Part shown: positions 1 to 64,000 of the stretch, piece after piece | Layout: every line of letters begins with the position of its first letter | Numbering within the stretch: the stretch's first letter is position 1 | Origin: Escherichia coli | GTDB lineage: Bacteria; Pseudomonadota; Gammaproteobacteria; Enterobacterales; Enterobacteriaceae | Strand: one strand, 5' to 3' | Assembly: GCF_003790525.1 (NCBI RefSeq) | Contig: NZ_CP033635.1 | Length of the DNA: 64,000 nucleotides | Made by a program: the position numbers and the translations under genes | The notes under the pieces: generated by a model | Told to the model about the DNA's origin: nothing | Database searches by the model: none | Seen by the model: the letters and a program-made list of their open reading frames with translations, nothing else

Positions 1-257
1 TAACATCATTCATCAAAAATATTCTTATCGATGTAGAAAACATCAATGTAAATAGAATGTTTAATTACCTCCCATTCAGAATAGCAATGAGCGTCCATCA
101 TGTTTTTTGATTAGAATCGTATAATAAATGTTGCACTAAAATATTTATAACGAAGTAACAATGCGCACCTCAATACTTAAAGATTGAATGGGCTACCAAT
201 CAATGTGGATACGTATTGACGGGTAGCCAGGAGATTGAAATTACGTTCGGTCAAGAA

Positions 258-1592
258 TCAGAACATACTCACCACAAGAAATCCCAGAAGCACTGAGAAA
301 GCAATAGCCAGTACACCCGGAATAAAGAAAGCATGGTTGAACACATACTTACCAATACGGGTCGTTCCTGTGTCATCCATTTGCACCGCCCCCAGAAGGG
401 TTGGGTAAGTTGGTAACACAAATAAAGCAGACACAGCAGCAAAAGAAGCTACCAGCATGTAACTGTCATCCGGATTCGCTGCAGTAATACCCAATGCAGT
501 CACAATAGCCGGAGTGATAGCTTTGGCAGTTGCAGCCTGTGAATACAGAAGCATCGCAGCCAGGAAAAATACCACAGCCAGAAGAGCTGGATACTGGGAT
601 ACAGTAGTTCTGGCAAGCTCCTTAATTTCTCCTGAATGACCAGATACAAAAGTGTCCCCCAACCATGCCACACCCAGTACACAGATACAGGCAACCATGC
701 CTGACTTGAACACAGAGGAGTCCGCAATCTTGTTTATATCTGCTTTACAGAAAAGGGTAATGAATCCGCCAACCAGTAGCATGAGACTCATAATAGCCGC
801 ATCACGACTAACAACAACGTTATCAATCAGACCCAGCGTCGGGCTAATGGCCGAAGCGTAAAGGACCACCAGGATGACGCCAATAAGGAAAATTGCGACA
901 GATCGTCTGGCATAAGGCTTGAGCTGTTTGTTAACACTCTTTACTGGCGCGCTTACGAGTCCTTTGGAAAGACGCTCCCGGTAAACCGGATCATTGTCTA
1001 ATTTCATGTCAGAAATCAGACTGATTATAAATGCGGTAAGCATGCAACCAACGAATGTGGTAAACAACCATATCCCAAGCAATACTGGATAACTCCACCC
1101 AAAGCCTTCCAGTACGCCAGACATATAGATAACGGCAGCCGATACAGGTGATGCTGTAATTGCAATTTGAGATGATACAACCGCAATTGAGAGCGGACAT
1201 GAGGGCTTAATGTTTTGTTCTTTGGAAACTTCGACAATTACAGGGATCATTGAAAATGCAGTATGTCCCGTACCGGCAAAGATTGTCAGCACATAAGTGA
1301 CAACCGGAGCCAGGTAATTAATATATTTTGGATTTTTACGAAGAATTCGTTCAGCGACCTGAACGAGATAGTCCAGTCCTCCCGCCAGTTGCATGGCCGA
1401 AATAGCAGAAATTACCGATGCAATAATTAGAATCACATCCCAGGGGATATTACCAGGCTTCATATCCAGACAAAGCCCCAGAATCAATACCCCAATGCCA
1501 CCGGCATAACCAATACCAATCCCGCCCATACGGACACCCAAAAAGATTGCCCCCAGCAGAACCACTATCTGAAGAACAGTGATAATATCCAT
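258..1592 (-). CDS. Dcu-family anaerobic C4-dicarboxylate transporter (DcuA/DcuB-like divergent paralog)
   Basis: 444-aa polytopic membrane ORF; N-terminal block (GGIGIG..GVLILG..KPGNIP.DVI) and C-terminal blocks (LLYSQAATAKA, LPTYPTL, QMDDTGTTRIGK) match the DcuA/DcuB family as recalled; differs from K-12 DcuA so treated as a paralog. Confidence 0.85.
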   Translation of the reverse strand: MDIITVLQIVVLLGAIFLGVRMGGIGIGYAGGIGVLILGLCLDMKPGNIPWDVILIIASVISAISAMQLAGGLDYLVQVAERILRKNPKYINYLAPVVTYVLTIFAGTGHTAFSMIPVIVEVSKEQNIKPSCPLSIAVVSSQIAITASPVSAAVIYMSGVLEGFGWSYPVLLGIWLFTTFVGCMLTAFIISLISDMKLDNDPVYRERLSKGLVSAPVKSVNKQLKPYARRSVAIFLIGVILVVLYASAISPTLGLIDNVVVSRDAAIMSLMLLVGGFITLFCKADINKIADSSVFKSGMVACICVLGVAWLGDTFVSGHSGEIKELARTTVSQYPALLAVVFFLAAMLLYSQAATAKAITPAIVTALGITAANPDDSYMLVASFAAVSALFVLPTYPTLLGAVQMDDTGTTRIGKYVFNHAFFIPGVLAIAFSVLLGFLVVSMF

Positions 1593-1747
1593 GATTCTCT
1601 CCCGAATTAGTGAGACACCTTTACCCCTGAGCTCCTCTCAACAAAGGCCTTATGGAATGTATTTTTACAAACATCCGGGCAGAGGACTGATACGTTTTCA
1701 TTCGCGCCATCCCCTGCCGGATCTCCCTTCTTACAGATTCTGAACAA

Positions 1748-3148
1748 TTATTGTTCGAACTTCGGAGCAATCAGATTATCCAGATTGAATGTCTTCTCCC
1801 ATTCTTCCTGTGTGAGTAGCTTACGTTCGACAACCACTATCTGATGGAGGGATTTGCCTGTATGGTATGCTTCGTGCGCCATTTCAGAACACACCTTATA
1901 TCCCAGATGTGGCTTCAGGAGAGTCACAATACCGCAGGAATGCATTACCATCTCTGCAGTTCGATCGGAATTAGCTGTAATGCCATCAATGCATTTAGTT
2001 CGGAGTGTGTTACAGGCATTCGTCATCACCTTGAGTGAGGTGAACAGCGCAAAGGTGATGACCGGCTCCATAACGTTAAGCTCAAGCTGACCAGCAGATG
2101 CCGCCAGCATCACTGTGGTGTCCAGCCCCTGAACCAGGAAGCAAGACTGGTTTGTTACTTCCGGGATAACGGGGTTAACCTTACCAGGCATAATGGAAGA
2201 ACCCGGTTGCAATTGAGGCAGGTTAATTTCAGCCAGGCCGCAACGGGGGCCTGAAGCAAGCAGTCGAATGTCATTACAAACCTTGGTAAGCTTCACAGAG
2301 AGGCTCTTCATGGCCGAACTGAGTGCAACATATGCACCACAGTCGCTTGTGGCAGCGATGAGATCTTCACTGTTCCTGAAATTAATGCCTGTGATCTGGG
2401 CCAGATATTTCACGGCTAAAGCGGGATAATCCGGGTGAGCGGTAACACAGGTACCAATCGCAGTAGCACCAAGGTTTACAACCCGCAGGTGTTCCTGTGC
2501 ATTACGGATGACCCGAATTTCATCATTAATTGTAAAACCCCAGCCATGGAACTCCTGGCCGAGAGTCATTGGCACTGCATCCTGCAGGTGAGTACGTCCC
2601 ATCTTGAGCACTGTGCTGAACTCGTCAGCCTTTTTGTAGAATGCTCCTACGAGGTGTTCAACAGCTTCAAGCAATACATTGCTTCGCAGCAGCAATGCCA
2701 GATGTAATGCTGTCGGATATGTATCATTGGTGGACTGACCAAAATTAGCATGGTCGTTTGGCGAAACGCGTTTGTAATCCCCTTTAACGCTACCAAGTTT
2801 TTCTGCAGCAAGATTACAAATCACTTCATTGCAGTTCATATTGGTTGACGTTCCGGCTCCCCCCTGAAGCCAGTCGGTCACAAACTGTTCCCGGTACTTA
2901 CCATCAATTAATTGGTCGCAAGCCCAGATTAAAGCATCCGCAACATCAGCAGGAATTGTACCTAACTCCTTATTAGCCATCGCAGCTGCTTTTTTCACAT
3001 AACCGAAGGCAATGATGAAGAAGGGCTCCTGACTCATTGGCATTTCAGTAATATGGAAATTATCCTCACCACGAAGTGTCTGAACACCATAATAGCAATC
3101 ATCCGGAACTTCACGCTCACCAAGGAAATCGCTTTCAATACGAGACAT
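1748..3148 (-). CDS. aspartate ammonia-lyase / class II fumarase family protein (copy A)
   Basis: 466-aa ORF; MSRIESDFLGEREVPDD..YYGVQTLRG N-terminus, GGAGTSTNMN and GSSIMPGKVNPVIPE signature blocks typical of aspartase/fumarase C family; near-identical inverted copy at 30835-32235. Confidence 0.88.
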   Translation of the reverse strand: MSRIESDFLGEREVPDDCYYGVQTLRGEDNFHITEMPMSQEPFFIIAFGYVKKAAAMANKELGTIPADVADALIWACDQLIDGKYREQFVTDWLQGGAGTSTNMNCNEVICNLAAEKLGSVKGDYKRVSPNDHANFGQSTNDTYPTALHLALLLRSNVLLEAVEHLVGAFYKKADEFSTVLKMGRTHLQDAVPMTLGQEFHGWGFTINDEIRVIRNAQEHLRVVNLGATAIGTCVTAHPDYPALAVKYLAQITGINFRNSEDLIAATSDCGAYVALSSAMKSLSVKLTKVCNDIRLLASGPRCGLAEINLPQLQPGSSIMPGKVNPVIPEVTNQSCFLVQGLDTTVMLAASAGQLELNVMEPVITFALFTSLKVMTNACNTLRTKCIDGITANSDRTAEMVMHSCGIVTLLKPHLGYKVCSEMAHEAYHTGKSLHQIVVVERKLLTQEEWEKTFNLDNLIAPKFEQ

Positions 3149-4013
3149 AATTTTCTAACTCCATTTTTCGAAAACAATGTGACAATAACAAATTGTTTTC
3201 ATAAAACACTTATCCAACATTAAGAATGAATACTTATAATCACCAGATGACATAACCATTACCATCTAATGGAATATATTTAAACTAATAAGATAAACTT
3301 AAAACGTGATATCAAGCACATTTTTATAACGTTAAAATTAGTGGGTTATTTAGCAATCAAATATAACCAGTAAAAGCCCGAAATATGCAGATAACGCTGC
3401 ACTAATATGATTAAGATCAAAAAAAACAATTCCGCAATCAAACTTATTATTAATGCTGATTTTTTAAATCATGATTAAGTAGAACTATTTTATAATAGCA
3501 TCCCGGTTTGGTCACATCCTTCAGAAAAACAACCTGTTTACCACCATAGAAAATCTATATCTCTGCTAGGTTTTCCAGCGTTGTAGATATAGTCACTCAT
3601 GGTGATTCTTATTAAGATAAGAGTTTTTACACGGGAATGTTATTGCACTTCTAATTGATAAATCTTGGAATAGAGTAGAAAACGTAATGTTTCCACTCCA
3701 TCTTCCGCTTTAATGGTTTGTAATTTGAGTTAGATCATGGATTTTAACATCCATTATGATTAATTATTTTTAGATGATTTGATCACTAAATCGTCTTTCA
3801 GGGTGTAACGGCATTAATCATCACAAGCTAAAAAAACGCCATACTGTAATGGAGTCTGTATTTTATGTTCAATCATGCAAAGGCTCTTCATAATTATCAT
3901 TTCTCTCTTGGAAAAATGACAGCCTGAACATAGCATAAATTCACGTTCTTCAGAGTCAGAAGGTGTTAATAAACTGTCCCTAAAATCTGGAAAATGTTGA
4001 AGAAGGCATCTCA
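3149..4013. promoter_or_regulatory. AT-rich divergent intergenic region between aspartase-like copy A (minus) and pepT-like gene (plus); likely carries both promoters
   Basis: about 865 bp without convincing ORF, strongly AT-rich, flanked by divergently oriented start codons. Confidence 0.3.
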
Positions 4014-5270
4014 ATGGATATTGTCGAACGCTTTATCAATTATACAAAAATTAATACCACTACCTCACGAGAAAACGGCGCAAAAGGGATCATGCCTTCA
4101 TCTCCTGGTCAGATGAAACTTGCGAAATTGTTGGTGAGTGAACTTGAAGCATTGGGTATGGAGGATATTATTCTCAGAGAGAATGCTATCGTAACAGCAA
4201 CACTCCCTGCAAATACTGACGAAACAATCCCCGTCGTTTCCTTTTTTGGACATCTGGACACCAGTGCCGAACAGACAGCCGATACAAAAGCGCAACGATT
4301 ACCTTATAATGGGGGCGATCTCTGTCTGAACCCTGAACTGAATATTTATTTGCGTGAGAGTGAATTCCCGGAGCTCAAAAATTATATTGGCGATGACCTT
4401 ATAGTGACAGATGGTACCAGCCTTCTGGGGGCCGATGATAAAGCGGCGCTGGCGGCCATAATGAACGCACTTCAATTTCTGATTTCTCATCCTGAAATCA
4501 GGCATGGAGAAGTTAAAGTTGGGTTTGTGCCAGATGAAGAGCAGGGGTTACGGGGGGCCAAAGCCTTCGATGTTTCAGAGTTTGGCGCAGATTTTGGCTA
4601 CACTCTGGATTGCTGCGGTATTGGAGAATTTGTTTACGAAAACTGGAATGCGGGTGATGCAGAAATTATCTTTACCGGCCAGTCTGCACACCCTATGTCA
4701 GCGAAAGGCAAGCTTAAGAACTCTCTTTTGATGGCTCACAAATTCATTTCGATGTTGCCAGGAGGAGAAGCGCCTGAATATACAGAAGGACGCGAAGGCT
4801 ATTATTGGGTGAAACAGTTACAGGGAAACAGTGCCAGAACTGTACTAAAACTGGATATACGAGATTTCAGCGAGGAAGGATATCACGCCCGGAAGACATT
4901 TGTACGCCAGCTTGCAGAAAGTGCTTGTGCATTATGGGGAGAAGGAAGCGTGATCTGCCAACTGAGCGATCGGTACGCCAATGTCTTTAACAGTCTGCAG
5001 GGAGAGGGGCATTATCCCATCGACATTGCCCTGCGAGCTTACCAACGATGTGGTATTACTCCGACACCGGTGGCGATGCGTGGAGGATATGATGGCGCTG
5101 TTCTTTCACAAAAAGGATTACCCTGCCCGAACATTTTTACCGGCGCACATAATTTCCATTCTATCTATGAATATCTTCCAGTCCGTTCACTTCGGGCGGC
5201 AAGTGATGTGGTTATTGCCATCATTCAGGAGACATTCAATGGGTTCACCACAGGGAATCGTGAGTCATGA
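4014..5270 (+). CDS. peptidase T-like tripeptidase (M20B family metallopeptidase)
   Basis: 418-aa ORF; blocks FFGHLDTS, TDGTSLLGADDKAA, VGFVPDEE, IFTGQSAHP resemble PepT/M20 family as recalled. Confidence 0.8.
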   Translation: MDIVERFINYTKINTTTSRENGAKGIMPSSPGQMKLAKLLVSELEALGMEDIILRENAIVTATLPANTDETIPVVSFFGHLDTSAEQTADTKAQRLPYNGGDLCLNPELNIYLRESEFPELKNYIGDDLIVTDGTSLLGADDKAALAAIMNALQFLISHPEIRHGEVKVGFVPDEEQGLRGAKAFDVSEFGADFGYTLDCCGIGEFVYENWNAGDAEIIFTGQSAHPMSAKGKLKNSLLMAHKFISMLPGGEAPEYTEGREGYYWVKQLQGNSARTVLKLDIRDFSEEGYHARKTFVRQLAESACALWGEGSVICQLSDRYANVFNSLQGEGHYPIDIALRAYQRCGITPTPVAMRGGYDGAVLSQKGLPCPNIFTGAHNFHSIYEYLPVRSLRAASDVVIAIIQETFNGFTTGNRES

Positions 5271-6628
5271 TTAAAGTTGTTATCGCGCTTCTTGTTATCG
5301 TGATAGTTGCTCGCTTAATCCTGAAAGGATATCGTGCAGAACCCGTGCTTTTTATTGCCGGGCTTGCGCTGATGGTTTGTACCTGGTTTACCGGTTGGGG
5401 CACAGTGTTACCGAAGGGCGTGTCCGGTACAGGAATTAGTTTTCTTGATCCTTTCGAAGTCATGCGCAATTTATTCAGTACCCGTGCGGCTGATCTCGGT
5501 CTGATGATTATGACCCTGATGGGATTTGCGCATTACATGGACCATATCGGTGCGAATGAAGCGGTTGTCCGTGTGGTAACCCGGCCATTACGGACATTAC
5601 GTTCCCCCTATGTTCTGCTTTTTTTCTCTTATCTTTTCGCCAGTCTTCTTCAACTGGCTATCCCCTCAGCTACCGGACTTGCTGTTTTACTGATGGGAAC
5701 CATGTTTCCTATTATGCTCGGACTCGGGCTGTCAGCAGCGTCTGCCGCAGGGGTAATTGCCACCTCTCTTGGTGTGGCGTACACACCGACAGCCATTGAC
5801 GCCATACGAGGCTCTGAAGCGGTAAATATGGATGTGGTGGAGTATGTTGTCTATCATCAGGGGCCTGCTGCTCTGGCGACTGTTCTGATTGTCGGTATCA
5901 GCCACTTTTTCTGGCAGAAACACTGTGATCGTAAAGCTGGAACATTACCTCATGAAATTGGTACGACAACGGTCATAAAAGCAGGCAGTACGCCGGCTTA
6001 TTATGCTCTGCTACCTATGCTACCGATCCTGATGGCCGTTGGCTCATCGGAGATTTTTGTCACCGGAATTAATCTCAATATCATTACGATTGTTCTTATC
6101 TCAATGGCAATTTGCATGCTGATCGAATGGGTCCGTAAATGTGATCTGAAAGCTGTATGTGACGGGTTTACCCATTTCCTGAAAGGAATGGGGACAGCAT
6201 TTACCGGCGTGGTGGGCTTACTGGTGGCCGCAGGTGTGTTTGCTCATGGGATTAAAAGCATTGGCGCGATAGATCAATTAATTTTGATGGCAGAGCACGT
6301 TGGGTTACCCCCTTTTGCGATGGGCATCGTTTTTGCTCTGGTTACACTGGCTGCAGCTGTCATTATGGGATCGGGCAATGCGCCATTTCTGGCTTTTGTT
6401 GAACTGATACCACAAATCGCTGCCAGCATGGGCGTGAATGCCATATCGATGATCCTGCCTATGCAGCAGGCTTCCCATATGGGGCGTGCGATGTCTCCCG
6501 TATCTGGCGTGGTTATAGCGGTTTCCAGTGGAGCAAATATAACTCCCTTCGAAGTGGTAAAACGCACTGCTTTACCCCTGATAGTTGGTTTTGTTTTTCA
6601 CTCTGCGATTATCGGTATTTTTTATTAA
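5267..6628 (+). CDS. DcuC-family (C4-dicarboxylate anaerobic carrier-like) transporter
   Basis: 453-aa membrane ORF; similarity to DcuC as recalled (ARLILKGY.., GNAPF.AFVE.IP, PVSGVV.AV); start ATG overlaps pepT-like stop (ATGA), so translationally coupled. Confidence 0.75.
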
Positions 6629-6639
6629 CTTGTTTTAGA

Positions 6640-8000
6640 TTGTCATCCTCCACGCCCAGAAGGATGTGGATTCCTGCTAATCAGGCTATTGCCGGAATCA
6701 TTTCGGTGGGCTCCTGCTTAAACAAAAGGCCTGACTGCACCATCTCTTTACAGGCAAGTACGGCGTGCCCTGCAGCTAAAATATTACGGGTGCCGTTTAC
6801 ATCGGCGCTCGCTGCATATGTGCGCCGGGCATGGCGCGTAGCGCCGTGACTGGCGCTGTTCTTCAACTGTGGTGGCTGAAGAACGACTAAGAGGTGAAAG
6901 TCCTCCACACACCCGGTGAGGGGAAGTGTTAGCGGAAGGCAAGGGTGTTCATCGCGAGGTGAAATCTGAAGGAAGCCGGATGCAAAATGCTGGCCTGACG
7001 AACAGGAAGCGGTTAAGGCGGCGCAGCAGGGTAAGGTGGCACAAATCACCAAAGCCCGATACTCACACGGAACGCTGTGACGTAAAGCCGACAGGCATAA
7101 GCAGGAAAGTCGCGTGAATTACCCCGGGAGATCTGTCGCCCTGCCAGTGTGCTACCGGTGCCGTGAGGCGCCGGGATGGGGCGGCAGAAGTCAGCCGACG
7201 CCGTAGTAGTGCTGCAAAACCGGCAGCATGAAGGGCCGAACATGATTAACTGTGATTAGGACATCCGAACCCGATGATGATTAATGAAGCACACGCGCAG
7301 GCAACTGCGGCCAGCGGCAGAGGAGACGGACAGTATCCGTCAGGGCTGCATGATGGCGCTGAAATCAGCACGGCGGCGGGTGGGCAAACGAAAGCGGAAG
7401 TGCCGCTGACGATGGAAGCGGTGATAACGAGAGAAAACCTGATGCTGGCTTATCAGCGCGTGGTGGAAAACAAAGGTGTGTCGGAGTTGAAACCGTGGCT
7501 GAAGAAGAACTGGCGCAGCGTATGGCAGGTATTGATTGACGGAAACTACCAGCCGCGGGCAATACGCCGGATGGATATCCCGAAGCCGGATGGCGGCGTG
7601 AGAACCTTAGGCATCCCGACGGTGGTGGACAGGCTTATCCAGCAGGCGATAGCGCAGCAGTTAAGCGCCATCGTGGACACAGCTTCTGCCGCTACGCAGA
7701 CGACTGCAACATCTACGTAAGCAGCCGGAAAGCGGGCGACCATCTGCTGAAGGACATCAGGGCGTTCGTGGAGAGCAAACTGAAACAGAAGGTGAATGAG
7801 AAGAAGAGCGCGGTGGCGCGCCCGTGGGAGCGGAAGTTGTGGGCTGACAGTGACGGACCGTGCTGCTTCACCAAACGCCTTGGACGGCAGGCGGAACTTG
7901 GATCGTTACGTACTTGAAAAGTGGATCAACAAGAGGGTTCAACGAGACTGGGGAGTTATATTTCTTTCTCAAGGTCCGGCATTTATCTCTTCCACATGAA
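6640..8000 (+). mobile_element. group II intron remnant (5' RNA domains plus internally deleted reverse-transcriptase/maturase ORF); boundaries approximate
   Basis: ORF 7274-7720 has the RT domain 0-2 signature (ENLMLAYQRV..IPKPDGGVRTLGIPTVVDRLIQQAIAQQL); a downstream frame has RYADDCNIYV..KLKQKVNEKKSAVARPWERK (RT domain 5-7 and thumb); the intervening RT domains are missing and no domain V/VI was seen. Confidence 0.7.
7274..7720 (+). pseudogene. group II intron reverse transcriptase/maturase, N-terminal fragment (internally deleted, frameshifted)
   Basis: see group II intron remnant; RT motifs split between frames, indicating deletion. Confidence 0.7.
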
Positions 8001-8243
8001 ATCTCGATATAAAGTCAGACACGGATGTCCTACTGAAAGCGGGGGGAAGTATGGTGATAGAGGTCAGCGGGAACCTATCCATAAAAGTCACTCATTACAC
8101 TAAAAAATATGTGCATATTATTTGCGTGCAATTAAATTTTGCAAAATCGAATTAGCATAATTTTTTTTGATAGAAGTCAAATAAACATAATGGAAAAAGT
8201 TTAAATATTTATATTGTATAAACTTCAGACAAAAGGAGGAGTT

Positions 8244-9275
8244 ATGAATAAAATAAAAGGTATAACAGTAATGGCAGCCTTCGCATTGTGTATAGGATAT
8301 GCTCACGCTGAATCTCAAACGCCAATACGCCTTGTAATTCATGGTGGAGCTGGCACCATAACAAAAGATACTATTACACCTGAACAAGAAAAACAATACA
8401 GAGAAAAGTTAACAGATGCACTAAATGCTGGGTATGCTGTGCTTAATAGTGGAGGAAGTAGCCTTGATGCTGTTCAGCGTGCAATTAATGTTATGGAGGA
8501 CTCTCCCCTCTTCAATGCTGGAAAAGGCGCTGTCTTTACTCATGATGGCAAAAACGAACTTGATGCTGCAATTATGGATGGAAAAACCAAAATGGCCGGA
8601 GCCGTTGCAGGAGTGACGACCATAAAAAACCCTATAAACGCTGCTTATGCAGTTATGACTAAAAGCCCTCATGTATTAATGATCTCTAATGGTGCGGAAC
8701 TATTTGCAAAAGAGCAAGGCTTAGTTATGGTTGAGCCAGCATATTTCAAAACTGATTTCCGTTGGCAACAGCTACAGAACGCTTTAAAAGACGAAAAAAT
8801 AACCCTTGATCATAATGGTAAATCAGCATCTCTTTTACTCCCCCCAAAGAACTACGACTATAAATATGGAACTGTTGGAGCAGTCGCGTTGGACAAAGAT
8901 GGTAATCTGGCAGCTGGAACATCAACAGGAGGTATGACAAATAAACGTTACGGACGCGTAGGTGACTCGCCAATAATTGGAGCAGGAACCTATGCCGATA
9001 ATAATACCGTTGCTGTTTCTGCTACAGGTACTGGAGAAATGTTTATTAGAACTTCAACTGCATACAATATTGCTGCTCAGGTGAAATATAAAAATACACC
9101 ATTGAAAGAAGCAGCTCAAAATGCGCTTGATGAAGTTAAAAACATTAATGGTAGTGGTGGTGTCATTGTTCTAGATAAGAATGGTAATTATACTATGAGT
9201 TTCAATACAGAAGGGATGTATCGTGGAACTATCGGCAACGATGGTAAAGCTATCGTATCAATTTATGAACAATAG
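8244..9275 (+). CDS. isoaspartyl peptidase / L-asparaginase family Ntn-hydrolase with N-terminal signal peptide (periplasmic)
   Basis: RBS AAGGAGG 7 nt upstream of ATG 8244; signal peptide MNKIKGITVMAAFALCIGYAHA; blocks GTVGAVALD.DGNLAAGTSTGGMTNK and GTGE.FIR match IaaA/plant-type asparaginase family. Confidence 0.85.
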   Translation: MNKIKGITVMAAFALCIGYAHAESQTPIRLVIHGGAGTITKDTITPEQEKQYREKLTDALNAGYAVLNSGGSSLDAVQRAINVMEDSPLFNAGKGAVFTHDGKNELDAAIMDGKTKMAGAVAGVTTIKNPINAAYAVMTKSPHVLMISNGAELFAKEQGLVMVEPAYFKTDFRWQQLQNALKDEKITLDHNGKSASLLLPPKNYDYKYGTVGAVALDKDGNLAAGTSTGGMTNKRYGRVGDSPIIGAGTYADNNTVAVSATGTGEMFIRTSTAYNIAAQVKYKNTPLKEAAQNALDEVKNINGSGGVIVLDKNGNYTMSFNTEGMYRGTIGNDGKAIVSIYEQ

Positions 9276-9304
9276 ATAAAATATTTTATACATCGTCTTG
9301 CCCT

Positions 9305-9338
9305 TAAGGCCCATTTTAAAAGCGGGCCTTTATTTAAT
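9305..9338 (+). terminator. rho-independent terminator after isoaspartyl peptidase gene
   Basis: stem AAGGCCC/GGGCCTT followed by T-rich run. Confidence 0.6.
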
Positions 9339-9571
9339 AAATATTCTTAACGCCTCCTTATTTCACAGCTAAAAGAAGAGTAATTCTTAGACTCATTAAC
9401 CGTCTCTCTACCGAGACGCTTACCCATATCCAGCCCGTACCCTGCAGAAATACCGCGATGTATAGCGTTTCTGTGTCATGGTGAAAAGTACAGGAGGAAA
9501 TTATAAATTCTGGGAATATCCCTGGTTATAACATTTTGTAATACATTAAGTGATATCATTATTTATGATGT

Positions 9572-9605
9572 AAAAAGGGGCCTGCAATAGCCCCTGAAAA
9601 ATCAG
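9572..9605. terminator. bidirectional hairpin terminator (AGGGGC..GCCCCT flanked by A/T runs) downstream of the minus-strand small gene
   Basis: perfect 6-bp stem with A-run upstream and downstream. Confidence 0.5.
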
Positions 9606-9612
9606 AAAACCT

Positions 9613-9891
9613 TCATTTTATACCTGCAGCGCTCATTGACTGCCGCAGTGCATCCAGTCCTTGCTTACAGGCCATATCCTGACTGGCGTCAGGTAAAGCT
9701 GCAATTTGTTTTCGGGATTGTTCATATTGCTGTTTCAGCGTATTAACCTGTGCTTCTGGTGTTCCCATTTCCTTCATCTTTGCTACAAAATTATCGATTT
9801 CTTTATAATACTCTTCACATGCCGGAGTCAGTGCTGCACTGGCTGACATACTGAATAATACTGTAGTAAGTAAGACTGTAATTGTTTTCAT
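9613..9891 (-). CDS. small secreted protein of unknown function (signal peptide, two Cys)
   Basis: start at internal Met with AAGGAG RBS; MKTITVLLTTVLFSMSASA signal peptide; 92 aa. Confidence 0.6.
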   Translation of the reverse strand: MKTITVLLTTVLFSMSASAALTPACEEYYKEIDNFVAKMKEMGTPEAQVNTLKQQYEQSRKQIAALPDASQDMACKQGLDALRQSMSAAGIK

Positions 9892-10249
9892 AAATACACT
9901 CCTTTTTTGTACAAAAACACTCAACCTTCCTGAGAAGGCCATAAAAGCAGAATGTTATTGGAATATCAGCAAAACGAGTATTCCCACAGGTTTTTTCTTG
10001 GTATCAGAATTCTGGGATATAAATCCAGTAAATGATGGAGTAAGTCCGAAAGAATATGTGGTGTGATTACGGACTACCAGTAAATATTACTGATTTCATG
10101 CCATGAAAATACTCATTATAAAAAGCGCCTGTATGCTGCTTATAAAATATCAGAATCCGATGTGTCAAAATGTGATATATATTAAAAAATAAATAAGACT
10201 GACCCAATATACCAAAAGAGGATGACAGAAGTGAAGGATAACCGTATTA

Positions 10250-11344
10250 TTCTGGACCAGAAAGGAGCCTGTACATAGATTTGTGTAATTGCCTGATTTT
10301 GATATGTTCAATTCACCTTCAAATGAAGGTGAATTTATGGCCGACAAACAATTGCAGGCTCTGGCTAACGAACTGGCCAAAAATCTCAAAACTCCTGAAG
10401 ATCTCAGTCAGTTCGATCGCCTGCTCAAGAAAATCAAAGTTGAGGCTGCTCTCAACGCTGAACTGACTCACCATCTGGGACATGAAAAAAATCAACCCAA
10501 ATCGGGAACCAACTCCCGTAATGGCTATTCCACGAAAACCGTCCCACTACCGACGGGCCGATGGAATTACGTACTCCACGTGATCGTGATGGTTCCTTCG
10601 AACCACAACTGGTGAAGAAAAATAAGACCTGCATTATCGGCATGAACAACCAGATCCTGGCGCTGTATGCCAGAGGGATGACTACTCGCGAAATTACCTC
10701 AGTCTTCAAAGAAATGTACGATGCAGACGTTTCTCCGGCGCTGATATCGAAAATCACCGATGCCGTAATCGACCAGGTTGTAGAATGGCAAAACCGTCCT
10801 CTGGATGCGATTTATCCCATTGTTTATCTTGACTGTATTGTCCTGAAAGTACGGCAGGACAGCCGGGTTATCAGCAAAGCGGTGTTCCTGGCTCTGGGTA
10901 TTAACCTTGATGGTCAGAAAGAGCTGCCAGGTATGTGGCTGGCCGAAAATGAAGGTGCAAAGTTCTGGCTGAATGTACTGACGGAACTGAAAAATCGCGG
11001 CCTGAACGATATCCTTATCGCCTGCGTGGACGGCCTGAAAGGCTTCCCGGAAGCGATTAATGCCGTCTACCCGGAGACGCAGCTCCTGTTGTGCATAGTA
11101 CATATGGTACGCAACAGCCTGCGGTTAGGGCGTGGAAAGACTATAAAGCGGTAACCCGTGACCTGAAACAGGTTTACCACACAGCCACGGAAGAAGGCGC
11201 GTTGCAGGCGCTGGATGCGTTCGGGAAGGAATGGGATGCACGGTACCCGCAGATAAGTCGCAGCTGGCAGGCAAACTGGCCGAATGTTGCCACCTTCTTC
11301 GTGTACCCGGAGGCGAGCCGCAAGGTTATAATAAATAACCGTCA
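10250..11344 (+). mobile_element. IS256-family insertion sequence remnant (3' end interrupted)
   Basis: transposase ORFs 10337-11340 match IS256-family (mutator-type) transposase blocks (TREI..FKEMYDADVSP, YPIVYLDCIVLKVRQ, LIACVDGLKGFPEAI); C-terminal about 80 aa missing at junction with IS50-like element. Confidence 0.75.
10337..11340 (+). pseudogene. IS256-family transposase (frameshifted, C-terminally truncated)
   Basis: coding split over three frames (10337-10615, 10561-11154, 11091-11340). Confidence 0.75.
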
Positions 11345-12760
11345 ATACGGTGCTCCGTTAACGCTTACGTCTGTTATGGTACTTTCTGATTGTTATTCAT
11401 GGGCTAACGAGCAGTTTGGACATGCCAGTCTCGGTGATCCGCGTCGTACACGACGCCTTGTGTCACTGGCCTCTTCTCTCGCTCAGCATGCAGGTCTTTC
11501 TATCGTGAAATCATCCCAGTCCACTGCTCAGGTTGAAGGTGCGTACCGCCTGATGCGTAACCCGTCAGTGTCTCCGGAAGCCATTGCCGAAGCCGGATTT
11601 ACCGCCACTGCAAGGGCATGTGAGGCACATCCGCTGCTCCTCGCACTGGAAGACACCACCACCATTAGTTTCAGCCACAGTACGGCATTTGATGACCTAG
11701 GGAATACCACTACTAACCCGAAGACGCGCGGGCTGCTGGCTCACTCTGTCCTGATGTATGCCCCCGACAGCGCCCTGCCAGTCGGTCTTATCGAACAGCA
11801 GCGCTGGAGTCGGGCCACGGACACCTACGGTGTTAAGCACCAGCGAAAAGAACGTCCCTGTGAAGAAAAAGAAAGTTATCGCTGGCAGCAGGCTTCGGAG
11901 CGTATGGCTGAACGGCTGGGGGAGATACAGAAACGGGTAATCACTGTCTGTGGCCTGGAAGCGGATATCTGGCATTACCTGCATTATAAAGTCAGCCACG
12001 GACAGCGCTTCGTGGTGCGTGCTGCACAGAATAGCCGGCAGGAAGAAGCACCCGGCAAGCTCTTCGAACTGCCGGAAGTCCTGACAACCGCATGAAGCCA
12101 CATGCTGAATGTGATGTAAAAAGGCGGGCGCGCAGCCCGCCAGGCCCGGATGTTCACCAGTTACAGCGAAGTCGGCATAAAAAATCCCGACAACAGCGGC
12201 CAGGCGCTTCCGCTCACGTATGTCTGTTGCCGGGAGCAGGCAGAGGACGGTGCCTGCTGGCATCTGCTGACATCAGAAAAAGTGGCGAGTGCCGCCGATG
12301 CGCGACGTATCGTCAGCCATTACGAGCGACGCTGGTTGATAGAGGAATACCACAAGGCGTGGAAAAGTGGTGGTACATGTGTGGAATCGCTGCGTATGCA
12401 GACCCGGGATAACCTTGAGCGCATAGTGGTTATCAAGGCGTTTATCGCGGTACGGGTGCTGGGCCTGCGGCAGGGAGGTATCAGTGAAGAAACACAAAAT
12501 GACAGCTGTGAGAAAATACTGTTGCCGACAGAGTGGAAACTGCTGTGGGTTAAGCTGGAAGGAAAACCGCTTCCGTCACAGACGCCGACACTGAAATGGG
12601 CCTGTCTGAAACTGGCGAAACTGAGGCGATGGCATGACAGCAAACGCACAGGTCGCCCCGGTTGTGTAGTCATGTGGGATGGCTGGTTCAGACTTCAGGA
12701 TATGGTTGAGGGTTACCTGGTGATGGAGTCTCTTGATCAGGAGCTCTGATCAAGAGACAG
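11345..12760 (+). mobile_element. IS4-family (IS50/Tn5-transposase-like) element inserted into the IS256-like remnant; left boundary approximate
   Basis: transposase similar to Tn5 Tnp as recalled (LGDPRRTRRLV, LALEDTTTISFSH, RWLIEEYHKAWKSG, WHDSKRTGRPG); right end CTGTCTCTTGATCAGAGCTC (revcomp at 12741-12760) resembles IS50 inside-end sequence. Confidence 0.7.
11376..12749 (+). pseudogene. IS4-family (Tn5-like) transposase, frameshifted (11376-12095 and 12150-12749)
   Basis: two consecutive ORFs in different frames together cover a Tn5-like transposase. Confidence 0.7.
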
Positions 12761-12905
12761 CTAGTACAGTAGGGGGTACCATTATTTAATTCCTGCAGTA
12801 CCAATTAACACAGAGCATTCTGCCTCTGTGAACATATGATATCCAGACTTGACTAATTGTTATTGTGAATGTTTTTATTGCTGTTTTAGCCTCTAATCGA
12901 TGCTT

Positions 12906-13619
12906 TCAGTGTTCCAGCGCGATAGCGCAAACATGTTCAAGCTTAGAGAGTGAATGGTATAGTTCTGGTAATGTCATTTTTTTTCTAATCACGACCTTAA
13001 GGTTAACTTCTATTCTTCCCTTTTTAACATCGCGAATAGTGAACGCTTCAATAATATTTTTTTGTTGATTAATACACTCTATCAGGGCTTGTAGCCCTGA
13101 TCTTTCGTCAAGAGTAACATGAACTTTTACTTTACCCGGAAATTGATTCTTAGCTTGCAAAAAGAGCACAAAATAGCTGAGTTTTATTGCAATCATGAAC
13201 AAAGCAGTGGTAACCAAAGCATGCATATAAAACCCAGCACCACATGTAATTCCCACCCCAGCCGAAGCCCAAACGATAGCTGCAGTTGTTAGTCCAGATA
13301 TAGCATCGTCATGGCGATGAAGGATAACACCTGCGCCGAGAAAACCTACACCGCTGATAATCTGTGCTGCCAGTCGCATCGGATCGCTACGTATATTCAT
13401 CGAGATTTCAGCGTAATATTCTGCAGACTGAATCGATACAATTGTCAGAACACAACTGGCGACTGAAATAATGACGCACGTTTTAAATCCAACAGGCTTC
13501 CCTTTCGATTCTCTTTCAAGGCCAATAATGCCACCAAGGATAAACGCGACGCAAATTTTGCCCAGTGTAATAAAGAGAGATTCTTCTTCACTGAATAATA
13601 AGAAGGATAACGTATTCAT
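12906..13619 (-). CDS. MgtC/SapB family membrane protein
   Basis: 237 aa; N-terminal hydrophobic domain with GIIGLERE motif typical of MgtC family, plus soluble C-terminal domain. Confidence 0.75.
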   Translation of the reverse strand: MNTLSFLLFSEEESLFITLGKICVAFILGGIIGLERESKGKPVGFKTCVIISVASCVLTIVSIQSAEYYAEISMNIRSDPMRLAAQIISGVGFLGAGVILHRHDDAISGLTTAAIVWASAGVGITCGAGFYMHALVTTALFMIAIKLSYFVLFLQAKNQFPGKVKVHVTLDERSGLQALIECINQQKNIIEAFTIRDVKKGRIEVNLKVVIRKKMTLPELYHSLSKLEHVCAIALEH

Positions 13620-13682
13620 ATTTCCTCCGGAAAAAACTCACTCCAAACTGTGTACGAAGGTCTCCTTTTCTGCCCCATGAGG

Positions 13683-14666
13683 CTACGCGCCGTAGTTCTG
13701 GATATAGTGCTCTATCAGCGAAATAAGCCGCGGGTTATCGATGCTCTGCAGAATTGTGACCTGTGCACCTTTTGGTTCAGGGATCCCAATATTGAGGCGT
13801 AATGTGTCACGTCCATAGCAACAAGTCATTCCGCGTGTAATGCCTTCCAGAGATACATCCAGATAATCTTCAGCCGTTGTTGCAAGAGAGGGATCCAGTA
13901 ACCAGGCAATGGTTAACACATCGTGGATCCAACACCCAGGCAGATTGCGGGTTTGCATAGAGTATGTAATCCATGGTCGAATGGTTTGTGCCAAATAACG
14001 GCTAAGCCCGTTTTCTGTTTTTGCTAGACGATCCAAATCGGCGTGAAGCATTTGGGTTTGCGTTGTCACATCCATCGGGACCAGCGTGACTGGCGCACCG
14101 CTGGTGAGCACCGCATGAGCCGCCTCAGGGTCCAGACCAAAATTTGTATCTTTCAGGTAGCCTGGAACATTGAACACGCCACCCATAACGACGATATTTT
14201 TGACCGCGTGAACAATCTGCGGGTAAAGCTGCAGGGCGATGGCTACATTAGTGAGGGGGCCGGTAGCAACCAACGTTATTTCGCCTGGATTACGACAGAT
14301 GAGTTCACCTATTGCTTCAGGCGCATGGGGTTCTACCTGCTGGCACAATGCTGGAGCAGGAACATTCGACCAGAGTTGCCGTAAACCAAACTGATCGACA
14401 CCATGATCCAGTTTTTCACGCCAGGGTTGCGGATCTTCCAAGAGCGCACGCGAGGCACCACGGTAGACCGCAACAGGAATATCCAATTGTGTAATGAGAT
14501 CTCTAGCGACCGCATATCCCACGTCTACCGGCGTATTTCCGGCAACAGTGGTGATCATTTCCAGCGCGATTTGCGGTGCGGCAATGGCCAGCGCCAGCGC
14601 CAGACCGTCGTCGATATTAGCGCCGGGAATGCCGTTCCCCGGATCGCAGTCAATAATGATACGCAT
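13683..14666 (-). CDS. inosine-uridine-preferring nucleoside hydrolase family protein
   Basis: N-terminal IIIDCDPG..DDGLALALA aspartate-cluster motif of IU-nucleoside hydrolases; start chosen at MRIIIDCDPG. Confidence 0.8.
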   Translation of the reverse strand: MRIIIDCDPGNGIPGANIDDGLALALAIAAPQIALEMITTVAGNTPVDVGYAVARDLITQLDIPVAVYRGASRALLEDPQPWREKLDHGVDQFGLRQLWSNVPAPALCQQVEPHAPEAIGELICRNPGEITLVATGPLTNVAIALQLYPQIVHAVKNIVVMGGVFNVPGYLKDTNFGLDPEAAHAVLTSGAPVTLVPMDVTTQTQMLHADLDRLAKTENGLSRYLAQTIRPWITYSMQTRNLPGCWIHDVLTIAWLLDPSLATTAEDYLDVSLEGITRGMTCCYGRDTLRLNIGIPEPKGAQVTILQSIDNPRLISLIEHYIQNYGA

Positions 14667-14676
14667 CGATTCATTT

Positions 14677-15708
14677 TCACTTTTTCTCGGGTTGAACTTC
14701 ATGCCCTTGGCAGCCACACGACTCTCCTGTTCGTAAATAAAACTCAAATTCAACACGGCGAACTTCTCCATCCCAATTTTTCAGCATGTCAATTGCCGCA
14801 CGGGCCATCTTATCGACAGGTTGTCGAACGGCGGTTAAAGAAGGGACGTTATAAGCCGATTCTTGTGTTGCGTTAAAGCAGACCAGCGCAACATCTTCAG
14901 GAACGCGCAGCCCATGTTCTGCCAAAGCGCGTAAACAGCCGAGAGCCTGTTGTTCATTTGTCGCGAACAGGGCGCGTGGCAGTTGGTGCTCAAGCATGCG
15001 TTTTGTCGCCTCGTAACCGCCGGCGCGGGTATAGTTGGTCGAAAAAATCCATGAGGGATTGACCACTAACGATGAGGCTTCCAGCGCCTGCTGCCAGCCC
15101 CGGATACGATCCTGAGTATTCAGCATTTCACGCGGGCCGCAGATGATGCCGATGTCGCGGTATCCGTGATCAATAAGATGTTGTGTTACCTGCATCGCCG
15201 CCAGTTGTTCATCAACCTGGATAACGCTGACGTTAAGCCCAGGATCCACACGATCGAGCATGACGCAGGGGGTACCGCTCTCCTGAATCAAATTGATATA
15301 AGGATGGCGATCAACACTGGTGTAGATCAGCCCGTCAACCTGGCGGTGTAGCATATTATTAATGAGTTCACGTTCACGGCAGCTACTATCGCCTGCGTCG
15401 CCCAGCAGGAGTACTTTGCCATCAGCAAAGGCTTCGTGTTGCAGGGCATGAGCCATAGAGGCGATAAACGGGTTCGAGATGTCCGGAGCGACTAGCCCAT
15501 AAGTTTGCGTACTCCCTGAAGCCAGCGCACGCGCGATGCCATTGGGTCGATAACCGGTTTTCTTAATGGCCTGTAGTACACGTTGTCGGGTCGCTTCGGC
15601 AACGGGGCGCGGGCCATTATTAATAACGTAACTAACGACAGCGACGGATGTCCCTGCTTCTTTTGCCACGTCAGAACGTGTTACGCGTTGTGAATGTGAT
15701 TGAGTCAC
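14677..15708 (-). CDS. LacI-family transcriptional regulator
   Basis: N-terminal HTH (VTRSDVAKEAGTSVAVVSYVINN) and periplasmic-binding-protein-like effector domain. Confidence 0.85.
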   Translation of the reverse strand: MTQSHSQRVTRSDVAKEAGTSVAVVSYVINNGPRPVAEATRQRVLQAIKKTGYRPNGIARALASGSTQTYGLVAPDISNPFIASMAHALQHEAFADGKVLLLGDAGDSSCRERELINNMLHRQVDGLIYTSVDRHPYINLIQESGTPCVMLDRVDPGLNVSVIQVDEQLAAMQVTQHLIDHGYRDIGIICGPREMLNTQDRIRGWQQALEASSLVVNPSWIFSTNYTRAGGYEATKRMLEHQLPRALFATNEQQALGCLRALAEHGLRVPEDVALVCFNATQESAYNVPSLTAVRQPVDKMARAAIDMLKNWDGEVRRVEFEFYLRTGESCGCQGHEVQPEKK

Positions 15709-15812
15709 GAAGCACCTACCTGATTGCGTTCAGAGTGATTTTTTCCAGACAGCATAAGGCGTTATGACCCAAAAATCTTTGGTAAAGAACGCGCATCTCA
15801 CGTTCTCTGGCC

Positions 15813-17207
15813 TTAAATTGCATCCTCGGGTAAGTTGAGATCCCGTCCGCGAGTCTCTGGTGCAAAGAAAGTGGTCACCAGTCCAATCGCGGCCATAAAG
15901 GCGAAATAGATAGCGATTGGCCACCAGTGCCCGTAATACGAGAGTAGCGCAGAGGCGATAAGTGGTGCAGTCCCGCCAGACAGAATGGAACCGAGCTCTT
16001 TTGCAAATGCCATTTTGGTATAACGATTAGTGACACCGAAAAGCTCAACGCCCCACGCAGCCTGAACACCAAAAATACCCAGTGAAGCCAGCCCCATCCC
16101 GGTAATGATCGTCGGGATAACAATCCACGGCTCACGAGAATCCAGCAACATAAATGCCGGAAAGGCATACAGGATCAGTAACAAGCAGAACCAACGATAG
16201 ATGATACGTCTACCGAATCTATCGGACAGCCAACCCGCCAGAGGAATAATGGCAAATCCCAGAACGGATGCAATAAGTACAGCTGCCGTGGGTACGGACT
16301 TATCCACCATCAGTACTTTCGCGACATAGCCAATGATAAATCCCTGAGCGAGATAAGAAGGACCATTCTCTCCTATGCGTAATCCGACCATGGTCCAGAA
16401 GGCACGGGTCCGTTTCCAGAAGCTACGACTGTCATGTTGTTGCTGTGCTTTTTCCTCACGAATAACCTTTTCTCGTTCAGCCTGCAGAAGGGCTTTTTGA
16501 CGTTCAAAGACTGGTGTTTCGCGTATATGACGACGAATTAATAGAGCTGCAGCAGCAATAAGAATGCTGCAAAGAAAAGGAATACGCCATCCCCAGCTTA
16601 ATAAGTCATCCTTGTCCATTTGCAGGACGATGAGCCAAACCAGCGAAGCCAGTAATGTTCCGCTGTTCGAACCCAGACCAATAACAGATGAAACCAGTCC
16701 ACGTCGTTTAACGGGAGCATATTCACCAAGCATCACAGTACCGCCTGAAAGTTCCGCTCCTGCTCCCAGCCCCTGAGAAAATCGAAGGATAACCAGACAT
16801 ATCGGTGCCCAGACGCCTATCTGGGCGTAACTGGGGATTAATCCTATTAGCATGGTCGACATGCCCATCAATCCAATAGTGATAACCATGACAATTTTCC
16901 GACCATGTTTATCGCCTATCCAGCCGAATAGTAATGCACCAATAGGGCGGGCAATAAACCCAACAGAATAGGCGGCAAAGCTGGAAAGTAATGCCATGAC
17001 GGGTGTCGCCTCCGGAAAAAAGACATCGCCAAAGATAATACCTGCGGCAAGGCCGTACAGGGCAAAATCGGCATATTCCATCGTGGTGCCTAACCAGCAG
17101 GAAACTGTTGCTCGCCAAAACTCGCGGCGTCCCTCGGAGGTTTCCAGCCGCTCCTGAGCTGCCTGTTGGTTATCTGTCAGGGAAACAGTGGATGAATGCG
17201 TGTTCAT
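15813..17207 (-). CDS. MFS transporter (metabolite:H+ symporter-like), likely nucleoside/metabolite uptake
   Basis: 464 aa, 12 predicted TM segments, MFS motif GWIGDKHGRK. Confidence 0.8.
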   Translation of the reverse strand: MNTHSSTVSLTDNQQAAQERLETSEGRREFWRATVSCWLGTTMEYADFALYGLAAGIIFGDVFFPEATPVMALLSSFAAYSVGFIARPIGALLFGWIGDKHGRKIVMVITIGLMGMSTMLIGLIPSYAQIGVWAPICLVILRFSQGLGAGAELSGGTVMLGEYAPVKRRGLVSSVIGLGSNSGTLLASLVWLIVLQMDKDDLLSWGWRIPFLCSILIAAAALLIRRHIRETPVFERQKALLQAEREKVIREEKAQQQHDSRSFWKRTRAFWTMVGLRIGENGPSYLAQGFIIGYVAKVLMVDKSVPTAAVLIASVLGFAIIPLAGWLSDRFGRRIIYRWFCLLLILYAFPAFMLLDSREPWIVIPTIITGMGLASLGIFGVQAAWGVELFGVTNRYTKMAFAKELGSILSGGTAPLIASALLSYYGHWWPIAIYFAFMAAIGLVTTFFAPETRGRDLNLPEDAI

Positions 17208-17263
17208 AAGAACTCCTTGATATTATCCGTCAGATATACATCACAGGTAGATATCTTTCTTAA

Positions 17264-17320
17264 ATCTACTCATGTAGATATTGTGTTTTATTACATATAA
17301 ATAAATCTACTCGCGTAGAT
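17264..17320. promoter_or_regulatory. two 16-bp palindromic operator-like sites (ATCTACTCATGTAGAT at 17264-17279; ATCTACTCGCGTAGAT at 17305-17320) upstream of the MFS gene
   Basis: perfect inverted repeats ATCTAC-N4-GTAGAT, duplicated 41 bp apart in the promoter region of the minus-strand MFS/LacI/hydrolase cluster. Confidence 0.5.
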
Positions 17321-17519
17321 AAACCATTCAATGGAAGTAAAATCGTGATGGAGATCACTCATAAGGTGTAAGCGCAAAGCTAACGTTGTCTGTTACCTCG
17401 CTCCTAGCGAGCTAAATTACGCTTAAAATATCAGCAATACACGAGCGCCTTGCTCATTTGAGCAGGGTGTTTTCTTTTGTCTTACATACAGTCATGACCA
17501 TGAAATTAGTCAACTACTC

Positions 17520-17657
17520 GGGCAGCGCGTTTATGGGCCGTGAGTAACGAAGTTGGATGCAAATGTCAGATCGTGTGCGCCTGTTAGGGCGCGGCTGGTA
17601 AGAGAGCCTTATAGGCGCATTTGAAAAACCTCCGGCTATGCCGGAGGATATTTATTT
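17520..17657 (+). mobile_element. solo IS200 end fragment (about 138 bp) in inverted orientation to the IS200 copy at 26.0-26.8 kb
   Basis: 137/138 identity to revcomp of 26031-26168, which encodes the TnpA C-terminus and hairpin of the IS200 copy. Confidence 0.75.
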
Positions 17658-18135
17658 TGCTACCACAGTGACAGTCACTGCTGGAAAATATACCTCTGTT
17701 CAAAACAGTCCTGTTGTGGATCCGAAAAATACACATCGCTCCCGTTATCTGTGGCTGTATGATTACCATCACTGAGTAAAAAAAATCCCCAGGATGCAGG
17801 GGACGGAAGGTAAACTATGCTGAATCTTGTCTGTTTGTTTTAATATTTATCTATCCGTCTTGCCAACGGACAAAGAAAAAATAACACGACGCAGAACAAA
17901 AGAAAATATTATTTTCATATCTTCCGGAAGACTATGGCCTCTTCCAGATAATTACCTTATGGTTGGCATCAATCAATGATTCACTCTCGTTCTGCCTCGG
18001 AACTCTATATGGATGTACAATCATATAATGTTCTAATATTCACGAGATGTGAATAAACAAATCCACTTAAGAAACGGGGGGGTATTTAATTAATAACTAA
18101 GTGAAGCGCCCCGGAAATCTTGGAGACTAAATTCC

Positions 18136-18470
18136 CTGAGAAAGAGGTAAACAGGATGGCTAAAAATACTCGTTTTTCCCCCGAAGTCCGTCAACGGACA
18201 GTTCGTATGGTTCTGGAAAATCAGGGCGAATATGACTCCCAATGGGCAGCAATTTGTTCCATCGTCCCAAAGATTGGCTGTACACCGGAGACTCTGCGTG
18301 TCTGGTGTACAACCAGCATGAGTGGGATACCGGGGGCGGTGATGGTGGACTCACCACCGCTGAACGTCAGCGTCTGAAAGACGCTGGAGCGTGAAAATCG
18401 TGAACTGCGCCACAGTAACGATATCCTTCGCCAAGCTCTTATTTTGCGAAGGCGGAGTTCAACCACCCCT
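18136..18470 (+). pseudogene. IS3-family (IS629/IS1203-like) orfA fragment, frameshifted and truncated
   Basis: [50 protein letters not shown] matches IS629-like OrfA as recalled; continuation is in another frame. Confidence 0.65.
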
Positions 18471-18804
18471 GGAAACTGTTGCCAGTTCATTTTCGCCAGG
18501 CAGCACGCTACCTGCTGGCAGTTCGCCGCACAGGATGCGCTCGGCAAGATGCTGAGTAACAGATTCGGAGAGACTAGTCTGCACAATTTTCATTGCATTT
18601 CCTAGCTAAAAAACGTCACAGTGATGAGCCATATAATAAGCTAAATAACAGCAAACTTACTAATTGTGAAGCAGGTGAACTCCACCCCCTAGTCAGTTCT
18701 TATCGTTGCTGGATACCCTCAAAGCAGTGTAATGCTATCCAGAATAGGCATGCTTAAGGAAGAGCTCAAGGGTAGAACCCCGACTTCGGCATCGCAGAGG
18801 ATAC

Positions 18805-20102
<1,298 letters not shown>

Positions 20103-20159
20103 TAAAAGAGAAGTTTGAACGAGACGACGCAATAGTTCAATAACTTGCTGGATACCTAA

Positions 20160-20235
20160 AGGATGTCTGATGTGTGCCAATAAAATACTTTATGGGGATC
20201 CTTAGTGTATCTGATGAATTTCCATCAGACATCCT
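20160..20235. repeat. 13-bp perfect inverted repeat (AGGATGTCTGATG / CATCAGACATCCT) with 50-bp spacer
   Basis: seen directly; lies upstream of the IS66 TnpB fragment. Confidence 0.4.
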
Positions 20236-20536
20236 AGATGGAGGAAACAGGACTATAGACGCTCTACCTTATTCTCCTGAACCTGTGTTGTTTCGCGGCG
20301 TCTTCCTGTAACGACTACTTCTGACGCTGGCGTTAAATTATTACCTGTTGAGATAACGCCGAATGAACAGAAAAATACGATGATGTCTATTGCTCCATCT
20401 TTATCCATTTCCCCCCATAACACAGTCAGTGTCAGTTCCTGTAAGGTTGAGTTCCGTCTCAGTAACATGATGTGTTGGAAAATCCTTCACCAGAGCTGCT
20501 CAAGGTGTTAATCCGTGAGTTAGCCAGGAGGAGACG

Positions 20537-20869
20537 ATGATCTCACTACCATCCGGTACCCGTATCTGCCTCATTGCCGGGGTAGCTGATATGCGTAAAT
20601 CCTTCAACGGACTGGGAAAACAGGGTCAACATGTGCTGAATTATAATCCCTTCTTCGGCCACCTGTTTATCTTCCGAGGCCGACGGGGTGACACTGTTAA
20701 AATACTCTGGGCTGATGGTCTGTGTCTTTTCACCAAGCGCCAGGAGGAAGGCAATTTATCTGGCTTGCGGTACGTGACGGCGGGGTATCCTTTACCCGCC
20801 CGCAGCTGGCAATGCTCCTTAGTAAGCTGGGCTAGCGTCAGCCAAAAACATCACGCCTTAACGCGCTGA
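20537..20869 (+). pseudogene. IS66-family TnpB (orf2) fragment, degenerate
   Basis: MISLPSGTRI..AGVADMRKSFNGL..GHLFIFRGRRGD..K.LWADGLCLFTKR matches IS66 TnpB; C-terminus diverges. Confidence 0.7.
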
Positions 20870-21082
20870 CAATGTGGTAAAAATATCATAGCCGGATTAT
20901 AAAAACGGTCATGAATCAGAACTACCTCATTCGCATCGCTGACGCTGGAAAAGCTGCTGTCTGAGTACTAAGTCGTTGAAAGCATACTCTTCTTTCCCTC
21001 CTGTTTAGCGCCTGATATCCCTTTTCCATTTCTGCCCGACGCATGTCATTTTTTTATGCATTGTTCTTTTTGTGATCTAAAT

Positions 21083-21112
21083 TGTAGTACAGTAATATAA
21101 GCTTGTACTACA
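21083..21112. promoter_or_regulatory. putative DgoR operator half-sites (TTGTAGTACA and TTGTACTACA) in the dgo promoter
   Basis: two near-palindromic TTGTA-N-TACA motifs 20 bp apart about 110 bp upstream of dgoR; GntR/FadR-type operators have this form. Confidence 0.5.
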
Positions 21113-21221
21113 TTACGCACACGGCAAACGCGAACGTTATCACGCTGGTACTACAAAGTTGCCGCGTTATGCATCGATCGGGGTAAAGTAGAGAAGAACA
21201 TACAGAGCACAAGGACTCTCC

Positions 21222-21911
21222 ATGACTCTCAATAAAACCGATCGCATCGTCATTACGCTGGGTAAACAGATCGTTCACGGCAAATACGTGCCAGGCTCGC
21301 CGCTTCCGGCTGAGGCGGAGCTCTGTGAGGAGTTTGCAACCTCGCGCAACATCATCCGTGAGGTGTTCCGTTCGCTGATGGCGAAGCGGCTGATTGAAAT
21401 GAAACGTTATCGCGGCGCGTTTGTGGCACCGCGTAACCAGTGGAATTACCTCGACACTGACGTACTGCAATGGGTGCTGGAAAACGACTACGACCCACGA
21501 CTTATCAGTGCCATGAGCGAAGTGCGAAATCTGGTGGAACCGGCGATTGCCCGTTGGGCAGCAGAGCGCGCGACTTCCAGCGATCTGGCGCAGATTGAAT
21601 CGGCGCTGAACGAGATGATTGCCAACAATCAGGACCGCGAAGCGTTTAACGAAGCGGATATTCGCTACCACGAGGCGGTGCTGCAGTCGGTACATAATCC
21701 GGTGTTACAGCAACTTAGCATTGCGATCAGTTCGCTGCAGCGGGCGGTATTTGAACGAACCTGGATGGGTGATGAGGCCAACATGCCGCAAACGCTCCAG
21801 GAACATAAGGCGCTGTTCGATGCGATACGGCATCAGGACGGCGATGCGGCAGAGCAGGCGGCGCTTACCATGATCGCCAGCTCGACACGAAGGTTAAAGG
21901 AAATCACATGA
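21222..21911 (+). CDS. dgoR: D-galactonate operon repressor (GntR/FadR family)
   Basis: 229 aa, GntR HTH plus FCD domain; first gene of the conserved dgoRKADT arrangement. Confidence 0.9.
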   Translation: MTLNKTDRIVITLGKQIVHGKYVPGSPLPAEAELCEEFATSRNIIREVFRSLMAKRLIEMKRYRGAFVAPRNQWNYLDTDVLQWVLENDYDPRLISAMSEVRNLVEPAIARWAAERATSSDLAQIESALNEMIANNQDREAFNEADIRYHEAVLQSVHNPVLQQLSIAISSLQRAVFERTWMGDEANMPQTLQEHKALFDAIRHQDGDAAEQAALTMIASSTRRLKEIT

Positions 21912-22786
21912 CAGCTCGCTACATCGCAATTGACTGGGGATCGACCAATCTGCGCGCCTGGCTTTATCAGGGCGACCACTGCCTGGAGAGCAGGCAATCA
22001 GAAGCAGGCGTCACGCGCCTGAACGAAAAATCTCCGGCTGCGGTGTTAGCAGAAGTGACGGCCGACTGGCGTGAAGAAAATACGCCAGTGGTGATGGCAG
22101 GAATGGTCGGCAGCAATGTCGGCTGGAAAGTTGCGCCGTATTTATCTGTTCCTGTCCGTTTTTCGTCTATTGGCGAACAATTAACGTCGGTTGGCGACAA
22201 TATCTGGATTATTCCCGGATTATGCGTTTCTCATGACGATAACCACAATGTGATGCGCGGCGAAGAAACACAATTGATCGGCGCGCGTGCTCTGGCTCCT
22301 TCCTCTCTTTATGTTATGCCCGGAACCCATTGCAAATGGGTGCAGGCCGATAGCCAGCAAATCAACGATTTTCGCACCGTAATGACCGGTGAATTACATC
22401 ATTTACTGTTAAATCACTCATTGATTGGCGCAGGTTTGCCGCCGCAGGAAAACTCTGCCGATGCCTTCGCGGCTGGCCTTGAGCGTGGCCTTAATGCGCC
22501 CGCCATATTGCCGCAGCTTTTTGAAGTTCGCGCCTCGCATGTGCTGGGAACGCTTCCCCGCGAACAGGTCAGCGAATTTCTCTCTGGTTTGTTGATTGGC
22601 GCAGAGGTTGCCAGTATGCGCGACTATGTGACCCATCAACACGCCATCACCCTTGTCGCCGGAACATCGCTGACCGCGCGCTACCAGCAAGCCTTTCAGG
22701 CGATGGGTTGCGACGTGGCGGTGGTGGCGGGCGACAAGGCATTTCAGGCTGGTATAAGGAGCATCGCTCATGCAGTGGCAAACTAA
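21908..22786 (+). CDS. dgoK: 2-dehydro-3-deoxygalactonokinase
   Basis: 292 aa; start overlaps dgoR stop; position and size as in the E. coli dgo operon. Confidence 0.88.
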   Translation: MTARYIAIDWGSTNLRAWLYQGDHCLESRQSEAGVTRLNEKSPAAVLAEVTADWREENTPVVMAGMVGSNVGWKVAPYLSVPVRFSSIGEQLTSVGDNIWIIPGLCVSHDDNHNVMRGEETQLIGARALAPSSLYVMPGTHCKWVQADSQQINDFRTVMTGELHHLLLNHSLIGAGLPPQENSADAFAAGLERGLNAPAILPQLFEVRASHVLGTLPREQVSEFLSGLLIGAEVASMRDYVTHQHAITLVAGTSLTARYQQAFQAMGCDVAVVAGDKAFQAGIRSIAHAVAN

Positions 22787-23387
22787 ACTCCCGCTGATCG
22801 CCATTTTGCGCGGCATTACGCCCGACGAGGCGCTGGTGCATGTTGGCGCGGTGATTGACGCCGGGTTCGACGCAGTTGAAATCCCGCTGAATTCCCCACA
22901 ATGGGAGCAGAGCATTCCCGCCATCGTTGATGCGTATGGCGACAAGGCGTTGATTGGCGCAGGTACGGTACTGAAACCTGAACAGGTCGATGTGCTCGCC
23001 AGGATGGGCTGCCAGCTCATCGTTACGCCCAATATCCATAGTGAAGTGATCCGCCGTGCGGTGGGCTACGGCATGACCGTTTGCCCCGGCTGCGCGACGG
23101 CGACCGAAGCCTTTACCGCGCTCGACGCGGGCGCTCAGGCGCTGAAAATATTTCCGTCATCGGCTTTTGGTCCGCAATACATCAAAGCGTTAAAAGCGGT
23201 ATTACCACCGGACATCGCAGTCTTTGCCGTTGGCGGCGTGACGCCAGAAAACCTGGCGCAGTGGATAGACGCAGGTTGTGCAGGGGCAGGCTTAGGCAGC
23301 GATCTCTATCGCGCCGGGCAGTCCGTAGAACGCACCGCGCAGCAGGCAGCAGCATTTGTTAAGGCGTATCGAGAGGCAGTGCAATGA
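22770..23387 (+). CDS. dgoA: 2-dehydro-3-deoxy-6-phosphogalactonate aldolase
   Basis: 205 aa KDPG-aldolase-family protein in dgo operon context. Confidence 0.88.
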
Positions 23388-24532
23388 AAATCACCAAAAT
23401 TACCACGTATCGTTTACCTCCCCGCTGGATGTTCCTGAAAATTGAAACCGATGAAGGCGTGGTCGGCTGGGGCGAGCCCGTGATCGAAGGCCGCGCCCGT
23501 ACGGTGGAAGCGGCAGTTCACGAGCTGGGTGACTATTTGATTGGTCAGGATCCATCGCGCATCAATGACTTATGGCAAGTGATGTATCGCGCCGGATTTT
23601 ATCGTGGAGGTCCAATCCTGATGAGCGCCATTGCCGGGATCGACCAGGCGTTATGGGATATCAAAGGCAAAGTGCTGAATTCGCCGGTCTGGCAACTGAT
23701 GGGCGGCCTGGTGCGTGACAAAATTAAAGCCTACAGTTGGGTCGGCGGCGATCGTCCGGCGAATGTTATCGACGGAATAAAAATCCTGCGCGAAATCGGT
23801 TTTGATACCTTCAAACTGAATGGTTGTGAAGAACTGGGGCTAATTGATAACTCCCGCGCGGTAGATGCGGCGGTCAACACCGTGGCACAAATTCGTGAAG
23901 CTTTTGGCAATCAGATTGAGTTTGGTCTTGATTTCCACGGTCGCGTCAGCGCGCCGATGGCGAAAGTACTGATTAAAGAACTGGAACCGTATCGCCCGCT
24001 GTTTATTGAAGAGCCGGTGCTGGCAGAACAGGCCGAATACTACCCGAAACTGGCGGCACAAACGCATATTCCACTGGCGGCGGGTGAGCGCATGTTCTCA
24101 CGTTTCGATTTTAAACGTGTGCTGGAGGCGGGTGGTATTTCGATTCTGCAACCGGATCTCTCCCACGCAGGCGGTATTACCGAATGCTACAAAATTGCCG
24201 GAATGGCAGAAGCCTATGACGTGACCCTTGCGCCGCACTGTCCGCTCGGACCGATTGCACTGGCAGCTTGCCTGCATATCGACTTTGTTTCCTATAACGC
24301 CGTACTTCAGGAACAAAGTATGGGCATTCATTACAACAAAGGCGCGGAGTTACTCGACTTTGTGAAAAACAAAGAGGACTTCAGCATGGTCGGCGGCTTC
24401 TTTAAACCGCTAACGAAACCGGGCTTAGGCGTGGAAATCGACGAAGCTAAAGTTATTGAGTTCAGTAAAAATGCCCCGGACTGGCGTAATCCGCTCTGGC
24501 GTCATGAAGATAACAGCGTAGCAGAGTGGTAA
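23384..24532 (+). CDS. dgoD: D-galactonate dehydratase (enolase superfamily)
   Basis: 382 aa; enolase-superfamily blocks; start overlaps dgoA stop. Confidence 0.9.
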
Positions 24533-24651
24533 TTCCTGCCACGTAAGCCCCTCATCGGGCACTAAAACAGCAATACAAAAATATAACCCTCTGTAAATTA
24601 CAGGGCATGGTGAGCGGCTTCGCTATGCCCAAAATCAGGAGAAAGCTCGCT

Positions 24652-25944
24652 ATGGATATTCCCGTTAATGCAGCAAAGCCGGGGCGTCGGCGTTATCTGA
24701 CGCTGGTGATGATCTTTATTACGGTGGTCATTTGTTATGTTGACCGCGCTAACCTGGCCGTGGCTGCCGCCCATATTCAGGAAGAGTTCGGCATTACCAA
24801 AGCGGAAATGGGCTATGTATTTTCGGCCTTCGCCTGGCTTTATACGCTATGTCAGATCCCCGGCGGTTGGTTTTTAGATCGCGTAGGTTCACGCGTGACT
24901 TATTTTATTGCGATATTTGGCTGGTCAGTGGCGACGTTATTCCAGGGCTTTGCCACGGGATTAATGTCATTAATTGGTCTGCGCGCGATAACCGGTATTT
25001 TCGAAGCGCCCGCTTTCCCGACCAATAACCGGATGGTGACCAGCTGGTTCCCGGAACATGAACGCGCTTCTGCCGTTGGTTTTTATACGTCTGGTCAGTT
25101 TGTCGGTCTGGCGTTTCTGACTCCGCTGCTGATCTGGATTCAGGAGATGTTGAGCTGGCACTGGGTGTTCATTGTCACCGGTGGTATCGGCATTATCTGG
25201 TCGCTGATTTGGTTTAAGGTTTATCAGCCGCCGCGCCTGACCAAAGGCATCAGCAAAGCTGAACTGGATTACATTCGTGATGGCGGCGGTCTGGTGGATG
25301 GTGATGCGCCGGTGAAAAAAGAGGCACGTCAGCCGTTAACAGCCAAAGACTGGAAACTGGTGTTCCATCGTAAACTGATCGGCGTCTATCTTGGACAATT
25401 TGCGGTGACTTCTACACTGTGGTTTTTTTTGACCTGGTTCCCGAACTATTTAACCCAGGAAAAAGGAATCACGGCGCTGAAAGCAGGCTTTATGACCTCG
25501 GTACCATTCCTCGCGGCGTTTGTCGGCGTCCTGCTCTCTGGCTGGGTCGCGGATCTGCTGGTACGTAAGGGCTTTTCACTGGGCTTTGCGCGTAAAACGC
25601 CGATTATCTGCGGCTTGCTGATCTCCACCTGCATTATGGGCGCTAACTACACTAACGATCCGATGATGATTATGTGCCTGATGGCGCTGGCATTCTTCGG
25701 CAACGGTTTTGCTTCGATTACCTGGTCGCTGGTCTCTTCTCTGGCACCGATGCGCCTGATTGGTTTAACCGGTGGCGTATTTAACTTTGTTGGCGGTCTG
25801 GGCGGCATCACCGTTCCGCTGGTGGTGGGGTACCTGGCGCAGGGTTACGGTTTCGCACCTGCACTGGTTTATATCTCCGCCGTCGCGTTGATTGGCGCGC
25901 TCTCTTACATTCTGATGGTGGGCGATGTGAAGCGCGTTGGATAA
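24652..25944 (+). CDS. dgoT: D-galactonate:H+ symporter (MFS, anion:cation symporter family)
   Basis: start at [16 protein letters not shown] with AGGAG RBS; 430 aa MFS transporter. Confidence 0.88.
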
Positions 25945-26030
25945 TCTCTTATCTGAGGAAGCCCTTTTTTCTCATACCTGTGCTGAACAGATAGAAATAT
26001 TCAGTAACCATCTCACCTGGTGGGAAGAAA

Positions 26031-26770
26031 TAAATATCCTCCGGCATAGCCGGAGGTTTTTCAAATGCGCCTATAAGGCTCTCTTACCAGCCGCGCCCTA
26101 ACAGGCGCACACGATCTGACATTTGCATCCAACTTCGTTACTCACGGTCCATAAACGCGCTGCCCAGGTAGGGAATCGATAACTGCTCTCCCATTTTATC
26201 CTCTTCAAGCTGGTGCTTTATGTAATCCTGTATCTTCGCCGTGTTCTTACCCACCGTATCGACTTAGTACCCACTGCACCAGAACTCCCTGTTCCTGTAT
26301 TTGAATTTCAAATCACCAAACTGCTCGTAAAGCATCAGACTGCTTTTCCCTTTCAGATATCCCATAAAGCCGGATGCGCTCATTTTGGGCGGGATCTCCA
26401 CAAGCATATGGATATGATCTGCACAGCACTCAGCTTCAAGAATCCGTACGCTTTTCCACTCACACAGCTTTCTCAAAATACTGCCTGTTGCTCTACGCTT
26501 CTCTCTGTAGAACACTTGTCTTCGGTATTTTGGCGCAAAAACTATGTGATATTTACAGTTCCATCGGGGTGCGCTAGCTCTTTTCGTTCCCCATTGGGTC
26601 CCCCTTTTGATTTTTTGTTTGACACTTGCTGTTGCCATACCGCAAGGTGTTTTAACAAATCAAAAGAGGTTTTAATAACTGGCTCAAAACTGAAAGCTTT
26701 CCGGAACCCCCAGCCTGGCTGGGGAGCTGTGCACAAAAAAGCACCTCCACAAACAGGAGGTGCAATTCGA
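26031..26770 (-). mobile_element. IS200 (IS200/IS605 family) element with characteristic left-end hairpins; boundaries approximate
   Basis: TnpA Y1-transposase ORF; left-end terminator hairpin GCACCTCC..GGAGGTGC plus T-run (26735-26763) and second hairpin CCCCAGCC..GGCTGGGG (26707-26725); no terminal inverted repeats, as expected for IS200. Confidence 0.8.
26138..26638 (-). pseudogene. tnpA: IS200 transposase TnpA (HUH/Y1) with in-frame nonsense codon (TAA at 26264-26266)
   Basis: WNCKYHIVFAPKYRR..ILEAECCADHIHMLVEIPPK matches IS200 TnpA; ORF stops at GY* and the same frame continues VDTVGKNTAKIQDYIKHQLEEDK to the natural stop at 26138. Confidence 0.8.
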
Positions 26771-27296
26771 TGAGTTTGTTTACATGATGTAGGTTTTATA
26801 CATGACCTGTAGGATACACTTACTATGAAATGTTGCCTCTCGACAATGATTTTCACAAAAAAATGTGATTCTGATCAATTTGTTTATACGCTGTCATTTG
26901 AATAAATGACTACACAATATAGAGTACGTTTCCGGTGTTTTCGACATAATGACCAATATTTGCTTCCACTGCTTTTCCTGGAACGTGCTGTAGTCATTAA
27001 ATACCGTTACGCGAGGATTGTCCAGCATTTTAATGACACTTAACTTATCTGGGACAACAAATAATTTATTATTACAATTATTGATTTTAGTATATTTTCT
27101 GTTATTAATTAAACAATGTTATTATTTACTATGTGAAAAGAGAAAAAAATACCTCTCAAAGTGATCTCAATGGCCAGAATTATCCTGAAGGAGATGAACT
27201 GATTAAAGCAAAAGACATCCAGTTTAACGAATTCCCCCCCTTCCCCCCAGAAAAACGTGGATTTGTCGTGCTCAACAAAAACTGTCCACGATGTTT

Positions 27297-28196
27297 CTAG
27301 CTATTCTCTTTAATGTTATTTCGTAAAATCGTCCAAAAGTGTTCAGCCGTTTTGTTCAGCCGAGTATCCATACGATAAATATAAGCCTGAATAGGCACTG
27401 CCCATTTAGCAGGCCACGGACACACAAGTCGTTTTGTGTTCAGTTCATCCGCGATTGACCAGAGAGGGAGCCAGGCAATACCAAGTCCATTGAGTGCCAT
27501 ATTTTTTAGTAGTTCACTCATTGAAGATACCAATATTGTGTGTCCGGCTATCCCTCCCTGTTCTGCCAAATGACGATTAACCAGTCTGCCCATATAAGAA
27601 GTTGGAGTATAGTCGAGCAAAGGAGCCTGTGAATTGGTAAGATCGAAAATCGGTTTTCCCTGTTGATCAGCAGCACATACCGGATACAACTCAGATTCAA
27701 ACAGTTTCATACAACAAAATGGCGATTGCATAAACTCCTCATCTCGAAATGAAATAATAAAGTCACTCTTCCCTTCTCGTAACGTATTTACGGCCTGGAC
27801 GACATCAATAGCCTCAACATGATAGATAAAGTCTCCGCCTAAGGTGGTGAGTGAGTGCAGAAGTTTAGGTAGCATGCTGAGGGATAATGAGTGCGCAGCT
27901 GCAATCTTAATATTAGGCAAATTGAATGAATTATCCCCCCCTAACTCATTCAGATTGCATTCAAGCTGTTGCACTAAACTGCGTGTCTGGGAGTGAAAAA
28001 GCCTACCCTCTTCAGTTAATTGTAAAGGAGAGGTTGTACGATCGAACAAAACAACACCTATAGCTGACTCTAACGCTTTTATTCGTCTGCTGAATGCTGG
28101 TTGTGAAAGGTTACGATCTTTTGCTGCCTGACAGAAATTGCGACAGGCTTCCAGTGTCAGGAAATCATATAACCATTTGGTCTCTATATTTTTCAT
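27297..28196 (-). CDS. LysR-family transcriptional regulator
   Basis: 299 aa; N-terminal LysR HTH (FLTLEACRNFCQAAKDRNLSQPAFSRRIKALE) and substrate-binding domain; divergent from racemase gene. Confidence 0.85.
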   Translation of the reverse strand: MKNIETKWLYDFLTLEACRNFCQAAKDRNLSQPAFSRRIKALESAIGVVLFDRTTSPLQLTEEGRLFHSQTRSLVQQLECNLNELGGDNSFNLPNIKIAAAHSLSLSMLPKLLHSLTTLGGDFIYHVEAIDVVQAVNTLREGKSDFIISFRDEEFMQSPFCCMKLFESELYPVCAADQQGKPIFDLTNSQAPLLDYTPTSYMGRLVNRHLAEQGGIAGHTILVSSMSELLKNMALNGLGIAWLPLWSIADELNTKRLVCPWPAKWAVPIQAYIYRMDTRLNKTAEHFWTILRNNIKENS

Positions 28197-28535
28197 TTCT
28201 ATTATCCAAGTATTATCAAATTTTAGTTAGTATACCCCCCGAAAACCGGGGTAATGAATGCAGATAGCATATTTAAGTTATTCGTTTTATGCATAATCCA
28301 TTCGTTTTCTGTATCTAAACCAGTTTAACACTTCTCCCAAAAGCGTTTATTTTCATCATTATGATAGGTCTTCATGCAACAATAGTATATGGTTCATGTA
28401 TATTGCAAAACTACATCATGCAAGTCTTGCATTGCATTGTACATCATTGCATTTCTCATAGCCTTTAGAGACTGTTAAAAAAGGAGAAATGGTTTTTTAA
28501 GTTTATGAGCATTGATTTTCTGAGAGGTAAGTATT

Positions 28536-29255
28536 GTGAAAGGTTTAATCGGTGTGCTCGGTGGAATGGGGCCGGCCGCCACTGTCGACTTATTTAATAA
28601 ATTTGTCACCTTTACAGCAGCACAACGAGATCAAGAACATATACCTTTAATTATTTCTTCTATCCCGGATATTCCTGACCGTACCGATGCATTAATGCAT
28701 AACGGGCTCTCGCCTTTACCCGTTATGCGTGACTATATGCATAAACTGGAAGATGCAGGAGCAGAATGTATTGTTATTCCCTGTAATACCGCACACTATT
28801 GGTTTAAAGAACTAAAAGATGCTTGCCATATTGATATACTAAGTATCATAGATACTACGGTCGATGAAGTTCGCGTCTGTGGTAAAACTAGAATTGGCCT
28901 CCTGGCCACTGATGCCACGCTGTATATGGGATTATACCAGAAAGGAATTGAATCGTTAGGGTTTAACTATATCACCCCGGATGCAGATGGCCAAAAAAAT
29001 GTGATGAAAAGCATTTATTCACTTAAAGCGGGAAATGTTACACATGCGCAAAAATTGATGGAAGAGCAGGCTGAAAATTTATTTTCCCGCGGAGCAGAGA
29101 TCTTGATTCTTGGTTGTACGGAAATTCCCATTATTCTGTCACAAGCCGTTAAAGATCAACCTTTACGCTATATTGATTCAACCGCTTCACTCGTTCGCGC
29201 AGGAATAAAATGGTATGAAAATCGTATCGGAAAAGATCAACATTTAACTCAATAA
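28536..29255 (+). CDS. Asp/Glu racemase superfamily protein (aspartate racemase YgeA-like)
   Basis: 239 aa; GGMGP and CNTAH..GCTE motifs resembling the Asp/Glu/hydantoin racemase family (paired catalytic Cys region). Confidence 0.75.
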   Translation: MKGLIGVLGGMGPAATVDLFNKFVTFTAAQRDQEHIPLIISSIPDIPDRTDALMHNGLSPLPVMRDYMHKLEDAGAECIVIPCNTAHYWFKELKDACHIDILSIIDTTVDEVRVCGKTRIGLLATDATLYMGLYQKGIESLGFNYITPDADGQKNVMKSIYSLKAGNVTHAQKLMEEQAENLFSRGAEILILGCTEIPIILSQAVKDQPLRYIDSTASLVRAGIKWYENRIGKDQHLTQ

Positions 29256-29313
29256 TTCTAAATCACAGCCAGAAAGTTATTTTACAAAGATTATATTTAC
29301 AACGGAGAACATC

Positions 29314-30612
29314 ATGGTTTGGCTGGAAATTATCGTTGTACTTGGCGCAATATTTTTTGGTATTCGTCAGGGAGGAATCGGCATTGGTTTATGCGGCGGT
29401 CTTGGCCTTGCGATCCTGACTCTGGGATTTGGTCTGCCTATGGGATCACCGCCAGTCGATGTGATCCTGATTATTATGACCGTAGTTGTGGCAGCTTCAG
29501 CCTTACAGGCGGCAGGTGGGATGGATTATCTGGTACGTTTAGCCAGTAATTTCATGCGACGTAACCCAAAATATATCAACATAATCGCACCGATTATCAC
29601 TTGGTTAATGACCATTATGGCCGGTACCGGGTTTATTGTTTTCTCCACACTGCCGGTAATTGCTGAAGTAGCAAAAGAGTCCGGTATCCGGCCTTCCCGC
29701 ACACTCGCTGGCTCAGTTGTCGCCTCACAGGTTGCAATTTCTGGCTCACCAATCAGTGCCGCAATGGCAGCTATGCTCACTATTATGGAGGTTAATGGCG
29801 TCAGTTTTATTCAGGTGATGTCGGTATGCCTTCCCACCTCTTTTGTCGCCGCGATGGTTGCTGCTTTTATCGCCTCCCGACAGGGGTGTGAATTACAAGA
29901 TGACGAAGTATATCTTGAACGTCTGCAAAAAGGTCTGGTGCAAAAATACGAGAATAATAACAGCATCAAACCTGGTGCAACGCTTTCCGTCGGATTATTC
30001 ATGCTGGCGACGATCGCCATTGTTATTCTTGCTGCATTCCCCCAATTGCGTCCGGGTTTTGATATCAGCAAACCGATGGAAACGCGCGATATTATTATTA
30101 TTTGCATGCTCTCTGCTGCCTGCCTGATGGTAATACTGTGTAAGATGTCTACTGATGACATTATTCTGACCTCCACATTTCGTGCTGGAATGAGTTCGCT
30201 GGCAGTGATTCTTGGTATTGTAACCTTAGGTACCACCTTTATTGATGCGCATTTAACTGAGATCAAAGATATCGCTGGTGATATTTTACAAACTTATCCG
30301 ATGCTTTTAGCATTAGTTCTTTTTTTTACCTGCGCTTTACTTTACTCACAGGGAGCGACTACGCCGTTAATTATTCCTCTGGCTGTAGCACTCAACATAC
30401 CAACCTGGGCAATTCTTGCATCTTATGTTGCCGTTACGGGAGTATTCGTGCTTCCAACGTATCCAACATCACTCGCCGCGATGGAATTTGATACTACCGG
30501 CACAACCCGTGTGGGCAATTATTTATTAAATCACCCATTTATGCTACCCGGGTTGGGTGGTGTTATTGCAGGAGTGACATTTGGGTTTGTGATTGCACCA
30601 ATGATGGTCTGA
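29314..30612 (+). CDS. Dcu-family anaerobic C4-dicarboxylate transporter (second, divergent paralog)
   Basis: 432 aa; same family blocks as 258-1592 (NPKYI, LPTYPTSLAA, EFDTTGTTRVGN) but a clearly different sequence. Confidence 0.85.
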   Translation: MVWLEIIVVLGAIFFGIRQGGIGIGLCGGLGLAILTLGFGLPMGSPPVDVILIIMTVVVAASALQAAGGMDYLVRLASNFMRRNPKYINIIAPIITWLMTIMAGTGFIVFSTLPVIAEVAKESGIRPSRTLAGSVVASQVAISGSPISAAMAAMLTIMEVNGVSFIQVMSVCLPTSFVAAMVAAFIASRQGCELQDDEVYLERLQKGLVQKYENNNSIKPGATLSVGLFMLATIAIVILAAFPQLRPGFDISKPMETRDIIIICMLSAACLMVILCKMSTDDIILTSTFRAGMSSLAVILGIVTLGTTFIDAHLTEIKDIAGDILQTYPMLLALVLFFTCALLYSQGATTPLIIPLAVALNIPTWAILASYVAVTGVFVLPTYPTSLAAMEFDTTGTTRVGNYLLNHPFMLPGLGGVIAGVTFGFVIAPMMV

Positions 30613-30834
30613 TAGAATCATAATTTTCATTCTTTATGGAAGTAGTTACAGAGTTACTATTTGATAATTAGTCAGGCAGTTAATCTGCATTCAGTTACTG
30701 ACTGTCAGAAGAATTCTGACAGATTGATATCACATGTTATTTCAATGATGTAAGAATTCAAATTCCGAGAGCATAGCTCCGGTTAAACAATTTGTTATTG
30801 TCACATTGTTTTCAAATAATGGAGTTAGAATATT

Positions 30835-32235
30835 ATGTCTCGTATTGAAAGCGATTTCCTTGGTGAGCGTGAAATTCCGGATGATTGCTATTATGGTGTT
30901 CAGACACTTCGTGGAAAAGATAATTTCCATATCACTGAAATGCCAATGAGTCAGGAGCCTTTCTTCATCATTGCCTTCGGTTATGTGAAAAAAGCAGCTG
31001 CGATGGCTAATAAGGAGTTAGGTACAATTCCTGCTGATGTTGCGGATGCTTTAATCTGGGCTTGCGACCAATTAATTGATGGTAAGTACCGGGAACAGTT
31101 TGTGACCGACTGGCTTCAGGGGGGAGCCGGAACGTCAACCAATATGAACTGCAATGAAGTGATTTGTAATCTTGCTGCAGAAAAACTTGGTAGCGTTAAA
31201 GGGGATTACAAACGCGTTTCGCCAAACGACCATGCTAATTTTGGTCAGTCCACCAATGATACATATCCGACAGCATTACATCTGGCATTGCTGCTGCGAA
31301 GCAATGTATTGCTTGAAGCTGTTGAACACCTCGTAGGAGCATTCTACAAAAAGGCTGACGAGTTCAGCACAGTGCTCAAGATGGGACGTACTCACCTGCA
31401 GGATGCAGTGCCAATGACTCTCGGCCAGGAGTTCCATGGCTGGGGTTTTACAATTAATGATGAAATTCGGGTCATCCGTAATGCACAGGAACACCTGCGG
31501 GTTGTAAACCTTGGTGCTACTGCGATTGGTACCTGTGTTACCGCTCACCCGGATTATCCCGCTTTAGCCGTGAAATATCTGGCCCAGATCACAGGCATTA
31601 ATTTCAGGAACAGTGAAGATCTCATCGCTGCCACAAGCGACTGTGGTGCATATGTTGCACTCAGTTCGGCCATGAAGAGCCTCTCTGTGAAGCTTACCAA
31701 GGTTTGTAATGACATTCGACTGCTTGCTTCAGGCCCCCGTTGCGGCCTGGCTGAAATTAACCTGCCTCAATTGCAACCGGGTTCTTCCATTATGCCTGGT
31801 AAGGTTAACCCCGTTATCCCGGAAGTAACAAACCAGTCTTGCTTCCTGGTTCAGGGGCTGGACACCACAGTGATGCTGGCGGCATCTGCTGGTCAGCTTG
31901 AGCTTAACGTTATGGAGCCGGTCATCACCTTTGCGCTGTTCACCTCACTCAAGGTGATGACGAATGCCTGTAACACACTCCGAACTAAATGCATTGATGG
32001 CATTACAGCTAATTCCGATCGAACTGCAGAGATGGTAATGCATTCCTGCGGTATTGTGACTCTCCTGAAGCCACATCTGGGATATAAGGTGTGTTCTGAA
32101 ATGGCGCACGAAGCATACCATACAGGCAAATCCCTCCATCAGATAGTGGTTGTCGAACGTAAGCTACTCACACAGGAAGAATGGGAGAAGACATTCAATC
32201 TGGATAATCTGATTGCTCCGAAGTTCGAACAATAA
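30835..32235 (+). CDS. aspartate ammonia-lyase / class II fumarase family protein (copy B)
   Basis: 466 aa, differs from copy A at about 2 residues (V14I, E28K); about 50 bp of upstream sequence is also shared. Confidence 0.88.
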   Translation: MSRIESDFLGEREIPDDCYYGVQTLRGKDNFHITEMPMSQEPFFIIAFGYVKKAAAMANKELGTIPADVADALIWACDQLIDGKYREQFVTDWLQGGAGTSTNMNCNEVICNLAAEKLGSVKGDYKRVSPNDHANFGQSTNDTYPTALHLALLLRSNVLLEAVEHLVGAFYKKADEFSTVLKMGRTHLQDAVPMTLGQEFHGWGFTINDEIRVIRNAQEHLRVVNLGATAIGTCVTAHPDYPALAVKYLAQITGINFRNSEDLIAATSDCGAYVALSSAMKSLSVKLTKVCNDIRLLASGPRCGLAEINLPQLQPGSSIMPGKVNPVIPEVTNQSCFLVQGLDTTVMLAASAGQLELNVMEPVITFALFTSLKVMTNACNTLRTKCIDGITANSDRTAEMVMHSCGIVTLLKPHLGYKVCSEMAHEAYHTGKSLHQIVVVERKLLTQEEWEKTFNLDNLIAPKFEQ

Positions 32236-32239
32236 AATG

Positions 32240-33175
<936 letters not shown>

Positions 33176-33179
33176 TGTT

Positions 33180-33670
33180 CTAAGGTGAGCATATTACCTA
33201 TGCTCAGGTGGCCAAATTCAGTATGCCAGAACCAGAACATCTTGTGGTCAGGCAGAGGAAGAGCAAACTGTTACTGGACTCACTGCATGCGTGGATGGTG
33301 GAGAAAAATGCCACGCTGTCCAAAAATCCAGACTGGGAGAATGGTTCAGCTGTGTACTGAATCAGTGGGGCGCACTCTGTTATTACAGTGTTGACGGTCA
33401 GGCGGAGGCAGACATAATGCCGCGGAAAAAGCCCTTTGTGCCATCTGTCTCGGAAATAAAAACTTTATGTTCTTCGACGGCGAGCGCAGTGCACTGTTGT
33501 ATGGGCTTATCGGCACTTGCCTTCTGAACGACATTGATCCGGAAGAGTATCTGCGCCATATCCTGAGCGTACTGCCGGAATAACCTTCCAACCGTATTGA
33601 TGAACTCCTGCCATGGAACGTAGTTCTCACCAATAAATAAGCATCAATATGATTCTCCATTAACGCTTAC
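33180..33670 (+). mobile_element. IS66-family transposase C-terminal fragment with IS66 right end
   Basis: translation NQWGALCYYSVDGQAEADN..LCLGRKNFMFFDGERSALLYGLIGTCLLNDIDPEEYLRHILSVLPEWPSNRIDELLPWN typical of IS66 TnpC C-terminus; a related end copy is at 59829-60010. Confidence 0.7.
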
Positions 33671-33778
33671 CTTTTCTCAGGCTATTTTTGATTTTTTTTG
33701 CTTTTCCCCGCCACTTTATGGTGATTATCACATCAATATACATCGACAGATATTAACGTAACTGAAGTGAGGTGAAGC

Positions 33779-34993
33779 ATGAAATTTGAACGCCATCATG
33801 AAATATTGAAACGACTCAGTAAATTCGGTTCTGTAAAAGTATCCGATCTGTCCAATAGCCTCAATGTAACGAAAGAAACTATTCGATCAGATCTTAATGA
33901 ACTTGCCAGACTTGGCTATCTGACTCGATGTCATGGCGGTGCTTTTATCGTCCTAGACTCGCTTGATACTATTGCGAAAAATGAAATCGCTTATGCGCTT
34001 GAAAATTATGATACAGCCCAGGGAATAAAAAAAGGCCACTCAACTATGAAAAGTCAAGTATGCGTTATTGGTTCGTTTAATGTTGATATCATCAGTTATT
34101 TGCCGAGGCTTCCCACTATCGGAGAATCGCTTCTGGCAAGTAATTTTATATTTTCACCGGGGGGAAAAGGTTGTAACCAAGCGCTGGCAGCAAGCTTTGC
34201 CGATACTGATGTTTATTTCATAACAAAAGTAGGTACAGATCACTTTAGTGATTATGCGATCAACTTTATGAATTCGTCTAAGATTTATAAAAGTATAATT
34301 TATCAAACGAAAGAAACGCAAACCGGAACTGCCACGATCCTTGTTAATGAAGGTACTGGCGATAATGTTATTGCGATCTATCCCGGTGCCAACATGACAA
34401 TGTCGTCCGATGAAATAACTATTCAGAAAGAAGCGATTATTAATTCTGATGTCATACTTCTGCAGCTCGAAACAAATTATACCGCTCTGCAACAAGCGAT
34501 CACATTGGCGCAAAAAAACAGTATCCCGGTCATTATTAACCCGGCACCCTATAATGATATCGTCAACGAACTTATTCAGGATGTTGATTATATCACCCCC
34601 AATGAAACAGAAGCTGGTTTACTGTCCGGCATAGACGTACACGATCTTGAATCAGCTAAACGAGCTGCAGAAGCTATCCACAATAAAGGGGTAAAAAACA
34701 CGGTTATCACGCTCGGTAGCAAGGGCTCACTCGCATTTGATGGCAAAAAATTCATTCATTCGCCAGCGTTTCCAGCGGTCGTTAAAAATACGGCAGGAGC
34801 CGGGGATGCTTTTAACGGCGCTCTGGCATCAGGACTTGCGAAAGGAAAATCACTGGAATCAGCACTGTGTTATGCCAGTGCCTTTGCATCCCTGGCGGTG
34901 GAGACAAGCAATGCTTCCGACATGCCTGAACATGAATCTGTGATACATCGAATTCAGAGTATACATTATCAGCAAACTATTTTTACGCATTAA
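33779..34993 (+). CDS. fusion protein: N-terminal DeoR-type HTH domain and C-terminal PfkB/ribokinase-family carbohydrate kinase
   Basis: first about 60 aa HEILKRLSKFGSVKVSDLSNSLNVTKETIRSDLNELARLGYLTR (DeoR HTH); remainder has ribokinase-family motifs (GGKG.NQA, NTAGAGDAFNGAL). Confidence 0.75.
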   Translation: MKFERHHEILKRLSKFGSVKVSDLSNSLNVTKETIRSDLNELARLGYLTRCHGGAFIVLDSLDTIAKNEIAYALENYDTAQGIKKGHSTMKSQVCVIGSFNVDIISYLPRLPTIGESLLASNFIFSPGGKGCNQALAASFADTDVYFITKVGTDHFSDYAINFMNSSKIYKSIIYQTKETQTGTATILVNEGTGDNVIAIYPGANMTMSSDEITIQKEAIINSDVILLQLETNYTALQQAITLAQKNSIPVIINPAPYNDIVNELIQDVDYITPNETEAGLLSGIDVHDLESAKRAAEAIHNKGVKNTVITLGSKGSLAFDGKKFIHSPAFPAVVKNTAGAGDAFNGALASGLAKGKSLESALCYASAFASLAVETSNASDMPEHESVIHRIQSIHYQQTIFTH

Positions 34994-35006
34994 GAAGGGA
35001 CAGAGA

Positions 35007-35765
35007 ATGAATAACACCAAAAAATCACTAAAGGTGCTCTTTATTGGAGAATCCTGGCATATTCATATGATTCATTCAAAAGGATATGACAGTTTTACCT
35101 CAAGTAAATATGAAGAAGGTGCGACCTGGTTACTCCAATGTCTGAAAAATAGTCAGGTAGATGTCACCTATATGCCGGCACATACGGTACAAATTGCCTT
35201 CCCTGAAGATGTGGCACAGTTAGAACAATATGATGCCATCGTTATTAGTGATATTGGTAGTAATACTTTCCTGCTACAAAATGATACTTTTTATCAGCTT
35301 CGCATAAAACCAAACGCTCTCGAACTGATTAAAGAATATGTGAATAACGGTGGTGGGTTATTGATGATTGGCGGCTATCTCTCATTCATGGGAATTGAAG
35401 CAAAAGCCAATTATAAAAATACAGTTCTGGCTGATGTGCTCCCGGTTACGATGTTAGATGGTGACGATCGTGTCGAAAAACCAGAGGGTGTTATTGCACA
35501 GCCATCACAACCTGACCATCCGGTTATTAAAGGGTTCTCTGAATATCCTTTTTTCCTAGGTTATAACCGGGCGATCGCTAAAGAAAATGCTGAGGTGGTA
35601 TTAACAATAAACAACGATCCATTACTGGTCTTTGGTAACTATCACAACGGGAAAATAGCCTGCTTTATGAGTGACTGTTCACCGCACTGGGGTACACAGC
35701 AGTTTATGTCCTGGCCGTTCTATACCGCGTTGTGGGTAAATATACTGACTCATATTGCAAGATAA
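35007..35765 (+). CDS. hypothetical protein, possibly class I glutamine amidotransferase-like fold
   Basis: 252-aa ORF directly after the kinase gene; assignment from weak pattern only (LLMIGGY, CFMSDCSPHW). Confidence 0.45.
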   Translation: MNNTKKSLKVLFIGESWHIHMIHSKGYDSFTSSKYEEGATWLLQCLKNSQVDVTYMPAHTVQIAFPEDVAQLEQYDAIVISDIGSNTFLLQNDTFYQLRIKPNALELIKEYVNNGGGLLMIGGYLSFMGIEAKANYKNTVLADVLPVTMLDGDDRVEKPEGVIAQPSQPDHPVIKGFSEYPFFLGYNRAIAKENAEVVLTINNDPLLVFGNYHNGKIACFMSDCSPHWGTQQFMSWPFYTALWVNILTHIAR

Positions 35766-35821
35766 TAATAATAATGGGGTAACACCAGTTACTCCATTTA
35801 CTATAATAGAAGGATTGATGT

Positions 35822-36787
35822 ATGAAAAAGAATAAGTACTCAACTCCCTTATGGATGCTTGCCACGATTCTTGCGGGTATGCTCTCCCCTATGCAATCAG
35901 CGGTGAATGGTCAATTAGGTCACTGGTTACAGGACGGTAATGCATGCGCAGTTATCTCCTTTGCCAGTGGTTTAGTCGTGATGTTTTTTATTATTATGGC
36001 GCGAAAAGAAACCCGGCAACAATTTGCGGCAATTCCTTCTCTGATTAAAAACCGAAAAGTTCCTCTCTGGAACTGGTTTGCCGGTCTCTGTGGAGCGATG
36101 GTGGTATTTTCTGAAGGCGCATCAGCCAGCGCACTCGGGGTCGCAACGTTTCAGACCGCACTGATCTCCGCGCTATTGCTGTCTGGTTTACTTTGCGATC
36201 GCTTTGGTATCGGTGTCGACGAGAAAAAATACTTTACCCCTTATCGCATCATCGGTGCATTATTTGCGGTTATTGCTACGATTTTTGTTGTGTCACCGCA
36301 GTGGCATTCTACCTCTTTCATTTTACTTGCCATTCTTCCGTTCTTAGCTGGTTTGCTTGCAGGATGGCAGCCCGCTGGAAATGCAAAAGTAGCTGAAGCT
36401 ACGGGATCCATGCTGGTTTCAATCACCTGGAATTTCATCGTTGGATTTTGTGTTTTAGGCACAGCGCTAGCTATTCGTGTCGCATTAGGGCACGTCACTG
36501 TTCAATTACCAGATGTCTGGTGGATGTATCTTGGCGGCCCGCTTGGACTAATGTCTATCGGTTTAATGGCCATTTTGGTCAGAGGTCTTGGGTTACTGAT
36601 GCTGGGGGTTGCTTCAACGGCGGGCCAGTTACTGGGATCAGTATTGATTGACGTATTAATTCCATCGCTGGGCAATACCGTTTATCTGGTCACGATCATC
36701 GGAACACTGTTTGCACTGGTCGGTGCAATTGTTACCACTATTCCGGAATACAGAGCCTCGAAAACAATGAAGAAAATGGAGGTATAA
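35822..36787 (+). CDS. DMT-superfamily membrane transporter (YdcZ/DUF606-like, duplicated 5-TM units)
   Basis: 321-aa hydrophobic ORF with internal repeat architecture. Confidence 0.6.
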   Translation: MKKNKYSTPLWMLATILAGMLSPMQSAVNGQLGHWLQDGNACAVISFASGLVVMFFIIMARKETRQQFAAIPSLIKNRKVPLWNWFAGLCGAMVVFSEGASASALGVATFQTALISALLLSGLLCDRFGIGVDEKKYFTPYRIIGALFAVIATIFVVSPQWHSTSFILLAILPFLAGLLAGWQPAGNAKVAEATGSMLVSITWNFIVGFCVLGTALAIRVALGHVTVQLPDVWWMYLGGPLGLMSIGLMAILVRGLGLLMLGVASTAGQLLGSVLIDVLIPSLGNTVYLVTIIGTLFALVGAIVTTIPEYRASKTMKKMEV

Positions 36788-36789
36788 TC

Positions 36790-37824
36790 ATGAAAGATTA
36801 TCTACAAACTGTGACGGGCCCCGTCGCCCGTGAAGATATGGGGCTAACACTTCCTCATGAACATCTGTTCAACGATCTTTCCTCTGTTGTGGATGCTCCT
36901 TGCTATCCTTTTTCACAACGGCTTGTTGATAAAAAAGTCACGGCAGAAATCCAGTGGGCATTAAAACACGATCCTTATTGCTGCGCTGATAATATGGACC
37001 GCAAACCTATTGAAGATGTGATCTTCGAAATTAATAACTTTATCTCGCTCGGTGGTCGCACCATTGTTGATGCCACAGGGTCTGAGTCTATCGGACGAGA
37101 TGCGCAGGCATTACGAGAAGTCGCATTAAAAACAGGTCTGAATATTGTTGCTTCCTCCGGTCCCTACCTGGAAAAATTTGAAAGCCAGAGAATTCATAAA
37201 ACGGTTGATGAACTAGCGACAACGATCGATAAAGAATTGAATCAAGGGATTGGCGATACGGATATTCGTGCCGGAATGATCGGTGAAATAGGTGTCTCAC
37301 CGACATTTACCGAAGCCGAGCATAACAGCTTGCGGGCTGCCTCGCTGGCACAGATTAACAATCCTCATGTGGCGATGAATATTCACATGCCGGGCTGGCT
37401 TCGTCGCGGTGATGAAGTACTCGACATTGTGTTAGGTGAAATGGGCGTCTCGCCAAATAAAGTCTCTCTCGCACACTCGGATCCGTCAGGAAAAGACGTG
37501 GCGTATCAGCGGAAAATGCTTGATAAAGGTGTCTGGCTGGAATTCGACATGATTGGCCTAGACATTACCTTCCCGAAAGAGGGAATAGCGCCAGGGGTGC
37601 AGGAGACTGCCGATGCCGTCGCTCATCTCATTGAGTTGGGATACGCCGATCAGCTTGTTCTCAGCCACGATGTCTTCCTTAAACAAATGTGGGCTAAAAA
37701 TGGCGGTAATGGCTGGGGATTTGTTCCAGATGTTTTTCTGGCCTATCTGGCGGAGCGCGGCGTCGATAAAACGATCCTCAAAAAACTCTGTATCGATAAT
37801 CCCGGACGATTATTGACCGCATAA
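36790..37824 (+). CDS. phosphotriesterase-homology protein (amidohydrolase superfamily; putative lactonase/esterase)
   Basis: 344 aa; N-terminal metal-binding motif TLPHEHL and later HxH/D blocks resembling the PTE/Php family. Confidence 0.75.
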   Translation: MKDYLQTVTGPVAREDMGLTLPHEHLFNDLSSVVDAPCYPFSQRLVDKKVTAEIQWALKHDPYCCADNMDRKPIEDVIFEINNFISLGGRTIVDATGSESIGRDAQALREVALKTGLNIVASSGPYLEKFESQRIHKTVDELATTIDKELNQGIGDTDIRAGMIGEIGVSPTFTEAEHNSLRAASLAQINNPHVAMNIHMPGWLRRGDEVLDIVLGEMGVSPNKVSLAHSDPSGKDVAYQRKMLDKGVWLEFDMIGLDITFPKEGIAPGVQETADAVAHLIELGYADQLVLSHDVFLKQMWAKNGGNGWGFVPDVFLAYLAERGVDKTILKKLCIDNPGRLLTA

Positions 37825-37833
37825 AACCATTAT

Positions 37834-37856
37834 CCCCCGGCACATTGCGCCGGGGG
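37834..37856. terminator. bidirectional hairpin (CCCCCGGCACATTGCGCCGGGGG) between the PTE-like gene and the ggt fragment
   Basis: perfect 9-bp GC-rich stem. Confidence 0.5.
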
Positions 37857-37859
37857 ATG

Positions 37860-38200
37860 TCAATTAATACCCCGCCGTTAAATCATCCACCAAGCGCGAG
37901 TCGGATGCGCCGTACAACTCACCATCCGACCCAACCATAATGCTTTGCGTGCTGCCCATCGCCTCATTCAGCGCCACTTTCTGACCTTTTGCTTCCAGCA
38001 GCTTGAGCGTATCCGGACTAAACCCTTTTCAACACGCAGCTCGTCCGGCAACCACTGATGGTGGAAACGAGGCGCATTGGTCGCTTCGGCAACATTCATT
38101 CCACAATTGATGCTGTTCACCACCATTTGCGGCACGGTAGTGATGATCCAGCTACCGGTAACAAAGTGAGTACATAAAGGCCATACTGTCACGAACAGTG
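37860..38200 (-). pseudogene. ggt: gamma-glutamyltranspeptidase 3' fragment (C-terminal about 110 codons only, frameshifted)
   Basis: minus-strand translation MNVAEATNAPRFHHQWLPDELRVEKG then FSPDTLKLLEAKGQKVALNEAMGSTQSIMVGSDGELYGASDSRLVDDLTAG matches the Ggt C-terminus as recalled; no upstream part. Confidence 0.75.
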
Positions 38201-38475
38201 CAAAAGTGGCTCTTCCTCAACCTAGGTGAAGATTTTCATGCCAGTGGACTCATTACCCTCCGCCTAAGTAGTTCAAGTCCGGCTCGACCATACATCTGGC
38301 GTATCAGCACCTTCAGGCGATTTACATGACCTTCGACAACACCAGTACTCCAGCGACTGCTGATTGCCTCACATATAGCCGCAGCATCAGCTTCCATCCC
38401 CGCAGCTACGCACCGAAGTTCTGCTGAGCCGCTTTCGTGGACCCGAGTGAACCAGCTGCTTAGCTGTGATTTATT

Positions 38476-39855
38476 TTAGGTTTTCAGAATACGGTAGAAC
38501 TCGAGTACCAGTTGCTGCGCTATTTTCAACTCCGGTTCTTTTTCACACATCAGACTAATAAATCGGAAAGCATAATTTTCTCCACCCCTGATTATTCTCC
38601 AGGGCATCAACCAGCGGCTTACCCGGGACACTGAAGGAAGTCTTGCGGCAGTAGTAACCGGTGGGATCCAGCCTTTATGCCATTTGGCAACAGCATCCCT
38701 GACGATGGTTTCACTGCCTGTAACCCCCCTGGCCACCATTTCCCGCCATATCCGGCCGGAGTTATAATTACCACATTCTCGTTGCTCTTTTAACCACTCC
38801 CTCCATGGGTCCAGAAGCCCTCGCTTTGGAGGCCTGGTTGACATTTCAGGGAATGTTCCTGAACCCACCCAGCGACTGACTGTCACTCGCGACAGGCCTG
38901 TAATACGGGATATTTCCCTGAAACTACATCCCTTGTTATGCAGGGCCATAACCTCTGTCCAACGCTGATGCCGTTTTTTGCGGATGTGCTGTTTAAGGCG
39001 TTCCAGACGACGGAGCGATGCTACAGGCACAGATATTTCTGGCTCAGGTGATTTCTTCAGTGATAACTCTCTGACAACAAGACGTATCAGAGGCATATGT
39101 CTGTACATCATTCGTTCAGGCTCATCACCAATATTTTTTAGCAGGTGCCATCGATCGGCCACCTGTCTGGCCTGAGGTGCACCTTCACGTGCTGCTGTCG
39201 CATAGACTCCACTGCGATCACGCGAGACAACCTGTATTTCCGGATATTTTCTGAACCAGGTCGCCAGCGTACGCTGATCACGGCCGGGAAGCAGGACGAG
39301 GGGACGGTGAGTATCAGGATTGACTATTAACATACCGCAGCAGTGGCCCCGATGCCACGCCCACTCATCAATACCGACATGAGGCGCGCCTGACTGTTTC
39401 GTCTCCGGGGTATTGATAAGCCTGCGAAGAAGAGTATCAGCACTGCAACGGAGACCCACTGCCGTTGCAGCCCGTTTTCCAGCCTCACCTCCAGCTATTA
39501 ATCCCAGTTGACATTGTTAATTTTGTAACGCCTGTGAAGACTGCTGGTGTGAACTGGCGAAGGGAGCAAGCGACTCGGCAAAAATTTTACGTGAACAAGC
39601 CGGGTTACGGCAGTACCAGTGGCGGACGGAAAATACAAGCCATAGCGTCTGCCCTGAGCAGGGTAGATGCTGTATCCGGCGCCGACGACAACTATGAACA
39701 GAGTCGCTACGCTTAAAGCATTCAGGACATTGTGCTGTTTTGCGTTTTCCGTGGAGATGGAGGGTTATACCGTCAGAGCTAATAATTTGTCGACTGCATC
39801 GCCATCCGCAAGGTAACTGTAGAAGTGTCTTAAGAGAGTGCATTGCGTTGCCCAT
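38476..39855 (-). pseudogene. transposase with ISL3-like zinc-finger and DDE signatures, frameshifted (39517-39855 N-terminal part; 38476-39459 C-terminal part)
   Basis: N-terminal CPECF..YCRNPACSRKIFAE zinc ribbon; GIDEWAWHRGH..VVSRDRSGVYA..QVADRWHLLKN DDE region; domain order atypical, family assignment tentative. Confidence 0.5.
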
Positions 39856-40138
39856 AACTTAAAACAGCTTAGATCCTTGTTCGCCAGAAAGTTTCATCCA
39901 TTTTCTTCCACCCAGGTTGCGGAAGAACCACTTTTCATCCGTCGTTGACAGATGTGAAGTATGCGGGAGAAAAAGTGAATATCTAACTGTAATAACTCAG
40001 ACCGGTACGAGTACTCGGGACGTCTACAATCATTCAGGGCAAAGTGCTAAAATTTCTCTATCCCGGGATGCCCCTACCAACGCAGCACTCCCGGAGATAT
40101 CATTACAGCTCTGCAACTGATTTCCGCGACTGAACCGC

Positions 40139-40546
40139 TCAGTTCCTATCCTTCCAGTTGCCCTCCTGCCCCCCCTCCCTGCTGTATACCCCGGTACCAC
40201 AACTCGGGCAGCACTTTTCCCCCTCATAATTTTCGTCACACATCACACAAAACCACTTTCTCACCTTCACCGTATAATCCGGAACCGTCATACCCTGCAG
40301 ATGCAAACGACGGGCCTCTTTCTCTGCCGGGTCAAGCCAGGTGCATCGCAGCAGGATTTTCTCAGCGACAGTCATCTGGTCATGTTCAAACCACGGTGGT
40401 TGTCCGTCATTGCCCCGCTGAAGTGTTAACGGGCATCCACAGGACACACAGCACAAAACGTCCTGGCGGTTGTGCTTCGCTGCTTCTTTCGCCGTAACAA
40501 AATGGCCTTTGCTGTCATTCGCCATATAACAGTTCAGAATTCGCAT
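40139..40546 (-). CDS. zinc-ribbon hypothetical protein (paralog 2; motifs CxxC..PWFEH..CxxC)
   Basis: paralogous to the adjacent upstream ORF; two Cys pairs flanking a conserved WFEH motif; start taken at MRILN. Confidence 0.5.
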   Translation of the reverse strand: MRILNCYMANDSKGHFVTAKEAAKHNRQDVLCCVSCGCPLTLQRGNDGQPPWFEHDQMTVAEKILLRCTWLDPAEKEARRLHLQGMTVPDYTVKVRKWFCVMCDENYEGEKCCPSCGTGVYSREGGQEGNWKDRN

Positions 40547-40941
40547 ATTTCCTCCTGAGTTGTCCGGGGAATACTGAATCCTCCGGTCTGGCAGTGTGTG
40601 CAGTACCGCTCCCCATAATAATCGTGGTGACATTGTCTGCAGTGCCAGCTGGCTTTACGCACCACGGGTAAGGCATCCGGTACGAATTGCTGCAGACGTT
40701 TAATCAACTGTATTTCTCTGCGCTCCGGCCTGACATAAGGGCACTGTTGACCGTGCTCTGTCAGCCTGTCGTCAGTGTGTTCAAACCAGGGAAGTTCAGT
40801 GTCGTATTGCGGATGGTATCTGAGTGCACTGCCACACAAGTGGCAGGTGTAGTTAGCATAAGGTGCGGCCTGTGCAGTACGGGCGCCCGTCAGACGTCCG
40901 TTGCCATCAAGAGCGATAAAGGATTTTGCGTACATAGTCAT
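40534..40941 (-). CDS. zinc-ribbon hypothetical protein (paralog 1; motifs CxxC..PWFEH..CxxC)
   Basis: 135 aa; CHLCG..PWFEHTDD..CRQCHHDYYGERYCTHCQ. Confidence 0.5.
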   Translation of the reverse strand: MTMYAKSFIALDGNGRLTGARTAQAAPYANYTCHLCGSALRYHPQYDTELPWFEHTDDRLTEHGQQCPYVRPERREIQLIKRLQQFVPDALPVVRKASWHCRQCHHDYYGERYCTHCQTGGFSIPRTTQEEICEF

Positions 40942-41194
40942 ATTCCTCAGCCGCCAGACGACACGCAGGCAACAGCCGTCCCGGTACGGGCAGCGTGGTC
41001 AGGGTGTGAATGGCGGTTCAGTTAAAATCTGGACTGGAGTTTGGGTAAAGCAGGCTGGTTGCTGTTACAGCACTGTGGTTGTCACACAATGGAACACTGA
41101 CGTAAAAAACAGTCAGTGGGCGAGTGGATACATCGTTGCCGCCAGACAACAACCCATACTTTTGGTTTGCCGGGTATTGGCGCGCCAGTCGTGC

Positions 41195-41764
41195 TCAACT
41201 CCGGCTACAGCCAAAATTGCGCTCACCGGTGCAGTGAGCTTTGGTATGTTCCTTCGCCAGATAGTCAGCACGTTCCAGCACCTGCTGAAAGCCAGTGTCA
41301 TCATCGCGTTCCAGCCACACCGCCGGCCAGGCCGGAAAATGCACCAGCGTGGCATGGCACCCGACATCCACTCCCAGGGCACTGCACCACGCCTGTTTAA
41401 TCATCCCGGCCAGTGATCCCGGAGCACGGTAATCACCGGCACGACACCAGGTATCCCGGTTAACCAGCAGCATCAGGTGATAGTGTTTTTTACCTTTGCA
41501 CTCCCCAAACTCCCGGGCCCAGACGTAATGCAGGGTTGTGGGATGCACGCGTTTACCTTCCCGATGCTTACGTTTCTGGTAAGCGTCGATTCGGGCTTTC
41601 AGGGCATTGATGAAGCGGGATATCACAGCTGCGTCCGTTGCTGCCGGTACATCCGGGAAACGCAGGTCAACCCGCAATGCCGTCAGGCGGGGATGAACAT
41701 TCAGTGCGTGCCGCACCGTCTCACGAATACGTTGCTGCCAGAAGGGGTTGTATTTGTAGGTCAT
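41195..41764 (-). CDS. YagK/YfjJ-family (inovirus Gp2-like) protein, putative
   Basis: 189 aa from MTYKYNPFW with GGAG RBS; family assignment from context and pattern (HYHLMLLVN), tentative. Confidence 0.45.
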   Translation of the reverse strand: MTYKYNPFWQQRIRETVRHALNVHPRLTALRVDLRFPDVPAATDAAVISRFINALKARIDAYQKRKHREGKRVHPTTLHYVWAREFGECKGKKHYHLMLLVNRDTWCRAGDYRAPGSLAGMIKQAWCSALGVDVGCHATLVHFPAWPAVWLERDDDTGFQQVLERADYLAKEHTKAHCTGERNFGCSRS

Positions 41765-41960
41765 GGTTAAATCTCCGTATGGTTCATACGGAATAGCCAC
41801 GTCGTAAAAAATGCGCAGAGTCCCTGAAGTGACCTCCGGCAGGACACTGTCTCAGGCACTCTGTGATAACCCGAACGGTCGTCTCCGGACTGACGGTTGA
41901 ATTTTCAGCGTTGTTTTTTTAATGTAAAAAACCGGTTACGGGTAAGGCTGTGAGGAGGGA

Positions 41961-42164
41961 GTGATGGTGATACGCAAAAAGAAGTGCAGGGACTGTGGAA
42001 ACGCGATTACTCATAATACAGTGTGTTGCCCGTATTGTGGTTCTGTCGACCCCTTCGGCTATTACCGGAATACAGACCGTATCGTTACCATACTGCTGGC
42101 ACTGATTATTGTGGTCCTGCTGACTACTGTCAGCGTCAGTGTGTATATACTGTGTAGCTGGTGA
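41961..42164 (+). CDS. small zinc-ribbon membrane protein (CxxC..CxxC plus one TM helix), hypothetical
   Basis: 67 aa; KKCRDCGNAITHNTVCCPYCG followed by hydrophobic segment ILLALIIVVLLTTVSV. Confidence 0.4.
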   Translation: MMVIRKKKCRDCGNAITHNTVCCPYCGSVDPFGYYRNTDRIVTILLALIIVVLLTTVSVSVYILCSW

Positions 42165-43117
42165 GATAACGGTTCATGTATCCCCTGAGCTGACAGTGTA
42201 CCGGGTATATTAAGCGTAACCGACAGGTTCTCCTTCATACCATATTAAATTTTTCCAGGTATTGCCGCTGCCTTATTTCGTCCCATACAGGAAAACTCGT
42301 CTGGGTTTCTGACAAATACGCGAAACTCACAGCCCCTCAATATCAACCACACGCTGTAAGCCGGTAATACCTGAAAATCAGCCTATTACCGCCCGCGCCT
42401 CCGTTACCGAACGCTCAGGTGACCAGACTGAAGCCCAGCACGCACTCGTAAAATTTGCGGTCAGTTCCGTCAGTCAGTGGGCAACCGCAGAGTTACGGGC
42501 TTCCAGGTCCACAGGAGTGAGTCTATAACGCGTGTGGGAAATCATTTTTTCTGGCGTTGACAGAACGCCTTACGGGCTGCTACTTACCCGGTGTCCCGCA
42601 ATACAGCCTTAGTGTTCCGTTATCGGGGATCCGGACGCACCGCAACAACCGGGGAAGTATTTCTGGTTAGAGCTGTGTCAAGAGGGATTTCTCAGCCCCT
42701 CACTCACCGGCTCAGTCTCAGGGCAGAAGCATTAATACACTCAGTTCATGTCTTATACAGGAATGGGCATAGGGGGAGCTGGCGTGTCACTGCTGATTTT
42801 ACGCATCAGCGTTCATGTATCTGCACTCTGATACAGAATGCTTCACAGCGCTCTGTTACCGGAGAGATTTACTCTCTTAGGTTATTCTGGCAAATCCTTT
42901 ACGTTACTCTCTGATGACTTCTTATATTTATAATACCAATCAGACAACCTTATCCCATCGGTGATATCAGTCTCCTGCTCGCCAGGAACGGGCTGACTCA
43001 CTGTAACCACCTCCGAAAACAACTCTGCAATTATCAGAACGCCTGCTTCTCTCCCTGTCCTCACGAAAACTATCCCCTCTTTATCGCGCGTGCGTGCGGA
43101 AGCATCTTTTCGCAACA

Positions 43118-43130
43118 CCCCCCCCCCCCC
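43118..43130. repeat. homopolymeric C13 tract about 165 bp upstream of alpA
   Basis: 13 consecutive C residues seen directly. Confidence 0.8.
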
Positions 43131-43294
43131 GGGATTCCGCTACGGCTCTGCCATCGCAATCCCCCCGTTTATCTCCGGACAGCCACATTCCCGATTATTT
43201 TTTACGTTTCTCCCCGGTTGTTATGCCGGTGAAGGTGGCGCGCTGTTTTCATGACCACACCGGCTGGTTTAACAACATCCGGAGGAACATTCTC

Positions 43295-43501
43295 ATGGCT
43301 ACCCCAGTTTCGCTGATGGATGACCAGATGGTCGACATGGCGTTTATCACTCAACTGACCGGCCTAACCGATAAGTGGTTTGACAAACTCATCAAAGATG
43401 GGGGCTTTCCTGCGCCCATCAAAATGGGGCGCAGCTCCCGCTGGCTGAAAAGTGAAGTGGAAGCCTGGCTGCAGGCGCGTATTGCACAGTCCCGTCCGTA
43501 A
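43295..43501 (+). CDS. alpA: AlpA-family prophage transcriptional regulator (HTH)
   Basis: GGAGGA RBS; 68 aa; FITQLTGLTDKWFDKLIKDGGFPAPIKMGRSSRWLKSEVEAWL typical of AlpA. Confidence 0.8.
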   Translation: MATPVSLMDDQMVDMAFITQLTGLTDKWFDKLIKDGGFPAPIKMGRSSRWLKSEVEAWLQARIAQSRP

Positions 43502-43579
43502 TTTTTAACCACTAACCCTTCGCCCACAGCAGACGCAATCTCCGGCCTGCCGGCGGCGCTCTGCTGCCTGTTATCCCCC

Positions 43580-44197
43580 GTGAGGAATATGAAAATGAAA
43601 CAACAGTATCAGACCCGTTACGAGCTGCTCCATGAAAACTACCAGAAATGGCTGACCGGCTTCACCCGGCACGCCGTATCATGGGGCGTGTGTCATCCGA
43701 ATATCTACTATTTCCATAATCTGACGCCCGGGTGGGTGTCATTCAATGGCGAAAAACCGGAGATTGCCATCGTTCCCCAGAGTCTGCACCGGCTGATTTA
43801 TGGTCCGGACAAACGGAGCTCCCCGTCCCTGGATGATGATCTGGTGGTGAATTTATGCACCAGCGAACACCTGCTGGTTCATCATCCGATGCTGGAAGGG
43901 ATCCTGCTGTCTGAATGTGAGCGCCTGAAGCAACATTCTCTGGCAAACAAACTGATCAGCCTCTTCCGTCAGTTTGGCGGCACGGAGTTACGTCTCAAAC
44001 TGGTCTGGCTCTGCTGGCTTGACTTAATGACCGGAAACAGCCTTGACGACTGGACGAAAAACCTGAAACACAAATCAGAAAAAGATCTGGAGCAATGGAT
44101 CATTGCACGTCAGGGTCAGAGTGAACCACTGACAAATCTGATGGATCAGTACGTGCTTATGGCATACCGTACATCGGTTGATGCCGCTCACAGTTGA
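43580..44197 (+). CDS. hypothetical protein (CP4-island backbone, unknown function)
   Basis: 205-aa ORF downstream of alpA; no recognisable motif. Confidence 0.5.
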   Translation: MRNMKMKQQYQTRYELLHENYQKWLTGFTRHAVSWGVCHPNIYYFHNLTPGWVSFNGEKPEIAIVPQSLHRLIYGPDKRSSPSLDDDLVVNLCTSEHLLVHHPMLEGILLSECERLKQHSLANKLISLFRQFGGTELRLKLVWLCWLDLMTGNSLDDWTKNLKHKSEKDLEQWIIARQGQSEPLTNLMDQYVLMAYRTSVDAAHS

Positions 44198-44739
44198 TGT
44201 CTGAGAACCACAGGGCTGGCAGCAGAAAACCAGCCCTGTGGTAAAATACAGTAATAGCGGCGTACATCAGGCACGCCGCTCACTCGTCCACAGATCATAT
44301 ACGTCATTATACTGCGCGATAACGGAGGGCTTCAGCACCCGGTCATTTCTGAGCGGGTATGAATACCATTGATGATGCGAAGCAGCCACGTGCAGAAACG
44401 TTCTTCACAACCAGGTGCCTCCATCTTCACTGCAGTCTGAATGTGCCGGCTTGTTATCCACCAGAAATGGTATGCTCCGGTACATGCATACCCCGGAGAC
44501 TATAAACGCACTGAATCATAGCCTCCCACCTCAGCAGGAGGCAGTCAGCTTTCAGGCGGAAAAACGTTGCAGTTAAAGATCGTGAGAATCGCTGTTTCGT
44601 TGCATAGCAACCCGAACAGTTGTAGTGAAACATTTTACCTGCATCAGCACATGGTCAGGCGCCGTCTGTATGGCGTGGAATACTGATGTTTCGGCTGATG
44701 GCAAGCCTCATTCTGTACTGACCCCAAAAAGTTGGACAG

Positions 44740-45591
44740 TTAAACACGAGGCATATAGGTCTGATTCCGATATTCAATTGGAGTCAGACTTTTTAATTTC
44801 AGGCTAATTCTTCTGCTGTTGTAGTATTCAATATATTCCGTAACAGCATCCTTCAGTTCGCTTATATTACTGAACTCATCAAGATAAAAACACTCCGACT
44901 TTAAGGTTCCAAAGAAACACTCCACCACAGCATTATCCAGACAATTGCCTTTTCTGGACATGCTTTGTTTAATACCATGTTCTTTAAGAATATTTTGATA
45001 TTTTCTCATACGATACTGCCATCCCTGGTCAGAGTGCAGAACAGGATGCTCGTGAGGATTAAGCTTTTTGAATGCCTGATCGAGCATATTCTCAACCATG
45101 TTCATCACTGGTCTTTCCGAAAGGCTGTAAGAAATAACTTCGTTGTTGAAGAGATCTATTACTGGAGACAAATACAGCTTGCGCCCATTGACTGCAAATT
45201 CAGTAACATCGGTAACCCACTTCTCGTTTGGCCGCGTAGCCTTGAAATCTCTTTGGAGAACATTAGGGGCGGTTTGCCCTACCTCTCCTCTGTAAGAGCG
45301 GTATCGCTTGACCTTAATCGCTGCTTTAAGTGAGAGGGTTCCCATCAGGCGCTGAACAGCTTTATGGTTAATCTGTTTCCCTTCTCGATGAAGAGACAGC
45401 GTTACCCTACGGTATCCGTATCGGCCTCTATTCTCGTGATAAATCTCACCAATACGCTTTTTAACGTCCGCATACTTGTCAGGCTTGCTGAGAGCCTTTA
45501 GATGGTAATAAAACGTACTGCGCGGTATCTCCGCAGCCCTGAGAAGCTCATCAAGAGGATAAAACTGCCTTAGCTCGTTGAGTACTTTCAC
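44740..45591 (-). CDS. insK: IS150 transposase OrfB (DDE domain)
   Basis: 283 aa; DDE blocks; overlaps orfA end as in IS150. Confidence 0.9.
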
Positions 45592-46109
45592 TTTTTCGTG
45601 GGATGAGCTAAGGCTTTCAGCTTTTTTAGATACATAAGCCGCGTTTCAAGAAATCGAACTTGCCTTTCAAGATCCTCAATACGTCGGTCTTTTGACAGCT
45701 CCAATGCTGATGCCGCTTTTTCTGGATCAACTGATATTGCAATGTTTCTTTTGGTGCCAATCTTGAGCGCGCGTAAACCAGCTTCTCCGCGCTCTTCATA
45801 AACCTTCAGCCACCTGGCTACAGAACCACTACCAGCAAGCATAAAGTGAGCAGCAGCCTGATTAAGGGACATGTGCTGCTCGATCACAGCTTTCACGACC
45901 TTAATACGCAACTCTGGATCAGCACTAACACCTTTAGGTTTGGGAATTAAACCTTTTTCTCCATGTTTTTCATAGAGGGCAACCCATGTCCTGACCTGGG
46001 TTCGGGGGACACCAAAACGTGCCGAGATGATCCTGTAACCATCATCAGTAGTGAAGTAGTGATTCACGACTTCAAGGCGCTTTTCAAAAGGGTATTTTGG
46101 CTTTGACAT
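45588..46109 (-). CDS. insJ: IS150 transposase OrfA
   Basis: 173 aa MSKPKYPFEKRLEVVNHYFTTDDGYRI.. matches IS150 InsJ as recalled. Confidence 0.9.
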   Translation of the reverse strand: MSKPKYPFEKRLEVVNHYFTTDDGYRIISARFGVPRTQVRTWVALYEKHGEKGLIPKPKGVSADPELRIKVVKAVIEQHMSLNQAAAHFMLAGSGSVARWLKVYEERGEAGLRALKIGTKRNIAISVDPEKAASALELSKDRRIEDLERQVRFLETRLMYLKKLKALAHPTKK

Positions 46110-48024
46110 ATCAGGGGCTATTCCATTTCATCGTCCAACAAAATGGGTGCAGTACATTCTCTGTGGAAACAGGGGCGCGCATTAGCTTCTCAACCAGAGA
46201 GTGTCACAAAGACAAATATTGCTGAAAATCGCATTCATCGTTCAGGCGTGAATGCCCGGAGACAAAAGCCGCTGTCCACACAGTCCCCCTCTGACCTGAA
46301 CAAAAAGCATACACACAACAGGCTCACCTGACCCCGAAAAACCATAACTTCAGCAATACCAGTGACACCAGCACGTTACCTCAGTGCCACATCTTCAGAC
46401 CGCGATCAATCTGAAATGTGACTATCGGGGCAATATCCCTGCTTTGTGGTACACGATAACCAGAAAACATCCCCTGAACCGCCAGCCAGAAAGACTGGCC
46501 ACAAAAGGGGTAAGCTGAAATCGTTTATGGATTACATCGACATATGCCTGGCAGAGAATGTCCGGAATGACGAGGTTATCTTTGCGGAGATTAAGGCAAT
46601 GGTATACGGGCCGACGTTCCATGCCGCGTTACTACATTCAGCCCGGACGTAAAATGCGCCCGTCAAAAAGAACGGTTCGCTTCGAAACTCAGCCAGGATA
46701 CCACCTCTCCGCCACACCCGGGAAGAAGTTGATATGGTGGTTGCCGGACAACAGCGCTCCTGGATTGACTGCTGCATCACTCAACCACGCTGAATATCAA
46801 AGGAGAGCGTTACCGGTTAAAAGAGAAACGTAAAGCTGTGGTGATGACCCAAAACGCAACGCCTGTCAGTGAGGATGAAATGGTGAAAAGCGGACAGCAT
46901 CAGTAACGGAAGTATCTTAGCGGGTACGAAAATGGCAGGATCGTGACATTGACAGAATATCTCCTGATCATCCTGAATGACTGCAGTTGCTGTAGAAAAG
47001 TAAGCTGTCTCCACCCACGGCACCACTTAACAGGCATTCCGTAACTTCCCCCAGACTTACTATGACGCATTATCGGTGCACTGAAAACGGGAGAGTGCGC
47101 TTAAAACCGCAGACCGCATGCGGGTGTTACTGCATGACAGTCTGGCCGTATTGTGAGATGTCGGCAGGAACCGATGTCCGCGCAGGGGGGAACTTCCTGC
47201 AGTACCTGACGCTTCAAATGGTATTAACCGTAGGGTGTTGTTGGTTCCGGATCGCGGAAATGGGAGCACAGGTCTGCTACGGGGTGTACCTCTGACAGTA
47301 AATCCGGCTCGCTCATCTGACAGCCTCTCTCCCGGAAAAGACCAAAAATGAGATCGTCTCCTCAACAGCAGAGAAGAGGTCTTGACAGACAGGCTACATT
47401 GCATACGATTTATGAAGAAAAAGACAGCAAATATGGAGGTTATAGCGGAGAATACCCTACGAAATTCCTATGAAAAACGATTGAAAAAAATATCAAATTC
47501 GATTCGTTTTTATATGCTTTTTGGGAGCGTGGCGATGACGAACTGTTGCATGTGCAGAGGAGAATGCACCCGGAAGCACCAGAATCATCCAGAAAGGCAG
47601 AACGATTACGCATCAAACCAGGAGACAGCAATATCAAGGTAATATACTGATTTAAAATGAATTTACAGCAATACGTGAAAACATTTTTTACTTAAAGGAG
47701 ACAGATGCGCTGAAGAGAGTGCAGGTATTTTTATATAAAAATGAGAAGTTTACGGGATGTATATCCGGCACACTATGACCGGAGAATATCAGTCAAGCTT
47801 AAAAAGACAATAAATACAGTGAGTTAAATACACAGAGAAAACGTAGTATCAGAGGGTACATCTTACAACAGAGACTGAATTTCCGGTTTTTCATAACCGG
47901 CGCATTCCGGAAAGTGCAGGCGGCCCGGAGGTTTTCTGACGCCACTACCTGGTAGATTGTTCTGTACATCATGTACGGAGGTTTTTGTTTGCTTTTTTAA
48001 AATCTGCAAATGTGAGAAAAGCAG

Positions 48025-49188
48025 GTGAGGTGTATTGTGGGAAAGGAACTGGATGATATCTGCACCAGCTGTCCGTATATCGATACTGTAAAACGGCACA
48101 AACAACAGCTCGGTGCCATAGAGGAATATACACAGTGGTTAAAAAAAGAACCACGGGCATCTTATTTTTTTCTGTTCCAGCTGTATACCCGCATTCACAA
48201 TACATTTTTCTCCCAAAAGCAACAACTCCCGTTCACTCCCGGTGGCACTCACTGCCCGGAACCTGATGTCACCCTTCGGGACTTAACGCTTTCCCCTGGC
48301 TACCACAGTGATTATGCCCCTCAACCCATTCCGGAGATGGACAGTTCTGCTGTTGTTCCCCCAACTAATGAAAACACCTCGCCTCCGGAAGATACTCCCG
48401 ACAACACTCCGGCCGGAGGCAATACCGGACAAGCGGAAAAGACCAGAAACGCAGGACTCACACCCATTCCTGAAAAACGTTCAGGAATGCCCCCGGAACA
48501 TCTGCGGTTTGCCACGGGGTTTCCATCGCAACCGAAGATTGCCGGTCCCAGAGAAAAGCCGATGCGCACCGTGCATCCGGATAAAATCTACCGTGAAATT
48601 ATATGGTTCTGCTCCAGTTACCTGCTGAAATCCGGACCAGAGGCTACGAGGACGATTATCAACTCAGTATTCTCTGAATGGGCCAGCATAAACAATGATT
48701 ACCCCTCCCCCTTTTCGTGGGTGGACAGCAGGGACAGTGAACAGTGTGACTGGTTATGGAACGCCATGCAGATCCGGTGTGTGGGAACCCCGCTGAATCC
48801 CCTTACCCCGGAGCAGAAATACTGGTTTGCCTGCGCCACGTTTGATAACTGGGAGGGCTGGAATGAGCAACAGGTACAGTTTTTACTGGAAAGTAATCCC
48901 AGACGGAACAGAGCGAAGTTTACGCAGGTCTCCTTCCAGGCCCCCAGGATTCAGCATAAAGCGATTCTTCTTGATGAGCTGAAAAGTGCCCGGGAGCAAC
49001 AAAAAAGGCGTGATGAACGTGCTGATGGTTCCGTCCCTCTGAAACTGTCCGGAAAAATCCACAAACAGCTTGAAAGTATTGCCCGAAGTCGTGGTGTCCT
49101 CCCAAAAAAACTGCTGAATGAAATGATTGAGCAGGCGTACCATGATTTGGTGGCAACCAGGCAGAACAGCCAAATCGATTCCAGATAA
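48025..49188 (+). CDS. hypothetical protein with Pro/Thr-rich low-complexity linker (island backbone, unknown function)
   Basis: 387-aa ORF ending 45-84 bp upstream of the YeeP-family GTPase gene; start codon uncertain. Confidence 0.5.
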   Translation: MRCIVGKELDDICTSCPYIDTVKRHKQQLGAIEEYTQWLKKEPRASYFFLFQLYTRIHNTFFSQKQQLPFTPGGTHCPEPDVTLRDLTLSPGYHSDYAPQPIPEMDSSAVVPPTNENTSPPEDTPDNTPAGGNTGQAEKTRNAGLTPIPEKRSGMPPEHLRFATGFPSQPKIAGPREKPMRTVHPDKIYREIIWFCSSYLLKSGPEATRTIINSVFSEWASINNDYPSPFSWVDSRDSEQCDWLWNAMQIRCVGTPLNPLTPEQKYWFACATFDNWEGWNEQQVQFLLESNPRRNRAKFTQVSFQAPRIQHKAILLDELKSAREQQKRRDERADGSVPLKLSGKIHKQLESIARSRGVLPKKLLNEMIEQAYHDLVATRQNSQIDSR

Positions 49189-49271
49189 TTTCAGACAGAT
49201 ATTATTTCCGTGAATCCCCCGCCACCTTTCCGGTGCGCGGGGTTTTGTCTTTTTTCACCGGGAATACATGT

Positions 49272-50144
49272 ATGAATCCGTCTGATGCCATTGAGGCAAT
49301 TGAAAAACCGCTCTCCTCCCTGCCTTACTCACTTTCCCGTCACATCCTGGAACATCTGCGCAAACTCACCAGTCACGAACCCGTGCCTGGCATTATGGGT
49401 AAAAGCGGGGCCGGTAAATCCTCACTCTGTAATGCGCTGTTTCAGGGGGAGATCACCCCGGTCAGTGATGTTCACGCCGGCACCCGGGAAGTGCAGCGCT
49501 TCCGTCTGAATGGCCATGGTCACAGCATGGTTATCACTGACCTGCCCGGGGTGGGCGAGAGCCGGGACAGGGATGCAGAGTATGAAGCCCTGTACCGTGA
49601 CATTCTGCCCGAACTGGACCTGGTACTGTGGCTGATTAAAGCCGATGACCGTGCCCTGTCTGTGGATGAGTATTTCTGGCGACACATCCTGCACCGGGGA
49701 CATCAGCGGGTACTGTTTGTGGTGATGCAGGCCGATAAAACGGAGCCCTGCCATGAATGGGATATGGCCGGTATTCAGCCTTCTCCCGCACAGGCACAGA
49801 ACATTCGCGAAAAAACGGAGGCGGTATTCCGTCTGTTCCGGCCCGTACATCGGGTTGTTGCCGTATCGGCCCGCACCGGCTGGGAACTGGATACGCTGGT
49901 CAGTGCGCTCATGACAGCACTTCCCGACCATGCCGCCAGTCCCCTGATGACCCGCCTGCAGGACGAGCTGCGCACGGAATCTGTCCGCGCTCAGGCCCGT
50001 GAACAGTTTACCGGTGCGGTGGACCGGATATTTGACACGGCGGAGAGCGCCTGTATTGCCTCTGTTGCACGCACGGTTCTGCGTGCCGTCCGTGACTCGG
50101 TGGTCTCTGTTGCCCGCGCGGTATGGAACTGGATTTTCTTCTGA
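49272..50144 (+). CDS. YeeP/YfjP/YkfA-family small GTPase (50S-ribosome-binding GTPase fold)
   Basis: P-loop GIMGKSGAGKSS, DLPG (G3) and Mxxx ADK-like G4; start taken at MNPSDAIEAIEKP. Confidence 0.8.
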   Translation: MNPSDAIEAIEKPLSSLPYSLSRHILEHLRKLTSHEPVPGIMGKSGAGKSSLCNALFQGEITPVSDVHAGTREVQRFRLNGHGHSMVITDLPGVGESRDRDAEYEALYRDILPELDLVLWLIKADDRALSVDEYFWRHILHRGHQRVLFVVMQADKTEPCHEWDMAGIQPSPAQAQNIREKTEAVFRLFRPVHRVVAVSARTGWELDTLVSALMTALPDHAASPLMTRLQDELRTESVRAQAREQFTGAVDRIFDTAESACIASVARTVLRAVRDSVVSVARAVWNWIFF

Positions 50145-50260
50145 ACCCGGTGGTGATGTACCAGGCTGTTGTTACAGATTTTTAACTCCATGAAAACACT
50201 ATGCAAACGCAGCCATACCCGGGTTGTCCCCTTGCGTTGTGTTTCTCAAGTTAATAGAAT

Positions 50261-50305
50261 GCATCGATCGTTACTATCATATCGATCGTTATAAACGATC
50301 GTTTG
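50261..50305. promoter_or_regulatory. cluster of three GATC-containing palindromic repeats (ATCGATCGTTA x2, AAACGATCGTTT) upstream of the dynamin-like operon; candidate Dam/OxyR-type phase-variation switch
   Basis: GATC at 50266, 50284 and 50297 within 35 bp, embedded in direct/palindromic repeats; sits where the agn43 (flu) regulatory region lies in CP4-44. Confidence 0.5.
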
Positions 50306-50361
50306 TAGTAAATGACCTCCTCCGTGGTTGTCATGAAAATGCGTCTTAGGAAGGTTAAATA

Positions 50362-52758
50362 ATGCACGAAAAGAACATCGCCCTGCTTTGTGATGAAGCC
50401 GACCGACTTTTGCAACTGAACATTAATCTGCTCCGGCAAATGGTTGAGGAGCCAGATGTGTTATCTGACAGTAAGAACGAAAACAGACTGCTTTTTGATA
50501 AACAGAAAGCACTGAAAAGAATTGAGGAGCTGGAGGGCGAACAAATCAAAACCGCCCGCAGGGAGATGGTGCTGGCTGTTGTCGGCACGATGAAAGCAGG
50601 CAAATCAACCACCATCAACGCCATTGTGGGGCAGGAAATTCTGCCTAACCGTAACCGCCCCATGACCTCTGTACCGACGCTCATCCGCCACGTTCCCGGA
50701 AAAACTGAGCCGGTTCTCCATCTGGAACATATTCAGCCTGTCCGCAATTTATTAATCACACTGCAGGAAAAACTCGCCACCCCGGCAGGACAGCAGGTCG
50801 CACAGACCCTGCAGCAAACCGGGGATACCCGCGAACTGCTGGATATTCTGACGGATGATGGCTGGCTCAAAAATGAATACCACGGGGAGGAGGAAATCTT
50901 TACCGGACTGGCATCGTTAAACGATCTGGTTCGTCTTGCTGCGGCAATGGGGACTGAATTTCCTTTTGATGAATACGCAGAAGTGCAGAAACTGCCGGTG
51001 ATCGACGTGGAATTCAGCCATCTGGTGGGGATGGATGCATGCCAGGGAACACTCACACTGCTGGATACCCCCGGCCCTAATGAGGCCGGACAACCGCAGA
51101 TGGAAGTGATGATGCGGGATCAACTGCAGAAAGCCTCTGCGGTTCTGGCTGTGATGGATTACACCCAGATGAACTCAAAAGCGGATGAAGACGTCCGTAA
51201 AGAGCTTAATGCCATTGCTGACGTATCAGCCGGCCGCCTGTTTGTACTGGTCAATAAATTTGATGAGAAAGACCGCAATGGCGATGGGGCAGATGCCGTA
51301 CGCCAGAAAGTTCCGGCAATGCTGAACAGCGATGTGCTGCCCGCCTCCCGCGTTTATCCCGGATCCTCACGCCAGGCATACCTGGCTAACCGTGCGCTTC
51401 ATGAGTTACGGAAAAACGGAACCCTTCCTGTTGATGAAGCCTGGGTCGATGATTTTATCAGAGGTGCCTTCGGTTGCATGAAAAAAGAATACGTCTGTAA
51501 AGACAGTGAACTGGCAACTGAAGGGGCGACAGACCTGTGGGAAGGCTCACTTATCGATCAACTGATAACGGAAGTCATACAGAGCTCACATTCCAGAGCT
51601 GCGGCACTGGCGGTTGACTCTGCCGCCGCAAAACTGATGCAGAATGCAGAAAATATCAGTGAATACCTGTTGTTACGCCATCAGGGGCTACAGCAAAGCA
51701 TTCAGTCACTGCAGTCGCATATCACCAGCCTGCTTGCGGATATCCGGGAAATCGCGGACTGTCAGGAGCAGATGACCACTGATGTCAGAATGGCCATGGA
51801 GGAGATCGATACTAAAACCCGGGAATTACTGACGGGGGTCTGCACCTCACTGGAAGAGGAGCTGAATGACTATTTCAGAAGCGGTAAACGCAAAGAACAG
51901 CAAATGCTGGAGGAAGAAGACGCAGAACAACGAAGGTCTCAGTCCGGATTATGGGGGAAAATTTCTCAATGGTCCGGTATCAACAACCAGGGCCGGGAGG
52001 ATTACAGGAAACGAGATTTTGCCCCGGACAGCCCCGAAATAAAATTCAGTGATCGCAGGGAAGCCCTTGAACTGATGACGCAAATCGAATCGACCGTGAC
52101 CAGCCTGCACCGTGAGGCTGAAGCACAGTTCCGGCCTGAGCTGGAGAAAATCGTCAGCGGGATTGAAACAGGTTTTCGTGGCACGGCCCTGTACGCCACA
52201 GAAAACATTGCCGGTCGCATCAATGCCCGCCTGGAGGATGAGGGCTTTACCGTAAAAATCAGTTTTCCGGCAGTCAGCCAGTTACAGACCCGGCTCGCGG
52301 TAAAAATAAATCTGAGTGCGCTTATGGAGGAAAGAACGGAGACCGTCACCCGTCGCCGTCGGCAGAGTGGCGTATGGGGAACCGTTTGTCGATGGTTTGG
52401 CACCAGTGACCTGGGCTGGGAAAACTATGACGAGGATGTGAGTCGCAGCGTGATCAATATCAACAAGGTCAGAGAGGAAGTTATGTCACTGACCCGGGCA
52501 TATTTCGGGGAGCTGCAGGCATCCATTGAGCAGGATATTAACCAGCCCGTCCGCCAGGAAATCGATGCCTTTTTCTGCGCATTCAGGGAGAAAGTTGAAC
52601 AACTGCGTAACACGCTGATTCAGAGCTCTGAAGATCATAAACGCGATCAGCAGGCGCAGGAACGGCTTACCGGGCGACTTCAGGCATTAAATGAAAGGGT
52701 TCCTGAGCTCATTACTGACAGTAAGGCGCTGAGGGAAGAGCTGGAGACAATGCTGTGA
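50362..52758 (+). CDS. dynamin-like GTPase (bacterial dynamin-like protein; CrfC/YjdA paralog)
   Basis: 798 aa; AGGAAGG RBS; P-loop GTMKAGKST (G75-S82), G3 LLDTPGPNEAGQ, G4 VLVNKFDE; N-terminal 330 aa closely parallel K-12 YjdA/CrfC as recalled; long coiled-coil C-terminal half. Confidence 0.85.
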   Translation: MHEKNIALLCDEADRLLQLNINLLRQMVEEPDVLSDSKNENRLLFDKQKALKRIEELEGEQIKTARREMVLAVVGTMKAGKSTTINAIVGQEILPNRNRPMTSVPTLIRHVPGKTEPVLHLEHIQPVRNLLITLQEKLATPAGQQVAQTLQQTGDTRELLDILTDDGWLKNEYHGEEEIFTGLASLNDLVRLAAAMGTEFPFDEYAEVQKLPVIDVEFSHLVGMDACQGTLTLLDTPGPNEAGQPQMEVMMRDQLQKASAVLAVMDYTQMNSKADEDVRKELNAIADVSAGRLFVLVNKFDEKDRNGDGADAVRQKVPAMLNSDVLPASRVYPGSSRQAYLANRALHELRKNGTLPVDEAWVDDFIRGAFGCMKKEYVCKDSELATEGATDLWEGSLIDQLITEVIQSSHSRAAALAVDSAAAKLMQNAENISEYLLLRHQGLQQSIQSLQSHITSLLADIREIADCQEQMTTDVRMAMEEIDTKTRELLTGVCTSLEEELNDYFRSGKRKEQQMLEEEDAEQRRSQSGLWGKISQWSGINNQGREDYRKRDFAPDSPEIKFSDRREALELMTQIESTVTSLHREAEAQFRPELEKIVSGIETGFRGTALYATENIAGRINARLEDEGFTVKISFPAVSQLQTRLAVKINLSALMEERTETVTRRRRQSGVWGTVCRWFGTSDLGWENYDEDVSRSVININKVREEVMSLTRAYFGELQASIEQDINQPVRQEIDAFFCAFREKVEQLRNTLIQSSEDHKRDQQAQERLTGRLQALNERVPELITDSKALREELETML

Positions 52759-53660
52759 CTTCACCATTTATTCAACAAATTGCTGATAACCGGGTATGTC
52801 AGGTACTCACCTGTCTTCCTGAAAAATTTGTGGTTGATTTCGCAAACGGAATCGATGTTGCACAGGAGCATATCCGCACGGCCGGAGAGCGCACGTTCTT
52901 CCGGCGTTTAAAAGAGGGGCTGACCGGCGAAGGCGCTGCACGGCAGAATGCCATCAATGCGTCGCTTGCACAGGGCGTTGAGGCGTCCCTGCGCTGGCTG
53001 ACGGAGATGACAACGTCACTTGCCACCACAAACTACGCGATTACCCGGGTAAACGACAGGGTCAGTTCACTGGTCAGTGATACAGCCAGGCTGGCGCATT
53101 ATTCCGCAGATACGCGGGAGCAGTTACTCACCCTGGCCGATCAGGTTCACCATAAACTGAATCATCTTGAAGAAAAACTCCACCGTGTTGACCAGGTTCA
53201 GCGGGCGCAGTTACATCTTGAGCAGATATTCTCATGGTGGAGCGCCGGGCGATATGCGTCATTTTCCCCTGCCGGACGTTGTTATGTGGCACTTGAAGAG
53301 CTTCGCTGGGGCGCGTTTGGTGATGTGATACGTCAGAGCGAAACAGGCCAGGTTAACCAGCTACTGGATATTCTCAGACATAAAGCATTAACGCAGATGG
53401 CACAGGAGAGTGGCGGTAGTGCAACCGTGCGTCTGAACACTCTGGACTGGCTTGGTGGTCAGGGCCGGGAGCAGGCAGATAACGAGTGGCATGACGCGAT
53501 TAACTGGCTGGGAGACTGGTGCAGTGAAGAGCAGCATCCGGTGATCTGGTCAACCACGCAGGCTGCAGAACACTTACCGGTTCGCATGCCTCGCCTCTGC
53601 TCTGCAGAACGCCTCTCTGAAAGTATGGTCGATGAAATATTTCAGAAGGGGGCTGCATGA
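52755..53660 (+). CDS. YjcZ-like protein (partner of dynamin-like GTPase), unknown function
   Basis: 301 aa; GTG start overlapping upstream stop (GTGA); same gene order as yjdA-yjcZ in K-12. Confidence 0.6.
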   Translation: MTSPFIQQIADNRVCQVLTCLPEKFVVDFANGIDVAQEHIRTAGERTFFRRLKEGLTGEGAARQNAINASLAQGVEASLRWLTEMTTSLATTNYAITRVNDRVSSLVSDTARLAHYSADTREQLLTLADQVHHKLNHLEEKLHRVDQVQRAQLHLEQIFSWWSAGRYASFSPAGRCYVALEELRWGAFGDVIRQSETGQVNQLLDILRHKALTQMAQESGGSATVRLNTLDWLGGQGREQADNEWHDAINWLGDWCSEEQHPVIWSTTQAAEHLPVRMPRLCSAERLSESMVDEIFQKGAA

Positions 53661-54727
53661 GTACAGAAATGAAAACGGGGCTGGTGCTGTCCGGTGGCGG
53701 GGCGGTGGGCGCTTATCAGGCGGGAGTGGTTAAGGCACTGGCAGAGTGTGGTACACAGATCAGCATGGTTTCAGGGGCCAGCATTGGCGCATTCAATGGT
53801 GCCATTATCGCGGCCTCTACCGATCTGTCAGAAGCTGCCGTACGCCTGGAGGCGCTCTGGGATCATCTGGGGAATAATCAGGTGCTGTCGGTAAACAGAT
53901 TGGTTTACTTTTCATTGCTGAAAAAATTGTTCCAGGCAATGAACCTCTGCCAGATCCCCGGACGTGCAGGAGCACTGCTTACGACGCTTCTTCGCCATAT
54001 ATCGACAATCAACGGGTTTGACAATCTGATGGCTCAGCCGTTGTTGTCAGATGAGCCCCTGACAGCGCTGATGGATCATTATCTTGATACTGATGCTCTG
54101 GCAGACGGGCTACCGCTGTATGTGTCGCTGTACCCCACAGAAGGGGGCATGCAGGATATTATTGACTGCATTCGTGCTGAACTGGGTGTCGGAACCACGA
54201 AAAACGCCGTTTTTCAGCATATCCAGAGCCTGCCCCGCGGACAGCAGAAAGAGGCTCTGCTTGCGTCAGCCGCGCTGCCCCTGCTGTTCCGTCCCCGTGA
54301 GGTTCAGGGGACAATGTTCGGTGATGGTGGTATGGGAGGATGGCGAAATATGCAGGGAAATACCCCTGTGACGCCTCTGGTCGATGCCGGATGCAATATG
54401 GTGATTGTGACGCATCTGAGTGACGGTTCTTTATGGGATCGCCAGGCTTTTCCGGACACCACAATCCTTGAGATCCGTCCCCGGAAAAGGCTGAAATATG
54501 CAGGTGATGGTGGCAACAGCGGCGGTCTGCTCAGTTTTACATCGGCACATACCGACGCCTGGCGTCAGCAGGGCTATGAAGACACGATGCTGGCGATGGA
54601 GCATATCCGGAAACCGCTGGCAGCACGTCAGGCACTGACCCGGTCAGAGGCGGTATTGCAGAAAAGCCTGGATATAACGGAAGAGGCAGATTTGGCACTG
54701 AGAAACGCGATGGCCCGGATTAAATAA
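53657..54727 (+). CDS. patatin-like phospholipase
   Basis: 356 aa; oxyanion/glycine-rich loop GLVLSGGGAVGAYQAG, nucleophile elbow GASIG (Ser42), catalytic Asp motif FGDGGM; ATG overlaps upstream stop (ATGA). Confidence 0.85.
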   Translation: MSTEMKTGLVLSGGGAVGAYQAGVVKALAECGTQISMVSGASIGAFNGAIIAASTDLSEAAVRLEALWDHLGNNQVLSVNRLVYFSLLKKLFQAMNLCQIPGRAGALLTTLLRHISTINGFDNLMAQPLLSDEPLTALMDHYLDTDALADGLPLYVSLYPTEGGMQDIIDCIRAELGVGTTKNAVFQHIQSLPRGQQKEALLASAALPLLFRPREVQGTMFGDGGMGGWRNMQGNTPVTPLVDAGCNMVIVTHLSDGSLWDRQAFPDTTILEIRPRKRLKYAGDGGNSGGLLSFTSAHTDAWRQQGYEDTMLAMEHIRKPLAARQALTRSEAVLQKSLDITEEADLALRNAMARIK

Positions 54728-54859
54728 AGACGCCCCAAAGAAACGCCACCGCCTGTGGTGGTGTTTTTCCTGTCTGGTGTTATTGAAAATATTTTCAGAT
54801 ATATATTACCTGAGAGAAAGTTTTACCCCTCACCTGTCAATTCACTCACTGGAAATTTA

Positions 54860-55546
54860 ATTATGAAATTACCTGTAAAGTTATTAATGAGCCTTATATC
54901 TCTGGTCAGCGTTATTGCACGTGCCGGGGAATATAAAAATTACAGCCGGGATGAAATAAAATACTGGCGATATACATCATACAAGGGGGGGAAACTTCCG
55001 GAAGGTTTCACTGATGAGAAATTTTCCAGCGCCATTTACAACGGAAGAATATTTACAATGAAACGTTTACATACCCTTATGTTATTTCTGGCGGTTCTGT
55101 TCACGGGCTTTAACTTTAACGCAGAAGCGGCTACCGTAAAACAAGCTCTTAGTTGTAACCCGGAAGCCTGGGCTGAACAACCTGGAGCGTGTCCATCAAC
55201 GTACGAGTTGTACGAAGGTGACGCTACCTACAAAGCCGCTATCGACAAAGCATTAAAACCGGTCGGACTGAGCGGCATGTTCGGTAAAGGCGGCTATATG
55301 GATGGCCCTGGTGGAGGTATCACGCCAGTAAACATTAACGGTACAGTCTGGTTCCAGGGCGACGGTTGCAAAGCCAATACCTGCGGCTGGGACTTTATCG
55401 TAACACTCTATAACCCAAAAACCCATGAAGTTGTTGGCTACCGTTACTTTGGTTTAGATGACCCGGCCTACCTGGTTTGGTTCGGTGAAATTGGCGTGCA
55501 TGAATTCGCGTATCTGGTGAAAAACTACGTAGCTGCGGTTAACTAA
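54860..55546 (+). CDS. secreted/periplasmic protein of unknown function (possibly lysozyme-inhibitor-like); start uncertain (alternative ATG at 55060)
   Basis: in-frame ORF with two signal-peptide-like segments (MKLPVKLLMSLISLVSVIARA and MKRLHTLMLFLAVLFTGFNFNAEA); Cys-containing C-terminal domain. Confidence 0.45.
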   Translation: MMKLPVKLLMSLISLVSVIARAGEYKNYSRDEIKYWRYTSYKGGKLPEGFTDEKFSSAIYNGRIFTMKRLHTLMLFLAVLFTGFNFNAEAATVKQALSCNPEAWAEQPGACPSTYELYEGDATYKAAIDKALKPVGLSGMFGKGGYMDGPGGGITPVNINGTVWFQGDGCKANTCGWDFIVTLYNPKTHEVVGYRYFGLDDPAYLVWFGEIGVHEFAYLVKNYVAAVN

Positions 55547-55561
55547 TTTAAGGAGTCTATC

Positions 55562-55972
55562 ATGAAAACTTTTATCAAAACTTTACTCGTTGCTGTAACT
55601 ATTCTGTTCTCTGTCTTCGCTACTGCGAAACAAGTAAAACTGCCAAATAACATCAAATACGTTAATACTACAGAAGCGTTTTCCTGTACCGAAATTGACG
55701 GTATGAATTGCCAGACAAAGAATCAGTTCAACTATAAAGATAACAGCTATGTTTTCGTGCTTGAGCGTGGTGGTGCCTGGTGCTACGACTACACTGTCTC
55801 GGTAGTTAACCTGAAAACCGGGAAAGCACAAATGATTGAATACGGGGACAATCAACTGTGCTCAGGTAGCAACAAACCGTTCTTCGAAATCAAAAATGGC
55901 GTACCGACGGTAGGAGTCATCGACACATCCGGAAAACCTGTCGTTGTAGCCCAGGACAAACTTAAAATCTAA
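55562..55972 (+). CDS. small secreted protein of unknown function (signal peptide, 6 Cys)
   Basis: AAGGAG RBS; MKTFIKTLLVAVTILFSVFATA signal peptide; 136 aa. Confidence 0.6.
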   Translation: MKTFIKTLLVAVTILFSVFATAKQVKLPNNIKYVNTTEAFSCTEIDGMNCQTKNQFNYKDNSYVFVLERGGAWCYDYTVSVVNLKTGKAQMIEYGDNQLCSGSNKPFFEIKNGVPTVGVIDTSGKPVVVAQDKLKI

Positions 55973-56192
55973 GGAGTAAACCATGCGTTTCTCTGCACAT
56001 TATTAATATCAAAGGTAAATACAGCCCCAGCCATTGTTACCGGAAAGCCGCTTAATGCGTGGCTCGCCAGTGAAAGGCCTCTCAGACAATAAACCTTATT
56101 CATTTCACCCGTCAGGCCGCGTCTTCTCCGGGAGACGCGGCTTTTTTCATTTATTGCACCAGTAAATCTTAACCACCGATAAGGAGCAAAGT

Positions 56193-57013
56193 ATGCGATT
56201 AGCCAGTCGTTTTGGTTATGCTGCAAACCAGATACGCCGTGACCGTCCGCTGACACATGAAGAACTGATACGCCATGTACCCAGTATTTTTGGGGAAGAC
56301 CGGCACATCTCCCGCAGTGAACGGTATGCGTACATTCCCACCATTACCGTCCTGGAAAATCTGCAGCGGGAAGGCTTTCAGCCGTTCTTCGCCTGCCAGA
56401 CCCGTGTGCGCGACCCGGGCCGCCGGGGATACACAAAACACATGCTGCGTCTGCGGCGGGCCGGAGAGATAAACGGAGAACATGTCCCTGAAATTATTCT
56501 GCTCAACTCTCATGACGGTACCTCCAGCTACCAGATGCTGCCGGGTTACTTCAGGTTCGTCTGCCAGAACGGGTGCGTCTGTGGCCAGTCTCTGGGGAAG
56601 TGCGTGTTCCACACCGGGGAAATGTAGTGGAGAAAGTTATCGAAGGGGCTTACGAGGTGGTGGGCGTGTTTGACCGGATAGAGGAGAAGCGTGATGCCAT
56701 GCAGTCGCTGGTCCTGCCGCCACCGGCACGCCAGGCGCTGGCACAGGCGGCACTGACTTACCGTTATGGTGACGAACATCAGCCCGTCACCACCGCCGAC
56801 ATTCTGACGCCGCGACGCCGGGAGGATTACGGTAAGGACCTGTGGAGCGCATATCAGACCATCCAGGAGAATATGCTGAAAGGCGGGATTTCCGGTCGCA
56901 GTGCCAGAGGAAAACGTATCCATACCCGGGCCATTCACAGCATTGATACCGACATTAAGCTCAATCGCGCATTGTGGGTGATGGCAGAAACGATGCTGGA
57001 GAGCCTGCGCTGA
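56193..57013 (+). pseudogene. DUF932 (YfjQ/YafZ-family) gene, frameshifted
   Basis: two overlapping ORFs (56193-56627, 56573-57013) in different frames; LLNSHDGTSSYQ motif. Confidence 0.6.
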
Positions 57014-57094
57014 TGCCGTTTCCCTGAGTGAGGGAATCATTCAGCTTTCGTTCCTGAAAAACACACATTTATTTGTTATTTAAGGAGTTATCTC

Positions 57095-57574
57095 ATGAAA
57101 ACCGTTTCTCAGAATACCCCCACAATTTATTCAGCTACAACACCAGAGAATAATCCGCCTCAGTTGGTTGCCAGCCTCGTCCCTGATGAACAGCGCATCA
57201 GCTTCTGGCCGCAGCATTTTGGCCTCATTCCACAGTGGGTGACCCTGGAGCCCCGTGTCTTCGGCTGGATGGACCGTCTGTGCGAAGACTACTGCGGTGG
57301 TATCTGGAATCTGTACACCCTGAACAACGGCGGGGCATTTATGGTACCCGAACCGGATGACGATGATGACGAAACATGGGTACTGTTCAATGTCATGAAC
57401 GGTAACCGCGCTGAAATGAGCCCGGAAGCCGCCGGCATTGCTGCCTGTCTGATGACGTACAGTCATCATGCCTGTCGTACAGAGTGTTATGCCATGACGG
57501 TCCATTATTACCGGCTGCGGGATTACGCCCTGCAGCATCCGGAATGCAGCGCCATTATGCGCATCATCGACTGA
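57095..57574 (+). CDS. antirestriction protein (KlcA/ArdB-like, YfjX family)
   Basis: 159 aa; GGIWNLYTLNNGGAFM and acidic DDDDDE patch typical of CP4-island antirestriction proteins. Confidence 0.75.
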   Translation: MKTVSQNTPTIYSATTPENNPPQLVASLVPDEQRISFWPQHFGLIPQWVTLEPRVFGWMDRLCEDYCGGIWNLYTLNNGGAFMVPEPDDDDDETWVLFNVMNGNRAEMSPEAAGIAACLMTYSHHACRTECYAMTVHYYRLRDYALQHPECSAIMRIID

Positions 57575-58066
57575 ATGGAGAGAAGCACAATGCAACAACT
57601 TTCCTTTCTGCCAGGAGAGATGACGCCCGGCGAGCGCAGCCTCATTCTGCGGGCCCTGAAAACCCTGGACCGCCATCTTCATGAACCCGGCGTGCCCTTC
57701 ACCTCCACCCGTGCGGCACGGGAATGGCTGATTCTGAACATGGCGGGACTGGAGCGTGAAGAATTCCGGGTGCTGTATCTGAATAACCAGAATCAGCTGA
57801 TTGCCGGTGAAACCCTCTTCACCGGCACCATCAACCGCACGGAAGTCCATCCCCGGGAAGTGATTAAACGCGCCCTGTATCACAATGCCGCTGCCGTGGT
57901 GCTGGCACACAATCACCCGTCCGGTGAAGTCACACCCAGCAAGGCAGACTGCCTTATCACGGAACGTCTGGTACAGGCACTGGGCCTGGTGGATATCCGG
58001 GTGCCGGACCATCTGATAGTCGGTGGCAACCAGGTTTTCTCCTTTGCCGAACATGGTCTGCTTTAA
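57575..58066 (+). CDS. RadC-like JAB-domain protein (YeeS/YfjY family)
   Basis: JAMM-like motif HNHPSGEVTPSKAD. Confidence 0.8.
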   Translation: MERSTMQQLSFLPGEMTPGERSLILRALKTLDRHLHEPGVPFTSTRAAREWLILNMAGLEREEFRVLYLNNQNQLIAGETLFTGTINRTEVHPREVIKRALYHNAAAVVLAHNHPSGEVTPSKADCLITERLVQALGLVDIRVPDHLIVGGNQVFSFAEHGLL

Positions 58067-58128
58067 CCCGTCACAACCACATCACACCTGTTTTCACTTT
58101 TATCTTCTGTCTTCAGAGGTATCCCATT

Positions 58129-58350
58129 ATGAAAATTATCACCCGTGGCGAAGCCATGCGTATTCACCGTCAGCATCCGGCATCCCGTCTTTTTTCGTTC
58201 TGTACCGGCAAATACCGCTGGCACGGCAGTGCTGAGGTTTATACCGGTCGTGAAGTGCAGGATATTCCCGGTGTGCTGGCCGTGTTTGCCGAACGCCGTA
58301 AGGACAGTTTTGGTCCGTATGTCCGGCTGATGAGCGTCACCCTGAACTGA
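58129..58350 (+). CDS. yeeT: DUF987 protein (YeeT family)
   Basis: 73 aa; position between RadC-like and cbeA as in CP4-44. Confidence 0.65.
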   Translation: MKIITRGEAMRIHRQHPASRLFSFCTGKYRWHGSAEVYTGREVQDIPGVLAVFAERRKDSFGPYVRLMSVTLN

Positions 58351-58423
58351 GTGGGAATTCTGATGAGCAGAATTATCGCCACTACCGGACCATTCTTAGC
58401 CGATTTTCTGTAAGGATTTTATC

Positions 58424-58792
58424 GTGTCAGACACACTCCCCGGGACAACACTTCCCGACGACAATCACGACCGCCCCTGGTGGGGGCTGCCCTGCACCGT
58501 GACGCCCTGTTTCGGGGCACGTCTGGTGCAGGAGGGTAACCGCCTGCATTACCTTGCCGACCGCGCCGGTATCAGAGGCCTGTTCAGCGATGCAGATGCG
58601 TACCACCTGGACCAGGCCTTTCCGCTGCTGATGAAACAACTGGAACTCATGCTCACCAGCGGTGAACTGAATCCCCGCCATCAGCATACCGTCACGCTGT
58701 ATGCAAAAGGGCTGACCTGCAAAGCCGATACCCTCAGCAGTTGTGGTTACGTTTATCTGGCTGTTTATCCGACGCCCGAAATGAAAAATTAA
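58424..58792 (+). CDS. cbeA: type IV antitoxin CbeA (YeeU), cytoskeleton bundling-enhancing factor
   Basis: 122 aa; sequence matches YeeU as recalled (MSDTLPGTTLPDDNHDRPWWGLPCTVTPCFGARLVQEGNRLHYLADRAG..). Confidence 0.85.
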   Translation: MSDTLPGTTLPDDNHDRPWWGLPCTVTPCFGARLVQEGNRLHYLADRAGIRGLFSDADAYHLDQAFPLLMKQLELMLTSGELNPRHQHTVTLYAKGLTCKADTLSSCGYVYLAVYPTPEMKN

Positions 58793-58880
58793 CTCTCCAG
58801 AATAGCCTTCTGCTACGGCCTGGTGTTTTCACCACGCCACTTTTCCATTTTTATATCTGCATATCAGGAAAATCTTCAGT

Positions 58881-59254
58881 ATGAAAACATTACCTGTATT
58901 ACCCGGGCAGGCGGCCAGTTCTCGCCCGTCTCCTGTTGAAATCTGGCAGATACTGCTGTCCCGACTGCTGGACCAGCACTATGGCCTCACACAGAATGAC
59001 ACACCTTTTGCCGATGAACGTGTGATTGAGCAGCATATTGAGGCAGGCATTTCACTGTGTGATGCGGTGAACTTTCTCGTGGAAAAATACGCGCTGGTGC
59101 TACCGACCAGCCGGGATTCAGCGCCTGTACCCGCTCTCAGTTAATAAACAGCATCGATATCCTCCGGGCTCGCAGGGCGACCGGCCTGATGACCCGCGAC
59201 AATTACAGAACGGTAAATAACATTACCCTGGGTAAGTATCCGGAGGCGAAATGA
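58881..59254 (+). pseudogene. cbtA: type IV toxin CbtA (YeeV), inactivated by a 1-bp frameshift near codon 73
   Basis: N-terminal 72 aa match YeeV; ORF then reads [14 protein letters not shown] while the +1 frame encodes the expected INSIDILRARRATGLMTRDNYRTVNNITLGKYPEAK C-terminus. Confidence 0.8.
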
Positions 59255-59445
59255 TGACACTGGAAGCCGACAGCGTTAACGTACAGGCGCTGGATATGGG
59301 GCACATTGTCGTTGACATTGATGGTGTTAATATCACTGAACTGATTAATAAGGCCGCTGAAAACGGTTATTCACTCCGCGTGGTGGATGACCGTGACTCT
59401 ACCGAAACACCGGCAACTTATGCCAGCCCTCACCAGTTGCTGTAA
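59251..59445 (+). CDS. yeeW: YeeW-like small protein
   Basis: 64-aa ORF overlapping the cbtA stop (ATGA), as in CP4-44. Confidence 0.6.
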   Translation: MMTLEADSVNVQALDMGHIVVDIDGVNITELINKAAENGYSLRVVDDRDSTETPATYASPHQLL

Positions 59446-59828
59446 GACAATGCAGTGATGCAGGGTATAGTGCCATTAACCACAGAAACAGCACTGTTGT
59501 CCTGTATTAAGCAGGCAAGAGAAGATGTCCTTACCCTGCGCCATCTGCAGCTTCTGCACCAGAACCGGTGAATCTCACTCAACAGGCTTCATTTCCCCTG
59601 ACGCCAGCCTGAATACAGCTGGCGTTTTCATTTATAAACAGAAAGGAAAACCGATAATAATGGAATGGACGCCCCGACCATGAAGCAACGGTAGGATATT
59701 ACTGATAAACCTTCCAGTGGAGGTGCGTTATGGCCGTTTTAACGATTAGCATTGACCTGACAAAAAATGAATTCCAAATCCACGGTCTGGGTAGGAACAG
59801 AAAAATCTAAGCTCAGAAAACGGATTAA

Positions 59829-60010
59829 AGTAAGCGTCAACGGAGCACCATATTGACGCTTATTTATTGGTGAGAACTACGTTCCATGGCAGGAGTTCGT
59901 CAACACGGTTGGAGGGCCATTCCGGCAGTATGCTCAGAATATGGCGCAGATACGCTTCCGGATCGATACCGTTCAGACGGCAGGTGCCTGCTTTTCCGGC
60001 AACAAGCAGG
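59829..60010 (-). mobile_element. IS66-family right-end fragment (transposase C-terminal about 45 codons plus terminal sequence)
   Basis: about 90% identical to revcomp of 33590-33670; minus-strand translation GIDPEAYLRHILSILPEWPSNRVDELLPWN. Confidence 0.7.
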
Positions 60011-60014
60011 AATC

Positions 60015-60242
60015 TCAGCGCTGAAGCAGGAATTAGAGGTAAAAACGCCCTACCGGGCCATGAATCACCCGGTCATTGGAGTAGTAACCAAAGCAGATTT
60101 AGCCAGCATGGAACAAATATCTTTGGTGAAATGTTGGTTACGGGAAGCTGGAGCGCACAACGTGTTAGTAACCAGTGCGGTTAATAACAATGGAGTTACA
60201 GAACTTTTTGCCTTGCTGCATACAGAAGAAGGCTGCCGCTAA
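60015..60242 (+). pseudogene. yoeF: yoeF-like pseudogene (C-terminal fragment of a EutP/PduV-type GTPase), truncated by the IS66 fragment
   Basis: translation VIGVVTKADLASMEQISLVKCWLREAGAHNVLVTSAVNNNGVTELFALL resembles EutP/PduV C-terminus; sits next to yeeX as in K-12. Confidence 0.6.
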
Positions 60243-60342
60243 TTTCGATAGGTTCTCAGATGAGAATGATGACGGTGATACACAGATAAGAATCAATGAG
60301 CAATGAGGGTTGCCGGGCAACCCTCATTGAATAAAACAGGAA

Positions 60343-60672
60343 TTACTTCGCTTCGCCGTTTTTCATTTCGCCCATAGCTTTCAGCTTTTTGGAGATATCG
60401 CGGCGTTCTTTGGAGAGCTCGGCATTTTTGATGATGTAATCGTCAACGCGATCTTCATAGTCACCTTTCATGCTGGCGATGATGCCCTGGATTGCTTCAA
60501 CGCTCATCCCTGGCTTGATGTAATCGCTCAGGTTGTCCAGCAACAGGACGCGCTTCTGGTTGTCACGGATCTTTTTCTCAACGTCCTGAATTTCACGTTG
60601 CAGTTTGTTCTTACGACGGAACAGACGAACAAATTCCAGTACGTCCTGGAATGAAGGCTTGGTAGTTTCCAT
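60343..60672 (-). CDS. yeeX: DUF496-family protein YeeX
   Basis: 109 aa from [30 protein letters not shown]; conserved core gene. Confidence 0.85.
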
Positions 60673-60843
60673 TTTTATACCCCTGATAATGTGAGAGTCG
60701 GATTCGTTTAAGCAACCGCTATTCGATAGGGCCAACATTACTCATAGCTGCCGCAGATGACAATGCTTTTATCCCTTTTCACTATCATACCCTTTATCCT
60801 TGCTGAATCGAAGCAGCAGCAAGATGATTCTGAAGTTCAGGAA

Positions 60844-61902
60844 TTATTTGCGCAAGGCCCGGCAAATCAGATTCGATAGCAACTCAAGCTGATGCGCCGT
60901 TTCCATGTTCAGCCACACATAACCATAGATTGGTGTTTCCACAACCTTCAGGTCATGGTGGTTATTAAGCAACAGACGCAGCTCTTCCACAGCATCGTTC
61001 AATTTTTCCGTATTGGCAAAAACCGGCTGCGGATTACCTTCGTACAGCGCATGAACAAGGCTCAGCAGTATTTGCTGCATCATGTGCTGGGTATCACGAA
61101 GTTTTTGCGCGTTCAATAACACGAAATGGCTGGGGCGCGTGGCCCAGTATGCATTGATTTGCAACTCCAGCATACAAACCAGATTGCGGTTAATGGTCTG
61201 GATACCTTCATATATCGATTTTGGAATACGGGTTTCTTTGCTGGCGGGCGCAATCAGCCCACGCATTTTCACGGCATCGGTCAGCAGTTTTTGTAGATGG
61301 CTTTCCAGACGTGGGCGTTCGAGTAAGTTCGGTGAGAATGCAGATTGATAGACCCGATTATACTCGGTCAGACTTTTCGCCAGTTGAATGCGCCAGTGGA
61401 TGAACGCCCGTTGTGGCCAGATACCGGTAAACAACATTGCCAGTAAAGAGCCGAGGATCACATCGCCGCTTCGCCATAACGCCGTATCAATTTCACCTGT
61501 CGGGGAACCCACAACAATTGCCAGCGTCACCCCAATCAATAATCCTTGATACGGTTTCTTGCCCAGCGCCAGCCAACCGCAAAGAAACATCGCCGCCGCG
61601 CACCAGACTAACATCAGCGGTAACGAAATTAACTCCAGTTGCAGAGCGATAAGACCTAAAATCGAACCCAACACCGTACCGCCAATACGTTCGAAGGCAC
61701 GAGGGACAACGTTCCCCCAGAACGAGATTGGCCCCATAATCACCACCATGGTGACCAGCGGCCAGGTGCTTTCCGGGATAGTAAACAGGCGGATAATGAG
61801 AAAAGTGAGCAGGAATGCCAGCGCGACCCGAGTACCATGCACAATGCGGTAATGGCGGTATACCCGGATTTCAAACGGGCTTAATGACTTATCGGCACGC
61901 AC
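60844..61902 (-). CDS. yeeA: inner membrane protein YeeA (FUSC-like)
   Basis: 352-aa membrane protein in conserved yeeX-yeeA-sbmC-dacD order. Confidence 0.8.
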   Translation of the reverse strand: MRADKSLSPFEIRVYRHYRIVHGTRVALAFLLTFLIIRLFTIPESTWPLVTMVVIMGPISFWGNVVPRAFERIGGTVLGSILGLIALQLELISLPLMLVWCAAAMFLCGWLALGKKPYQGLLIGVTLAIVVGSPTGEIDTALWRSGDVILGSLLAMLFTGIWPQRAFIHWRIQLAKSLTEYNRVYQSAFSPNLLERPRLESHLQKLLTDAVKMRGLIAPASKETRIPKSIYEGIQTINRNLVCMLELQINAYWATRPSHFVLLNAQKLRDTQHMMQQILLSLVHALYEGNPQPVFANTEKLNDAVEELRLLLNNHHDLKVVETPIYGYVWLNMETAHQLELLSNLICRALRK

Positions 61903-62099
61903 GCAGAAACTCCGTAATGAAGATTAAAAGCGCTCATAACACATCTGTCGGCCAGAAGGCGCGCCTCTGAGTTATCCGACGGACATACCGGGAACAGTGT
62001 AATTTCCCGGCAGGAGCGAAAAATTTGAAAGGCGCATCTTACTCTTTTCGCTTTCAAAAAAAGAGTGGTCTTCGCGTCAACACACCGCCCTGAGATGAA

Positions 62100-62573
62100 T
62101 TAGTGATGTTTTGGCTGCACCGCAACATACATTTCGATATCCCAGTACCCATCTTCCGCGCCATTGTTCAAGTAAACCTCGAAGCAGGGCTTTGGTAACA
62201 TTTCATAGGCACTGTCCTGCAAGAGGCTATTAAAGAACTGATACCAGGGTTTAGCAAAATCATCACCGACTACACGAGCCACCGCCACCGCATACTGACC
62301 ACCTGAAATTTCTGTCAGAATGACGCCCTCACTGTTTTCGGGGAGCGTAAAGTTATTCGGCACCGTCACGACGGTGTCGCAGCGTAATTTTTCGGCGGGT
62401 GTTTCATCTGGATTGTCGTAATAGACAGCAACCCACTCCTTCGGCACAATATTTTTGCTATCTATCCACATCATCAACTGCTCAAAGCCTTTCTTTACCG
62501 TCTGTTCCCACGGGCCAACGAGATGGAAACCTGCAACGGTACGTTTATCTTCCTGCTTAATCTCGTAGTTCAT
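62100..62573 (-). CDS. sbmC: DNA gyrase inhibitor SbmC (GyrI)
   Basis: 157 aa; [25 protein letters not shown] matches SbmC as recalled. Confidence 0.88.
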
Positions 62574-62691
62574 GACGCCCCCATTAATACTGTTTTTATA
62601 TACAGTATAGTTGCAATATTAAAACCACAAGGAATGAGTGTTGATTATGCGAGCAGACTCGCACTCCTGCCAGTCTGCTGCAAAAGAAAGG

Positions 62692-63864
62692 TCAGGCCTT
62701 ATGGTGGAAATAATCACTCAGCCGGGAAAACATGCTGCCTTCCCCGACAGATTCCAGGGTAACCAGCGGCCAGTGCGCCACCTGTTTATCACGGTCGTAA
62801 AGTTCAATTTCCCCTACCCGCTGATGGGCGCTAATTGGCGCGGTGAGTTCTTTACCATCAAGGGTATATTTGGCTTTGATATGTGGAATTTCGGCTTTCG
62901 GTAGCACCATCCAGAACTCTTGTTCCGTTCCCAGGGCGATATTTTCTTTATCGCCATACCAGATGCGTTCCGTACCAACCTTTTTCCCACGGTGCAAAAT
63001 TTGCACCGTAGTAAAGTTTTGTTGACCCCAACGCAGTAATTTTCTTGCCTCTTCCTCACGACCTTTTGCGCTGTCAGCCCCCATTACCACTGCAATGAGA
63101 CGACGCTGCCCATCTACAGCCGAAGCAATGAGATTAAACCCGGCACCAGAAGTATGACCCGTTTTCAGGCCGTCAACATTCATGGTTTTATCCCACAATA
63201 ACCCGTTACGGTTTTGCTGGGTGATACCGTTCCAGGTGAGGCTTTTCTCACTGTACATATGATAAAACTCGGGCTCGCCGTGGATGATAGCGCGAGAAAG
63301 CACAGCTAAATCATAAGCCGAGCTATGCTGGCCAGGTGCATCCAGACCATGCACTGTTTCAAAATGCGTATCCTTGAGATGCAGCTTCTCGGCATAGTTG
63401 TTCATCATTTCAACAAACTGCCGTTGCCCACCGGCAATATAGTCAGCCAGTGCAACACAAGCGTCATTTCCGGAATCCACAATTAAACCACGGCTTAAAT
63501 CACGTACCGATACGCGATCGCCCTCTTTCAAAAACATCAGTGAAGAACCGACAAACACCGGATTATCTTTCGCCCACGCATCACGCCCCACGGTGACAAT
63601 ATCGTCTGGCGTAATGCGATGACTATCGATAGCACGATCCACGACATAGCCCGTCATCAGCTTTGTCAGGCTGGCGGGATTGCGCTGTTGATGCTCATTA
63701 CCCGCGGTGAGAATCTGACCGGTGGTGTAATCCATCAATACCCAGGACCCGGCATGAATCTCTGGAGGCTGAGGTGAAAAAGGAATGTTTTCCGCCGCAA
63801 AACCAGACGATAAATTAAAAACGAACAAAGAAGCAGCAATAATAAGACGGCGTTTCAACAGCAA
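62692..63864 (-). CDS. dacD: D-alanyl-D-alanine carboxypeptidase DacD (PBP6b)
   Basis: signal peptide, SxxK active-site motif (ASLTKLMT), SGN and KTG motifs. Confidence 0.9.
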   Translation of the reverse strand: MLLKRRLIIAASLFVFNLSSGFAAENIPFSPQPPEIHAGSWVLMDYTTGQILTAGNEHQQRNPASLTKLMTGYVVDRAIDSHRITPDDIVTVGRDAWAKDNPVFVGSSLMFLKEGDRVSVRDLSRGLIVDSGNDACVALADYIAGGQRQFVEMMNNYAEKLHLKDTHFETVHGLDAPGQHSSAYDLAVLSRAIIHGEPEFYHMYSEKSLTWNGITQQNRNGLLWDKTMNVDGLKTGHTSGAGFNLIASAVDGQRRLIAVVMGADSAKGREEEARKLLRWGQQNFTTVQILHRGKKVGTERIWYGDKENIALGTEQEFWMVLPKAEIPHIKAKYTLDGKELTAPISAHQRVGEIELYDRDKQVAHWPLVTLESVGEGSMFSRLSDYFHHKA

Positions 63865-64000
63865 ACCCTCAGGTGTTTCAAATAGCTGTTCTTTTTACGG
63901 AAATACTTATGAACTGGCTGGAATAAAGTGCAAGAAAATGTGACTACTATCTCATTTTTATCTGACATGATCTGTTGCCACTCGCTGCCAAATTGTCGCG

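Follow-up and report, generated by a model that had tools for sequence, protein, structure and literature searches.

The window analyzed here, a 64,000-nt stretch of Escherichia coli DNA, carries a complete IS150 element (IS3 family, IS150 group) between two hypothetical genes, one of 205 aa that ends at position 44197 and one of 387 aa that starts at 48025. An earlier sequence-only reading of the window had placed an intact 1443-bp IS150 with both terminal inverted repeats in this interval, and both the placement and the intactness of the element are borne out. IS150 lies on the minus strand between the 205-aa gene and the remnant of an IS21-family element, ~300 bp to the left of the remnant. 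The features of the locus are as follows.

44670-44713, plus strand: 5' part of a split 71-aa orphan open reading frame (ORF); the restored ORF reads MAWNTDVSADGKPHS up to the insertion point and LWKQ... after it
44711-44713, no strand: left TTC copy of the 3-bp target-site duplication; the empty allele of strain AH50 has one TTC
44714-46156, minus strand: complete IS150, 1443 bp, from its length and a reading of its ends
44714-44737, minus strand: right terminal inverted repeat of IS150, at the insK-proximal end, TGTACTGACCCCAAAAAGTTGGAC; 18/24 match to the other terminus
44740-45591, minus strand: insK (orfB), 283 aa, with a DDE (rve) catalytic domain; ORF, rve at 5e-29, profile positions 2-102 of 102
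45561-45624, minus strand: stem-loop predicted immediately 3' of the slip site; its core stem of 10 bp pairs 45605-45614 with 45567-45576
45588-46109, minus strand: insJ (orfA), 173 aa, helix-turn-helix DNA-binding protein; ORF, HTH_28 at 4e-23, also HTH_29
45621-45627, minus strand: slippery heptamer A AAA AAG for a predicted -1 programmed frameshift giving an InsJ-InsK fusion; X XXY YYZ phase with insJ
46133-46156, minus strand: left terminal inverted repeat of IS150, at the insJ-proximal end; reverse complement TGTACTGCACCCATTTTGTTGGAC
46157-46159, no strand: right TTC copy of the target-site duplication; one TTC in the AH50 empty allele
46160-46331, plus strand: 3' part of the split 71-aa orphan ORF, from an ORF reading of the restored site
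46473-46754, plus strand: frameshifted istA fragment of the IS21-family remnant, with neither N- nor C-terminus; annotated in identical sequence in SMS-3-5 and AH50
46769-46906, plus strand: fragment encoding the C-terminus of IstB, the helper ATPase of IS21; matches Pfam IstB_IS21 at positions 209-238 of 238, and NF006616

The IS150 copy and its transposase genes

The element begins and ends with TGTACTG...CAGTACA (TG...CA type), and its terminal inverted repeats are imperfect, with 18 of the 24 terminal positions complementary. Many loci annotated as "IS3-like element IS150 family transposase" match it from end to end at 100% identity. Its assignment to IS150 is based on length and near-identity, the TG/CA inverted repeats, the two-ORF layout, the frameshift signal, and the 3-bp duplication.

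The insJ and insK genes are consecutive overlapping ORFs, with insK in the -1 phase, and neither is interrupted, as the earlier reading had claimed. Together their products span positions 1-369 of the NCBIfam transpos_IS3 model (NF033516), with InsJ covering positions 1-89 and InsK covering positions 93-369 of 369 (7e-104). Candidate catalytic residues of InsK, placed by motif reading, are D128, D188, and E224 (in WVTD, HSDQG, and AVVE, with spacings of 60 and 36). A simulated -1 shift at A AAA AAG yields a 456-aa product without interruption, and RefSeq marks a programmed frameshift of the IS150 transposase at the corresponding place in SMS-3-5. The stem-loop downstream of the slip site has a minimum free energy of -20.4 kcal/mol (z = -3.4), which was equalled by 0 of 200 shuffled sequences. 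The heptamer and the stem-loop have the makeup of a programmed -1 frameshift signal, from which an OrfAB fusion transposase is predicted. This copy of IS150 appears to carry all of the sequence features needed for activity and is predicted to be competent for transposition.

Transposases of the IS3 family generate a circular copy of the element and insert it at a staggered 3-bp cut, and simple insertion of IS150 and its relatives is expected to produce a 3-bp, or occasionally a 4-bp, target-site duplication. IS150 encodes the helix-turn-helix protein InsJ and, via a predicted -1 frameshift on A-AAA-AAG, would also encode a 456-aa InsJK fusion transposase with the DDE (rve) domain. The element entered decayed, probably non-essential DNA of a CP4-44-like island beside yeeA, sbmC, dacD, and sbcB; extrapolating from knowledge of the family, repair of the staggered 3-bp cut would have left the TTC duplication. 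IS150 has been described as a copy-and-paste mover of the IS3 family that generates 3-bp duplications (PMC11708052).

The empty site and the distribution of the insertion

Matching 3-bp flanks are expected by chance in 1 of 64 cases and by themselves are weak evidence. The identical TTC repeats claimed earlier are indeed found at both junctions, and a simple insertion with a 3-bp duplication is confirmed because the restored empty site, with the flanks joined in silico without IS150 and with one TTC, occurs without a break in 1315 complete E. coli genomes. In AH50 the restored site is 100% identical and reads ...GCAAGCCTCATTCTCTGTGGAAAC..., with a single TTC. This strain is collinear with window positions 24119-64000, with 9 differences in 38.4 kb, and thus provides a near-identical 38-kb haplotype from which the IS is absent. 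Joining the flanks and comparing strains without the insertion were the two checks that had been proposed alongside the claim of a simple transposition, and both support that claim. IS150 occurs once in the window; we rejected a composite element or a rearrangement, since the window holds no second copy or fragment and empty-site genomes align collinearly with the flanks.

Among 5426 complete genomes, the occupied left junction was found in 141 and the right junction in 138, always in the chromosome and once per genome, and the whole IS150 with 500-bp flanks was matched in 135. The occupied genomes include SMS-3-5 and O1:K1:H7 strains, and identical junctions were found in genomes from several continents, whether of human, dog, poultry, wildlife, or water origin. 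The site, orientation, and duplication are the same in all of them. Adjacent core genes of some occupied strains are ~0.9% diverged from those of the window, which argues against a very young clone as the source of the ~140 occupied genomes.

At least five kinds of later events have struck this same IS150 copy in other genomes. For example, IS2 is nested in it in ECONIH1, ISEc53 in SF-088 and PE144, and an IS3-family element in KW21 and CEA212U at differing positions and in differing orientations, and in Survcare253 the copy is truncated, with an adjacent deletion that reaches into rdcB. In SF-088 and PE144, ISEc53 carries a gene of the ClbS/DfsB family, which the annotation places between the ISEc53 transposase gene and the disrupted IS150. 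The window copy shows no decay. The O1:K1:H7-type occupied allele differs from that of the window by one SNP in the IS and two changes in the near flanks. We searched for an empty allele carrying both of these flank variants, exemplified by E16002, and found none, the best empty match being AH50 at 99.9%; this suggests that the variants arose after the insertion.

Because the junctions are shared by 138-141 genomes and the copy was later damaged in some of them, the insertion is best regarded as a lineage marker that did not arise in the window strain. We estimate a probability of about 93% that IS150 at this site is an old but undecayed lineage marker present in ~140 sequenced E. coli. Comparison of the alleles suggests a single origin of all occupied sites. 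This would require that homologous recombination moved the occupied segment between backgrounds, because the AH50 haplotype is empty and core divergence reaches ~0.9%. We envisage that the insertion would have happened once, on a haplotype that survives empty in AH50, and that inheritance, probably together with recombination, would then have brought the occupied segment into the ~140 sequenced genomes that carry it.

Alternatively, the TTC site could be an IS150 hot spot that received independent insertions in the same orientation in different lineages. Empty and occupied alleles coexist among close haplotypes and also in K1:H7 strains, of which S88 lacks the insertion and SF-088 and E16002 have it. 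In E41, an IS150 insertion in cas1e that is unrelated to this one has a flank that is similar over ~14 bp. However, orientation and duplication do not vary among the occupied genomes, and the E16002-type flank variants are on no empty allele, as a single insertion predicts. Furthermore, the sites at which IS150 inserts in evolution experiments are numerous and varied (PMC11708052). We consider repeated insertion at this site very unlikely.

The interrupted DNA and the age of the insertion

The flanks of IS150 had been described as devoid of convincing ORFs. This description is accurate, but the right flank holds an internally deleted IS21-family remnant. Its istA fragment has 87% DNA identity, from window position 46476, to an IS21-like element on pETEC_80, and its istB fragment has 89%; a ~1.4-kb internal deletion joins the two. 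Reduced to an internal piece of istA and ~30-45 C-terminal residues of IstB, the element at 46473-46906 is, as read from its sequence, a dead remnant. Because the 71-aa ORF shares its reading frame with the istA fragment, we asked whether IS150 interrupts the IS21-family element. Insertion of IS150 within the 5' part of that element is unsupported: in tblastn comparisons with plasmids, IstA similarity starts only at ~46446-46476, the best comparator (pETEC_80) itself being cut at the same point as the remnant, and six-frame scans with NCBIfam and Pfam found no IstA N-terminus near 46160. Other strains have IS100kyp and IS66-family elements in this same stretch.

A scan of the whole window with Rfam at gathering thresholds detected no RNA gene between 44198 and 48024, no tRNAs were found in the window, and no Pfam or NCBIfam domain was found at the insertion site in any frame. 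The scan of 44100-48100 for promoters and terminators returned no more sites than in shuffled controls. Assignment of the downstream GTPase/dynamin cluster to a known defence system was also considered and rejected; PADLOC gave only weak partial LeoBC matches, and we did not assign the cluster as Eleos.

The earlier reading had raised the possibility that a gene or regulatory region was split by the insertion. An ORF of 71 aa is indeed split, 44 nt from its start, and in Ecol_244 it is annotated by PGAP as hypothetical protein WP_001327829.1. Inactivation of a functional small gene, or of an island regulatory region, with a resulting phenotype would be consistent with this annotation and with the downstream island genes (387-aa, GTPase, dynamin, RdcB-like, and patatin) being on the same strand. 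However, the ORF is unannotated in AH50 and Res13-Lact-ER07-18, which have the same sequence, and contains no Pfam domain. A protein search returned only E. coli ORFs, with 84-100% identity and inconsistent called lengths, and we therefore rejected the ORF as a conserved gene. Three differences within it between two haplotypes comprise two non-synonymous changes and one synonymous change. Moreover, the start of the 387-aa gene is 1.9 kb away, a promoter-like site (47382-47409) separates the gene from IS150, and the stretch is already broken up by the IS21 remnant and, in other strains, by IS66 and IS100 elements. Thus, what stands of the suggestion is that an ORF was split; a functional disruption is quite improbable, and the insertion is most likely without phenotypic effect, judging from these comparisons. 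There is only a very slight chance that the TTC site is preferred and was struck more than once, that the insertion knocks out a real 71-aa small protein, or both. If this were true, a natural null allele would be present in ~2.6% of sequenced E. coli and would affect the adjacent GTPase/dynamin/RdcB-like/patatin module.

The insertion had also been called probably recent. The lack of decay and the near-identical AH50 haplotype without the IS are in keeping with that description, but an event at the level of the strain is contradicted by the shared junctions and the later damage. An insertion in, or just before, the window strain would explain the perfect duplication, the intact ORFs, the 100% identity to other IS150 copies, and the empty AH50 haplotype, but it is very improbable given identical junctions in 138-141 complete genomes of varied source, occupied alleles on diverged core backgrounds, and five or more kinds of later events.

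The occupied junction provides a specific 80-bp signature for ~140 complete genomes, among them SMS-3-5 and certain O1:K1:H7 strains, and could be used as a lineage marker. The nested insertions and the one adjacent deletion at this copy illustrate IS elements piling up in decaying island DNA. Our analysis also offers a caution for first-pass readings, in that finding an IS intact and flanked by a perfect target duplication does not count as evidence of recency. The importance of the insertion beyond such bookkeeping is small.

Comparison with known IS150 copies

Neither IS150 and its mechanism nor this particular insertion is new; they are covered by existing RefSeq annotation, for example in SMS-3-5. 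The insertion in SMS-3-5 (NC_010498.1 1087815-1089257) is identical to that of the window in site, orientation, duplication, and sequence, and the window is 99.98% identical to SMS-3-5 across the region, with an extra IS3-family element in SMS-3-5 at a position equal to window ~31914-32269.

IS150 of K-12 MG1655 (NC_000913.3 3720633-3722075) has the same length of 1443 bp and 99.3% nucleotide identity to the window copy, with 10 differences in 1443 nucleotides, an identical InsJ, and three substitutions in InsK (positions 48, 197, and 268). The termini, the A AAA AAG site, the stem-loop, and the two-ORF layout are shared. In contrast to the window copy in the CP4-44-like island, the K-12 copy is in the hokA/sokA locus beside cspA and glyS, and its flanks as read (GTA and AAC) have no obvious 3-bp duplication.

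IS150 insertions in the Lenski long-term evolution experiment are reportedly dated, recent events, many of them within genes and many either adaptive or tied to adjacent deletions. The window copy, unlike these, is an inherited insertion in decayed DNA, and a deletion adjacent to IS150 of the kind seen in the experiment occurs at this locus only in Survcare253. The element itself is the same in both settings and leaves the same signature, as simple insertions of IS150 in the experiment, conducted with E. coli B REL606, produce a 3-bp duplication (PMC11708052).

Setting of the element and its empty site

The IS150 copy is located in a CP4-44-like island adjoining yeeA, sbmC, dacD and sbcB. The gene order runs from an AlpA-family regulator and a 205-aa hypothetical gene through IS150, an IS21-family remnant and a 387-aa hypothetical gene to genes for a GTPase, a dynamin-family protein, an RdcB-family protein and a patatin-like phospholipase, with yeeS, yeeT, cbeA and cbtA further along. 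The observation made from the sequence alone is real and correctly described, and its range of 44711-46159 is accurate, as it comprises IS150 and both TTC copies. The features, read directly from the sequence, are as follows.

Features of the IS150 insertion (window coordinates)
44714-46156, minus strand: IS150, exactly 1443 bp
44711-44713 and 46157-46159: TTC copies, abutting both IS150 ends
46109..45588, minus strand: 173-aa ORF (insJ), uninterrupted
45591..44740, minus strand: 283-aa ORF (insK), uninterrupted
45627-45621, minus strand: heptamer A AAA AAG, in the X XXY YYZ phase of insJ

Because a 3-bp repeat arises by chance in 1 of 64 cases, the TTC repeat alone is weak proof of transposition. 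The check proposed in the sequence-only reading, here done with 600 bp from each side linked through one TTC, recovered a real empty site: the joined sequence is contiguous in 1315 complete genomes and matches strain AH50 at 100%, where the junction (...GGCAAGCCTCATTCTCTGTGGAAAC...) has one TTC only. This single-TTC allele confirms a simple transposition with a 3-bp duplication. IS150 is a copy-and-paste mover of the IS3 family, for which 3-bp duplications are known (PMC11708052).

The window is 99.98% identical to strain SMS-3-5; over positions 1-25000 it matches SMS-3-5, KFu014 and others at 100%. At window ~31914-32269, SMS-3-5 has an extra IS3-family element (1527 bp compared to 355 bp in the window), and the window is therefore from a close relative rather than the exact SMS-3-5 RefSeq record. 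Upstream of the alpA-like gene, a short tract at 43116-43128 differs in almost every genome compared (at 43118 in AH50 and SMS-3-5, and at 43117-43123 in other genomes) and probably represents a homopolymer or repeat of variable length. The cluster at 49272-54727, encoding the GTPase, a 798-aa dynamin-family protein, the RdcB-family protein and the patatin-like phospholipase, may be a defence-like module. PADLOC gave only weak partial matches in this cluster, to LeoBC (4.7e-8, 8.6e-5) and to a phospholipase effector model (4e-5); on such matches the cluster does not qualify as Eleos. The island also encodes a type IV toxin-antitoxin pair, CbtA/CbeA. Its toxin gene cbtA, at window ~58882-59255 based on the SMS-3-5 annotation (locus L002, 34669-35042), is annotated as frameshifted, with the antitoxin gene cbeA intact, in SMS-3-5, AH50, S88, SF-088 and E16002.

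The interrupted stretch and nearby remnants

The suggestion that the insertion may have split a gene stands only in part. Where IS150 is inserted, the empty-site genomes AH50 and Res13-Lact-ER07-18 have no annotated gene; the PGAP annotation of Ecol_244 has a 71-aa hypothetical protein (WP_001327829.1) spanning the site. The restored window sequence contains this ORF too, differing from Ecol_244 at 2 amino acids, and IS150 lies 44 nt into it. Among 5.8 billion protein clusters, 17 relatives were identified (84-100% identity, 55 to 113 aa), of which all source-named ones are labelled E. coli and none has a Pfam domain. When the restored 44198-48024 gap was scanned in six frames with Pfam and NCBIfam, solely the C-terminal end of IstB was detected; an Rfam scan of this gap detected nothing. 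In other strains, IS100kyp or IS66-family elements occupy the same stretch. All that IS150 can be said to split is an orphan ORF, whose reality is doubtful given its patchy annotation and lack of a domain. The stretch is decayed DNA in which insertions are tolerated and accumulate, and a functional effect of the insertion is unlikely.

Several degraded elements were observed in the window. At 46473-46906 is a dead IS21-family element, made up of an internal, frameshifted piece of istA joined to the last ~45 istB codons. An IS21-like element of pETEC_80 has 87-89% DNA identity to 46476-46752 (istA fragment) and ~46749-46937 (istB end), and this comparison places a ~1.4-kb internal deletion between the fragments; no IstA similarity extends leftward toward the IS150 site. 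Group II intron Rfam matches at 6948-7236 on the plus strand (D1-D4-3, 140 bits; D1-D4-1, 72 bits) are followed by a 148-aa ORF annotated as "maturase" at 7274-7720 and then by pseudogene fragments. Together these resemble a group II intron in decay, and some relatives, such as Z0117EC0056, have an intact ltrA intron inserted there. Two minus-strand Rfam sRNA matches are apparently IS-associated sequence, not genes in their own right: isrC (19872-19994, 150 bits) is within an annotated IS3-like ISEc31 transposase gene, and STnc490 (26604-26727, 122 bits) adjoins an IS200/IS605 tnpA pseudogene with a frameshift.

Age and spread of the insertion

The insertion was initially described as probably recent. 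Consistent with this, the copy is undamaged, and AH50 is collinear with window 24119-64000 except for IS150, with 9 differing positions in 38.4 kb. However, the 80-bp left and right junctions are present in 141 and 138 genomes, respectively, always chromosomal and one per genome, and the whole element with 500-bp flanks is present in 135. The sources of the junction-bearing genomes are humans, dogs, poultry, wildlife and water. Among the occupied genomes are the O1:K1:H7 strain APEC E16002 and SF-088, whose core genes beside the island (window 60-64 kb) have ~17-20 changes per 2 kb relative to the window; the allele itself differs by one IS150 SNP (45915) and two changes in the near flanks.

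In addition, the shared copy has been damaged in other genomes. IS2 is nested in it in ECONIH1, ISL3-like ISEc53 in SF-088 (locus L005, 20067-23329) and PE144 (L015, 4067-7329), and an IS3-family element in KW21 and CEA212U, which differ in its position and orientation. In Survcare253 (L012, 4067-5182), a deletion adjacent to IS150 has taken out the IS21 remnant together with the genes for the 387-aa protein, the GTPase and the dynamin; of IS150 itself only the insK-distal ~500 bp are left, directly adjoining the middle of the RdcB-family gene. The insertion is thus undecayed but inherited and common to a lineage, a description that should replace "recent". Separately, SF-088 and PE144 have an annotated gene of the ClbS/DfsB family (colibactin self-protection-like) that lies between the interrupted IS150 and the transposase gene of ISEc53; it is a candidate ISEc53 passenger gene.

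The empty site in S88 suggested that this might be a hot spot receiving IS150 repeatedly. When the empty site was rebuilt from E16002-type flanks and searched, no empty allele with both E16002-type flank variants was found, and the best match was again AH50 (99.9%), making a single insertion the simplest account. A single insertion into an AH50/window-type haplotype would have been followed by a few mutations and by spread, partly into other chromosomal backgrounds, presumably via homologous recombination. In strain E41, an unrelated IS150 insertion in cas1e (match H144, NZ_CP069707.1 1120254-1120307) has ~14 bp of flank resembling the island site, giving a junction-spanning match of 54 bp with 2 mismatches; this likeness hints at some IS150 target-sequence preference.

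Comparison with known IS150 copies

Judged by its sequence, the element has every checkable defining feature of IS150 and the IS3 family. Its termini (TGTACTG...CAGTACA) are complementary at 18 of the 24 outermost positions. In Pfam, the 173-aa protein has matches to helix-turn-helix domains, and the 283-aa protein matches the rve domain (DDE integrase core) over its full length; in the NCBIfam IS3-transposase model of 369 positions, the two jointly match 1-89 and 93-369. The catalytic residues are candidates assigned by motif reading. A simulated -1 slip at the heptamer yields an open 456-aa fusion, and the predicted stem-loop that follows (10-bp core, -20.4 kcal/mol, z = -3.4) folds more stably than any shuffled sequence. 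The frameshift mechanism of IS150 is reportedly that of Vogele et al. 1991, as cited in PMC11708052.

IS150 was found in 2864 of 5426 complete genomes, at a median of 2 places per genome; the window contains no second copy or fragment. The 1443-bp element is a 100% full-length match to many E. coli loci annotated "IS3-like element IS150 family transposase", and RefSeq annotates the identical sequence in SMS-3-5 as an IS150 transposase produced via programmed frameshift. Public annotation already covers the element and its mechanism as well as this specific insertion. Compared to the K-12 MG1655 reference IS150 (insJ/insK), the copy has 10 nucleotide differences, with InsJ identical and 3 InsK residues changed.

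Follow-up and report, generated by a model that had tools for sequence, protein, structure and literature searches.

Does a small GTPase gene that lies directly ahead of a dynamin-like operon in an Escherichia coli genomic island take part in what that operon does, or is its position a matter of island layout? We addressed this for a 64,000-nucleotide stretch of E. coli DNA (contig NZ_CP033635.1; hereafter the window), whose gene identities and annotated context are those of a CP4-44/SRL-type island and which SMS-3-5 matches over positions 47600-50400 with one mismatch, at 50261. The original prediction placed an open reading frame (ORF) of 387 aa and a YeeP-family GTPase upstream of the dynamin-like gene. 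Both ORFs are present on the + strand and are genuine genes, neither having arisen by chance: the GTPase ORF because its match to the MMR_HSR1 model (54.6 bits) lies above the cut-off of 21.9, and its neighbour because homologues down to ~15-30% identity give a confident fold. The predicted gap of 217 nt between the GTPase and the dynamin-family gene was exact (50145-50361); the gap between the pair, given as 45-84 bp, is 44 or 83 nt. The best explanation overall, to which we assign a probability of roughly three in four, is that the two genes are an island backbone pair, which adjoins the dynamin operon because this operon is cargo inserted at a hotspot just downstream of yeeP. The features of the locus are collected in Table 1.

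Table 1. Features of the backbone pair, the adjoining operon and their predicted regulatory elements, in window positions.
Feature	Position	Strand	Basis or description
383-aa protein gene	48037..49188	+	PGAP CDS WP_000514103.1; longest ORF starts at 48025
N-terminal helical hairpin, aa 13-62 (predicted)	48073..48222	+	pLDDT 83-96; conserved motif W-LK--PRA-YF-LF
Disordered Pro/Thr-rich linker, aa 72-137	48250..48447	+	pLDDT < 50
Trp-rich helical domain, aa 181-329 (predicted)	48577..49023	+	Motifs W215, PFSW-D, EQC-W-W, FD-W-GW, KA--Q-R
Probable ribbon-helix-helix (RHH) segment, aa 330-382	49024..49182	+	hhalign to CopG; AlphaFold secondary structure
GTPase promoter/operator box (predicted)	49179..49214	+	Kept in 76 loci whatever gene lies upstream
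Leader terminator/attenuator (predicted)	49217..49255	+	10-bp GC-rich hairpin 49217-49242, then TTTTGTCTTTTTT 49243-49255
Intact yeeP orthologue, 290-aa Era-like GTPase of the YeeP/YfjP/YkfA family	49272..50144	+	MMR_HSR1 54.6 bits; identities to K-12 proteins
Spacer with agn43-type regulatory region	50145..50361	+	Aligns with GTPase-Ag43/cah spacers and K-12 yeeP-isrC-flu
Cargo operon: dynamin-family/CrfC-like, RdcB/YjcZ-family, patatin-like phospholipase	50362..54727	+	Pfam/NCBIfam matches, PGAP names

The longest ORF of the GTPase gene spans 49233-50144, and its conserved start, the ATG at 49272 (MNPSDAIE...), is the one used by PGAP and by all 76 aligned relatives. The product is 49% identical to YfjP over its full length (291 columns, E-value of 2e-95) and 96% identical to the K-12 yeeP remnant, so that its assignment to the YeeP/YfjP family holds. 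Its aligned motifs include G1 (GKSGAGKS), G3 (DLPGVGE) and a G4-like QADK (Q-x-D-K), and the protein ends in a highly conserved, hydrophobic C-terminal tail, VVSVARAVWNWIFF. The G domain resembles those of Era/Der-type TRAFAC GTPases (MMR_HSR1 E-value of 1.4e-14, Era and MnmE models ~1e-12), although the protein scores far under the Era equivalog cut-off (48.6 vs 237 bits). Unlike Era and Der, it has no KH or other RNA-binding domain; instead, it carries a family-specific C-terminal helical region followed by the hydrophobic tail. A literature search found neither a published function nor a published GTP-binding or hydrolysis assay for any YeeP/YfjP/YkfA member.

Equivalent genes occupy the same island position in K-12, where YeeP, YfjP and YkfA of CP4-44, CP4-57 and CP4-6 stand ahead of Ag43 or DUF932 and share the promoter-hairpin leader of the window GTPase. 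The annotation of SMS-3-5, K-12 and O157 likewise places the GTPase upstream of a block of Ag43 or DUF932, antirestriction, RadC and CbeA/CbtA genes. The window differs from K-12 in that its yeeP is intact rather than a pseudogene, and in that the genes downstream form a dynamin-family operon where K-12 has flu or yfjQ.

A predicted promoter for the GTPase consists of a -35 element (TTCCAG, 49179-49184) that overlaps the final codons of the 383-aa gene, a 15-nt spacer and a -10 element (TATTAT, 49200-49205). It sits in a conserved palindromic box at 49189-49214, which reads AGATA-T-TATCT in most YeeP-type loci and AGATA-T-TATTT in the window. The equivalent elements of K-12 yfjP and ykfA (TTGAAA-15-TATCAT) are sigma-70 holoenzyme SELEX sites (PMC3946193), and the yfjP site falls inside the palindromic box. 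A second box-like match, with three mismatches and of marginal significance, occurs at 54793. Downstream of the promoter, 16 nt separate the end of the leader terminator from the start codon of the GTPase. The 90-nt intergenic stretch that includes this hairpin has a folding energy of -30.5 kcal/mol (z = -3.84), and hairpin and U-run are found in 76 of 76 loci. When RNAalifold was run on all 75 leaders together, no consensus emerged because the hairpins of the two GTPase subgroups are out of register, and the groups were then split. Compensatory changes were found in seven of the eight hairpin pairs of YfjP-type leaders; the lower covariation counts in the YeeP-type alignment are due to register shifts. 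This GC-rich stem-loop, with its U-run and compensatory changes, has the make-up of an intrinsic terminator. Rfam searches at E-values up to 1 returned nothing relevant in 44000-58000. We propose that the GTPase is transcribed from its own sigma-70 promoter, overlapping the palindromic operator-like box. As the conserved terminator follows ~5 nt downstream of the predicted start, GTPase expression is probably set by attenuation.

The window allele carries two substitutions, I39P and P194R, that distinguish it from K-12 YeeP, YfjP and YkfA and are fixed in ~940 near-identical genomes. Residue 39, immediately before the P-loop (G1), is Ile in 75 of 76 relatives, and residue 194 is Pro in 73 of 76. 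Elsewhere the gene is damaged, being a 5'-truncated pseudogene in K-12, frameshifted in RM14721 and internally deleted in B2-type strains. A simple truncation was rejected as the origin of the 144-aa B2-type protein, which instead lacks residues 66-207. Such lesions could mean that the GTPase of this lineage is a decaying, functionally compromised relic beside the cargo. We consider this possible but doubtful, as the window ORF is full-length, its G1 (GKSGAGKS) and G3 (DLPG) motifs, conserved tail, promoter and leader are all intact, and the allele is widespread without further lesions.

The gene upstream of the GTPase encodes a protein of an orphan family. Its longest ORF (48025-49188) comprises 387 aa; the preferred start is the GTG at 48037, giving 383 aa, which is used by PGAP in SMS-3-5 and is preceded by a Shine-Dalgarno sequence (AGGTGAGG) 6 nt upstream. 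The protein had zero matches in the Pfam, NCBIfam, PHROG and PADLOC models. Homologues formed 21 clusters in a search of 5.8 billion proteins, and an exhaustive search returned 60 representatives; the family is small, uncharacterised and, within these searches, confined to Enterobacterales islands. An AlphaFold model based on a 5-sequence alignment had a pLDDT of 36, and a deeper alignment of 53 sequences, drawn from the exhaustive search and the cross-species loci, raised this to 78.5 (pTM 0.70). In the deeper model, the N-terminus is helical and is followed by the disordered Pro/Thr linker, by a helical domain rich in Trp and, at the C-terminus, by a probable RHH. In the homologue alignment, W34 and R40 are almost invariant. 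The Pro/Thr-rich linker that had been noticed from the sequence is real, as aa 72-137 are disordered in the model and differ in length and sequence between homologues.

Within the RHH segment, the model shows an extended VPLKLSG (331-338) followed by helices at 339-352 and 356-382. Like the RHH repressors CopG, CopB/RepA2 and YbfE, the protein may bind DNA through this segment: its last 50 residues and CopG align in register (hhalign E-value of 1.1e-4, probability 56%), and the family has weak, convergent matches to CopB/RepB-RCR_reg, PRK13702, YbfE and RHH_1, with all Pfam and NCBIfam RHH scores below cut-off. Profile matches to CopG, SvtR and MatP in the PDB are also sub-threshold (E-values 0.13-0.9). 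Over 110 columns, the succession from helical bundle to RHH runs collinear to that of MatP, a resemblance only (hhalign probability 40%, Foldseek E-value ~7) that does not place the protein in the MatP family (PF06303/PF17414); Pfam MatP matched none of 24 family members at E-values up to 0.1. As a search for MatP homologues yielded only near-identical E. coli sequences among the matches listed, no better MatP profile was obtainable, and MatP is a lead only. Both the probable RHH assignment and the MatP resemblance are based on sub-threshold scores, and the model is that of a monomer. The fold, with its MatP-like order of helical bundle and C-terminal RHH, would suit a dimeric, sequence-specific DNA-binding protein. 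On this modelling evidence, the 383-aa protein is probably DNA-binding, and it may regulate or organise island DNA. Neither a GTPase-promoter box nor consistent iterated operator-like repeats were found upstream of the genes of this family, the window included.

The conserved pair at this locus consists of the 383-aa gene and the GTPase, and not of the GTPase and the dynamin gene, an association that the original prediction had not recognised. Relatives of the 383-aa protein at 22-31% identity also have a YeeP-type GTPase directly downstream. Because such distant relatives keep the same neighbour, the pair is conserved island backbone. A family gene lies within 155 bp upstream of the GTPase in 24 of 76 usable cross-species loci and within 8 kb in 29 of 76; as none was found within 8 kb upstream in over half of these loci, the pair is not obligate. 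Both genes belong to the backbone of a CP4-44/SRL-type integrative island and may have an island-housekeeping role.

By analogy with partition, positioning and transfer-establishment systems, the 383-aa DNA-binding protein and YeeP could form a dedicated two-component island module of a site-specific DNA adaptor and an NTPase. The preserved synteny, with gaps of 84-155 bp, would fit such a module, as would the place of the pair at the head of a conserved block of DUF932, antirestriction, RadC and toxin-antitoxin genes. The putative RHH or MatP-like domain could supply the adaptor, the RHH might recognise the palindromic box of the GTPase promoter, and the highly conserved GTPase tail could mediate membrane or protein contacts. 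A dedicated module is nevertheless unlikely, since cargo often splits the two genes, no family gene turned up within 8 kb of many GTPases, one subgroup of the family (P0070) precedes DUF932 without a GTPase, and a terminator lies between the genes. Less probable still is a fuller version, in which the pair would be a previously unrecognised maintenance/establishment module of a very large Enterobacterales island family. Here, the MatP-like/RHH protein would mark island DNA, possibly via the promoter box, and recruit or control an Era-like GTPase gated by the promoter-proximal attenuator.

Among 5426 E. coli genomes, the GTPase is present in 4538, at 9725 places, the 383-aa gene in 2096 and the dynamin operon in 2612. 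The junction between the 383-aa gene and the GTPase was found in 969 genomes, and that between the GTPase and the dynamin gene in 1973 of the 2612 with the operon. The first two operon genes have chromosomal paralogues in K-12, rdcA and rdcB (PMC6510439). In most of the 9725 copies, homology ends at the stop codon of the GTPase, which bears out its description as the last conserved gene before variable cargo. Depending on the island, this cargo is Ag43/Cah, the dynamin operon, DUF932 or a WYL regulator. A second cargo hotspot, beyond what had been predicted, lies between the 383-aa gene and the GTPase: in other islands, similarity to the 383-aa gene is lost 32 bp ahead of its stop codon, and loci L002-L004 carry cargo between the two genes. 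The dynamin operon occurs in several settings, including the order GTPase-Cah-dynamin in O157 and RM14721, an E. coli arrangement of type I restriction-modification (R-M) genes followed by GTPase and dynamin genes without the 383-aa gene, and an intact operon downstream of a yeeP missing residues 66-207. It follows a YeeP-type GTPase in one of 80 species-representative loci. This synteny suggests that adjacency to the dynamin operon reflects island layout and not shared function.

The spacer ahead of the operon contains a predicted promoter with a -35 element (TTGCGT, 50232-50237), 17 nt and a -10 element (TAGAAT, 50255-50260), followed by GATC sites at 50266, 50284 and 50297. The corresponding K-12 element, TTGTCC-17-TAGAAT, is a SELEX sigma-70 promoter (PMC3946193), and agn43 is characterised by three GATC sites and OxyR competition (PMC4872104, PMC3764049). 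The -35 element, spacing, -10 element and three GATC sites are kept nearly as in K-12 flu and O157 cah. Measured from the first -10 base, the GATC offsets are 11, 29 and 42 nt here vs 11, 30 and 43 in K-12 and O157, so that GATC-I and GATC-II are 18 instead of 19 nt apart. The window version would drive the dynamin/RdcB/patatin operon rather than an autotransporter, its leader diverges after GATC-III, and control by OxyR is predicted from the sequence. A sigma-70 promoter with three GATC sites in this conserved arrangement is the layout of an agn43-type switch, and the spacer likely supplies an independent promoter, subject to Dam/OxyR phase variation, to the dynamin operon, which would form a third transcription unit. 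Within the limits of sequence and published SELEX data, the GTPase gene and the dynamin operon are separate transcription units, an outcome named beforehand as speaking against the original reading.

These data also bear on the suggestion that the small GTPase cooperates with the dynamin-like GTPase. YeeP would then be a functional partner in a dynamin/RdcB/patatin machine encoded by one operon, either serving as its small GTPase subunit or regulating it. Dynamin-like systems with several GTPase partners exist, and LeoABC/Eleos-type systems likewise combine a gene for a large dynamin-like protein with a nearby one for a smaller GTPase. In YeeP, the G domain weakly matches Dynamin_N (2.7e-8) and LeoBC (5.2e-8), the latter match limited to 85 of 601 profile positions, and the window dynamin protein is CrfC/RdcA-like (NF007368 E-value of 1.2e-166, below cut-off) instead of LeoA-like. 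Across species, the co-occurrence of YeeP and operon is not conserved, and the locus does not group with the multi-GTPase dynamin systems. The genes are adjacent with a 217-bp gap, and the intact junction makes linkage frequent within E. coli; spread of a single ancestral arrangement would also explain this. Since no obvious strong terminator follows yeeP, some read-through into the operon is possible. A physical YeeP-dynamin interaction is conceivable. Against a partnership stand the single case among 80 cross-species loci, the other genes found downstream at most of the 9725 GTPase places, and the agn43-type promoter in the spacer. Furthermore, the operon is intact behind Cah/Ag43 and behind a yeeP without most of its G domain, and we know of no YeeP-like gene adjoining rdcA/rdcB in K-12. 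We therefore judge cooperation very improbable. An anti-phage defence or anti-defence role of the pair is more improbable yet: pairs of an NTPase and a DNA-binding protein are common in defence systems, and rnlAB and abpAB in CP4-57, type I R-M in E47 and HNH- or NotI-like genes upstream in other species are nearby island cargo, but PADLOC gave no system-level match and weak G-domain similarity only, the 383-aa protein has no PHROG match, and the genes behave as conserved backbone, not variable cargo.

The two genes are ordinary island backbone, the analysis found no evidence for GTPase-dynamin cooperation, and the cis-elements and the orphan family emerged as modest side results. The dynamin/RdcB/patatin operon is best treated as self-contained cargo rather than as YeeP-dependent, with a promoter of its own that is probably phase-variable. 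Complete E. coli genomes encode YeeP-type GTPases in ~84% of cases, frequently more than one each, and no function was found for them in the literature. At their loci, a promoter with SELEX support precedes a leader terminator that covaries, and the GTPase is recurrently paired with an orphan, probably DNA-binding family; both features offer a handle on island organisation. By marking two cargo-insertion hotspots, these GTPases also provide a handle on where islands accept cargo.

Both open reading frames that the original prediction placed directly ahead of the dynamin operon were recovered on the + strand by ORF calling and are PGAP genes in E. coli SMS-3-5, and the 217-nt gap between the GTPase and the dynamin-family gene is exact. 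Over 47600-50400, the window differs from SMS-3-5 by one mismatch, at 50261. The 383-aa gene starts at GTG 48037, which has a good Shine-Dalgarno sequence (AGGTGAGG), and ATG 49272 is the GTPase start common to all relatives, leaving 83 nt between the two genes (44 nt with the longest ORF). The locus is a CP4-44/SRL-type island adjoining tmaR/yeeA, and its downstream tail carries the usual DUF932, antirestriction, YeeS, YeeT and CbeA/CbtA set. Here the DUF932 region (56193-57013) is read as two overlapping ORFs (56193-56627 and 56573-57013) compared with one 273-aa CDS in SMS-3-5, likely through a frameshift in the window strain. Upstream, the roughly 1.1 kb that separates the 383-aa gene from IS21/IstB remnants (46906-48036) holds no convincing ORF; it includes, at 47382-47409, a strong promoter-like site (TTGACA-16-TACGAT) and, at 47960-47990, about 50 nt 5' of the start codon, a hairpin with a T-run. 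We favour, with a probability of about 0.75, a reading of the region as three units placed side by side: a backbone gene of the island that encodes a probable DNA-binding protein, yeeP under putative attenuator control, and the dynamin operon as cargo, which has a promoter of its own that is probably phase-variable.

Features at the junction of the 383-aa gene, the GTPase gene and the dynamin operon
Feature	Position in the window	Strand	Basis
Hypothetical protein, 383 aa	48037-49188	+	PGAP annotation in SMS-3-5
GTPase -35, TTCCAG	49179-49184	+	equivalent of K-12 SELEX site
GTPase -10, TATTAT (15-nt spacer)	49200-49205	+	equivalent of K-12 SELEX site
Leader hairpin	49217-49242	+	window equivalent of conserved hairpin
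Leader T-run	49243-49255	+	window equivalent of conserved U-run
"GTPase family protein", 290 aa	49272-50144	+	PGAP annotation in SMS-3-5
agn43-type spacer, 217 bp	50145-50361		homology to agn43/cah regulatory region
Spacer GATC sites	50266, 50284, 50297		
Dynamin-family protein, RdcB-family protein, patatin-like phospholipase	next after GTPase		PGAP annotation in SMS-3-5

The GTPase matches MMR_HSR1 (54.6 bits). Its identity is 49% to K-12 YfjP over its full length and 96% to the pseudogene remnant of yeeP in K-12, which makes it an intact yeeP orthologue; we found no functional study of YeeP-type GTPases in the open literature. Its allele carries I39P, immediately 5' of the P-loop (49386-49388), and P194R (49851-49853). 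Both positions are near-invariant among 76 relatives, where each substitution is unique, and both changes are common to SMS-3-5 and about 940 near-identical genomes. They may indicate impaired function, and a decaying allele is a tentative possibility. An in-frame deletion of residues 66-207, most of the G domain, was seen in the yeeP of strain FDAARGOS_1266 (L002:16423-16857), which retains the N-terminus and tail and has an intact dynamin operon downstream; this form is also annotated as hypothetical in IHE3034.

Regardless of the upstream gene, about 95 nt 5' of the GTPase start are conserved in all 76 loci, in the order palindromic box, GC-rich hairpin, U-run, SD and ATG (49179-49271 in the window; within the 100 nt 5' of the start in cross-species loci L016-L095). 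The 90-nt intergenic region with the hairpin has a much more stable fold than shuffled sequence does (z = -3.84), compensatory changes occur in seven of eight hairpin pairs in the YfjP-type group, and the promoter-hairpin module had no match in Rfam. In K-12, ykfA and yfjPQ are each preceded by a sigma-70 "constitutive promoter" (TTGAAA-15-TATCAT) mapped by genomic SELEX (PMC3946193), and the yfjP site maps inside the palindromic box, directly 5' of the hairpin. The GTPase gene is thus served by a promoter of its own, and all its transcripts, read-through or promoter-initiated, have to cross the leader terminator. We infer that the leader would act by attenuation; it may be an attenuator, or else an operator for some regulator.

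Pfam, NCBIfam, PHROGs and PADLOC gave no match to the 383-aa protein. Among 5.8 billion proteins, a word-indexed search returned only 21 clusters, every one with a source name being E. coli. Searching 1.84 billion representatives exhaustively with a profile gave 60 matches, among them full-length relatives that share roughly 15-30% identity. Common to these relatives are the motifs W215, PFSW-D, EQC-W-W, FD-W-GW and KAW-QK-R and a C-terminal beta-alpha-alpha-like segment. In an hhalign comparison this end of the protein lines up in register with CopG (E 1.1e-4, 56% probability), and family members weakly match several RHH families, pointing to a probable RHH DNA-binding domain. MatP, in which an RHH comes after a helical bundle, is collinear over 110 columns but at a probability of 40%, and the likeness may serve as a lead. 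Within an otherwise disordered region, residues 148-157 (48478-48507) are conserved as a short stretch, PPEHLRFATGF, that has high model confidence (pLDDT ~93) and looks like a docking motif; distant relatives show an ANG motif there.

Across 5426 complete E. coli genomes, the GTPase occurs in 4538 (9725 places, up to seven per genome), the 383-aa gene in 2096 and the dynamin operon in 2612; the 383-aa-GTPase junction is intact in 969 and the GTPase-dynamin junction in 1973. The stop codon marks the end of GTPase homology in most copies, and in other islands the 383-aa gene loses homology 32 bp 5' of its stop. Arrangements include the 383-aa gene, TonB-receptor/ABC cargo, yeeP lacking residues 66-207 and an intact dynamin operon; the 383-aa gene, three unrelated genes, GTPase and Ag43; GTPase, Cah/Ag43 and dynamin operon (O157:H7 and RM14721); type I R-M, GTPase and dynamin operon, with the 383-aa gene absent; and rnlAB, yfjP and yfjQ in K-12 CP4-57.

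With one genome per species, we identified 80 GTPase loci across Enterobacterales, 76 of them usable. A 383-aa-family gene lies at most 155 bp upstream of the GTPase in 24 of the 76 and within 8 kb in 29, and the gene 3' of the GTPase usually encodes a WYL/HTH protein or DUF932. In metagenomic 383-aa relatives (22-31% identity), too, a 287-291-aa MMR_HSR1 GTPase comes next downstream, and the upstream side carries AlpA and a Gp2-like gene; in one short subgroup, DUF932 comes next instead. The 383-aa family and the GTPase are therefore the recurrent backbone pair. That the 383-aa protein and YeeP form a dedicated module is a modest and rather unlikely possibility, and a stronger version of that idea is less likely still. 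Cargo has two hotspots, the first between the 383-aa gene and the GTPase and the second 3' of the GTPase, where the dynamin operon is one of the cargoes. The proposal that the GTPase is the conserved gene before variable cargo is supported, as homology mostly ends at its stop and the genes after it vary, and extends to a second insertion point.

The spacer before the dynamin operon contains TTGCGT-17-TAGAAT and three GATC sites, laid out almost as in O157 cah and K-12 flu. In K-12, SELEX mapped a promoter at the corresponding TTGTCC-17-TAGAAT (PMC3946193), and the three agn43 GATC sites constitute a Dam/OxyR phase switch (PMC4872104, PMC3764049). Thus, the dynamin operon appears fused to an agn43-type promoter, which implies that dynamin-like/patatin expression is probably Dam/OxyR phase-variable. 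No strong terminator was found 3' of yeeP, so some read-through into the operon is possible. At 50261, the first base 3' of the -10, the window has G and SMS-3-5 has A. In O157:H7, the same operon is placed behind cah. In 54728-54862, a terminator-like hairpin (GCCACC...GGTGGTG and T-run) follows the patatin stop codon, and a YfjP-type promoter-box look-alike with three mismatches and marginal significance (TTTCAGATATATATTAC, 54793-54809) lies 5' of the next gene. Beyond the patatin gene, two small hypothetical genes (54863-55972), the second matching phrog_8968, also occur 3' of YeeP-type GTPases in other species without the dynamin operon, for example at Salmonella diarizonae loci L039 and L038, and are therefore a separate unit.

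Cooperation between the GTPase and the dynamin-like protein, originally raised as a question, is not supported, as the operon is present in one of the 80 cross-species loci (E. albertii), also lies behind Cah/Ag43 or an internally deleted yeeP, and appears to have its own agn43-type promoter. The main finding is ordinary; its by-products are an orphan 383-aa family, a conserved leader that would combine promoter and attenuator, and a probable agn43-type switch on a dynamin/patatin operon.

Follow-up and report, generated by a model that had tools for sequence, protein, structure and literature searches.

A predicted agn43-type Dam/OxyR phase switch directly upstream of a dynamin-family operon in Escherichia coli

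A region at positions 50232–50318 of a 64,000-nucleotide stretch of Escherichia coli DNA (the window) is, judged by its sequence, an intact member of the agn43 Dam/OxyR switch family, comprising a promoter, a predicted OxyR site and a GATC triplet. The gene that follows it is not an autotransporter but a dynamin-family GTPase, the first gene of a five-gene unit. agn43 is the textbook Dam/OxyR switch, and it has been treated as specific to the Ag43 adhesin family. We put the probability that the region functions as a Dam/OxyR phase switch for the dynamin operon at roughly 0.78, in which case expression of the operon is probably confined to a heritable fraction of the cells. OxyR binding, its dependence on methylation, bimodal expression and the transcription start are all features that we infer for this locus. 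The window matches the CP4-44 chromosomal position of E. coli O103 strain RM8385 at 100% identity, with the sbmC-dacD-sbcB flank, and the features discussed below are collected in Table 1.

The starting observation was a triplet of GATC sites within 45 bp embedded in repeated motifs. Direct reading of the sequence places the three sites exactly where the original prediction had them, and a repeat finder recovers a single family of direct repeats, with ATCGATCGTTA starting at 50263 and again at 50281 and AACGATCGTTT starting at 50294, so the description was accurate. The start-to-start spacing of the repeats, and of the GATCs, is 18 and then 13, overlapping palindromes surround each of the three sites, and the sequence of 50240–50310 contains TTAATAGAATGCATCGATCGTTACTATCATATCGATCGTTATAAACGATCGTTTGTAG. 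Clustering of GATCs was rejected as evidence by itself. At 194 GATCs in the window, or 3.0 per kb, a Poisson estimate for the 64 kb gives ∼1 cluster of three within 45 bp where 2 are found; the second, at 14393–14432, sits inside a 362-aa ORF on the minus strand, has no palindromes and serves as a chance control. It is because of its context that the cluster upstream of the dynamin gene is non-random, as it coincides with the top OxyR-consensus score and with the sole significant match to an agn43-switch profile.

The alignments indicate that the homology to the agn43 regulatory region is real and goes beyond mere similarity. In K-12, flu (agn43) is indeed the gene after yeeP and has three close GATCs ahead of it, as had been claimed; these lie downstream of TAATAGAAT with a spacing of 19/13 (positions 2818, 2837 and 2850 of the yeeP-flu region as fetched, L001). 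A blastn comparison of the intergenic region with K-12 finds no similarity past the stop codon at the 3′ end of the GTPase gene, which made a profile and a MAFFT alignment necessary. In the MAFFT alignment, TAATAGAAT of the window, which holds the −10 box, and all three GATCs align with their K-12 counterparts, with a spacing of 18/13 against 19/13; the distance from GATC-II to GATC-III is 13 bp in both. The nhmmer profile drew on just three switches linked to autotransporters, those of K-12 flu, O157 cah and ETEC1738 Ag43, and excluded the window. Across the whole window its only significant match is 50232–50318, with E=1.2e-9, in which the −35, the −10 and the three GATCs align. A second match (E=0.0055) reflects the palindromes as read on the reverse strand. 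The next match that is independent has E=0.14; this sub-threshold match, at 37766–37813 (ATAAAACGATC...TGTATCGATA), is probably due to chance. Finally, blastn provides a bridge to a genuine Ag43/Cah gene, since the window through 50309 matches the sequence upstream of such a gene in ETEC1738 at 70.7% identity over 210 bp. Alignment to the agn43 regulatory region, the check put forward with the original prediction, thus returned homology by MAFFT, nhmmer and blastn.

The properties of an agn43-type switch that can be examined in sequence are found here, overlap of the OxyR site with the promoter and transcription start being predicted from the conserved hexamers, with a single exception. An Ag43/Cah-family autotransporter as the controlled gene is absent, and a dynamin-family GTPase is there instead, which bears out the claim that a similar GATC triplet stands ahead of a different cargo. 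Autotransporter cargo, in any case, defines the agn43 gene family and not the switch mechanism.

Table 1. Positions of the switch elements, the cargo genes and the neighboring GTPase gene within the window
Feature	Coordinates	Strand	Description
YeeP-like GTPase gene	49233–50144	+	303-aa ORF with small-GTPase NCBIfam matches; "GTPase family protein", frameshifted in RM8385
Putative −35 hexamer TTGCGT	50232–50237	+	17-bp spacer to −10
Putative −10 hexamer TAGAAT	50255–50260	+	Within invariant TAATAGAAT
Predicted OxyR tetramer site	50263–50299	.	ATCGATCGTTACTAT-CATATCG-ATCGTTATAAACGAT, 15-7-15; 16/20 consensus match
GATC-I	50266–50269	.	Dam target at positions 4–7 of predicted OxyR half-site 1; aligns with K-12 GATC-I
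GATC-II	50284–50287	.	Dam target at the boundary of spacer and half-site 2
GATC-III	50297–50300	.	Dam target at the 3′ end of half-site 2; aligns with K-12 GATC-III
Short 5′ leader	50301–50361	+	Shine-Dalgarno AGGAAGG at 50349–50355; CCTCCTCC tract at 50316–50323 predicted to pair
Dynamin-family GTPase	50362–52758	+	Full-length CrfC/RdcA (YjdA) paralogue; RefSeq "dynamin family protein"
RdcB-family protein	52755–53660	+	RefSeq annotation; 4-bp overlap with the dynamin gene
Patatin-like phospholipase	53657–54727	+	RefSeq annotation; 4-bp overlap with the RdcB-family gene
Two small signal-peptide ORFs	54863–55546, 55562–55972	+	From translation
Intrinsic terminator-like hairpin	56114–56143	+	13-pair stem with 8 GC pairs, then a T-run; the only strong one, after the fifth ORF

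The putative −35 hexamer and its spacing are identical in the cah and ETEC Ag43 alleles and invariant in 16 distinct dynamin-type intergenic sequences, and the −10 hexamer is invariant in all eight switch versions aligned from Escherichia and Citrobacter. The −35 is weak, with only a 3/6 match to TTGACA, and for this reason a generic promoter scan passes over the homologous promoter; the scan favors another, equally weak hexamer pair within the switch, and it predicts no better promoter in 50050–50450. The K-12 annotation starts the agn43 leader (isrC) at GATC-I, 6 nt past TAGAAT, and 5′ RACE in EC958 placed the agn43 transcription start 228 bp upstream of the ATG (PMC4807369). For the window, a transcription start at GATC-I, near 50266, is predicted.

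The OxyR site was located with the consensus ATAGnTnnnAnCTAT-N7-ATAGnTnnnAnCTAT of Toledano et al. 1994, in the form in which PMC2909390 quotes it, with a typographical slip. Over both strands of the 64 kb, 50263–50299 has the unique top score, the runner-up reaching 14/20. The experimentally established OxyR site of K-12 agn43 scores 14/20 in the same register, and the Citrobacter versions do likewise. The predicted site begins 3 bp past the −10 and contains or abuts all three GATCs, and OxyR bound there would cover approximately −3 to +34 if transcription starts near 50266. The 1-bp offset relative to agn43 falls between GATC-I and the CTAT of half-site 1, where it improves the left arm of that half-site. 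This better OxyR match could bias the switch strongly to OFF or alter its kinetics.

Between the switch and the dynamin ATG lies a short leader, for which RNA folding gives an MFE of −25.7 kcal/mol (z=−2.17). In the predicted fold the tract CCUCCUCC (50316–50323) pairs with the Shine-Dalgarno sequence, and both tracts are nearly invariant among the variants; this pairing is a possible layer of translational control. The leader has no significant similarity to the cah 5′UTR, the flu 5′UTR or the cah-dynamin spacer, and its similarity to the C. braakii leader is marginal (p ∼0.08). Comparison of leaders could not place the junction of the switch with the cargo beyond ∼50318.

The first protein of the cargo aligns over its full length with the NCBIfam CrfC model (E=1e-166), but at 556 bits against a curated cutoff of 1146, and is by this measure a CrfC paralogue and not an equivalog. 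Its GTPase motifs are intact (G1 GTMKAGKS, G3 DTPG and G4 NKFD). The patatin-like protein has intact catalytic motifs as well (GGGAVG, GASIG and DGG), together with weak matches to RssA and to a CBASS lipase. The two small signal-peptide ORFs, which have no Pfam match and no PDB sequence match, are probably the tail of the dynamin transcription unit, and the terminator-like hairpin after them is likely its end. Two assignments for these small proteins were considered and discarded, ORF4 as an Ivy-like lysozyme inhibitor for want of a Pfam match, and a relationship to IrmA for want of a PDB sequence match. Beyond them lie genes for DUF932 and antirestriction proteins, followed by yeeS, yeeT, cbeA and cbtA. 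The cargo had been called a candidate defence operon, a label that finds no support here. PADLOC gives only a weak partial match to LeoBC (E=8.6e-5, residues 29–89 only, with no stretch passing alone) and no match to LeoA. Dynamin-like proteins have been linked to phage defence in work cited in PMC12922286, and a defence role of the cargo is unproven.

On the model of agn43, the mechanism that we propose would be as follows. A sigma-70 promoter, TTGCGT-17-TAGAAT, would have its start region overlapped by one OxyR tetramer site with three GATCs. With the GATCs unmethylated, OxyR would bind, repress the promoter and shield the GATCs from Dam, giving the OFF state; were Dam to methylate them after replication, OxyR binding would be blocked and the promoter would fire, giving the ON state. 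Both states would be heritable, with interconversion at low frequency. The switch would drive the five-gene unit from 50362 to ∼56143, encoding the dynamin, the RdcB-like and patatin-like proteins and the two small secreted proteins. The GTPase gene and the switch together form a conserved cassette of CP4-44-like islands with interchangeable cargo. In agn43 itself, OxyR represses through the unmethylated GATC region and methylation blocks its binding, a dam mutant is locked OFF and overproduction of Dam locks the gene ON (PMC2909390, PMC3764049, PMC13337833). The agn43 region also confers heritable ON and OFF states on a foreign gene, that for T7 RNA polymerase (PMC4872104).

We looked for the module elsewhere with a degenerate pattern matching both the K-12 version and that of the window. 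The pattern scan finds it in E. albertii, with the dynamin operon, in C. braakii and C. amalonaticus, in one viral contig and in at least 120 metagenome contigs; since the pattern requires the GATC cores, the metagenome loci cannot test conservation of the GATCs. Among the matches listed, a GTPase gene lies upstream in all 136 of the 136 switch instances classified. The 19/13 form stands, among these matches, before Ag43/Cah 106 times and before a 154-aa signal-peptide protein of the Citrobacter type 4 times, while a few instances are deletions or insertions. The 18/13 form, again among the matches listed, occurs with the dynamin operon only, in 21 instances and one ISEcp1-disrupted copy. The GTPase gene is annotated as frameshifted in RM8385, reduced to ∼145 codons in the B2 strains clone D i14 and Nissle 1917, and a pseudogene in K-12, and the switch is thus kept even where the GTPase gene decays.

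Relatives of ORF4 and ORF5 of the window, likewise small secreted proteins, come immediately after the switch in Citrobacter-like loci. In one of these, the distant locus L125, one relative is fused to the 154-aa protein of the C. braakii type; ORF4 and ORF5 may be the ancestral tail of the switch-controlled unit. In the viral contig IMGVR_UViG_2534681766_000003 (769–5000), a cah-type switch gives way, part-way into the leader, to phage-like genes that include an HNH endonuclease and terminase subunits, with no autotransporter. Such a junction probably marks a prophage or satellite that either inserted at the agn43 leader or has it as its boundary. The dynamin-type copy of strain 19SZHZ663Rt (∼1656–1665, equivalent to 50301–50308 of the window) has a 2-bp insertion and further changes right after GATC-III; the resulting CGATCGATATGATAGT resembles K-12 flu at this point (CGATCGATAAG), which hints at recombination between switch alleles.

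An alignment of eight switch versions across Escherichia and Citrobacter shows that TAATAGAAT, the three CGATC cores and TATCGATCG are invariant, with flanks that diverge completely; GATC-II lies inside the TATCGATCG block. The dynamin-type E. coli copies compared span 94.5–100% identity. In the eight most divergent copies ascertained by BLAST, and in E. albertii, the −35, the −10, the three GATCs and the OxyR-specified positions are all invariant, GATC-I among them. Across 16 distinct intergenic sequences, four sites vary within the 37-bp OxyR site, all of them at unspecified positions of the consensus. Counting only positions that the scan pattern does not force, variation falls at 0 of 9 specified and 4 of 11 unspecified positions (hypergeometric p ∼0.07), an enrichment at unspecified OxyR positions that is only suggestive. 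No excess of intergenic conservation was found, with 94–100% identity in the intergenic region against 94–99.9% in the dynamin gene. What we claim is that the switch is intact, not that it is under excess constraint.

That the intergenic region as a whole is conserved no better than the flanking genes is what gives some weight to a different reading, in which the region is a fossil, a piece of agn43 or cah regulatory DNA left over after loss of the autotransporter, and the operon is silent, constitutive or driven from elsewhere. The island is remodeled often, as seen in deletion of the autotransporter (locus L013), phage genes placed after the switch (L016) and insertion of ISEcp1 (L003), and many copies of the GTPase gene ahead of the switch are pseudogenes or truncated. 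We nevertheless regard a relic as unlikely. Only ∼60 bp separate the switch from the ATG, with no better promoter predicted nearby, and the functional elements are intact in every copy ascertained by BLAST, including the most divergent and that of E. albertii. In addition, the match to the OxyR consensus exceeds that of the functional K-12 site, and expression of the operon in MP1, described below, differs strongly from strain to strain.

The arrangement is common. Among 5,426 complete E. coli genomes, the direct junction between switch and dynamin gene has a match in 2,004 genomes at 2,241 places (1,984 of them at ≥80% coverage), with 94.5–100% identity, and the carriers include Nissle 1917, ST131 and CFT073-like strains. 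The cah-dynamin junction of the O157 type is present in at least 635 genomes, and the dynamin gene as such in 2,471 genomes at 2,897 places. The direct fusion is thereby found in ∼37% of complete E. coli genomes and the linkage via cah in ∼12% more. Together the direct and cah-linked arrangements amount to ∼99% of dynamin-gene copies, which puts nearly all copies behind an agn43-type switch. This near-universal linkage of operon and switch may reflect shared descent in one island family, not selection.

In O157:H7, the gene order is GTPase, switch, cah, a 110-bp spacer, dynamin, RdcB and patatin, and neither a terminator nor a promoter is predicted in the spacer. This order qualifies the proposal that the switch was retained while the cargo was exchanged. 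The switch is kept and the cargo does differ, but no clean swap is seen, as O157 has both cargos in tandem and the form in the window lacks the autotransporter. An origin of the window form by a single deletion of cah from an O157-type island was rejected, since the two forms have different sequence over the ∼50 bp that precede the dynamin ATG. One further junction was encountered in strain E27, a urine isolate (NZ_CM143891, 6270–9250). Here, an ISEcp1-blaCTX-M-15 transposition unit sits at the start of the dynamin gene (∼50369 in the window), the switch is intact just upstream of the insertion, and what is left of the dynamin ORF carries the annotation of a pseudogene truncated at its N terminus.

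Expression data bearing on the operon come from an RNA-seq study of E. coli MP1 published in 2026 (PMC12922286). In that study, the homologous five-gene cluster, which is co-regulated, is the strongest difference between separately stocked strains in either medium, in a comparison of two colonies from each of two separate stocks. The published explanation is prophage crosstalk, in which dynamin operons are up-regulated by Kapi1 lysogeny, and the authors stated, in January 2026, that regulation of such dynamins had not been described. A heritable phase difference between the stocks would produce the same result, and the "lysogeny" effect may instead be a clonal ON/OFF difference between stocks. 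Clonal phase states being mistaken for regulation is a pitfall documented for agn43 (PMC3764049). The aspV-island dynamin copies of the related strains clone D i14 and Nissle 1917 carry the switch, and those of MP1 may do so as well.

The MP1 data also weigh on a second alternative, that OxyR represses the operon without phase variation, either because repression is effectively permanent or because Dam always wins, leaving a locked gene or a conventional OxyR target. An operon that is strongly on in one stock and low in another, in both media, argues against a permanent lock, and the 15-7-15 geometry and the positions of GATC-II and GATC-III are those of agn43. On the other hand, switching needs a suitable OxyR affinity and GATC number (Broadbent et al., PMC2909390), and the left arm of half-site 1 is far closer to consensus than that of K-12, with GATC-I shifted by 1 bp. 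On balance we hold this to be improbable, somewhat more so than a relic. That the GATCs cluster by chance, or mark a general SeqA/Dam-related site with no relation to OxyR, is effectively refuted, for although about one triplet is expected per 64 kb and another does occur, the profile match, the unique top OxyR score and a core conserved across genera are not what such a site would show.

The reading that we prefer, a Dam/OxyR phase switch on the dynamin operon, would add a second gene class to the Dam/OxyR phase-variable repertoire of E. coli, with an agn43-type switch fused directly to an operon unrelated to Ag43. It offers a specific hypothesis on how an operon is regulated for which, in January 2026, regulation was called undescribed (PMC12922286). 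It also carries a caution, as differences in the dynamin operon between derivatives of a strain may be clonal phase states and not real regulation. In the literature that we searched, which included few subscription papers, no paper was found that links an agn43-type switch to a dynamin operon or describes a module of GTPase, switch and variable cargo. Methylome and RNA-seq papers on ST131, O111 and UTI89 contained no locus-level data on the switch, and searches of the literature by locus tag added nothing.

A broader idea is more tentative. The GTPase gene and the three-GATC OxyR switch could conceivably be a portable epigenetic bet-hedging cassette of Escherichia and Citrobacter that carries adhesin, dynamin/patatin or small secreted cargo, the dynamin operon being a costly anti-phage or membrane-stress system turned ON in a subpopulation; we consider this possible but doubtful as a whole. 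If it were true, a Dam/OxyR-phase-variable defence system would be present in ∼45% of E. coli genomes, with Nissle 1917, ST131 and O157 among the carriers. Should the operon act in defence or membrane stress, it would illustrate how a system of that kind can be bet-hedged epigenetically.

Among known systems, Eleos (LeoA/LeoBC), a dynamin defence system, does not include the cargo, given its weak partial LeoBC match and the absence of LeoA. The first two proteins of the cargo are full-length paralogues of RdcA/RdcB (YjdA/CrfC-YjcZ) of K-12; the cargo differs in scoring below the CrfC equivalog cutoff and in having an extra patatin gene, and its identity to the core RdcAB is ∼30% (PMC12922286).

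On the side of the switch, the gtr genes of Salmonella and P22, opvAB and mom of phage Mu share the principle that GATC methylation blocks OxyR binding (PMC2909390, PMC4856963). The gtr region has two pairs of GATCs, and its three half-sites make up two alternative OxyR sites, activating or repressing, and opvAB has four OxyR sites. The window, in contrast, appears from its sequence to have the agn43 layout, with a single OxyR site, three GATCs and a repressor-only arrangement; there is one 15-7-15 site, and the next-best register (13/20) overlaps the first. Closer at hand is agn43-yeeR-irmA of uropathogenic E. coli, a single OxyR-repressed transcript (Moriel et al. 2016, PMC4807369), in which non-adhesin genes, including one for a small secreted protein, are expressed from the agn43 promoter. 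The unit in the window likewise ends in small secreted proteins. The two differ in that the extra genes there ride behind agn43, whereas here the switch is fused directly to non-adhesin cargo, and in that no solved structure, that of IrmA among them, shows detectable similarity to the small proteins of the window.

The closest relative of the promoter half of the window is cah of O157:H7, in which the −35 TTGCGT and the 17-bp spacer are identical, and the cah island has the dynamin/RdcB/patatin operon too. O157 has its autotransporter gene interposed between switch and operon, whereas the window has no autotransporter and has the 18/13 allele, and the ∼50 bp ahead of the dynamin ATG are unrelated. 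Relative to agn43 (flu) of K-12 CP4-44, the window differs in its cargo, a cytoplasmic or membrane-acting dynamin/RdcB/patatin operon against a surface autotransporter, in a GATC-I to GATC-II distance of 18 bp against 19 bp, in an OxyR match of 16/20 against 14/20, and in a leader estimated at ∼96 nt against ∼220 nt. What the two have in common is the position downstream of a yeeP-like GTPase gene, the TAATAGAAT −10 box, one OxyR site (experimentally established in K-12, predicted in the window) over three GATCs in the 15-7-15 register, and the 13 bp from GATC-II to GATC-III.

Follow-up and report, generated by a model that had tools for sequence, protein, structure and literature searches.

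[quoted passage not shown] Bacterial dynamins have also been connected with phage defence. Eleos systems, whose dynamin GTPases occur in defence islands and require their P-loop, comprise two consecutive Leo-type dynamin genes without a YjcZ-family protein or a lipase (bioRxiv 10.1101/2022.05.11.491447). DynA of Bacillus subtilis limits phage spread by delaying lysis and thus protects at the population level (PMC8844932). DynA, considered here from the literature and not as a structural match, and mycobacterial IniA, which shares the general fold of bacterial dynamin-like proteins, serve in membrane surveillance. They are housekeeping proteins, single or paired, that lack a YjcZ partner or lipase and are not mobile cargo, unlike the locus described below.

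Patatin-like lipases controlled by a protein cofactor are also known: VipD is allosterically activated by the GTP-bound small GTPase Rab5, a precedent for a GTPase-gated patatin, and ExoU is turned on by ubiquitin. Both are secreted effectors with host-protein activators, whereas the present proteins are all expected to work within the cell that makes them, and the GTPase encoded with it in the same operon is, in contrast to Rab5, large and dynamin-like. CapV of CBASS resembles it as a presumed cytoplasmic patatin effector with an intact Ser-Asp dyad that would be inactive until triggered; however, its activator is a cyclic nucleotide, while a protein GTPase complex would take this part here. 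An RNA-seq study of 2026 (PMC12922286) gave this dynamin/RdcB/phospholipase operon, in E. coli MP1, the untested label “putative defense system”. The novelty which the earlier note had suggested for such an operon therefore holds for the want of a system name, but not for the suspicion of a defence function.

A dynamin/YjcZ/patatin operon and its products

The window is a stretch of 64,000 nucleotides of E. coli DNA, in which the following features were located:

49233-50144, + strand: YeeP-family small GTPase (RefSeq “GTPase family protein”), island backbone outside the triad
50251-50304, + strand: agn43-type promoter/operator, putative switch for phase variation and candidate site of OxyR repression
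50348-50354, + strand: Shine-Dalgarno-like AGGAAGG, 7 nt 5' of the g1 start, read from the sequence
50362-52758, + strand: g1, ATG start, 798 aa, dynamin-like GTPase of the CrfC/RdcA family
52755-53660, + strand: g2, GTG start, 301 aa, YjcZ/RdcB-family partner protein
53657-54727, + strand: g3, ATG start, 356 aa, patatin-like phospholipase
54744-54773, + strand: GC-rich hairpin with a T run after it, resembling an intrinsic terminator, 17 nt past the g3 stop

The three open reading frames that the earlier note had placed at 50362-54727 are all present exactly there, and the translational coupling it proposed is borne out by 4-nt overlaps at both junctions (GTGA for g1/g2, ATGA for g2/g3), with a purine-rich Shine-Dalgarno-like run 5' of the g2 and g3 starts. 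A site resembling a promoter precedes the coupled genes, and the terminator-like hairpin follows them. The latter is the probable 3' end of the transcription unit, but may be leaky, as a five-gene cluster was co-upregulated in E. coli MP1 (PMC12922286).

The assignment of g1 as a dynamin-like GTPase with intact G1, G3 and G4 motifs is upheld by a match to Pfam Dynamin_N (E=1.6e-17) and by a P-loop G75-x4-G80-K81-S82, G2 T102, G3 D235-T-P-G238 and G4 N298-K-F-D301, which are kept throughout 23 aligned family members. The NCBIfam CrfC model scored 556 bits, under its equivalog cut-off of 1146 bits. An AF2 model (pLDDT 81.6, pTM 0.71) predicts a G domain at about residues 68-350, a long helical stalk and a β-sheet tip bearing a conserved basic, Trp-rich helix (residues 671-679); its top Foldseek matches were BDLP, SynDLP, IniA, mitofusins, the Campylobacter DLP pair and LeoA.

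The g2 protein, already regarded as a YjcZ-like partner, matches Pfam YjcZ with E=4.7e-70 and is labelled “diguanylate cyclase regulator RdcB family” in RefSeq. In its AF2 model (pLDDT 78.8) a single, very extended helix (59-163) is joined by a compact domain at the C terminus; comparison of g2 with solved structures gave no informative match. Paralogy of the two proteins to the K-12 pair, as previously suggested, is evident from full-length homology, with 33% identity between g1 and RdcA and 30% between g2 and RdcB. In K-12, too, a CrfC-family GTPase gene is followed by an overlapping YjcZ-family gene; the present operon differs in its strictly linked patatin gene, its location on mobile islands and plasmids, its agn43-type promoter and, presumably, its client, the lipase instead of DgcE.

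The g3 protein belongs to the patatin family (Pfam Patatin, E=8e-24). The motifs reported for it, namely the oxyanion loop G13-G-G, the nucleophile elbow G40-A-S42-I-G44 and D223-G-G, are all present, and the Ser42/Asp223 dyad is intact. The motifs do not vary in alignments of 14 and 23 sequences and align with those of PlpD, VipD and ExoU; a PDB match (4kyi) confirms homology to VipD only. A conserved C-terminal extension of about 100 aa follows. Its scores stay under the cut-offs for RssA (32 against 272 bits) and the CBASS lipase (19.5 against 200 bits). A crude hydropathy check, the scope of which does not extend to secretion signals, revealed no transmembrane-grade hydrophobic segment in g1, g2 or g3. 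The g3 protein is the presumed effector of the triad, and g2 the presumed adaptor bound to g1.

Distribution and descent of the triad

Complete triads with the same gene order and strand were found in 22 species-representative genomes from four phyla, comprising Gamma- and Betaproteobacteria, Cyanobacteria, Bacillota and Bacteroidia, and in 2444 of 5426 complete E. coli genomes (45%), with up to five copies per genome. Junctions typically overlap by -4 or -1 nt. This recurrence is far beyond chance. In the patatin clade, linkage to g2 was seen at 27 of 27 loci and to g1 at all but two or three; conversely, all three g2-seeded loci held the full triad, and g2 and g3 are adjacent at every family locus. 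An unlinked patatin gene in other genomes, which the earlier note would have counted against its proposal, is hence the opposite of what was found. The three proteins co-evolve, with pairwise-identity correlations of r 0.85-0.91, and are under purifying selection (dN/dS 0.25 for g1, 0.10 for g2 and 0.34 for g3). Across the loci no fourth gene conserved with the triad was found. The triad has one CrfC-type dynamin, and only the Acinetobacter variants have two.

The triad occupies CP4-like islands at differing slots and is present on IncF plasmids; a 62%-identical variant resides on plasmids of Klebsiella, Enterobacter and E. coli, while none of the loci found was phage-borne. The three genes form a unit that is complete in itself and moves horizontally. 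Some E. coli lineages commonly have truncated patatin alleles, indicating that the triad is dispensable.

In phylogenies, RdcA and RdcB are nested within the triad clade (198/200 and 190/200 bootstraps, respectively), as a late offshoot inside the enterobacterial triads. The K-12 pair therefore looks like a triad minus its lipase; rdcAB of K-12 is accompanied by neither a patatin gene nor a remnant of one. This apparent derivation of core genes from the triad, absent from the earlier note, suggests that the RdcA/RdcB logic was probably inherited from it. By analogy, the triad GTPase, too, probably binds its adaptor and, depending on the nucleotide, docks on an enzyme.

An agn43-type promoter upstream of g1

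The triad follows the YeeP-family GTPase gene, the 3' end of which is near-identical to the K-12 yeeP pseudogene, in agreement with the proposed flu/agn43 slot; the position corresponds to that of flu in CP4-44 of K-12. Islands of P. fluorescens and Pectobacterium likewise encode a YeeP-like GTPase together with the triad. A further point of likeness, which had previously gone unnoticed, is an agn43-type switch: the region is homologous to the yeeP-flu intergenic region of K-12, with the same -10 element (TAATAGAAT, 50252-50260) and, 3' of it, three GATC (Dam) sites at 50266, 50284 and 50297. These sites lie in three copies of an 11-nt repeat, A(T/A)CGATCGTT(A/T), and are spaced 18/13, as compared to 19/13 at the annotated isrC/flu transcript start of K-12. 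The promoter core shares 73-75% identity with the regions upstream of flu and cah, versus 22-50% for the flanks; the -10 element and all three GATC blocks are invariant across seven sequences. The pattern is unique in the window and gave no match in 100 shuffles. The locus differs from agn43 in what lies downstream, a dynamin-like GTPase gene instead of that of an autotransporter, and in its leader of about 60 nt, in contrast to the long flu leader which includes isrC.

In agn43, three GATC sites lie within a single OxyR repressor site, and their methylation blocks OxyR, leading to the ON phase (PMC2909390, PMC3764049). Since promoter and GATC sites are retained, Dam/OxyR phase variation is predicted for the E. 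coli triad, and we infer from the sequence OxyR binding and ON/OFF switching at 50251-50304. E. coli may thus switch the triad on and off with the epigenetic switch of the Ag43 adhesin.

Proposed function and alternative explanations

In several genomes the triad lies close to defence genes: a complete SIR2+HerA system at a distance of 6 kb in V. parahaemolyticus; McrBC, a WYL protein and a PD-(D/E)xK protein on a metagenome contig; BrxR, SIR2 and an ADP-ribosylglycohydrolase in P. fluorescens; and two WYL regulators in P. aeruginosa. In E. coli MP1 its neighbours are EcoKI and Druantia (PMC12922286). An HTH-WYL-WCX regulator is encoded upstream on the same strand at 7 of 27 triad-type loci but only 1 of 53 control patatin loci, counts which ignore phylogenetic non-independence and compare loci from different taxa. 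Regulators of the BrxR/CapW type control downstream defence systems (PMC9122601, PMC9122588), and WYL (CapW-type) regulators are associated with CBASS as well as with the triad. Other contexts are not defence-like, such as FecIR/TonB genes in Methylomonas, or IS1 and transporter genes on an Enterobacter plasmid. Judged by association with SIR2-HerA, McrBC and WYL/BrxR neighbours, islands and plasmids, the triad is most likely an anti-phage system. Up-regulation of the operon in lysogens (PMC12922286) fits defence and mere phase state equally well.

That no named system was recognisable agrees with PADLOC v2, which called none for the triad and gave sub-threshold P-loop and lipase matches only. 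Eleos was rejected despite the structural relation of LeoA to g1: the LeoBC match (E=8.6e-5) is confined to residues 29-89 and contains no passing stretch, and LeoA was unmatched. CBASS was rejected as well; g3 weakly matches PADLOC/NCBIfam CBASS lipase models, but no CD-NTase or nucleotide cyclase is encoded in or near the operon. The triad, common as it is in E. coli genomes, is not mentioned in the DefensePredictor or domain-centric E. coli screens. Nor, to our knowledge, has it been reported from selections of E. coli fragment libraries against T4, lambda and T7.

For the specific proposal of an abortive-infection-type module directed against phages or other invaders, in which a GTPase-adaptor switch licenses the lipase, we see about an even chance, arguing from RdcA/RdcB. 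The g1 and g2 proteins would form a nucleotide-gated switch with the co-encoded lipase as its client. At rest, GTP-loaded g1 would keep the lipase inactive or off the membrane. A trigger, which could be a disturbance of the membrane by phage, perceived through the basic, Trp-rich tip, or a drop in the GTP pool, would alter the nucleotide or oligomer state of g1, and the complex would deliver or free active lipase at the inner membrane, where phospholipid hydrolysis would collapse the membrane and halt phage production; g1 and g2 may activate the lipase or restrain it. Gated expression would spare the cell constitutive production of a dangerous lipase, through the agn43-type Dam/OxyR phase switch in E. 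coli, with the proposed consequence that only a subpopulation is armed, and through an upstream WYL repressor in Pseudomonas, Acinetobacter and Aquaspirillum.

Membrane maintenance or repair, with the dynamin sealing or remodelling the damaged inner membrane and the lipase trimming or remodelling lipids at the lesion, is unlikely. It would confer tolerance of pore-formers, colicins, antibiotics or phage lysis (by delayed lysis, to the benefit of the population) instead of suicide. A role of this kind is favoured by the authors of PMC12922286; g1 has its nearest structural relatives in the membrane-active BDLP, SynDLP, IniA and mitofusins, its modelled tip resembles a membrane-interaction element, and population-level protection by delayed lysis is described for DynA (PMC8844932). 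However, the closest characterized relative, RdcA, is a soluble enzyme regulator and no membrane remodeller, a patatin that stands bare and has its dyad intact is more usual for a toxic effector, and a repair system would be expected in the core genome, not as patchy, multi-copy cargo under WYL or phase-switch control. Membrane remodelling, which the earlier note ascribed to the GTPase, is accordingly one option, while the RdcA precedent suggests an enzyme-docking regulatory switch rather than a membrane-cutting machine.

Selfish addiction or competition, with a lipase toxin restrained by g1/g2 that stabilizes its island or plasmid and has no role dedicated to phages, seems improbable. It is favoured by multiple copies per genome, by tight translational coupling, as in many toxin-antitoxin operons, and by the location of the triad on islands that already carry CbtA/CbeA toxin-antitoxin pairs and on plasmids next to ccdAB. 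However, a GTPase-adaptor “antitoxin” of 1,100 aa with conserved catalytic motifs far exceeds the needs of stabilization, the triad also occurs in chromosomal, non-mobile contexts, and phase-OFF cells would lose toxin and antitoxin together, harmlessly.

We give little credence to a signalling paralogue that controls biofilm or motility by way of a diguanylate cyclase or another MASE1-type membrane sensor, the lipase being an accessory output. The homology to RdcA and RdcB, the RefSeq name of g2 and a switch held in common with an aggregation and biofilm adhesin speak for it; yet the K-12 pair is the late offshoot, the presence of the triad in cyanobacteria, Bacillota and Bacteroidia rules out that a role specific to DgcE is ancestral there, it is the lipase that is strictly linked and co-evolves with the pair, and g1 scores well under the CrfC/RdcA equivalog cut-off. 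A role in virulence or vesiculation, the dynamin aiding outer-membrane-vesicle or toxin release as in ETEC LeoABC and the patatin attacking host membranes like ExoU or VipD, is very unlikely: it draws on triads in pathogenicity-type islands (PAI-CFT073-aspV) of extraintestinal E. coli lineages, on the motifs common to g3, ExoU and VipD and on the LeoA fold, but Leo-model similarity is limited to the P-loop, the hydropathy check (secretion signals being outside its scope) showed no transmembrane-grade segment, and the triad is found equally in free-living cyanobacteria, methanotrophs, soil Paenibacillus and environmental Pseudomonas.

Operon anatomy and catalytic-residue conservation

The triad comprises three ORFs on the same strand, which code for a dynamin-like GTPase (g1), a partner protein of the YjcZ (RdcB) family (g2), and a patatin phospholipase (g3). 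It is located directly downstream of a gene for a YeeP-family GTPase and is followed by a terminator-like structure.

Features of the triad and its flanks in the window
49233-50144, +, YeeP-family GTPase gene, upstream of the triad (ORF, RefSeq)
50362-52758, +, g1, ATG start, 798 aa (ORF list, Pfam Dynamin_N)
52755-53660, +, g2, GTG start, 301 aa (ORF list, Pfam YjcZ)
53657-54727, +, g3, ATG start, 356 aa (ORF list, Pfam Patatin)
54744-54773, +, terminator-like hairpin with T run, after the g3 stop codon

The three coordinates reported in the earlier note agree exactly with the ORF list. Start and stop codons overlap as GTGA at the g1/g2 junction (CTGTGACT) and as ATGA at the g2/g3 junction (GCATGAGT), each preceded by a purine-rich, ribosome-binding-like run, and the overlaps read at both junctions bear out the translational coupling which that note had proposed. 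Its assignment to the flu/agn43 slot also holds: E. coli SMS-3-5 shows 100% identity to the query throughout, and its island adjoins tmaR/yeeX, yeeA, and sbmC, i.e. the CP4-44 position, where K-12, a strain devoid of the triad, carries the adhesin gene flu.

Upstream of the YeeP gene, a 387-aa ORF (48025-49188), annotated in RefSeq as hypothetical protein, had no NCBIfam or PADLOC match. Two further genes on the same strand (54863-55546 and 55562-55972) lie 3' of the terminator-like hairpin. The former gave no PADLOC, NCBIfam or Pfam match and the latter no PADLOC match; the E. albertii copy of the triad is devoid of both. They may correspond to the extra two genes of a five-gene co-upregulated cluster of E. 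coli MP1.

The g1 protein matches Pfam Dynamin_N (E=1.6e-17), and its G1-G4 motifs G75-x4-G80-K81-S82 (G1), T102, D235-T-P-G238, and N298-K-F-D301 are kept in 23 of 23 family members; the family, with the RdcA branch counted in, amounts to 447 representative clusters at E <= 1e-30. A confident AF2 model (pLDDT 81.6, pTM 0.71) consists of a G domain, a long stalk built of helices, and a small tip of beta-sheet; the tip bears a basic, Trp-rich helix (residues 671-679) which is conserved in Proteobacteria and Cyanobacteria. G1-G4 motifs and the G domain/helical stalk/tip layout are shared with bacterial dynamin-like proteins of the BDLP/mitofusin class. Foldseek matches of the model include BDLP (2.6e-14), SynDLP (2e-13), IniA (6e-12), mitofusins (1e-9), and LeoA (2e-6), besides the Campylobacter dynamin pair and dynamin. 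The maximum Kyte-Doolittle value of g1 over a 19-residue window is 1.16, and hydropathy analysis revealed no transmembrane-grade segment in g1, g2 or g3.

The g2 protein matches Pfam YjcZ with E=4.7e-70. Its model (pLDDT 78.8) shows a 105-residue helix and a compact C-terminal domain, for which structure search returned no informative relative. Alignment of g3, which matches Pfam Patatin (PF01734) with E=8e-24, to PlpD and VipD pairs their catalytic motifs with its G13-G-G oxyanion loop, its G40-A-S42-I-G44 elbow, and D223-G-G; all three motifs, and with them the Ser-Asp dyad, are invariant across the family. The domain readings of the earlier note, namely intact dynamin-type GTPase motifs in gene 1, a YjcZ-like gene 2, and a gene 3 with all catalytic residues present, were confirmed by these searches.

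Some E. coli lineages, including O157:H7 (FRIK920) and O104:H4 (C227-11), commonly carry patatin alleles truncated to 200-260 aa (clusters P0017, P0019, and P0072-P0077), some of which are mis-annotated as 'ferredoxin reductase'. Their abundance suggests frequent inactivation of the effector.

Three-gene linkage, co-evolution, mobility and neighbourhoods

At least 80% of the 4.6-kb region is present in 2444 of 5426 complete E. coli genomes (megablast), with up to five triad copies in a single genome. Patatin homologues sharing 45-65% identity occur in many Gammaproteobacteria. A 14-sequence patatin alignment, scanned against one genome per GTDB species, retrieved 80 loci, whose ORFs were then searched iteratively with g1, g2, and g3; complete triads with unchanged order and strand were found at 22 of these loci. 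Triads are carried by Escherichia, Pantoea, Budvicia, Serratia, Pseudomonas, Acinetobacter, Moraxella, and Aquaspirillum, and also by Methylococcales, Tolypothrix, Scytonema, Anabaena, Cytobacillus, Paenibacillus, and a Bacteroidia MAG. Patatins of less than about 33% identity are solo genes in unrelated contexts. The gene junctions overlap or are a few bases apart at most loci, and no fourth gene common to the loci was found. Pairwise identities over 253 locus pairs are tightly correlated (g1-g2, r = 0.91; g2-g3, 0.89; g1-g3, 0.85), and dN/dS values relative to the E. albertii copy are 0.25 for g1, 0.10 for g2, and 0.34 for g3. The triad is a conserved module and not an accident of E. coli.

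Loci retrieved with g2 as the seed, from P. aeruginosa, Methylomonas, and Allochromatium, each contain the full triad. When alternative third genes were sought, the best 120 matches of a protein search with the g2 profile were triad-type relatives only; the variants encountered were limited to dynamins in tandem or fused form and to one Streptomyces locus with rearranged genes. In Acinetobacter, an extra CrfC-like GTPase of 490-530 aa is encoded directly 5' of g1 (L013 2930-4525, L036 3137-4612), and on one metagenomic contig (L093 389-3982) the two GTPases are fused to a protein of 1197 aa (P0243), followed by the YjcZ gene. The Streptomyces sp. locus (L035 6681-12895) has the order g2-like gene, patatin gene, and two genes of dynamin-family GTPases. 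Actinomadura macra (L033 3912-9050) shows an Hsp70-like ORF followed by g2-like and patatin genes, with no GTPase detected in this stretch.

Acinetobacter sp. KCTC 92772 harbors, in place of g1, a 413-aa ORF without NCBIfam match between a WYL regulator gene and g2-g3 (L015 5828-7069); it may encode an alternative sensor partner, or the locus may have decayed. Patatins from Synergistaceae MAGs (L022-L029), sharing 37-40% identity with g3 and lacking g1 and g2, were placed outside the family, and mark the outer limit of the clade of triad-linked patatins; at one of these loci (L029) a D-Ala-D-Ala carboxypeptidase-like gene and a 1648-aa ORF precede the patatin gene.

Triads reside on mobile or variable DNA in several hosts. 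They directly follow YeeP in the CP4-like islands of E. coli, occupy the distal end of a CP4-like island (RadC, CbeA/CbtA, DUF4942) in Pectobacterium, and are located within an integrase/YeeP/RadC/DUF932 island in P. fluorescens. A plasmid variant of the whole triad, with 62% identity, occurs on about 25 plasmids of Klebsiella, Enterobacter, and E. coli (H30-H43); on an IncFIA plasmid of Enterobacter hormaechei (L091 6773-10991) the triad comes directly after an IS1 copy. Some records label g1 as 'dGTPase'. Phage carriage was not observed: a tblastn search of 50,697 phage records with g2 gave no match, and the scanned IMG/VR viral contigs contained no g2 relative.

In V. parahaemolyticus, a complete SIR2+HerA system is among the neighbours of the triad (PADLOC E-values of 3e-274 and 2.8e-186). 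A metagenomic contig carries McrBC, a WYL protein, and a PD-(D/E)xK protein in its vicinity, and the P. fluorescens neighbourhood includes BrxR, SIR2, and an ADP-ribosylglycohydrolase. The triad of P. aeruginosa has as neighbours two WYL regulators located beside recBCD. The Methylomonas triad is situated among FecIR/TonB genes, a context which is not defence-like.

A wHTH-WYL-WCX regulator gene (domains by Pfam) precedes the operon on the same strand at 7 of 27 loci with g2 and g3, as compared to 1 of 53 control loci in the same scan (Fisher p = 0.0017, relatedness of loci uncorrected). Regulators of the BrxR/CapW type near the triad are found in Pseudomonas, Acinetobacter, Aquaspirillum, and on a metagenome contig; no WYL regulator was found in the E. 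coli window. BrxR/CapW regulators repress downstream defence systems (PMC9122601, PMC9122588).

WYL regulator genes at the compared loci
L005 2498-3391, WYL regulator
L010 373-1272, WYL regulator
L012 1736-2635, WYL regulator
L013 1999-2901, WYL regulator
L015 4852-5754, WYL regulator
L020 3439-4497, WYL regulator
L036 2182-3096, WYL regulator
L083 3752-4624, further triad-adjacent WYL regulator
L089 13964-14983, further triad-adjacent WYL regulator
L094 11825-12829, further triad-adjacent WYL regulator

An AAA ATPase of about 700 aa with an IetA-like ATPase domain is encoded together with a WYL protein beside the triads of P. fluorescens and of an unrelated metagenome contig (L083 717-2807, L089 11708-13858), and may form another uncharacterised defence pair. 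The housekeeping genes ileS and lspA are usually adjacent; at an Allochromatium-like locus (L097 6551-13065) they enclose the triad, a gene for a Uma2-family endonuclease, and a Fic gene, an insertion which looks like a small variable-gene hotspot.

Relation to RdcA/RdcB and an agn43-type regulatory region

The g1 and g2 proteins are full-length, distant homologues of the core proteins RdcA (YjdA/CrfC; 33% identity) and RdcB (YjcZ; 30%) of E. coli K-12. Both operons contain a CrfC-family GTPase gene followed by a YjcZ-family gene, with a 4-nt overlap. However, rdcAB is a two-gene operon whose client, the diguanylate cyclase DgcE with its MASE1 domain, is encoded elsewhere, whereas the triad adds a strictly linked patatin gene. 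RdcA is a soluble dynamin-like GTPase; it has RdcB as a binding partner, and activates DgcE by docking on the MASE1 domain of that cyclase. RdcA is active in its GTP-free form, the K82A variant is still functional, and T103D abolishes both function and binding (PMC6510439). Orthology of g1 to CrfC/RdcA was rejected, as its score of 556 bits compares with a cut-off of 1146 for the NCBIfam equivalog NF007368; g1 represents a branch of its own.

In distance trees with a remote outgroup, comparing the K-12 locus (rdcA and rdcB, L002 5136-8239) with 22 triad loci, RdcA falls inside the triad clade (198 of 200 bootstraps, rooted neighbour-joining tree) and has the triad GTPases of Budvicia and Serratia as its sister group (187/200); the split joining RdcA to two triad GTPases is independent of the root. 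RdcB is likewise nested among the triads (190/200), on a long branch. Because RdcA and RdcB are nested in the enterobacterial triad clade, rdcAB look like a former triad without its lipase, and on the simplest reading of these trees the core pair would descend from a triad in which the lipase disappeared and another client was acquired. No patatin remnant was found at the K-12 rdcAB locus.

The 217-bp spacer between yeeP and g1 contains three 11-nt repeats around CGATCG which overlap a promoter-like site.

Regulatory region upstream of g1
Window 50251-50304, agn43-like regulatory region: -10 element TAATAGAAT, then GATC at 50266, 50284, and 50297

The same -10 element occurs in the yeeP-flu spacer of K-12, where the GATC spacing is 19/13 (L092 2803-2860) as compared to 18/13 in the triad, and where the isrC/flu transcript, as annotated, starts at the first GATC. 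Over a 52-nt core, identity to the regulatory regions of flu and cah is 73-75%, as compared to 22-50% in the flanks. The -10 element and the three GATC blocks are invariant in seven sequences, comprising five triad upstream regions (four from E. coli, one from E. albertii) and two autotransporter ones (K-12 flu and O157:H7 TR01 cah, L101). The composite pattern is found a single time in the window and in 0 of 100 shuffles, and 1983 genomes have the operon together with this same spacer.

The triad shares with the agn43-type switch three GATC sites clustered just 3' of the -10 element, in a putative OxyR region. In agn43, the three GATC sites lie within a single OxyR repressor site; Dam methylation blocks OxyR, giving the ON phase, and dam and oxyR mutants are locked OFF and ON, respectively (PMC2909390, PMC3764049). 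Given this logic and the homology of the triad region, the operon is predicted to undergo Dam/OxyR phase variation. No paper mentioning agn43 together with dynamin was found in the literature searched, and an ST131 methylome paper contained no site-level data.

Comparison with named systems and possible function

The earlier note did not recognise the three-gene combination as a named system, and PADLOC, NCBIfam, and Pfam scans yielded no membership. Eleos (Dynamins; LeoA and LeoBC) consists of two consecutive Leo-type dynamins, without YjcZ protein or lipase, whereas the triad has one dynamin gene, which gave E=8.6e-5 with the LeoBC model, with no passing stretch, and no match to LeoA. CBASS combines a CD-NTase cyclase with an effector activated by cyclic nucleotides; no such cyclase is encoded by the three genes or their neighbours, and g3 scored 19.5 bits against a cut-off of 200 for the CBASS lipase. 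Identity of g3 with RssA was ruled out by the PADLOC, NCBIfam, and Pfam scans. Neither PADLOC v2 nor DefensePredictor contains the operon, and it is missing from two domain-centric screens of E. coli as well; no experiment measuring phage protection by the triad was found in the literature.

The operon has been called a putative defense system in a BMC Genomics 2026 paper on E. coli MP1, where it belongs to the most strongly up-regulated cluster of Kapi1 lysogens in all media and gives the strongest 'lysogen-specific' signal, without tracking the lytic-lysogenic decision (PMC12922286). Its proteins were described as about 30% identical to core RdcAB, and EcoKI and Druantia as its neighbours; the authors found no literature tying phospholipases to bacterial dynamins, and did not consider phase variation (PMC12922286). 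Lysogen and non-lysogen stocks differing clonally in their ON/OFF state would give exactly the MP1 pattern, and the independence of the signal from the medium is an indirect hint at such heritable switching.

We regard the three genes with considerable confidence as one functional GTPase-adaptor-lipase unit; the further proposal that this GTPase-gated phospholipase module is used for defence has the best support among the readings considered, and appears to us about as likely as not. Following the RdcA/RdcB precedent, g1 and g2 would act as a nucleotide-dependent switch, and the co-encoded lipase g3 would be both its client and the executioner, with expression being held in check by the putative phase switch in E. 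coli and by WYL repressors elsewhere. Gene anatomy, conserved catalytic residues, three-gene linkage with co-evolution, mobility, and neighbourhoods are shown by the analysis; contacts between the proteins, activation or restraint as the direction of control, the nature of the trigger, and the phenotype are what we infer in this scheme. Membrane repair, an addiction module, c-di-GMP signalling, and virulence are the rival explanations. A more specific version of the defence proposal, which we consider rather doubtful as a whole, is that of a new class of immune module, in which g1 and its adaptor would sense membrane state or the GTP pool and directly license the lipase, agn43-type Dam/OxyR phase variation would leave the E. 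coli population partly armed, and RdcA/RdcB would be a domesticated remnant that lost the lipase and gained DgcE.

If the defence proposal is true, the immune repertoire gains a widespread system, which about 45% of complete E. coli genomes carry and which extends to at least four phyla; its type of sensor (a dynamin-family GTPase plus adaptor controlling an enzyme) is without counterpart among named systems. It would also provide a function for the YjcZ family, explain the origin of the RdcA/RdcB biofilm regulators, and offer an alternative explanation for the published MP1 transcriptome result. As a candidate abortive-infection-type system, the triad would then provide bet-hedged immunity through Dam/OxyR phase variation; no other abortive-infection system under such control was found in the literature searched. 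Even if defence is not its role, a conserved GTPase-gated intracellular phospholipase would constitute a new regulatory principle for bacterial patatins.

The triad genes are mentioned in passing in a paper on an STEC O118 island. In a study on olaquindox and E. coli ATCC 25922 (PMC7696260), 'mutation' counts of 75, 122, and 10 were listed for rssA, crfC, and yeeP, respectively; these very high counts probably reflect mis-mapping of reads between paralogous island copies of the triad operon rather than selection by olaquindox.

Follow-up and report, generated by a model that had tools for sequence, protein, structure and literature searches.

Two small genes lie on the plus strand of the 64,000-nt stretch of Escherichia coli DNA analyzed here (the window), as a sequence-only reading of the same DNA had noticed. 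ORF A is annotated by PGAP as a 227-aa protein (54863-55546, plus strand), and ORF B, which follows it, encodes a 136-aa protein (55562-55972, plus strand) with the ribosome-binding site AAGGAG (55550-55555, plus strand) 6 nt upstream of its ATG in the sequence, in agreement with the strong site described in that reading. The annotated form of ORF A contains the two tandem, in-frame signal-like segments that had also been reported: MKLPVKLLMSLISLVSVIARA, followed by G, at residues 1-21, and MKRLHTLMLFLAVLFTGFNFNAEA, followed by A, at residues 66-89. The start previously given for ORF A, 54860, was not retained, the first ATG being at 54863. Homologues of ORF A in phages and in many E. coli strains are 160-161 aa long and do not possess the first signal-like segment; what is conserved of ORF A begins at the second Met, 55058 (162 aa; 55058-55546, plus strand), and the start of the 227-aa annotated gene model is probably wrong.

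Signal peptides were called by inspection of the n-, h- and c-region pattern and of the AXA motif. The conserved unit of ORF A begins with MKR, a hydrophobic core and AEA followed by A (residues 1-24 of the 162-aa form; 55058-55129, plus strand), a pattern that predicts a Sec signal peptide and export comparable to that of Ivy. ORF B begins with MKTFIKTLLVAVTILFSVFATA, followed by K, a putative Sec-type signal peptide (residues 1-22). Each of the two proteins contains four Cys residues, all of them invariant or almost so in the family concerned (Cys33, Cys45, Cys104 and Cys109 in ORF A, of which Cys104 and Cys109 are invariant across the subfamily), and the earlier description of both products as Cys-containing proteins with signal peptides was upheld.

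The N-terminal extension of the annotated form (54863-55057, plus strand) consists of the first signal-like segment and 44 aa, and is limited to E. coli islands. We observed seven nonsynonymous differences against one synonymous difference in this segment, and a frameshift in it at one locus (L011) where the short ORF is intact. Its nucleotide identity remains at 97-98% where that of ORF A and ORF B falls to 79-85%, and searches of the phage loci, PHROGs and the rest of the window found no homologue of it. The functional ORF A protein probably does not include the extension. The 227-aa form as a membrane-anchored protein was rejected, homologues lacking the extension; moreover, if the first signal peptide were cleaved, the second hydrophobic segment would leave the Ivy domain, with its disulfides, on the cytoplasmic side.

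ORF A and ORF B are genuine genes under purifying selection, with dN/dS values of 0.11-0.23 for both in comparison with homologues down to 59-65% amino-acid identity, E. coli allele comparisons included. Chance ORFs were rejected on these values and on the presence of the pair in 2408 of 5426 complete E. coli genomes. Intact copies occur in about 40% of the complete genomes, and carriers include O157, O121, O103 and ExPEC lineages.

The cassette sits in a variable cargo slot (54813-56039) of an E. coli island of the CP4-44 type. The slot is flanked by the patatin operon and a DUF932 gene, and its breakpoints were placed by comparison with two other loci (L002 and L009). Here it holds the N-terminal extension, ORF A and ORF B; in other E. 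coli strains it is empty, or occupied by a distant homologue of ORF B together with a YfjT-like gene and a DUF4339 gene. Downstream of ORF B, a strong terminator-like hairpin (13 pairs and a T-run; 56114-56153, plus strand) belongs to the conserved island backbone. Nucleotide identity is 79-85% within ORF A and ORF B in comparison with 96-100% in the flanks, and dS reaches 0.20-0.23 in the two genes in comparison with 0.023 in the patatin gene. As judged from this divergence, the pair is a mobile cassette.

ORF A is not intact everywhere. In ST131 it is split by ISEc12, and in strain 07_3636 a stop codon lies inside it, the patatin gene being intact in both cases; ORF A is therefore dispensable in successful lineages. 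Such IS insertions and the stop codon, together with deletion chimeras, an N-terminal extension that evolves without coding constraint, and a scan for sigma-70 consensus promoters upstream of the pair that returned no candidate, would fit decaying passenger DNA, that is, a phage fragment persisting in E. coli as a functionless relic. Against this, purifying selection is seen in both genes, also between E. coli alleles, intact copies are frequent among the complete genomes, and a knockdown phenotype has been reported (see below), so that we consider a mere relic improbable.

The position of the two genes directly downstream of a patatin phospholipase gene had led the sequence-only reading to propose that they could encode immunity or inhibitor proteins for that enzyme. 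The linkage itself was found again: the patatin gene is contiguous with the pair in at least 1836 E. coli genomes, and in another island variant a very distant ORF B homologue stands beside the patatin gene in the same slot. However, the co-occurrence does not extend further, as jumbo-phage genomes carry the pair without any patatin gene, and patatin copies without the pair exist (EDL933-type locus; 3368 patatin places against 2893 pair places). The tight linkage in E. coli is explained by the residence of both in one island family. In addition, the compartments appear to differ, since the patatin has no signal peptide (its N-terminus is the catalytic GGGxxG region) and ORF A and ORF B are predicted to be exported. 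A terminator-like hairpin with a T-run (54747-54771, plus strand; hairpin 54747-54763, 7-pair stem with 5 GC pairs, TTTTT tail) begins 20 nt past the patatin stop codon (54727) and sets the pair apart from the patatin operon. Finally, ORF A is inactivated in ST131 and 07_3636 next to an intact patatin gene, and it comes from an unrelated inhibitor family, with an Ivy fold. Because of the phage pairs without patatin, the hairpin, the patatin without a signal peptide and the pair-less patatin copies, the patatin-immunity proposal is largely refuted, and we regard it as very improbable.

ORF A and ORF B form a cassette related to a small-periplasmic-protein operon of Seoulvirus-like jumbo phages. 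We found the pair in the same array in Seoulvirus-like jumbo-phage viral contigs of about 220-225 kb, and also in an E. ludwigii '222-kb plasmid'; the SMC-like protein of this element shares 69% identity with its counterparts in Erwinia jumbo phages. We also considered a T6SS or orphan-immunity array and discarded the idea, since this array is part of phage genomes. When 50,697 phage records were searched by tblastn with ORF A, no match was obtained, so the Ivy-like gene is absent from the deposited phage records of that collection; the phage-borne gene was seen only in uncultivated phage genomes of about 220-225 kb.

Upstream of the pair, a Seoulvirus-type promoter-like motif (54782-54822, plus strand; core TCAGATATATATTAC at 54794-54808, upstream part ATTGAAAATATTT) matches the phage loci over 41 bp and lies 55 nt upstream of the first ORF A ATG. 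The same 15-mer is present in 3-6 copies per jumbo-phage contig of about 224-246 kb, always on one strand, usually about 45-75 nt before a start codon and with an extended consensus. A conserved AT-rich early-promoter motif of jumbo phages has been described in a review, and this pattern of occurrence suggests that the motif may act as an early promoter. A search of Rfam over 54400-56400 gave nothing.

Direct family scans of ORF A and ORF B (Pfam, NCBIfam) returned nothing useful, and word-indexed homologue searches recovered close relatives only. By its profile match, ORF B, a putative all-beta protein with four Cys, is a member of the uncharacterised jumbo-phage family phrog_8968: the HMM of this family matches it at E 2.6e-45, with residues 1-131 aligned on profile positions 1-133 of 135. 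Using tblastn, we detected ORF B in 40 jumbo-phage records, among them that of SPN3US gp182 (37% identity, E 1e-9). SPN3US gp182 has tandem paralogues, gp181 (phrog_17072) and gp183 (phrog_5248), recognized by hhalign (95% probability, E about 1e-8); a BLASTP comparison between ORF B and its phage neighbour was negative, the paralogy being visible with profiles only. A fold search with ORF B gave no informative match, and nothing was found by a PDB sequence search or by an alignment scan of 100,044 species-representative genomes. No functional data were found in the literature on SPN3US gp180-183 or on YfjT/YkfB.

ORF A is a divergent member of the Ivy family, with an Ivy fold. The relationship is not visible in a direct Pfam scan, where no match was obtained at E ≤ 1 for the 227-aa form or at E ≤ 0.1 for the 162-aa form, and in a PDB sequence search Ivy appeared at E = 1 only. 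A family profile of ORF A found 58 relatives among 1.84 billion representative proteins, and 30 of the 35 aligned family members matched Pfam Ivy PF08816 (best E 7.6e-12). With hhalign, the family alignment (A6) matched E. coli Ivy at 97% probability (E 1.4e-10), and an alignment of the close subfamily (A3) at only 43% probability (E 2.5e-4); over residues 39-86, the Ivy sequence used in these comparisons agrees with the PDB chain. The AF2 model of ORF A (pLDDT 89.6, pTM 0.81) predicts the Ivy fold, in which helices flank a central antiparallel sheet. When this model was compared with the PDB using Foldseek, the top eight matches were all Ivy structures (4ps6, 1uuz, 1xs0 and 1gpq; E 6.5e-5 to 1e-2, probability 1.00, target-normalised TM-score 0.63-0.73) and the first non-Ivy match had E > 1. 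The other suggestion of the sequence-only reading, island cargo resembling lysozyme inhibitors, therefore holds for ORF A.

ORF A has a C-x4-C hairpin loop, CKANTC (55367-55384, plus strand), which is the counterpart of the inhibitory CKPHDC motif of Ivy with Asn in place of His. In the model the loop, with a predicted disulfide, is flanked by strands E96-104 and E112-119, and the C-x4-C loop is kept throughout the family. Among the loop alleles of ORF A we observed CKANTC (the window), CKANAC, CKSNAC, CKSDAC and CKAHAC, and most outgroup relatives retain C-x-x-H-x-C. The His of the CKPHDC motif of Ivy enters the lysozyme active site. As this residue is missing, ORF A of the window may not inhibit any muramidase.

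This loop bears on the classical role of Ivy, in which ORF A, perhaps with ORF B, would shield the cell wall from animal-host lysozymes as a colonisation or virulence accessory with no phage role. Family and fold speak for such a role, as do the frequency of the pair in human and animal E. coli isolates, EHEC and ExPEC included, and the retention of the loop His in CKAHAC alleles. On the other hand, the His is lacking in the window allele, lytic-type jumbo phages, which would draw no benefit from resistance to animal lysozymes, have the cassette too, E. coli already possesses chromosomal ivy, mliC and pliG, and the sole reported phenotype is one of phage plating. A purely anti-lysozyme role is, in our estimation, rather unlikely.

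The phenotype in question comes from a CRISPRi study of E. coli O121 (bioRxiv 10.1101/2024.04.20.590424). The guide for 'hypo_04657' matches the window exactly at 54927-54946 (plus strand), which identifies ORF A as the Hypo_04657 gene of that preprint. Upon knockdown, the efficiency of plating of T7 rose from 0 to about 1.0-1.5; 18 of the 26 knockdowns, unrelated genes included, likewise gave an efficiency of plating near 1, so that the specificity of the effect is uncertain (bioRxiv 10.1101/2024.04.20.590424). The result, from a preprint, is uncomplemented, and because CRISPRi is polar the knockdown cannot separate ORF A from ORF B. When the two proteins were compared with the HMMs of PADLOC-DB 2.0, neither had a match at E ≤ 0.01.

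We propose that the pair is a phage-derived periplasmic module, similar to superinfection exclusion, directed against the wall-degrading or envelope-crossing machinery of incoming phages, a reading to which we give an even chance. ORF A and ORF B would be Sec-exported, disulfide-bonded periplasmic proteins. ORF A would display the disulfide-clamped CKANTC loop and most likely bind and block a periplasmic peptidoglycan-cleaving enzyme, and ORF B would act in the same compartment as a small all-beta protein. A point against this reading is that blocking the T7 gp16 transglycosylase is not expected to stop T7 completely. The job would be the same in phage and bacterium, the machinery of the incoming phage being neutralised, as T4 Spackle, an early periplasmic protein, inhibits the gp5 lysozyme (PMC7677548).

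A different target, the cell's own lytic transglycosylases or autolysins, would make the pair a housekeeping control, as proposed for Ivy and MltB, that in the phage would stabilise the wall until lysis. Ivy and MliC partially inhibit E. coli lytic transglycosylases in vitro (PMC10139938), and the position of the pair behind a repeated phage promoter-like motif would suit a function in keeping the infected cell intact. In contrast, ORF A is accessory and often disrupted at no obvious cost, and the T7 plating phenotype would be left unexplained; housekeeping control has a low probability in our view.

A stronger version of the proposed anti-phage module can be stated. The cassette would be an early operon taken over from a phiKZ-like jumbo phage, with an Ivy-like protein and a phrog_8968 protein encoded downstream of the promoter-like motif of that phage, and would constitute a new periplasmic anti-phage barrier in about 40% of E. 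coli strains that is able to abolish T7 infection, ORF B or the A-B pair blocking envelope crossing besides lysozyme activity. The polymerase of an infecting jumbo phage might even activate the cassette through the retained promoter. We think this full version unlikely.

Should the pair indeed act from the periplasm to stop phages entering the cell, E. coli would have in it a defence module that is very common (about 2400 of 5426 complete genomes) and so far uncatalogued, with consequences for phage-therapy host range. The Ivy family would be widened from 'anti-animal-lysozyme' to 'anti-phage' and would gain phage-encoded members, and a first functional handle would be provided on the small secreted proteins whose array is conserved among Seoulvirus jumbo phages, and on the related genes YfjT/YkfB in the cryptic prophages of K-12. 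As ordinary lysozyme-tolerance cargo, the pair would be a minor finding.

Compared with Ivy (PF08816; 1GPQ, 1XS0, 1UUZ, 4PS6), mature ORF A has the same fold and is a putative periplasmic protein of about 140 aa; its disulfide-clamped C-x4-C loop, followed by Gly, corresponds residue for residue to CKPHDCG, and its relatives match the Pfam model. It differs from Ivy by the absence of a direct Pfam match, by Asn for His and Ala for Pro in the loop, by an additional N-terminal Cys pair (C33 and C45), by its place beside a partner gene in a cassette of phage type, and by alleles that vary widely inside one species (58-99% amino-acid identity). For ORF B, the lysozyme inhibitors MliC/PliC, PliI and PliG are a natural guess, because they are small, periplasmic and beta-rich like it, and ORF B had no match to these Pfam families or folds. 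With phrog_8968 and SPN3US gp182, ORF B shares its length, signal peptide, four-Cys pattern and position in the phage array, but the E. coli island protein is only 31-32% identical to the copies of cultured phages.

The preprint on Hypo_04657 had already described the 'CKANTC' loop and the Ivy-like structure. It modelled the 227-aa long form, however, took the hydrophobic segments as a transmembrane domain and suggested that the target is the cytoplasmic lysozyme of T7. It makes no mention of ORF B, the patatin island, the jumbo-phage origin or the promoter motif. T4 Spackle (Sp) has no detected sequence relationship to the pair and is absent from the fold-search matches, and the likeness would be a functional, hypothetical one. 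As a small signal-peptide protein that is encoded by a phage, expressed early and directed against the peptidoglycan hydrolase of an incoming phage (PMC7677548), Spackle nevertheless offers a working analogy for what ORF A and ORF B may do.

In the window, the pair lies in a CP4-44-type island of E. coli, where, all on the plus strand, a hypothetical gene (48025-49188) and genes for a GTPase (49233-50144), a dynamin-family protein (50362-52758), a YjcZ/RdcB-family protein (52755-53660) and a patatin-like phospholipase (53657-54727) precede ORF A (54863-55546, 227 aa, PGAP annotation WP_000775500.1) and ORF B (55562-55972, 136 aa, WP_000846713.1). DUF932, antirestriction, RadC/YeeS, YeeT, CbeA and CbtA genes come after ORF B on the same strand, and then the chromosomal yeeA-sbmC-dacD. 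The two ORFs that the sequence-only reading had placed after the patatin gene are real: both are annotated and both are under purifying selection, with a dN/dS of 0.11-0.23 against homologues down to 59-65% identity. That the pair is a decaying relic is, in our view, improbable. The tandem signal-like segments described for ORF A were found in frame at residues 1-21 and 66-89, an AAGGAG site precedes ORF B as the strong ribosome-binding site, and ORF B carries one predicted signal peptide. In all three segments, a basic N-terminus is followed by a hydrophobic core and an AXA cleavage motif. Four cysteines occur in each protein and are invariant or nearly so within the respective family.

Other features of the island were observed. 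Stop and start codons overlap in the set of GTPase, dynamin-family, RdcB/YjcZ-family and patatin genes (49233-54727); this set occurs in 2586 of the 5426 E. coli genomes, resembles LeoBC/LeoA (Eleos) and CBASS phospholipase models only weakly, and is a candidate membrane-acting defence system. Compared with the intact 273-aa gene of strain FDAARGOS_497, the DUF932 gene (56193-57013) lacks 1 bp of a G-run (G5 to G4, ~56594) and therefore falls into two overlapping ORFs, a probable pseudogene or sequencing error. Chimeric predicted proteins (P0015, P0021 and P0094), in which ORF A follows an N-terminus of dynamin or YjcZ origin or is itself followed by DUF932/RadC, indicate that deletions have recurred within the island in certain strains or assemblies.

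The true unit of ORF A begins at the second methionine (55058), and the annotated start at 54863 is probably wrong. A length of 160-161 aa and a start with MKRLHTLM characterise the homologues from phage genomes and many of those from E. coli. DNA similarity to the phage copies extends from 55047/55051 to 55996/56004, thus opening ~7-11 nt 5' of the ATG and closing ~25-30 nt past the ORF B stop. The 65 codons upstream of 55058 had no homologue in any collection searched, showed 7 nonsynonymous versus 1 synonymous change among the island variants compared, and are frameshifted in one contig where the short ORF A is intact. By general topology rules, initiation at 54863 would make the second hydrophobic segment membrane-embedded, with the disulfide-carrying domain facing the wrong side.

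By fold and ancestry, profile comparisons and a structural model identify ORF A as a divergent member of the Ivy family. Direct scans of ORF A against Pfam, NCBIfam and PADLOC gave no match, and a PDB-sequence profile search reached Ivy only at E = 1, yet with an exact alignment at the CKxxxCG loop. Among 1.84 billion representative proteins, a profile search recovered 58 relatives; 30 of the 35 that were aligned matched Pfam Ivy (PF08816; best E 7.6e-12). With hhalign, this 35-member alignment matched E. coli Ivy at 97% probability (E 1.4e-10), against 43% (E 2.5e-4) for the close subfamily alone. The AlphaFold2 model (pLDDT 89.6, pTM 0.81) had Ivy structures (4PS6, 1UUZ, 1XS0, 1GPQ) as its best eight Foldseek matches in the PDB, with E from 6.5e-5 to 1e-2 and target-normalised TM-scores of 0.63-0.73, the next match having E > 1. 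The suggestion that the island cargo is lysozyme-inhibitor-like therefore holds for ORF A.

ORF B is assigned by sequence to a jumbo-phage protein family (phrog_8968, E 2.6e-45). Protein searches returned only close relatives, in Enterobacteriaceae and in ~220-226 kb contigs, and tblastn matched 40 phage records, each of them a jumbo phage of Salmonella, Erwinia, Escherichia or Proteus, including SPN3US gp182 (37% identity, E 1e-9). Gp182 sits in a run of small signal-peptide proteins, where the adjacent gp181 (phrog_17072) and gp183 (phrog_5248) match it as paralogues (hhalign 95% probability, E ~1e-8).

As judged from their shared occurrence, ORF A and ORF B form a mobile cassette common to the E. 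coli island and jumbo phages. Both occur together in IMG/VR viral contigs of 220-225 kb and in a "222-kb plasmid" of Enterobacter ludwigii, with amino-acid identities of 59-76% for A and 65-76% for B; no patatin gene lies near the pair in these phage-type loci. The E. ludwigii element (NZ_CP134650.1, "plasmid unnamed1" in PLSDB) shows synteny with SPN3US and encodes an SMC-like protein with 69% identity to its counterparts in Erwinia jumbo phages; it resembles the genome of a phiKZ-like jumbo phage that was entered as a plasmid. Related contigs of ~221-226 kb recur in isolate and metagenome data. Within E. coli, the cassette behaves as an exchangeable module: between strain 07_3636 and the window, the flanks are 96-100% identical versus 85% for ORF A and 79% for ORF B, and a comparison of the window with ATCC 25922 gives a dS of 0.20-0.23 for A and B versus 0.023 for the patatin gene. 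In Klebsiella-labelled plasmid records (K. pneumoniae NZ_CP079635.1, H26; K. oxytoca NZ_LR890315.1, H28), the patatin-A-B region shares 99.5-99.9% identity with the E. coli copy, which could result from recent transfer between genera or from records that are mis-assigned or contaminated.

Upstream of the pair, 54782-54822 matches a phage intergenic element with a 15-nt core, TCAGATATATATTAC (54794-54808, plus strand). Jumbo-phage contigs of ~224-246 kb carry 3-6 copies, all on one strand and usually ~45-75 nt 5' of a start codon, with the extended consensus ATTAAAAATAATT-core-CTAGGTGAGA; ~0.0005 occurrences of the core per genome are expected by chance. According to a review (PMC7598289), every RNA-polymerase-encoding jumbo phage has a conserved AT-rich motif of this kind 5' of its early operons, and we infer that TCAGATATATATTAC is probably the early promoter of Seoulviruses. 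The E. ludwigii element also carries the motif. In E. coli it belongs to the island backbone, being kept in "empty" and alternative-cargo variants, and a homology breakpoint lies directly 3' of it (54808-54812). The variable slot runs from there to the DUF932 upstream region (54813-56039 in the window). It holds the pair in 2408 genomes (2893 places), ~110 bp of unrelated sequence in the EDL933-type copy, or, in 77 genomes, genes for a YfjT/YkfB-family protein, a DUF4339 protein and a phrog_8968 member of a third lineage, which shares 36-38% identity with each of the window and SPN3US types. The first gene of the phage array encodes a homologue of the YfjT-like protein (30% identity, pairwise E 3e-23), and the slot as a whole therefore resembles a mosaic drawn from a single jumbo-phage operon. 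Through this homology, functionally uncharacterised genes of K-12 cryptic prophages are connected with jumbo phages. The alternative-filling gene is annotated "YfjT/YkfB family phage-associated protein"; the stretches concerned are 2511-2969 of locus L137, 3894-4067 of L009 and 7113-7574 of the E. ludwigii element.

Physical linkage of the pair to the patatin gene is tight within E. coli: an unbroken stretch from the patatin 3' end through the spacer into ORF A occurs in at least 1836 genomes, and the number rises if the IS-split ST131 form is counted, the patatin gene itself occurring in 2586 genomes (3368 places). The proposal that A and B are immunity proteins for the phospholipase is not supported and is very improbable. 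Past its stop codon, the patatin gene is followed by a terminator-like hairpin; its product carries no signal peptide, phages have the pair without any patatin gene, and some patatin copies lack the pair. Moreover, the patatin gene is intact where ORF A is split by ISEc12 (ST131) or has a premature stop (07_3636). In ST131 (locus L005, 4087-7350), this IS21-family element is inserted at a point corresponding to ~55203 of the window, and ORF B is also intact.

We propose that the cassette would act in the periplasm, where the clamped loop of ORF A may insert into a peptidoglycan-cleaving enzyme with ORF B acting beside it, and that together they would hinder envelope-crossing of incoming phages, a superinfection-exclusion-like function. 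All of this we infer, and hold with about even confidence. As a periplasmic target, the T7 virion transglycosylase, gp16, is more plausible than T7 lysozyme, which is cytoplasmic. Precedents are the inhibition of gp5 lysozyme by T4 Spackle (PMC7677548) and the partial in vitro inhibition of lytic transglycosylases by Ivy (PMC10139938). Classical protection against host lysozyme is unlikely, and control of the cell's own autolysins somewhat more so.

Like Ivy, ORF A has the hallmark loop as a C-x4-C hairpin, but the loop reads CKANTC instead of CKPHDC, the motif tied to lysozyme inhibition in the Ivy literature, so that ORF A is a variant at this motif. Other alleles have CKANAC, CKSNAC, CKSDAC or CKAHAC, and the histidine at the fourth loop position is kept in most outgroup relatives. 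A 2024 bioRxiv preprint (10.1101/2024.04.20.590424) described "Hypo_04657" of E. coli O121 as Ivy-like, with "CKANTC" replacing CKPHDC, and proposed phage-lysozyme inhibition with cytoplasmic T7 lysozyme as the suggested target. Its validation guide, GGGAATATAAAAATTACAGC, is an exact match at 54927-54946, and Hypo_04657 is therefore the ORF A gene. When it was knocked down, without complementation, the efficiency of plating of T7 on O121 rose from 0 to about 1.0-1.5, with similar rescue in 18 of 26 tested knockdowns; as CRISPRi is polar, short ORF A and ORF B would both have been silenced. The Ivy likeness of ORF A and a phage phenotype had thus already been described. Whereas the preprint modelled the long form and did not mention ORF B, the island context or a phage origin, the present analysis adds the corrected gene start, the ORF B family, the jumbo-phage cassette with its promoter-like motif, allelic exchange and the variable slot.
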